Source: Candidatus Thorarchaeota archaeon (GTDB lineage Archaea > Asgardarchaeota > Thorarchaeia > Thorarchaeales > Thorarchaeaceae). Taken from it: a DNA stretch of 19,642 bases. Below the pieces are notes generated by a model. That model made no database searches and was not told the DNA's origin. It worked only from the letters and a program-made list of their open reading frames with translations. Both the position numbers and the translations under genes were made by a program. The number at the start of each line of letters is the position of its first letter. The stretch's first letter is position 1. This document shows positions 1-19,642 of the stretch, piece after piece. Location: positions 1 to 19,642 of the forward strand of contig JBHLQM010000014.1 of assembly GCA_048884785.1 (NCBI GenBank), in the 5' to 3' direction.

Positions 1-54
1 TACCACGTCTGGCTGGAAAAGGCATTGCCAGATAAGTGAAGTTTCAAAGAAAAG

Positions 55-78
55 ATGGTGCGGAGGGCGAGATTTGAA
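55..78 (-). repeat. Exact 24-bp copy of the tRNA-Leu(GAG) 3' end (att-like direct repeat)
   Basis: ATGGTGCGGAGGGCGAGATTTGAA at 55-78 is identical to 1181-1204 (T-loop through CCA plus 1 nt). The trailer 37-55 also matches 1163-1181 at 14/19. Confidence 0.9.
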
Positions 79-91
79 TAAAGAATGAGGT

Positions 92-1093
92 TCAAATAGA
101 AGATAATACCTCAGCTATTGAGCCCCATAATTTCTCAGCTGGAATGTATTCAATTATCCCAGTTTCAGTCATGCCTTGAAATTTGCGCATCAATAGTGAG
201 TTAACAGGTGTGACCAATCCGATTTCTTCTCCTAGACGAATGATCTCACCAGTAAGATATTCACTTTCGTCCGAAGAACCACGTATAAGTGACTGAAGTG
301 TCGAAGGATACGTCTCAATACTATTTCTTTCTTGGTCAAACCAAGCTTCAAAGAGACTGTCATCCTTTAAGACTCTGATCAGCTGGTCAAGAATCCTGTA
401 AGTGGGCTTTATTCCAGATTCCTTGACCACATTGTGACCTTCCTCCCAAGTAGCGATGAGACATTGCTGAAAGTATCTGTTTTTCAGGCCTCTTGGAAAT
501 CCAAGTCCTGTGAGTGTCATTGGTAGATTTATGAGATTTAGCACTAATTTTGCCCACATATCACCTTCAATGTTCGTGGATACCTCAGTCATTATACCTG
601 ATGACATGTATTCGCAGATTTTCTTCATCCGAGAGGTTTTTTCTCCATCGAACCTACCAATTATGCAAGGTCCTGTACGAGTATATTCAATCACCCCTGG
701 TTGTAAATAACTTGCAGTAAATCGAACGACACCAGGAATCACTCTCTCTTTTCCAATGATTTCCGATATGAACTCGGGATTTCGTATTCCATTCTGAAGT
801 GAAACAACCGGAGTTGATTTTCCAAGATGCGAAGAGAACTCTTCAACGGCTTGCTTTGTGTCCTGGGTCTTGACTGTAAGGAATACAATATCTGCCTCCT
901 CAACACAATCTGGCTCTGTAGTTGCATCGATTTCTATTGTGAACTCCTCCACCCCTTTCACTTCTAGACCATGTTCCCGAATCGCAATCACATGTTTTGG
1001 ACGTGCTACAAGAACAACTTCATGGCCTGCATTACGAAGGGTTGCTCCAAGAATACTGCCGATAGCTCCAGCTCCATACACTACTGATTTCAA
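92..1093 (-). CDS. panE: 2-dehydropantoate 2-reductase (ketopantoate reductase, ApbA/PanE family)
   Basis: 333 aa, TTG start. Rossmann motif VYGAGAIG, LTVKTQD, SLQNGI, MWAKLVLN (catalytic Lys), STLQSL and E.EYLTGEI..LG...G..TPVN match the family. Actual substrate not certain. Confidence 0.8.
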   Translation of the reverse strand: MKSVVYGAGAIGSILGATLRNAGHEVVLVARPKHVIAIREHGLEVKGVEEFTIEIDATTEPDCVEEADIVFLTVKTQDTKQAVEEFSSHLGKSTPVVSLQNGIRNPEFISEIIGKERVIPGVVRFTASYLQPGVIEYTRTGPCIIGRFDGEKTSRMKKICEYMSSGIMTEVSTNIEGDMWAKLVLNLINLPMTLTGLGFPRGLKNRYFQQCLIATWEEGHNVVKESGIKPTYRILDQLIRVLKDDSLFEAWFDQERNSIETYPSTLQSLIRGSSDESEYLTGEIIRLGEEIGLVTPVNSLLMRKFQGMTETGIIEYIPAEKLWGSIAEVLSSI

Positions 1094-1181
1094 TATTCCA
1101 CTTCCCTATCACGGTGGTGTTGGAGGATTGTGATAAATCTTAGTTAGAATGAAGATACGCTATGAAGTTGGAAATAAAGAA

Positions 1182-1269
1182 TGGTGCGGAGGGCGAGATT
1201 TGAACTCGCGAACTCCTACGAGACTAGGCCCTCAACCTAGCGCCTTTAACCTGGCTGGGCAACCTCCGC
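1182..1269 (-). tRNA. tRNA-Leu(GAG), CCA encoded
   Basis: Reverse complement GCGGAGG...CCTCCGC-ACCA. Anticodon arm CTAGG-TTGAGGG-CCTAG, long variable arm, T-arm GCGAG-TTCAAAT-CTCGC. Confidence 0.97.
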
Positions 1270-1478
1270 TTATGCATAAACCATCAGAGAATACTGCAGG
1301 TTGCCAGGTAAGCGCTTTCGCAGCATCTCTAAGTGATGGCTTCTAGTTTTTCGAATGTATTCCAAACATAAGGATTTCTATGAGTCATTTCGATAATCTT
1401 CTCTAGCCTGCCCTTCACTCCAATCTGATTTAGTACTCAAGTAAACACCTATAGGCCGCTCCTTCACGTTGCTAGTTC

Positions 1479-1952
1479 ATGAGCCTATCAGTCAAAAAAG
1501 GTCTTAGCTTTGGCCTCACATCTGGCGTTATCACAACCCTAGGAATGATAGTCGGTGTGAATGCAAGCACTAATTCCCGTTTGGCAGTTATAGCATGTAT
1601 TGTGGCGATTGCTATTGCTGATGCCTTCTCTGATGCTGTTGCAATGCATGTTTCTGAAGAATCCGAGGGCGTTCATATGAGAAAAGACATTTGGGAAGCC
1701 ACTTTAGCAACCTTCTTGGCCAAGTTCATATTTGCCCTAACTTTTGTTTTTCCAATTTGGTTTTTAGCTCTTGATATTGCAGTCCTAGTAGATATAATCT
1801 GGGGTCTTTTGGTCATGACTCTGTTTAACATCTTTTTAGCTCGTTCGCAAGAAGAAAATGTGTTACGAGTTGTCTTTGAGCATCTTGCAATTGCTATCAT
1901 TGTCATTCTAATAACATACATCGTGGGATCGTTTCTCTCCACAGTTGTCTAA
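1479..1952 (+). CDS. VIT1/CCC1-family membrane protein (putative Fe/Mn transporter)
   Basis: 157 aa, about 5 TM segments. SFGLTSGVITTLG...IADAFSDAVAMHVSEESE resembles the short VIT1/CCC1-like subfamily. Confidence 0.8.
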   Translation: MSLSVKKGLSFGLTSGVITTLGMIVGVNASTNSRLAVIACIVAIAIADAFSDAVAMHVSEESEGVHMRKDIWEATLATFLAKFIFALTFVFPIWFLALDIAVLVDIIWGLLVMTLFNIFLARSQEENVLRVVFEHLAIAIIVILITYIVGSFLSTVV

Positions 1953-2140
1953 AGAATTCAATCCTTTCATTATCTATGAGATTCAAATCACTCTATAAAG
2001 AGATGATCCGCATAAGGATCAACCTCCGCATAAGAAAACGTTCGGAGGAGTTCAATTTCACACATGGAGAGGATGTACCAATCTATTTGTACTCAATAAG
2101 CGAATAATGAAATTGAAAAAGCCATAAAAACGGAATTTCC

Positions 2141-2175
2141 CAGAAGAAGAGATGGGAATCTCTTCATTCTGTTTT
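2141..2175 (+). terminator. Hairpin plus T-run, putative terminator (+ strand)
   Basis: CAGAA-GAAGAGAT-GGGA-ATCTCTTC-A-TTCTG: 13 bp with one bulge and a GNRA loop, followed by TTTT. Confidence 0.5.
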
Positions 2176-2182
2176 GTACTTT

Positions 2183-2210
2183 AAAACACCAGATGTGCCG
2201 CTATCTGGTG
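2183..2210 (-). terminator. Hairpin plus T-run overlapping the stop of the 29-aa ORF
   Basis: Minus strand CACCAGAT-AGCGGCAC-ATCTGGTG-TTTT, a perfect 8-bp stem. Confidence 0.5.
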
Positions 2211-2290
2211 GCGGCGGCATACCACTCGAATGGGGGGAGTGATCTGTTCTTCCGCTGTTCCTTCTTGGAATCTTTTCTTCGGAGAACCAT
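2201..2290 (-). CDS. Small basic protein, 29 aa (MVLRRKDSKKEQRKNRSLPPFEWYAAATR), below the ORF-track cutoff
   Basis: ATG preceded by GAGGTGAaaac (ideal archaeal SD, the same core as before rpl10), TAG stop, hairpin plus T-run downstream, and a TATA-like CTATATTA about 40 nt upstream. Confidence 0.6.
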   Translation of the reverse strand: MVLRRKDSKKEQRKNRSLPPFEWYAAATR

Positions 2291-2345
2291 GTTTTCACCT
2301 CTTTAGACCAGTACCTCTCTCTCCAGCTAATATAGGGTTATGGGA

Positions 2346-2375
2346 AGATGCACACTTTTGAGATGCGCACATTTG
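2346..2375. promoter_or_regulatory. Tandem 15-bp direct repeat, candidate TF binding sites between divergent genes
   Basis: AGATGCACACTTTTG followed by AGATGCGCACATTTG (13/15 identical). Confidence 0.4.
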
Positions 2376-2454
2376 TCCCTTAGAAAGCGTCAATCTAAAG
2401 TGTATTATTAAAATTCTGAAAAAAATCGCAAACCGGTATTAAGGAGAATGTATT

Positions 2455-4155
2455 TTGCAGAGATTTATTATGAAACATGAATTACGACGAACTCTAACTC
2501 TGTTCGGTCTTCTATCGGCATTGATTTTGCCTGTATTTTTAATGCCTGTTGAAGTCAAAGCAGTAACACCAATCATTACTGGAATCCCGACATCATCAAT
2601 TGATCGAACTTGGGAGGATGTTTCCATTCTCTATCCTAATCTATACCTAAACTCATCAATGGTGCAGCAAGAGGTGGAGAATATCCATTCGAATGTACCA
2701 GAGCTTGTGGATGTTGATGTCATAGGTCAAAGCTATGAGGGTCGCGATATTCTAAGTGTAAGAATAACCAATGAAGAAGCCCCCCAACAAAAAGCTAAAA
2801 CACTGGTTGTGGCTCATCATCATGGTAGAGAAAAGGTCACGGTCAATACTGCAATCTATTTCATGCAATGGCTGGTGAATAGCTATGGCGTGGATTCACA
2901 GATTACCGAGTATATTGATACGCAAGAAATCTATGTTATTCCAACTATGAATCCGGATGCACTGAATTTCATCTACAATTATAGTGACCATTGGCTAAGG
3001 AAGAATCTCCGTCCATACGATGATGACGGTGATGGGTTGGTTGATGAGGATCCTTATGACGATGCAAACGACGATGGCTATGTAACACAGTGGGAGGTCT
3101 ATGAGAAAGGTCCCGGCGGTCACCTCAATTATCTCTACTCGTATTATGAGGGTGATGATGATGACGGAGACGGTCTTTACAATGAAGACTGGGTTGGTCT
3201 TGTTGATTTGAATCGGAATTATGCTTCCAATTGGGGTATTGAGCCAACTGCATCACTGGATTCAATGAGTCAGGTCTATGCTGGAGAGTTACCCTTTTCA
3301 GAACCTGAAACTCAGGCATTTCGCGATTTTGCACTCAATCATAAATTTGGAATGGCATATTCGCTGCACACAGGCATAAATGCAACATACTTTGTTACAA
3401 ACAACTATGGGGATTGGGCTCAGGGTGCCCTCTATTCACAGATGTGGAATGATTACAAAGACATCCTTCCACCGAATTTCAACTACTACCTTGATTTTTC
3501 GGCAAACAACAATCATGCCAGAGCTCCATCTATCAACTCGGGAGGTTGGGAGGAGTGGATGTATCACGTACTCGATTGCCTTGCTCCAATCACCTTCGAG
3601 ATTTACAATAATGCCTCTTCAGAGTCTGAAGAACTCTACTACATTCATGAGGAGAATTCAACGCATTTAATTATGGAGTGGAATGGCATTTACGAATACT
3701 TTAGTCCAGATGAGCCATACATCGAGTCACTCTGGCTGGATTTGATACCATCATTTGAGTATCTACTTGAACAGACTCCCAGAATCTCAGTTAGCATTTA
3801 TAATGCATACTTGCTAGATACGACAATTACTATGGTCTTAGCTGTAAATTGCTTGAGTCCTCGAATAGAAACAATCGATACATTGGAAGCTCGACTATTG
3901 GATGGCACACTGATGGATTTCATGCCGCCTGTCGATGCTGACTCCACTGTCAGTACAGAAATGTACTTTGAATTTGAGTCAATCGAAGTACATGACAATA
4001 TCACATTTCGAATTGGAAATGAATTTACTGGCTATTCGAGATTCATTATCTCATTTGTGGATTCAGGACCGCTTGATCCACTGATAATTGGCGGGGTCAC
4101 GATAGCCATTGTTGCAGTAGTAGTGGCCATTGTTTATTTCATCCGCAAAAGGTGA
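2455..4155 (+). CDS. Secreted, C-terminally membrane-anchored M14 zinc carboxypeptidase
   Basis: Signal peptide, IGQSYEGR, HHHGRE (HxxE), PTMNPD, RKN, VDLNRNY, PFSEPET, SLHT, TFEIY. Acidic DxDGDG inserts and a C-terminal TM helix ending RKR. Start is TTG 2455 (AGGAG upstream) or ATG 2470. Confidence 0.9.
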   Translation: MQRFIMKHELRRTLTLFGLLSALILPVFLMPVEVKAVTPIITGIPTSSIDRTWEDVSILYPNLYLNSSMVQQEVENIHSNVPELVDVDVIGQSYEGRDILSVRITNEEAPQQKAKTLVVAHHHGREKVTVNTAIYFMQWLVNSYGVDSQITEYIDTQEIYVIPTMNPDALNFIYNYSDHWLRKNLRPYDDDGDGLVDEDPYDDANDDGYVTQWEVYEKGPGGHLNYLYSYYEGDDDDGDGLYNEDWVGLVDLNRNYASNWGIEPTASLDSMSQVYAGELPFSEPETQAFRDFALNHKFGMAYSLHTGINATYFVTNNYGDWAQGALYSQMWNDYKDILPPNFNYYLDFSANNNHARAPSINSGGWEEWMYHVLDCLAPITFEIYNNASSESEELYYIHEENSTHLIMEWNGIYEYFSPDEPYIESLWLDLIPSFEYLLEQTPRISVSIYNAYLLDTTITMVLAVNCLSPRIETIDTLEARLLDGTLMDFMPPVDADSTVSTEMYFEFESIEVHDNITFRIGNEFTGYSRFIISFVDSGPLDPLIIGGVTIAIVAVVVAIVYFIRKR

Positions 4156-4167
4156 GTACAGGTCTCT

Positions 4168-4203
4168 TGCAGCGGAATAAATCCCGCTGCATCACTTCTT
4201 TTT
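4168..4203 (+). terminator. Hairpin plus T-run downstream of the carboxypeptidase gene
   Basis: TGCAGCGG-AATAAATC-CCGCTGCA followed by TCACTTCTTTTT. Confidence 0.6.
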
Positions 4204-4368
4204 GGTCTTCTACTGCACGTCGGCATGAAGACTGAAATCTTGCGCACTTCAGCTTTCTTATACTACTTCTATGAGCGTCACACTGAGCGTTCACATAATG
4301 CAACCCCCACAGGTGACTCTGCATTATATACTGCTTCTCTCTGGAAGTTGACGCATCAAGACCTGGAT

Positions 4369-5859
4369 ATGATAGACGTGAGCAGAACTGCAAGCTTTCT
4401 TGGATTCAAAGACAAAGATGACAAGGCAATTCACCTTGGAAAGATTCTGATGATTCTATTACCTACCGCCAACATTATCTTCACACTCAGTTCGACCTTC
4501 TATACTATTTTCATAGCCGAGGCGCTTGGTGGCGGAGACTTCATCCAAGGCTTGGGTCTTCTAGGCCTATTAGCTTCAATTGAGATGATTGTTCAGACGC
4601 TTCTTGATTATCCCTCTGGCGCATTAGGTGATTGGATTGGACAACGTTGGGTCATTGGGATTGGTAACATGCTCTATGGTGTTACCTTCTTCATGGTTTC
4701 ATTTGTCACCTCAACCACACCTCTATGGTATCTTGTTGCATTATTCGCAATACAAGGCATTGCTCAGTCCCAAATTAGTGGAGCTTGGGGGGCATGGTTT
4801 GACAATAATTACCGAGTAGCGAAACCTGACGATAAGGAAAGAAAGCAATATGGTGTCTTTTGGGGCAGAATGGGAATGATCTCCCAGATTGCTGCGACTG
4901 CTGTCTTAATTCCAGGCAGCATACTTGCGGTTGTATTTCAGCGACCTGCGGTCTTCCAGATACAGGCGATTGGTGCAGTCTTCTTTGCCCTTCTAGTTCT
5001 TCGATATATTCGAGATTTTCCTGAAGTTGAAGCGATGCGCGATGAGCGTCCCTCTCTTAGTGAATATACTGCGCTATTGAAGGAGGGCGTTAGCTATCTA
5101 TGGAAGACCCCATTTGTCAAGTATCTCGTTATTGGCACTATGATAACAACAAGTGCAATCTCCGTCTGGGGCCAGCTCATCCTCTTCCCACTCTATTACA
5201 GCTATCTAATCACCGATGTGGCCGTCGCGTCATATCGAACCCTTGCATTCTTACCAGGTGTAGCAGCAAACGAGAGATCAGGAGTCTGGTCTCAGCGATT
5301 TGAACCAAAGAAATGGATTCCACGATTTAGGCTTCTTCAGGCATGTGGGTTTGTGTTTTACATACTCTTGGCCATCGTAATGTTTGTGTTTCCACCAGTT
5401 GTTGGGGCCACAGAAACCATCACAGTTCTCTTGCCCTTCACCTCATTTGTATTGATAGAGCTTCCAATTGCACACATTATCCCGACGGTTACTCTCTTCT
5501 CTCTCTTCACAGTGACCATGTTCTTCAGTGGTTTTGCAGACATTCTCACACAGCGCGAACTACTGGATGCGATTCCTGATCGAAACAGAAACTCACTCTA
5601 TTCTCTGCAACCAACGATTCTCATGTTGTTGTCTATTCCTCAGATTGCGATATTTGGGTGGTTTATCCCCATCTTTGGTTTCTCAATCACACTTCTCCTC
5701 TGTGCGGGAGTTTCCTTGACAGGTGTGCTTGTAACGAAGTACGCCTTGTCCCTTGAGAAGCCAATAGCTCAAGAGGCAAGTGCCAACGGCAAAGTGACCA
5801 TCCAACTGGTCGACGAACATGATGAGATGGAGGAAATCGTCATCGAGAGTCTTGAATAA
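4369..5859 (+). CDS. MFS transporter
   Basis: About 12 TM segments and motif A-like DYPSGALGDWIGQRW. The start is moved from 4225 to ATG 4369 (or GTG 4378) because the upstream part is non-protein-like and contains a TTATATA box at 4324-4330. Confidence 0.85.
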   Translation: MIDVSRTASFLGFKDKDDKAIHLGKILMILLPTANIIFTLSSTFYTIFIAEALGGGDFIQGLGLLGLLASIEMIVQTLLDYPSGALGDWIGQRWVIGIGNMLYGVTFFMVSFVTSTTPLWYLVALFAIQGIAQSQISGAWGAWFDNNYRVAKPDDKERKQYGVFWGRMGMISQIAATAVLIPGSILAVVFQRPAVFQIQAIGAVFFALLVLRYIRDFPEVEAMRDERPSLSEYTALLKEGVSYLWKTPFVKYLVIGTMITTSAISVWGQLILFPLYYSYLITDVAVASYRTLAFLPGVAANERSGVWSQRFEPKKWIPRFRLLQACGFVFYILLAIVMFVFPPVVGATETITVLLPFTSFVLIELPIAHIIPTVTLFSLFTVTMFFSGFADILTQRELLDAIPDRNRNSLYSLQPTILMLLSIPQIAIFGWFIPIFGFSITLLLCAGVSLTGVLVTKYALSLEKPIAQEASANGKVTIQLVDEHDEMEEIVIESLE

Positions 5860-5918
5860 AGAGGCTGCACGAATCGTAGATGAACAAATAGAAAAGAATT
5901 GGTGGCATCGTTCAGTTC

Positions 5919-6374
5919 ATGCTGAACAAGTTCCTATCCAAGGCAATCGAACGGCATCTGGATGAAACGTATCCACTCCTTATGCAGTTGGATGATAGAC
6001 TCCTATATAGTGAGCCAGTACCCGGTGGCCGAGTCTTGGGCGAAGTGGTTTTCCATATGCTACGATCCATTGAATTCTATCTGAGAGGAATAATAGAGGG
6101 TAAATGGGAACCGGCTCCATACGCTTTCGATGAGTTCGTGTCAGCTGAATCCTTTCACAAATTAGTGCAGAATCTATTCGGTAAGGCCAGAACATACCTC
6201 TCACTCCTGTATTCAAGTGACCTATCTCGAGCGATTGACTCATTCAACAGGCCTGCAACTGTTGGCGAAATCCTCTTGGAAATGCTTGAGCATAGTATTC
6301 ATCACCGCGGACAACTTACAGTCTACCTCCGTTACCTTGGAGTAGAACCTGAAAAGATTGAGTATATCATTTGA
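5919..6374 (+). CDS. DinB/YfiT-family protein
   Basis: 151 aa with LGEVVFHML and EHSIHHRGQLTVYLRYLG (metal-binding His triad). Confidence 0.85.
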   Translation: MLNKFLSKAIERHLDETYPLLMQLDDRLLYSEPVPGGRVLGEVVFHMLRSIEFYLRGIIEGKWEPAPYAFDEFVSAESFHKLVQNLFGKARTYLSLLYSSDLSRAIDSFNRPATVGEILLEMLEHSIHHRGQLTVYLRYLGVEPEKIEYII

Positions 6375-6430
6375 TGATTCAGTCCATTGAATATCATCTT
6401 TATTCAACAAGAATTCTTGAAATTCAAAGT

Positions 6431-6506
6431 TGGAGCCCCGGGGGGGATTCGAACCCCCGACGTTCTGCTTACGAAGCAGACGCTATAACCACTAAGCCAC
6501 CGAGGC
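6431..6506 (-). tRNA. tRNA-Thr(CGT), CCA encoded
   Basis: GCCTCGG...CCGGGGC-TCCA. Anticodon arm TCTGC-TTCGTAA-GCAGA, T-loop TTCGAAT, 76 nt. Confidence 0.97.
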
Positions 6507-6532
6507 ATGTGATGCGCAACCCTTTGACTTCG

Positions 6533-6547
6533 CTATAAAACTTTATC
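6533..6547 (-). promoter_or_regulatory. BRE/TATA promoter of tRNA-Thr, probably overlapping the divergent thiL promoter
   Basis: Minus strand GATAAAG-TTTTATAG about 27 nt upstream of the tRNA 5' end. Confidence 0.6.
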
Positions 6548-6582
6548 ATAAAGCGAAGGTGTCAGACAGTTGAGGTCTAAAG

Positions 6583-7575
6583 ATGAACTTCTCAATGCCA
6601 AGCGAACGAGAGTTTCTAGAAAACATAAAGCATCTAGTCCATGGTGTTAAAGAAGCAGTACTGGGGTTTGATGAAGATGCCTCTGATATTCCATTGAGCA
6701 TTGACCAGAGCATTGTTATCAATATTGACACTTTTGTGCGTGAAACCGACTGGCTCCCCAATATGACTGCAGCTCAAGTTGGGAGAAAAACAGCTGTCAT
6801 GACAATCAGCGATGTAGTAGCAAAAGGTGCAGAGCCAAGAGTTTCAATGCTATCCCTTTGTGTGCCAAAGACCTATCCAGATAAGGAAGCGGAGGAATTG
6901 ATTCGGGGTTTCTCTCAGTATTGCATGAAGACCGGCATCTCATTCCTTGGTGGTGATTTTGGTACTGCGAAAGATGTAATCCTTACTGGAGTTGCTCTCG
7001 GTTTTGCTCCCCCATCGGGGATTATACCAAGGCGTGGCACCAAAGAAGGTGACATAATTGCAGTTACTGGGGATTTTGGGCTCACAACCGTGGCATTTGA
7101 GCACCTTCTTGGCGGAAAAGACCTCTCCCCCGAGTTAAGGAGTGATGCACTGGCCGCAGCATATAATCCACACATTCACCATCATTTTGTTCCTGCGCTC
7201 GCAAAGAAGAAGGCCGTCAACGCTTCCATGGACAGTAGTGACGGTCTTGGATACACCTTGCACACAATGGCAAAGCAAAGTGGACTGGCATTTGTCATCG
7301 ATAGTCTACCTGTTCCTGTAGAAGTCACAAGGTTCGCAAGAGAGAATTTACTTGATGAACTCTCAGTTGTGATGTTGGGGGGCGAGGAATTTACACTTGT
7401 CCTGTCTATTCCCCCGGAGAAATGGGAAATAGCAATAGATATTGCTACGCAGCAAAAAGTTTCGCTTCAGTCGATTGGATATGCACAGAAAGGAAAGGGC
7501 GTCAAGTATGAATCTGAGGAGGGCTACCTTGATGTTCCGTCATCAGGCTATGATAATGTGAGAGGATGGGATTAG
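6583..7575 (+). CDS. thiL: Thiamine-monophosphate kinase
   Basis: SD GAGGT. DEDAS, NIDTFV, ISDVVAKGAEP, LGGD, VTGDFG, MDSSDGL and GGEEF motifs of the PurM/ThiL fold. Confidence 0.9.
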   Translation: MNFSMPSEREFLENIKHLVHGVKEAVLGFDEDASDIPLSIDQSIVINIDTFVRETDWLPNMTAAQVGRKTAVMTISDVVAKGAEPRVSMLSLCVPKTYPDKEAEELIRGFSQYCMKTGISFLGGDFGTAKDVILTGVALGFAPPSGIIPRRGTKEGDIIAVTGDFGLTTVAFEHLLGGKDLSPELRSDALAAAYNPHIHHHFVPALAKKKAVNASMDSSDGLGYTLHTMAKQSGLAFVIDSLPVPVEVTRFARENLLDELSVVMLGGEEFTLVLSIPPEKWEIAIDIATQQKVSLQSIGYAQKGKGVKYESEEGYLDVPSSGYDNVRGWD

Positions 7576-7576
7576 T

Positions 7577-9295
7577 CTGGTTCGGATTGCAATTCTGGAT
7601 GGATATGTAGATGAACCAACTGTATTAGGCGTTCCTCCTTACCTTAGTATGTACCCCCGATATGTGGCAGGAGCGATTTGGAAGCATGACCCTCAAGCCG
7701 AGGTAGTATACAGTACAATCGATCAAGTCAGACAGAGCTTTGACAATGCCATCAATCTATGGAGTACCTGCGATTTTGTCATCCTAATTGCAGGGATGAT
7801 TGTTCCTGGAAAATACATTGGTGGAACCCCAATTTCAGTCAGAGAAACTAAGACACTCTTCTCCGACGCTCGATTGGAATCCACGACATCAATTCTTGTT
7901 GGTCCATGGGCCAACTTTGGCTGTGGTCTTGAAGGGGGCAAGCTGGCAATGAGTTCTAGCTTATTATCGCCTCCACTAGACTTCATTATTGCTGGCGACC
8001 CTGAGATGGTAGTATCCAGTATTGCTACTGCGAATTGGTCTGTGGAGCAGGCAATACATCAGATCACTTCTGCATCTCCGGAGCAGATTCAGGAATTTGC
8101 TGTCCGTGGTGCTGGGATTGTCCATCAACATCCCGGAAAACAAAGAGGCTATCTTATAGCTGAAATAGAGACCTATAGGGGATGTCCCCGCTTCATAACC
8201 GGAGGATGCTCTTTCTGTGTCGAACCACTCTACGGAAACCCGCAGCAGAGACCTGCAACAGATATAGTGAGAGAGATTGAAGTACTCTACTCAACAGGTG
8301 TGCGTGCATTTCGAGTTGGAAAACAAGCAGATCTGTTTACGTATGGATCTAAGGAGATGGGCGATGAGGAATTTCCAACTCCTGACCCAGAGGTCATTGA
8401 GATGTTGTTCTCAAAGATTCGAACTGTCGCACCTGCATTGAATGTTCTGCATATCGATAATGTAAACCCTGGAACAATAGCTAGACACCCGGAAGAAAGC
8501 AGAGCAGTTGCTAAAGCGATTATGAAACATCATACAAGCGGAGATGTTGCGGCCTTCGGAGTGGAATCATTGGACCCTGAGGTCATTAAGCGGAATAATT
8601 TGAAGACTTCTCCGGAGGAATCTCTCGAAGCCATTCGTGTCCTAAATGAGGTTGGAGGGGCAAGAGAACCGTGGGGTTTGCCACATCTACTTCCAGGAAT
8701 TAATCTGCTCTATGGCCTGCCAGGAGAAACAAAGCGGACACTCGAACATAATATGGAGTTCCTACGACTTCTTGTAAATGAGGGGTTAGTTGTTAGGAGG
8801 ATTAACATTCGGCAAGTAATTGGTTTTGATAACACTCGGCTTAATGGGACCCATAGAAGTGCCCTCAAACGAAACCTGTTCTTCAAACATAAGGAACAGG
8901 TACGTGAAGAAATCGATACAGAGATGATCAAACGGGTCGCTCCGCCTGGAACCATTCTCAGAGGTGTTTTCATTGAGCACAGAGAAGGCAATAGCTACCT
9001 TCTTCGCCAGCTAGGAACATATCCCCTCCTTTGCCACATGCCTATAGGTCAAGATGTGCACGACCAATCAGATGTGGTCGTTATAGACCACGGACCGCGA
9101 TCACTCAAAGTACTACCACACCCTTTCATGCCCAATAGGGCATCAATTGCGCAATGGAAATCAATACCAGGAATTGGAGCAAAACGTGCCGTCCGAATCA
9201 AGGGAAAGGAATCCTACTCAGATATGGACGAACTTGAAGCTCAGCTTGATACCGAGCTGCCTGCATGGCTGAAACACTCCATTGATTTCTCTTAG
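7577..9295 (+). CDS. Radical SAM protein (COG1031-like) with C-terminal helix-hairpin-helix domain
   Basis: Cluster motif ETYRG-C-x7-C-SF-C, HIDNVNP, GINLLYGLPGET, RRINIRQV, and HhH SIPGIGAKRA. The in-frame conserved N-terminus (L)VRIAILDGYVDEPTVLGVPPYLS lies upstream of the ATG at 7649, so the start is placed at CTG 7577 (uncertain). Confidence 0.85.
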   Translation: MVRIAILDGYVDEPTVLGVPPYLSMYPRYVAGAIWKHDPQAEVVYSTIDQVRQSFDNAINLWSTCDFVILIAGMIVPGKYIGGTPISVRETKTLFSDARLESTTSILVGPWANFGCGLEGGKLAMSSSLLSPPLDFIIAGDPEMVVSSIATANWSVEQAIHQITSASPEQIQEFAVRGAGIVHQHPGKQRGYLIAEIETYRGCPRFITGGCSFCVEPLYGNPQQRPATDIVREIEVLYSTGVRAFRVGKQADLFTYGSKEMGDEEFPTPDPEVIEMLFSKIRTVAPALNVLHIDNVNPGTIARHPEESRAVAKAIMKHHTSGDVAAFGVESLDPEVIKRNNLKTSPEESLEAIRVLNEVGGAREPWGLPHLLPGINLLYGLPGETKRTLEHNMEFLRLLVNEGLVVRRINIRQVIGFDNTRLNGTHRSALKRNLFFKHKEQVREEIDTEMIKRVAPPGTILRGVFIEHREGNSYLLRQLGTYPLLCHMPIGQDVHDQSDVVVIDHGPRSLKVLPHPFMPNRASIAQWKSIPGIGAKRAVRIKGKESYSDMDELEAQLDTELPAWLKHSIDFS

Positions 9296-9345
9296 AATCT
9301 TCTAAGTATCAATAATCATTGCAGCAAGAACCCGGTCAAAAGGCA

Positions 9346-9451
9346 TGGCGGGCCCGGTGAGATTTGAACTCACGATCTCTAACTTAGAAGGCTAGCGCCC
9401 TATTTGTACCCCAAAGAAGACTCCCTTGGGTCCATACTAGGCAACGGGCCC
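9346..9451 (-). tRNA. tRNA-Arg(TCT) with a 28-nt D-loop intron (9404-9431), CCA encoded
   Basis: GGGCCCG...CGGGCCC-GCCA. Anticodon arm CTAGC-CTTCTAA-GTTAG, T-arm GTGAG-TTCAAAT-CTCAC. Removing 9404-9431 gives a normal 78-nt cloverleaf with D-loop AGTATGGATA. Confidence 0.93.
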
Positions 9452-9474
9452 CAATCTCTTCGACAGAAGTTCAG

Positions 9475-9489
9475 TCATAAACCTTTCCG
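9475..9489 (-). promoter_or_regulatory. BRE/TATA promoter of tRNA-Arg
   Basis: Minus strand CGGAAAG-GTTTATGA about 24 nt upstream of the tRNA start. Confidence 0.55.
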
Positions 9490-9781
9490 AGCGTCCTTTG
9501 TCATGCCTGTTCGACATCAGGTTTTCTGAGAATAATCAAACCACCTCTGGCTTCTTTTGACTTTTTTACTGCGACTTTCTTCTTCTCTGACAATTCGAGT
9601 ATCATCTCTGACTGTGTGTAGAACAAGGAACCTCTTTCCATTGATTTATACCAATTGCAATCACACGGTTCTCTAGAGTTCCAATGACCTTTCTTAAAGA
9701 TGCTCGTCACTCATGAAGAAGCATGTCAAAGGCAAGGCTGAAGTCGACCACTGCAAGAACATTGTTTTCCTTTTGCAATAT

Positions 9782-10546
9782 TCATCTTCGTCTAAGGAAG
9801 ACGATTGCTAGCACTATGATAGCTACAGCAGCACTGCCTCCTATGACAATCAGCTCCCAGGGCAACTCTGTTGATGGTGGTACAACCTCTTCAACAACGA
9901 CGTTGTCAATCGCAGCACCAGCAACATTGTAGCAGTAGAACTCGAGATAAGTGGAGGTTGTGACACCATTGTAGGTAAAGTCAGCTTCGAGAGTTCCATT
10001 AAAATAGACCAAGAATCGGCCATCGCTATTCCTGCTTACAACAATGTGATGCCATCCTTGTAATGGATCCCTAGTGATACTTTTTTGAATATCAGAACCT
10101 GATCCTTTCATTGTCCAAGCAATAAAAGTCGCAGAATGAGAAGTTGATCGCTTCCAAGCTCCAACAGCTATGAAATCGGAGGGGTACGTCGGGATTTGTC
10201 TGGATCCATTGGACATGATATAGACATACATGGCCCAGTCTTCATATTCATTGTTTGGTACAAACATATCGAAACTCCAATTCCCTACATTGACTATACT
10301 ATTGTGTCTGGCAAAGTTCATATCATCATCAAGTACCTTCAGAGTGAAATCTGCAGCTGAGAAGTTACCTGGGTCTTTAACCGATGTCACTAAGTTTTCA
10401 TATTTAAATAGGGTCCAGCCATCCAAAACACCATCATCGAAGTTGTCCTCCCAGATGACCGTCGCTTCTGAAGTTGTTGTGCACACTGAGATGCAAAGAG
10501 CAAACATTGTGAATCCTGCAATCAGGTGCATCCGTCTTGTTTTCAT
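9782..10546 (-). CDS. Secreted, membrane-anchored LamG/concanavalin A-like beta-sandwich protein
   Basis: Signal peptide, WEDNFDDG..DGW, GWHHIVVSR..DG.F.VYFNG and IDNVVV motifs, C-terminal TM helix ending RRR. Confidence 0.75.
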   Translation of the reverse strand: MKTRRMHLIAGFTMFALCISVCTTTSEATVIWEDNFDDGVLDGWTLFKYENLVTSVKDPGNFSAADFTLKVLDDDMNFARHNSIVNVGNWSFDMFVPNNEYEDWAMYVYIMSNGSRQIPTYPSDFIAVGAWKRSTSHSATFIAWTMKGSGSDIQKSITRDPLQGWHHIVVSRNSDGRFLVYFNGTLEADFTYNGVTTSTYLEFYCYNVAGAAIDNVVVEEVVPPSTELPWELIVIGGSAAVAIIVLAIVFLRRR

Positions 10547-10794
10547 CTATTATATCTCCCATTCACGTGGCCACATTAAAACAAGCCATAGCTTTCTAAT
10601 AAGATTTCCATTTAATAGAATAAGCTCAAATTTTCATAAAATTATGATGAATCAAATGACTGATAAAGTGTGATACGACCACCACATAACAAAGAGGAGG
10701 CCGAGGACTCTAGTCCCCGGGAGCGGAGATGTGTGTGAAACCATCGTTTCCACTCACTAGTAGGTTTCGTGTTTCCGATTTAAGGTGCTATGAG

Positions 10795-11043
10795 TCATGC
10801 CAACACAAATGATGGTGGATATAGCACAAAATACTGGACTACTATAGATAGGATTATTCCGCTCGCCACAAGACCTTTTCCTCGACCAGAGTTTACATCC
10901 GTAAACCACAGTATTGCTCCCACAAGAACGATGATTATTCCCGATACTGTTCCTATGAAGATCAGAAAGTCCCAAATCTCAGCAAAATAGATGGTAATCA
11001 TAGCTATAAAGTCTGTTAGTGGGCTGAGTGACCTAATTGGCAA
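10795..11043 (-). CDS. Small membrane protein (2 hydrophobic helices, pilin-like architecture)
   Basis: 82 aa, TTG start after GGTGA SD. Two hydrophobic segments are separated by TDVNSGRGKG. Confidence 0.65.
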   Translation of the reverse strand: MPIRSLSPLTDFIAMITIYFAEIWDFLIFIGTVSGIIIVLVGAILWFTDVNSGRGKGLVASGIILSIVVQYFVLYPPSFVLA

Positions 11044-11106
11044 TACACTTCACCATGCATTCATTCTGAGAGAGCAATTTAAACTCGTGAAAGGAAGACT
11101 GCTCCA

Positions 11107-11166
11107 GAAAAAAGCTTTATATATTTGCAAAGTACTTTGCTATACAGAGTACTTTACATAAAAGGT
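11107..11166 (+). promoter_or_regulatory. BRE/TATA promoter followed by a palindromic operator array
   Basis: GAAAAAAGC-TTTATATA (TATA 11116-11123), perfect palindrome GCAAAGTACTTTGC (11127-11140), and AGTACTTT repeated at 11131 and 11148. Confidence 0.7.
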
Positions 11167-11173
11167 GCGATTA

Positions 11174-11806
11174 ATGAATGAAGAAATCGATTTGGTGAGA
11201 CTAGAACAAGCAACGTTTAGGACAGCTAACCAGGACGGCCTCACAGAATTATGGATGGGCCTAATGATACTGGCAATAGCTCTCGTGCTAGTCCAAGCTG
11301 CTTTTGCGGCTACTGTAGCCTTTCTAATCCTTTATCAGGCTGTACTTAATGAGAAAATTAAGGAAAAATACACCTATCCACGGATTGGAAAAGTCAAGCT
11401 TCGAAACGAGAAAGAAATGCCATCTGGCTATGGATGGCTCATTGTTGTAGCATTAATGATTCCAGCGCTAGCAGCTGTCGTTTTTTCACAGAGAATTGAA
11501 AATGATCTACTACTCTTGATAGCAAACTTGGCTCCGGTTTTGGTAGGGATTGGCCTAGTTCCACCGGCGGCTTATTTGGTTGAGAGATCAGGTCTGAGGA
11601 GCTACTATGGAATTGGGGCAATTGCCGTCATTCTTAGTGGAATACTAGTTCTGGTCGAGTTCTCTACTCCAGCGTACAGAATGGTGTCTTACTTGGCTCT
11701 GGTTGGTGCCCTGTTTGTTCTGACCGGCATACTAAGTCTATTTCGATTTGTGAGGAAATATCCTATTCTTGAGGTGGAGGAAATGAGCGATGAACCGGGA
11801 GCATGA
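11174..11806 (+). CDS. Hypothetical integral membrane protein (about 6 TM)
   Basis: SD AGGTG then ATG 11174. DGL.E...G and KEKYTYPRIGKVK motifs. Overlaps the downstream HTH gene by 17 nt. Confidence 0.8.
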   Translation: MNEEIDLVRLEQATFRTANQDGLTELWMGLMILAIALVLVQAAFAATVAFLILYQAVLNEKIKEKYTYPRIGKVKLRNEKEMPSGYGWLIVVALMIPALAAVVFSQRIENDLLLLIANLAPVLVGIGLVPPAAYLVERSGLRSYYGIGAIAVILSGILVLVEFSTPAYRMVSYLALVGALFVLTGILSLFRFVRKYPILEVEEMSDEPGA

Positions 11807-12098
11807 AAGGAATGAGGGCTCAGAGTTAGACAGGATTATCCATGAACCATCGCGGCTCAAGATAATTGCCCAGCTCTATGTGGTGGAATCTGCGGATTAC
11901 ACCTTCCTCATGAAGCAACTTGACTTTACCTGGGGAAATCTATCTTCACACATAGCCAAGTTGGAGAATGCTGGCTATATAGAAGTGACAAAGGAATTTG
12001 TGAACAAGAAACCTCTATCAACAGTGAAATTGACCAAAGAGGGGAGAAGAGCCTTCGAGCAATATCGCGAAAACATCAAGCAAATGCTGGATGTATAA
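11790..12098 (+). CDS. Winged-helix transcriptional regulator (ArsR/MarR-like, HTH_34 type)
   Basis: LDRIIHEPSRLKI...TWGNLSSHIAKLENAGYI..TK.F..KKP...LTKEGRRAF. SD GAGGTGGAGG. Confidence 0.9.
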   Translation: MNREHERNEGSELDRIIHEPSRLKIIAQLYVVESADYTFLMKQLDFTWGNLSSHIAKLENAGYIEVTKEFVNKKPLSTVKLTKEGRRAFEQYRENIKQMLDV

Positions 12099-12119
12099 AT
12101 CCCCCGAGGGGTAGGTATA

Positions 12120-12902
12120 CTACTTGCCCCTCAAACCCTCACAGAATGCAAGAACGTTTTTTCCGAGGTCTTCGAAATTATATCCTCCCTCGAGGATGCC
12201 AAAACACTTTCCTCCGCATCGTTCTTCAGCAAATTCATGTATCATACGTCCAATATCACCAAACGCCTTTGTTGAAAGATTCGCTCCCCAATCATCGGCA
12301 TACTGGTCAAAACCTGCTGAGGCGGCTATGACATCATATTCAGGGGCTTTTTTGAGTGCAGCCTTTACATCGTTCAGGAATGATTCATCTCCCCGACCGC
12401 TTGGGTTGTGAATTGAGAAGTATTTCTTATTGCCTAGAATATTGATTGTTCCATCTCCTACATGAAGGTCGAAATCTAATACAAACGCTGAATCAATAAG
12501 CCCTCGTGCTTTTAGCGACAGGATTGCGATTGCCATGTTGGAGTAATAGCAGAACCCCCAATAGCTATTTCGAGATGAGTGGTGGCCCGGAGGCCTGATC
12601 AAACCAAATGCAGGCTCTCCAGAGAGCGAGAGTTCGGCAGTAAGAATGGCTCCCCCTGCTGCAAGACGGGCCATTTGTTCAAGCAAACCTTCTCTCCTCG
12701 AATCGCTATCTGCTTTAACTCTCAGAATATGCCGCTCCGAGTGAGCTCGAATAATATCCTCATCATTCGCAGGTTTAGGCTCAACAAATACATAATCACG
12801 CCGCTTTGACAGAATCTCTAATGCAGAATCCAACCTACCTTTGGCCCCTGCAGGGGTTCTGTCATAGCTCTCCAACATCAGAGGATGATAAACGATTTTC
12901 AC
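12120..12902 (-). CDS. Histone deacetylase-family (Zn-dependent) deacetylase
   Basis: RPPGHH, GFCYYSN, LDFDLHVGDGT, SAGFD, LEGGY. GTG start. Confidence 0.92.
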   Translation of the reverse strand: MKIVYHPLMLESYDRTPAGAKGRLDSALEILSKRRDYVFVEPKPANDEDIIRAHSERHILRVKADSDSRREGLLEQMARLAAGGAILTAELSLSGEPAFGLIRPPGHHSSRNSYWGFCYYSNMAIAILSLKARGLIDSAFVLDFDLHVGDGTINILGNKKYFSIHNPSGRGDESFLNDVKAALKKAPEYDVIAASAGFDQYADDWGANLSTKAFGDIGRMIHEFAEERCGGKCFGILEGGYNFEDLGKNVLAFCEGLRGK

Positions 12903-13007
12903 AAATCATACAATGGCCTTTCCAACTTTTGTTTCTGTTGGCTCTTCGATTGCACCAATTATGATTAGATTTTAAAGACACAGCGTTCTGCAAATTGAGG
13001 ACTTGAT

Positions 13008-13931
13008 ATGAAACTATCAAGAAACGGATTCATTCGGGCCCGGAATTTTATCATGAATAATGCTCGGCCCTTGGACCAGAGTTTATTCAGATACCACTTC
13101 GAGAATGGATCAAAGGAAGATGTAATGGAGGAACTCTCAAAGTTCCAGAATCCTGATGGAGGATTTGGGCATGGGATTGAACCCGACCTTAGACTCAGTG
13201 CATCATCTCCTTTTGCCACGTCTGTTGGCCTTCAATACTACATTGAGGCCAATGGAGATGCTGAAAGTGACATGGTGAAGATGGCAATCGAATATCTTGT
13301 GTCGACTTATGACGCTGAAAATGACTTCTGGCCCTTTACGTTTCTTGATGTGAATGATGAGGCGCACGCACCTTGGTGGCACCTAGAGAAGATAGAGCCT
13401 CCAAAAGATGATAGATGGGCAAATCCAAGTGCAGAGATTGCGGGATATCTCGCAAGATACAGTCATTATGTGCCGAAGGAAATTCTGGCAAATGTGAATC
13501 GTCGGGTAAACGCCATTTTGAATCAGAGTGAAGACATTGTTGGATCACTGTATGGCTTCTTGTGTTGGCACCGAGTACGGAACTTCTTTCCAGAACCTAT
13601 CAGGTCGGAGCTTGTAAGGAAACTAGGAAGAACAATCGATCGAATTGTTCCTACTCTGGCTGAGAACATGGGAGAGATTCGAATATTCTGGCTTGTAAGC
13701 GATACCAATAGCCTACTTCTCTCTCACCCCGAATTTGTTTATCGAATGCTGGAAAAAGAAATCGGGCTGCAAGCCGAAGATGGTGGTTGGTGGCCTACAT
13801 GGAAATGGATGCAGTATGAAGAGGTATGGCCAATTGCAGAGAAGGAGTGGGCTGGAAGAATGACGTATGCTTGTCTAAGAACATTGAGAGCGCTCAATCT
13901 CAATAATAGACTGATTGAACAATTCGAATAA
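13008..13931 (+). CDS. Conserved protein with prenyltransferase/squalene-cyclase-like repeats
   Basis: FQNPDGGFGHGIEPD, HAPWW, NPSAEIAG and QAEDGGW (QW-like motifs). SD GAGG. Confidence 0.7.
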   Translation: MKLSRNGFIRARNFIMNNARPLDQSLFRYHFENGSKEDVMEELSKFQNPDGGFGHGIEPDLRLSASSPFATSVGLQYYIEANGDAESDMVKMAIEYLVSTYDAENDFWPFTFLDVNDEAHAPWWHLEKIEPPKDDRWANPSAEIAGYLARYSHYVPKEILANVNRRVNAILNQSEDIVGSLYGFLCWHRVRNFFPEPIRSELVRKLGRTIDRIVPTLAENMGEIRIFWLVSDTNSLLLSHPEFVYRMLEKEIGLQAEDGGWWPTWKWMQYEEVWPIAEKEWAGRMTYACLRTLRALNLNNRLIEQFE

Positions 13932-13941
13932 AATAGAACTA

Positions 13942-13974
13942 GTGGGCAGTCAGGTTTGCTACCTGTCTGCCCGC
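13942..13974. terminator. GC-rich hairpin between convergent genes
   Basis: GTGGGCAG-T-CAGGT-TTGCT-ACCTG-T-CTGCCCGC. Confidence 0.55.
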
Positions 13975-14019
13975 ATATGCTAGAAAGAAATGCATAAGGA
14001 CAAAGAGTCCGGGGCTGGT

Positions 14020-14334
14020 CTAACCGAAAAGGCTGCCAAGTCCTGCGACTTCTTCTTCCTCTTTCTCTTCTTCCTTCTTCTTCTTTTCCTCTTTTGCAGG
14101 AGCTGCCTCTGCCTTGCCACCAGCTGCTGCTGCTGCTGCTGGAGCTGCGACGGGCATTGCGGCGGCACTCTTTAGTGCCTCATCAATGTCAACGCCTTCG
14201 AGGGCTGCTAGCAAAGCCTTTACTCTACCCTTGTCTGGAGTCACACCGGCTGCGGTGAGAACTTCTTCCATCTTCTTGGCTGTAAGGCTCTGGCCTGCTT
14301 TGTGGAGCAGAAGTGCTGTATATACGTACTCCAT
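14020..14334 (-). CDS. rpl12: 50S ribosomal stalk protein P1 (aL12)
   Basis: [11 protein letters not shown], Ala-rich hinge, [15 protein letters not shown]-terminus. Confidence 0.98.
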
Positions 14335-14355
14335 CTTTGTTACCTCTGTATATTA

Positions 14356-15369
14356 TTATCCAAACAGGCCGCCTAGGCCTGCTACTGCCTCTTCTTCTTC
14401 CTCTTCCTCAGGTTCATCTTTGGTTGGAGATGAATCACTAACTGGAGCTGTTGCAGATGCTGCGGCAGCTGCCTGAACCTGTCCGAGGACATCAGAAGGT
14501 ATTGCATTCGGGTCCTTCTCAGATACGACTGATGCTAATGCGAAAGCCTCAGTGGTCGCCTTGGTGAGAAACTCATTGAGTAGGTCTGGAGTGAAGAACC
14601 CAATGTATAGAGCTAAGTTCTTTGACTCCATGTGCGCCTTGGCGATGATTAGAGGAATTGTTTCGTCAGTCGGATAACCTGAGTTCACCGATAGGTTGAT
14701 TGCATACTGATGACCGAGAATCACCTGGTCGAGCAAGCTTTCCAAATCGATCTCAAAGCTCTCTGTTGCCATCACAGTCCCATCAGAATAGGCTGCGACT
14801 AGTTTGAGCTGAAGTTCCATTGGCTCGATTCCCAGTCTTGTGAGCATCTGAGCCATTGCATTTGAGATGACTTCACCCTGTTTGACTGCAACAGTATCTG
14901 CGATGACATGAATTACACCACCCTTTACTCGTGAAGGGATTTTCAGAGCTGCCAGTTCGCTGATGAATGGTCCTGGTGCAACACCAGTGTTCATCTCAGG
15001 AATGATGATGTCTTTTGGTGCAATCTGTCCTCCTTTGGCAGGTGCTGCTGTCTTATTCTCTCTGAGGAACTTGCTGAGAACGAACGGATCTTGTTCACTG
15101 AATATGAAGGCAATTGGACCTCTAACATAGTGCTTGAGTTCCTCAATTCCTTTCAGTCCGGCGTTTTCTATTGCCCTTATCATCAATGTATTGCGTGCCA
15201 TGACCATTCTTGCTGAGCCTCTGAGTGCATTTCTTATGCCTTGAAGCTGTCTGGCTCCGACACCCTCCACATTGATCAGTCCAACCATCTTGCTTTCTTT
15301 GAAAGTCTTGATCAGATTATCTACAGCATCAATCTTCCATTGAGGGATATGACGCTCATAAACACTCAT
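14356..15369 (-). CDS. rpl10: 50S ribosomal protein uL10 (P0)
   Basis: IPQWK, QLQGIR..LRG, RNTL, NTGVAPGP, EEEEAVAGLGGLFG. SD GAGGTGA. Confidence 0.98.
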   Translation of the reverse strand: MSVYERHIPQWKIDAVDNLIKTFKESKMVGLINVEGVGARQLQGIRNALRGSARMVMARNTLMIRAIENAGLKGIEELKHYVRGPIAFIFSEQDPFVLSKFLRENKTAAPAKGGQIAPKDIIIPEMNTGVAPGPFISELAALKIPSRVKGGVIHVIADTVAVKQGEVISNAMAQMLTRLGIEPMELQLKLVAAYSDGTVMATESFEIDLESLLDQVILGHQYAINLSVNSGYPTDETIPLIIAKAHMESKNLALYIGFFTPDLLNEFLTKATTEAFALASVVSEKDPNAIPSDVLGQVQAAAAASATAPVSDSSPTKDEPEEEEEEEAVAGLGGLFG

Positions 15370-15381
15370 CCATTTTCACCT

Positions 15382-16038
15382 CTAGAACGACATTTCCACC
15401 GGCGGGCCCATCGTGGTCTTTACCACAATGTTTCTGATTCTTCCGATCAAATCCTTGCTTCTCACAAAGTCTAGGACCGCAACGATGTTGTCTGCTATCT
15501 CCTTATCATCCATCTTCATATGACCCACTTTTACATGGAATGTCGGGGTGTTTCGCATTCTGATTCTCACTGTTCTTTGGTATTGACCGACTATTGCAGT
15601 CAAATCAGCCTGAGGCGGAAATGGTCTCGGCATTTTTCCTCGGGGACCTAATGCCTGTCCGAGGTATCTACCAACTAGAGGCATTGCATCTGTTGCCGAG
15701 ATGAAGAAATCATACGTTTTTGCTAGGTTCTTCCTCTCTTTCTTCTCTTCGCCGAGTTTAGGAATCTCTTCCTTGGAAACAACATGTTCAACGCCTGCAT
15801 TTCGGGCGTTATCTGCAAACTCGCCATCTCCAAATGCGCAAACCTTTGCAGGCGGGAATAGAACATTTGGCAGGACCAATTCTTGGCTAAGTCTGTTTTC
15901 GGGCTTGGACACATCCAGTTCTTTCTTTCTGAAATTGACTGCTAAATCAAAGCTCTGCTCGAACTTTACGCCCTTCTCAACGCCTTTCGTGCGTGCCTCT
16001 CCCACTGCAGCTTGAATTGAATCTGTGTTATATGACAC
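15382..16038 (-). CDS. rpl1: 50S ribosomal protein uL1
   Basis: FEQSFDLAVN, LGQALGPRGKMP, VKTTMGPP. GTG start. Confidence 0.98.
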   Translation of the reverse strand: MSYNTDSIQAAVGEARTKGVEKGVKFEQSFDLAVNFRKKELDVSKPENRLSQELVLPNVLFPPAKVCAFGDGEFADNARNAGVEHVVSKEEIPKLGEEKKERKNLAKTYDFFISATDAMPLVGRYLGQALGPRGKMPRPFPPQADLTAIVGQYQRTVRIRMRNTPTFHVKVGHMKMDDKEIADNIVAVLDFVRSKDLIGRIRNIVVKTTMGPPVEMSF

Positions 16039-16041
16039 TGT

Positions 16042-16545
16042 CTAAGCCTCCCTCAGTGGTTCATTCAACTGCTCATCCCAGGTTCCTGCAAGGACTTCTT
16101 TCTGAAACTCTTTAGCAGATTTCCCTTCAATTGTCACACCCATTGAAACACAGGTGCCTGATATGATCATTACAGCAGTCTTCATGGTCAATGCCGACAG
16201 GTCGTTTGCCTTCGCCTTTGCAACAGCCTTCAAATGGTCTATTGTCAGGTTACCAATGGTCTTAGTATTGGGTTCACCAGATCCCTTAGCTGCACCAATC
16301 TCCTTGAGAATGAGAGCGCTAGTGGGAGGAATCCCAACCACAATCTCGAACTGCTTGGTTTCCTGGTCTACAATGATATCCACTGGAACCTTTAGGCCTA
16401 CAAAGGCCTGGGTTTCCTCGTTTATTTTATTCACAACTGCCATTATGGCCACACCAGTTGGACCAAGAGCTGGACCTATAGGGGGGCCTCCGGATGCCTT
16501 GCCGCCTTCAACCATGGCACTAATCGTGATCTTCTTTTCGCTCAA
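16042..16545 (-). CDS. rpl11: 50S ribosomal protein uL11
   Basis: VEGGKASGGPPIGPALGPTG, VGIPPTSALI, GTCVSMGVTIEG. TTG start. Confidence 0.98.
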   Translation of the reverse strand: MSEKKITISAMVEGGKASGGPPIGPALGPTGVAIMAVVNKINEETQAFVGLKVPVDIIVDQETKQFEIVVGIPPTSALILKEIGAAKGSGEPNTKTIGNLTIDHLKAVAKAKANDLSALTMKTAVMIISGTCVSMGVTIEGKSAKEFQKEVLAGTWDEQLNEPLREA

Positions 16546-16783
16546 TTATTTCACGACTCCTGATGCAGTAACCTCTTGATGTTCACAGACATCGCGATAT
16601 GGTCGACCTCCAGGACAAAACTAGTAGGATATCCTGTGCAGTCTACTGCATTACTTGTCACTTTTCTTCACCCCAGACATAGTCGTCTATGCTCTATGTC
16701 GGTTTAAGGAGCAGGCCAATCGACGAGAGATTATGTTTTAAGAGTTGCGGACTGACTATATCATTATTTCATTGGATTCGAAT

Positions 16784-17710
16784 ATGAAAACCTCAGAATG
16801 CAAGGAGGAGGAGAAAAGACTGTCAGATTTTCCTATTAACTGGAGTGATTTACAAACACCCGAAGAGATGGATATCAATCGTTATTTTGAGTATGACTCG
16901 TTTGCTATGGAGATGTTCAAGAGATGGCTGCCAGTTCTAAAGGAGTCTTCCGAAATTCTTGAAGTTGGTTCCGGAAGTGGTTTCTTCACCGGAAAACTCC
17001 ATCAGTTATACCCCAAAGCTGCCATTACATGTCTGGAACCAGATCCCAAGCTTCGAAAAACCTTGCAAGCAAAATTCAAAGATTTCAGAATAATCGAATC
17101 AACCTTAGAAGACTTGGAATCCGAGAACATCTTCGATATGTCAATCTCTCATATTGTAATTCATAATCTGAGAGATGCGCTCGCTGGAATTCGGAAGATG
17201 AAACAGGCAGTAAAGAAGAATGGATTTGTCGCATGTATTGAGCCAACACAAGGCTGGAGACATATTCTGCCAGACGACGACGTTAGAAACGCACTTGATA
17301 TTCTATGGAAGTTTAATGAAATAATATGCAGAAAAAGGTCGGAGGGTATGGGATCTGAGGAACGTCTGAATCCCTTTACGTATTCATATCCAGAATTCTT
17401 TGAGGAGCTAGGACTCAGAAACATTACCTGTTATGGCTGGTGCTCGATTTTCACATTATCCGATAATCGCTTTGACTTTAATGAAAGAAAGAGATGGATT
17501 CGGAGAAGAAAGGATCTCTATCTATCGCGAAAGGATGAGATAACAAGAATCCTCGAAGAATCTGGCATTGAATCCGAAACTATAGAGGGTGCCTACAGTA
17601 CTATCTTCGATTATTTTGGCACACTTGAAGATGCAGATGAAGAAAGTCTATCTCATATTCATGAACAAGAGATAGTCAATCGAGTTATAACAATCGGTCA
17701 GAAATCCTGA
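16784..17710 (+). CDS. Class I SAM-dependent methyltransferase
   Basis: Motif I ILEVGSGSG, ITCLEPD, FDMSISH.VIH, AVKKNGFVACIEP. Start uncertain: TTG 16745, ATG 16784, or CTG 16820 after GGAGGAG. Confidence 0.85.
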   Translation: MKTSECKEEEKRLSDFPINWSDLQTPEEMDINRYFEYDSFAMEMFKRWLPVLKESSEILEVGSGSGFFTGKLHQLYPKAAITCLEPDPKLRKTLQAKFKDFRIIESTLEDLESENIFDMSISHIVIHNLRDALAGIRKMKQAVKKNGFVACIEPTQGWRHILPDDDVRNALDILWKFNEIICRKRSEGMGSEERLNPFTYSYPEFFEELGLRNITCYGWCSIFTLSDNRFDFNERKRWIRRRKDLYLSRKDEITRILEESGIESETIEGAYSTIFDYFGTLEDADEESLSHIHEQEIVNRVITIGQKS

Positions 17711-17712
17711 AT

Positions 17713-18399
17713 TTATTCATGAGACCAGAACGAGTCCTCATCCTCAAAGTCCTCATCAAACTTACCTGCATCGATAGGTTCTTCTTCCTCAGCAGCCTCT
17801 TCAGCAACTTCCTCTTTCTTCGCTTTTTCAATAATCTTTACGAAGTCTGCGTGTGTGCGGAGAGGGATTGTGTGCGGACTGTCCAGCAGTTCAACAATGA
17901 GTTCCTCTTTTGCTGAATCAACTCGCGTGATTCTTGCACGTTCTCCTTTGAACGGTCCTGAGGTAAGTTCTACAACATCTCCAGTATTGAGACCCTCAGC
18001 TGCTGGCGGTGGTACCAAGAACTTGTCAATCTCATCGAAGGATACTTTCCCGCCTACTCTTCCACGAACATGCGGGACTCCGGAGATGGCAATCTCCACA
18101 TCTCGGAATTCTAGGGTTTCGAGGAAAACATATCCTCGCAGGGTTTCTGGAACTAGGATTGCCTTGACACGGCCTAAGAGTTGATTTCTTGAAACAAGTT
18201 TCGGATCACCGGTCTTCTTTGCCTTCGAGCATTTCTTCATGTGGCTCTTTGTGTCCTTATCAGTGGCAAACTCCTCACTACACCACGGACATGCCCATAC
18301 ATCTGTTTCACCGACTACTGCTGTGGTAATTAGGTCAGTCACGCCACGTTCCTGCCCTATAGTAGTCCTAACTGCATAGATACTGGTCTTTTCCTGCAA
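17713..18399 (-). CDS. spt5: Transcription elongation factor Spt5 (NusG family) with a zinc-finger insertion and acidic tail
   Basis: NGN domain (IYAVRTTIGQE ... AILVPETLRGYVFLE) and KOW domain (GDVVELTSGPFKGERARI). Located after secE, with SD GGGAGG and TTG start. Confidence 0.96.
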   Translation of the reverse strand: MQEKTSIYAVRTTIGQERGVTDLITTAVVGETDVWACPWCSEEFATDKDTKSHMKKCSKAKKTGDPKLVSRNQLLGRVKAILVPETLRGYVFLETLEFRDVEIAISGVPHVRGRVGGKVSFDEIDKFLVPPPAAEGLNTGDVVELTSGPFKGERARITRVDSAKEELIVELLDSPHTIPLRTHADFVKIIEKAKKEEVAEEAAEEEEPIDAGKFDEDFEDEDSFWSHE

Positions 18400-18433
18400 A
18401 CCTAGGCCTCCCTAATTACTGTATTCTGAAATT

Positions 18434-18622
18434 CTAGCCTTCTCCAAGACCCCATCCAGAAGTGATGAGAGTCATGAGAATTTGGATGATGAAGCTCAAC
18501 ATCCCGACTAGAAACATGGCCGCCAGGCTAACCTTTGTACTCATCCACAGCTCGCCTCTGGCTGGTTTTGTTGCCAACTTGAGAATCCGTCTGCTTTCTC
18601 TGATGAAATCGCCTAGACCCAT
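18434..18622 (-). CDS. secE: Protein translocase subunit SecE/Sec61-gamma
   Basis: MGLGDFIRESRRILKLATKP..EL...K......VGMLSFII. Lies between ftsZ and spt5. Start moved to ATG 18622. Confidence 0.93.
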   Translation of the reverse strand: MGLGDFIRESRRILKLATKPARGELWMSTKVSLAAMFLVGMLSFIIQILMTLITSGWGLGEG

Positions 18623-18724
18623 TGCTGTTTCACAATCCTGCTTTGAACTGATAGGAACAGTTCTTGGAGTGATTTGCACTCGGGATGGTCCGCTTTTAAC
18701 CCTTGCTGAGTAGCTAATATTGTA

Positions 18725-19642
18725 CTAGCTCAACCTGCTAATACCAAGGTCTGTTTTCAGGTCATCTACAAGGGGAGAAACTGGTTCGGATTCTGAATCG
18801 AATACATATGGCGAGTTCACTCCCGATGCTATGATAGTTACCCTAATTTTATCTTCGAGTTCAGGGATTATGAGAGCACCGTAGATTACCTCTGCATCTG
18901 GATTGGCTTGTTCAGTTACAAGCTCAACAACGCGTTTTGCCTCCATAAGCTGGAGATCACTGCTACCGCTTACATTCACAAGGATATTTCTAGCATTCTC
19001 AATCGAAACATCAATGAGAGGATTCCGCAGAGCATTATAGACAGCTTCCTCTGCTCTCTCTTCGCCTTGTCCTTCACCTAGGGCAATTATGGAGACGCCC
19101 CCGTTTCTCATAGTAGTCCTAACATCTGCAAAATCAAGGTTGACAAGTCCGGGCTTGGAAATTAATTCAGCAATGCCCTTGACAGCACGTACAAGCACTT
19201 CATCAGCAACCATGAATGCCTCTGGCATTGATAGATCTGGAGCAATCTCAAGGAGCTTTTCATTCGGAATTGCAATTAGCGTATCCACGTGCTCCATTAG
19301 TGCATTTAGACCTCGTCGAGCATTCTTCTTTCTTGTCGCCCCTTCAACTTCGAATGGCAGACACACAATTGCCACAGTTAAGGCGCCATTCTCTTTTGCA
19401 GCCTTTGCCACGTGAGGTGCTGCTCCAGTGCCTGTTCCTCCACCCATTCCAGCGGCAATGAATACTAGATCCGCATTTACTACATCCTTTATTGTGTCAT
19501 ATGTTTCAAGTGCAGCAGTTTCACCTAAATCAGGATTATTTCCTGCACCAAGCCCGCCACAGGTCTCTTTGCCCAGTAGAAGCTTGTGATGGGAATTACA
19601 AAAGTATAGATCTTGGGCATCAGTGTTGACAGCAAGGGTTTC
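18725..19642 (-). CDS. ftsZ: Cell division protein FtsZ (5' end outside the window)
   Basis: The frame stays open to the window edge: [27 protein letters not shown] (tubulin signature), NLDFADV (T7 loop), C-terminal DLGISRLS. Linkage to secE-spt5 is typical of archaeal FtsZ1. Confidence 0.98.

Follow-up and report, generated by a model that had tools for sequence, protein, structure and literature searches.

A predicted C2HC zinc finger inserted in the NGN domain of Spt5 in the Asgard archaeal family Thorarchaeaceae

The Spt5 protein of a Candidatus Thorarchaeota archaeon carries, within its NGN domain, a lineage-specific module that is predicted to fold as a C2HC zinc finger. The gene lies in the window analysed here, the 19,642 nt of contig JBHLQM010000014.1 (assembly GCA_048884785.1). 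The best overall explanation, to which we assign a probability of about 0.45, is that the finger would serve as an additional contact module, in which zinc holds a scaffold and a Lys-rich arm touches nucleic acid or a partner. Spt5/NusG is, to our knowledge, alone among transcription factors in being conserved throughout life, and the structure of its NGN domain is considered invariant.

The Spt5 gene (17713..18399, minus strand, stop codon included) encodes 228 aa from a TTG start, as read from the ORF translation. The Spt5 profile TIGR00405 matched residues 77-194 (profile positions 27-144) with 137.9 bits (cut-off 69.95; E 2.4e-40), PF03439 (Spt5-NGN) matched residues 70-128 (profile positions 28-84) with 57.5 bits (cut-off 22.4), and PF00467 (KOW) matched residues 140-170 with 28.5 bits (cut-off 22.3). 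According to Pfam and TIGR00405, the architecture is an NGN domain followed by one KOW domain, with the NGN match split by the insert. The first part of the NGN domain, residues 1-30 (18310..18399, minus strand), comprises strand β1 and helix α1, placed by AlphaFold2 at residues 6-12 and 17-30 with pLDDT values of 85-96. The second part, residues 77-130 (18010..18171, minus strand; Pfam NGN), includes β2, β3 with E94, α2, β4 and α3; β2 is its Spt4-pairing edge. The KOW domain, residues 136-194 (17818..17994, minus strand; Pfam KOW), has AlphaFold2 strands across residues 142-191 and is followed by an acidic C-terminal tail, residues 195-228 (17716..17817, minus strand), that ends in DSFWSHE and is predicted by AlphaFold2 to be disordered, with pLDDT <50 at residues 196-222. 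Tails in Thorarchaeaceae have a mean charge of about -14 over about 33 residues and the common ending DSFW[AS]H[DE]. The tail is part of the Spt5 gene and is separate from the finger. The upstream neighbour of spt5 is secE (18434..18679, minus strand; Pfam SecE), and the neighbourhood reads ftsZ-secE-spt5 ... L11-L1-L10-P1 from Pfam matches. The ftsZ-secE-spt5 arrangement is known from Asgard genomes (PMC10833476). Neither a second NGN gene nor a canonical Spt5 paralogue was found in this genome, which is 91% complete and returned a single NGN hit.

The whole insertion, residues 31-76 (18172..18309, minus strand), lies between α1 and β2 and is delimited by the break in the NGN and TIGR00405 profiles. 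Because these profiles begin to match at their positions 27-28 (residues 70-77 of the protein), and residues 1-30 are NGN-like, about 45 residues have been inserted at the α1/β2 junction. The earlier note had placed an insertion of this length between helix α1 and the next strand, in the interval 18172-18315, which corresponds to residues 29-76, and the profiles confirm it. The β1-to-β3 spacing is 82 residues here versus a canonical 38-45 in approximately 100 of the 111 parsable 50%-identity cluster representatives of archaeal Spt5, and the statement in the note that canonical archaeal Spt5 lacks such an insert therefore holds.

The finger core, residues 34-57 (18229..18300, minus strand), delimited with the AlphaFold2 model and homologues, consists of a predicted beta hairpin and helix that hold the four putative zinc ligands. 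These are encoded on the minus strand by TGT at 18289-18291 (C37), TGT at 18280-18282 (C40), CAC at 18241-18243 (H53) and TGC at 18229-18231 (C57). W35, F44 and M54 are also part of the core. The codons and the translation confirm the proposed motif, C37-x2-C40-x12-H53-x3-C57, with F44 four positions past C40. The core is followed by a Lys-rich arm, residues 58-66 (SKAKKTGDP; 18202..18228, minus strand), which was delimited from the net charge over inserts and has the consensus KKKKKKTGEP. The remainder, residues 67-76 (KLVSRNQLLG; 18172..18201, minus strand), is a third strand, seen in the AlphaFold2 models, and a conserved connector that leads into β2 and in which S70, N72, L74 and G76 are invariant across genera.

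When Spt5 was used to query the protein database, 343 homologues were returned, the best 120 of which are 220-241 aa long, 68-100% identical and Thorarchaeota Spt5 wherever a name is given. C37, P38, C40, F44, H53 and C57 are invariant in 121/121 homologues (68-100% identical), and positions 36, 41, 45, 47, 49, 51, 52, 55 and 56 vary in the same 121 sequences. Spt5 has only three Cys in total, every one a ligand of the motif. As the ligands, P38 and F44 are invariant while the neighbouring surface varies, and as there is no Cys outside the motif, we conclude that the motif is not a chance occurrence. Among the 50%-identity clusters, the insert was found only in that of the query and in one truncated sequence.

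The 51-residue insert was then used to query 400 genomes of the phylum, one per species. It was found in 83 of the 85 Thorarchaeaceae genomes, spanning 16 genera, and the two misses are assembly gaps: in one the gene is split over two contig ends, and in the other no Spt5 has been assembled. There was no real match in the 314 other Asgard genomes, in which two chance-level matches (E 0.003 and 0.009) fell in unrelated frames. The module is, as had been suggested, lineage-specific. In the only sister-family genome from the same order, Spt5 is 159 aa long, has the short loop NTDKIAG and lacks both the insert and the acidic tail. Within Thorarchaeaceae, the C2HC set is kept in the most divergent genera, where the inserts are only 39-49% identical. 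The conservation of the ligands, which the note had asked to be mapped, is complete in the 121 homologues but not in the whole family, as genus g6 has Glu instead of C57 in 3/3 genomes; the other 15 genera have Cys. In genus g15, an acidic stretch is found where other genera have the Lys-rich arm.

Pairwise pN/pS was 0.36 for the finger, 0.38 for the linker, 0.15 for the NGN domain and 0.18 for the KOW domain, with synonymous sites near saturation. Judged from these values, the insert is constrained, though less so than the core domains. It is well supported that the insert was gained a single time, once the lineage had separated from the sister family, and that purifying selection has since maintained it in each of the 16 genera sampled. 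Unrelated inserts are found in the α1-β2 loop of at least seven other archaeal Spt5 lineages, among them helical segments 45-150 residues long and, in P0139, a second KOW domain. As so many unrelated inserts occur there, the loop looks like a permissive, outward-facing display site. A finger placed in a loop this tolerant could be functionally neutral and retained only as its misfolding would harm the NGN domain. However, it has been retained over 16 genera with an invariant set of ligand and core residues, its pN/pS is 0.36, and Spt4 has changed in parallel, so that we consider neutrality very unlikely.

The AlphaFold2 model of the full Spt5, built from a 91-sequence alignment, has a mean pLDDT of 82, and the insert lies at 85-90. 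The finger is predicted to include strands at residues 34-36 and 43-44 and a helix at residues 47-56, with pLDDT values of 87-90, and a third strand at residues 67-70. When the insert was modelled alone, the same elements were obtained with a mean pLDDT of 80.7 and the third strand at residues 37-40 of that model. As the elements are kept in the insert-only model, the third strand appears to belong to the module. The AlphaFold modelling that had been proposed as a check therefore returned a confident beta-beta-alpha finger with a third strand added. That the insert is a genuine, autonomously folding and, by prediction, zinc-stabilised finger, made up of a beta-beta-alpha unit, a loop and a third strand, is well supported.

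A profile of 30 inserts compared with PDB sequences matched only classical C2H2 fingers. E-values for single fingers were approximately 0.07-3, and summed scores reached 1.6e-8 for a six-finger protein and 3.8e-6 for the archaeal-virus protein B-129. All of the 30 inserts scanned match zf-C2H2_4 below the cut-off, and the Pfam C2H2 thresholds were not reached by zf-C2H2_4 (19.1 bits, cut-off 27) or zf-C2H2 (14 bits, cut-off 25.2). Short single fingers commonly score under the Pfam C2H2 cut-offs. A spacing test for C2H2 fingers (C-x2-4-C-x12-H-x3-5-H plus an aromatic residue four positions past the second Cys) fits the insert as a C2HC/C2HE variant. Like the classical C2H2 fingers of GAGA factor (1YUI) and SUPERMAN (1NJQ), the insert has C-x2-C-x3-F-x8-H and a predicted beta-beta-alpha fold; classical C2H2 fingers gave the best sequence-profile hits, and the likeness to GAGA and SUPERMAN extends to one finger flanked by a basic stretch. 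Unlike classical C2H2 fingers, it has Cys as the last ligand (Glu in g6) and Thr for Leu at helix position +4, scores below the Pfam gathering threshold and is embedded within another domain.

With the insert alone, Foldseek found nothing at E <0.9 and only C2H2 and MYST C2HC fingers at E of approximately 1; the insert superposes on the MYST C2HC finger with 0.7 Å over 25 residues, at a non-significant E-value. Look-alikes in the ESM Atlas were limited to sub-threshold C2H2 leads (score 0.75). A profile search of the organism's own genome gave one weak match (E 0.024), to the N-terminal C2HC finger of an NYN RNase, and a word-based search of proteins of 30-124 aa found no free-standing short finger homologue that might be the donor. 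In an exhaustive VIA-align search, the top match was AFV1p06 (2LVH), with Z 4.1 and an rmsd of 2.6 Å over 42 of 45 residues; this Z is within the noise range, the domain is small, and values of Z <8 may reflect a common arrangement.

The solved structure of AFV1p06 is a beta-beta-alpha finger followed by a long loop, after which a third strand completes a sheet of three strands; zinc is bound tightly, Glu being the fourth ligand, the protein also binds DNA, and positions -1 and +2 of its helix are T and K (PMC3541406). The insert is like AFV1p06 in being a single finger with a predicted loop and a predicted third strand that may join the hairpin sheet, in having T/S at -1 and K at +2 and, in genus g6, in having Glu at the fourth-ligand position. 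AFV1p06 differs in that it is a free-standing 59-aa viral protein with the ligands C2H plus Glu and the spacing H-x4-E, and as it is 21% identical to the insert and the match is statistically weak, the likeness may be one of architecture rather than of descent. It provides an experimental precedent for the Cys-to-Glu change in g6 and for DNA binding by a single archaeal finger. As AFV1p06 uses Glu as its fourth zinc ligand, the g6 variant may still bind zinc. That the module is a captured finger of the archaeal-virus type, reading nucleic acid directly in the non-template strand or in the duplex near the cleft, we regard as improbable. At certain sequences or structures, Spt4/5 would then pause or else resist pausing, in an archaeal parallel to RfaH/ops or Bacillus NusG-dependent pausing that would rely on a eukaryote-style zinc finger buttressed by a co-evolved Spt4 loop.

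UBZ4 and NEMO C2HC fingers also have a ligand set and spacing like those of the insert, and the earlier note had considered a UBZ-like role, in which the finger would read ubiquitin or a ubiquitin-like modifier on RNAP or chromatin. The spacing C-x2-C-x12-H-x3-C is that of NEMO/UBZ-type fingers, and weak hits were obtained to the UBZ domains of FAAP20, SLX4, Rad18 and NDP52 (E 0.02-0.05, Z 2.0-2.2). However, classical C2H2 fingers outscored UBZ fingers in all searches. The E2 family PF00179 (UQ_con) was found in only 1 of the 85 Thorarchaeaceae genomes, as one weak hit, versus approximately 296 of 314 elsewhere in the phylum, and there was no match to ubiquitin (PF00240) in this genome at 91% completeness. 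UBZ4 fingers have a ubiquitin-contacting Asp two positions after the His. At this position, residue 55, the homologues have K (67%), S (17%) or G (12%). As Thorarchaeaceae are almost alone in the phylum in being without E2 enzymes, and the contact residue is not conserved, the role is disfavoured and we consider it most improbable. Replacement of Elf1 by the finger was ruled out, as Elf1 (PF05129) is present in 84 of the 85 Thorarchaeaceae genomes.

The genome encodes one Spt4, whose presence the note had asked to be checked, adjoining rpoE' at G000:C70 (PF06093, 39.3 bits). It is 70 aa long and has its own four-Cys zinc site, CxxC-x8-CxxC. The Spt4 of other archaea has 59-62 aa; that of Thorarchaeaceae has 8-9 residues more, which form a loop, LPGRDxHxDPRK, between the NGN-pairing strand and a Ser-capped helix. 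Thorarchaeaceae have this loop, their divergent genera included, whereas the Spt4 of the sister family (61 aa) and of other archaea is without it. Its distribution matches that of the finger; as both lie on one shared branch and count as a single evolutionary event, the co-distribution is suggestive and carries no statistical weight.

A predicted complex of Spt5(1-132) with Spt4 had an ipSAE of 0.67 versus 0.01 for the best control, a mark that 58 of 80 solved complexes attain, as do 2 of 110 mismatched pairs; these counts apply only roughly here, as alignments made for this analysis were used. Runs agreed in at least 92% of contacts with a partner pLDDT of at least 83. As similar complexes have already been solved, the score may reflect structures known to the model. 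The predicted contacts involve Spt5 residues 17-29 (α1), 75-76, 78-85 (β2), E94 and 121-129 (α3), and Spt4 residues 32-41, 47, 50-57, 64 and 67-68. Strand pairings of Spt5 78 with Spt4 38 and of Spt5 83 with Spt4 34 are antiparallel in the model, which places the start of β2, directly after the insert, beside the start of the Spt4 extra loop. No finger residue (31-74) is among the confident Spt4 contacts, only 75-76 at its base, an absence that speaks neither for nor against contact. The finger is thus predicted to emerge at the end of the shared Spt4-Spt5 beta sheet, with the Spt4 extra loop at the same end.

The contacts in the predicted heterodimer are the canonical ones described, with the roles of the residues involved, for Spt4/5 of M. 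jannaschii (PMC2896526). In that Spt5, E46 anchors Spt4, and A4, Y42 and L44 form the clamp pocket (PMC2896526). The anchor equivalent, E94, is invariant in the 91-sequence archaeal Spt5 alignment, and A9, Y90 and F92, which correspond to the clamp pocket, show 99-100% conservation among the Thorarchaeaceae homologues; by alignment, the residues that bind Spt4 and the RNAP clamp are kept despite the insert. Of the suggestion that the finger modulates the Spt4 interface, only the adjacency stands, as the canonical interface is kept and the finger is not confidently on Spt4 in the model. When compared with known structures, the best Foldseek hits (E 2e-15) were canonical archaeal Spt4/5 (TIGR00405; M. 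jannaschii 3LPE/4ZN1, P. furiosus 3P8B/3QQC and T. kodakarensis 9BCT). NGN and KOW domains, the secE-spt5-L11 neighbourhood, E94, the clamp-pocket residues, a four-Cys Spt4 partner and a predicted edge-to-edge sheet interface are common to both. Unlike the canonical proteins, the Thorarchaeaceae pair has approximately 45 extra residues with a C2HC finger between α1 and β2, an 8-9-residue Spt4 loop and a 34-residue acidic Spt5 tail.

Another reading is that the finger is a structural brace only, a zinc knuckle that staples the loop and, together with the extra loop of Spt4, makes the NGN domain or Spt4/5 more stable without any external contact. Conservation is highest at the ligands, at the core residues and at S70, N72, L74 and G76 of the connector, and the surface residues evolve at roughly twice the rate of the core domains. 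Spt5 75-76 and 28-29 and Spt4 39-41 and 47 are in the predicted interface, and Spt4 thermally stabilises Spt5 in M. jannaschii (PMC2896526). However, the sister family and all other archaea form Spt4/5 without a finger, and a brace leaves the conserved +5 arm and the E42-E43 pair unexplained. We consider this explanation unlikely. It is somewhat less doubtful, though still not probable, that the finger and the Spt4 loop together form a composite surface that recruits a lineage-specific protein rather than nucleic acid; a termination, chromatin or translation factor would be examples of such a partner. In its favour are the acidic pair E42-E/D43, which is conserved, the surface of the helix, which is semi-conserved, and two insertions fixed on one branch at the same end of the shared sheet. 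The α1-β2 loop also displays the unrelated inserts of the seven or more other lineages, including the extra KOW of P0139, and the authors of the AFV1p06 study propose protein binding on the sheet face of that finger (PMC3541406). Against docking, there is neither a known nor a predicted partner, the confident Spt4 contacts include no residue of the finger, and the co-distribution of the two insertions is a single event.

In the explanation that we prefer, an added contact module, the zinc site would have a structural role and the module would provide Spt4/5 with a further surface for contacts, facing outwards. Its helix face (S/T at -1, K at +2 and K at +5) and the Lys-rich arm would make sequence-unspecific contacts to DNA or RNA near the elongation complex, in a way comparable to AFV1p06, the single finger from an archaeal virus, or to a GAGA-type finger that has a basic arm, and such contacts could tune Spt4/5 residence time or pausing. 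Of 83 distinct inserts, 82 have an arm of 8-9 residues with a net charge of +2 to +7 (mode +5). That helix face and arm contact nucleic acid in this way is plausible but tentative. The finger core is neutral to acidic (mode 0 to -1) and includes the conserved E42-E/D43 pair, which speaks against contact with DNA or RNA. In P. furiosus Spt5, the loops that touch upstream DNA include H12, R64, H65 and R67 (bioRxiv 10.1101/2024.01.05.574147). From NGN topology, the α1-β2 loop would lie at the opposite end of the sheet from these β1-α1 and α2-β4 loops, and this far position also speaks against such contacts. The fold matches on which the comparison with AFV1p06 draws are statistically insignificant (Foldseek E of approximately 1, VIA Z 4.1), which counts against the reading based on it. 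As genus g15 has an acidic stretch in place of the arm, the arm cannot be a family-wide function, and no compensating change of charge between the arm and the Spt4 loop or the acidic tail was apparent in g15. On balance, and with low confidence, contact with nucleic acid, one of the three roles that the earlier note had suggested, is slightly favoured, and protein docking and a structural brace are the main rivals.

Full-text literature searches, reviews and surveys included, returned no description of a finger within the NGN domain, in line with the expectation of the earlier note. A 2026 survey of elongation-factor domains in 218 Asgard proteomes includes no NGN finger; it describes a C2HC finger of metazoan Spt6. 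The latter, the S1 Insertion Domain (SID), is a predicted C2HC finger inside the S1 domain (PMC13289920). Like the insert, the SID is a lineage-specific C2HC finger of about 50 residues within a nucleic-acid-binding fold of an elongation factor, and it has an acidic surface. As the factor, the host domain and the domain of life are all different, this is an analogy only. The DII domain of bacterial NusG (Thermotoga maritima 2XHC/2LQ8, Aquifex aeolicus 1M1G) is also a lineage-specific domain inserted in the NGN domain, though it is large, is not a zinc finger and occupies another NGN loop. A contribution of DII to recruitment and to the stability of the complex with RNAP has been reported (PMC7819879).

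The practical consequence of the insert is small, in that NGN profile matches are shortened in Thorarchaeaceae Spt5. Its biological interest is that a whole Asgard family has a eukaryote-style zinc finger inside the NGN domain together with a matching change in Spt4. Among archaea, the Asgard group stands closest to eukaryotes, in which Spt5 later acquired many additional parts, and the α1-β2 loop appears to be a place where archaea have repeatedly added modules to Spt5. Should the module make contact with nucleic acid or a partner, the elongation complex would have a new regulatory input.

The loop between helix a1 and strand b2 of the NGN domain, where the Thorarchaeaceae finger lies, is a repeated site of insertion in other archaeal Spt5 lineages. 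Among the representatives of the 50% identity clusters of archaeal Spt5, unrelated inserts of 20–150 residues were found at this position in P0127, P0137, P0139, P0164, P0218, P0237 and P0263. The insert in P0139 is a second KOW motif, with two KOW stretches recognised by Pfam. Zinc-ribbon-like CxxC...CxxC motifs are present at different positions in two further representatives, within NGN past strand b4 in P0234 and as an N-terminal extension in P0254. Many cluster representatives, including P0142, P0149, P0150, P0155–P0157, P0161 and P0163, carry a beta-rich N-terminal extension of 130–230 residues that precedes NGN.

When the Spt5 finger profile was used to query the genome that includes the window (G000), the sole other match, which was weak, was a 161 aa protein (contig C8, locus L034, positions 1102–1587, minus strand). 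This protein has an N-terminal C-x2-C-x12-H-x3-C finger, which matches zf-C2HC_2 below threshold, and a Zc3h12a-like NYN ribonuclease domain (8e-11). In a phylum-wide search, the ubiquitin-conjugating enzyme E2 (PF00179) was nearly universal in the other sampled Asgard families (approximately 296/314 genomes) and essentially absent from Thorarchaeaceae, where a single weak match was returned from 85 genomes. The same search found no E2 in the one genome of the sister family, which belongs to the same order.

The Spt4 of Thorarchaeaceae (contig C70, locus L001, positions 1489–1701, plus strand, in G000) includes an extra loop of 8–9 residues, LPGRDxHxDPRK, that separates the NGN-pairing strand from a Ser-capped helix. 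This loop was not found in Spt4 of the sister family (L032, positions 1504–1686) or of other archaea.

The gene that separates spt5 from the L11 operon lies on the opposite strand and encodes a 321 aa SAM-dependent methyltransferase (window positions 16745–17710, plus strand). This gene is convergent with spt5 and ends 2 nt short of the spt5 stop codon.

Spt5 itself ends in a disordered tail that spans approximately 34 residues and carries a charge near −14 (window positions 17716–17817, minus strand), and DSFW[AS]H[DE] is its conserved terminus in Thorarchaeaceae. The acidic tail is missing from Spt5 in the single sister-family genome. Acidic tails with terminal aromatic residues were also seen in the Asgard Spt5 representatives P0127, P0128, P0131, P0158, P0251 and P0253. 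By analogy, this acidic, aromatic-ended pattern appears to resemble the tails of the ribosomal stalk or SSB type.
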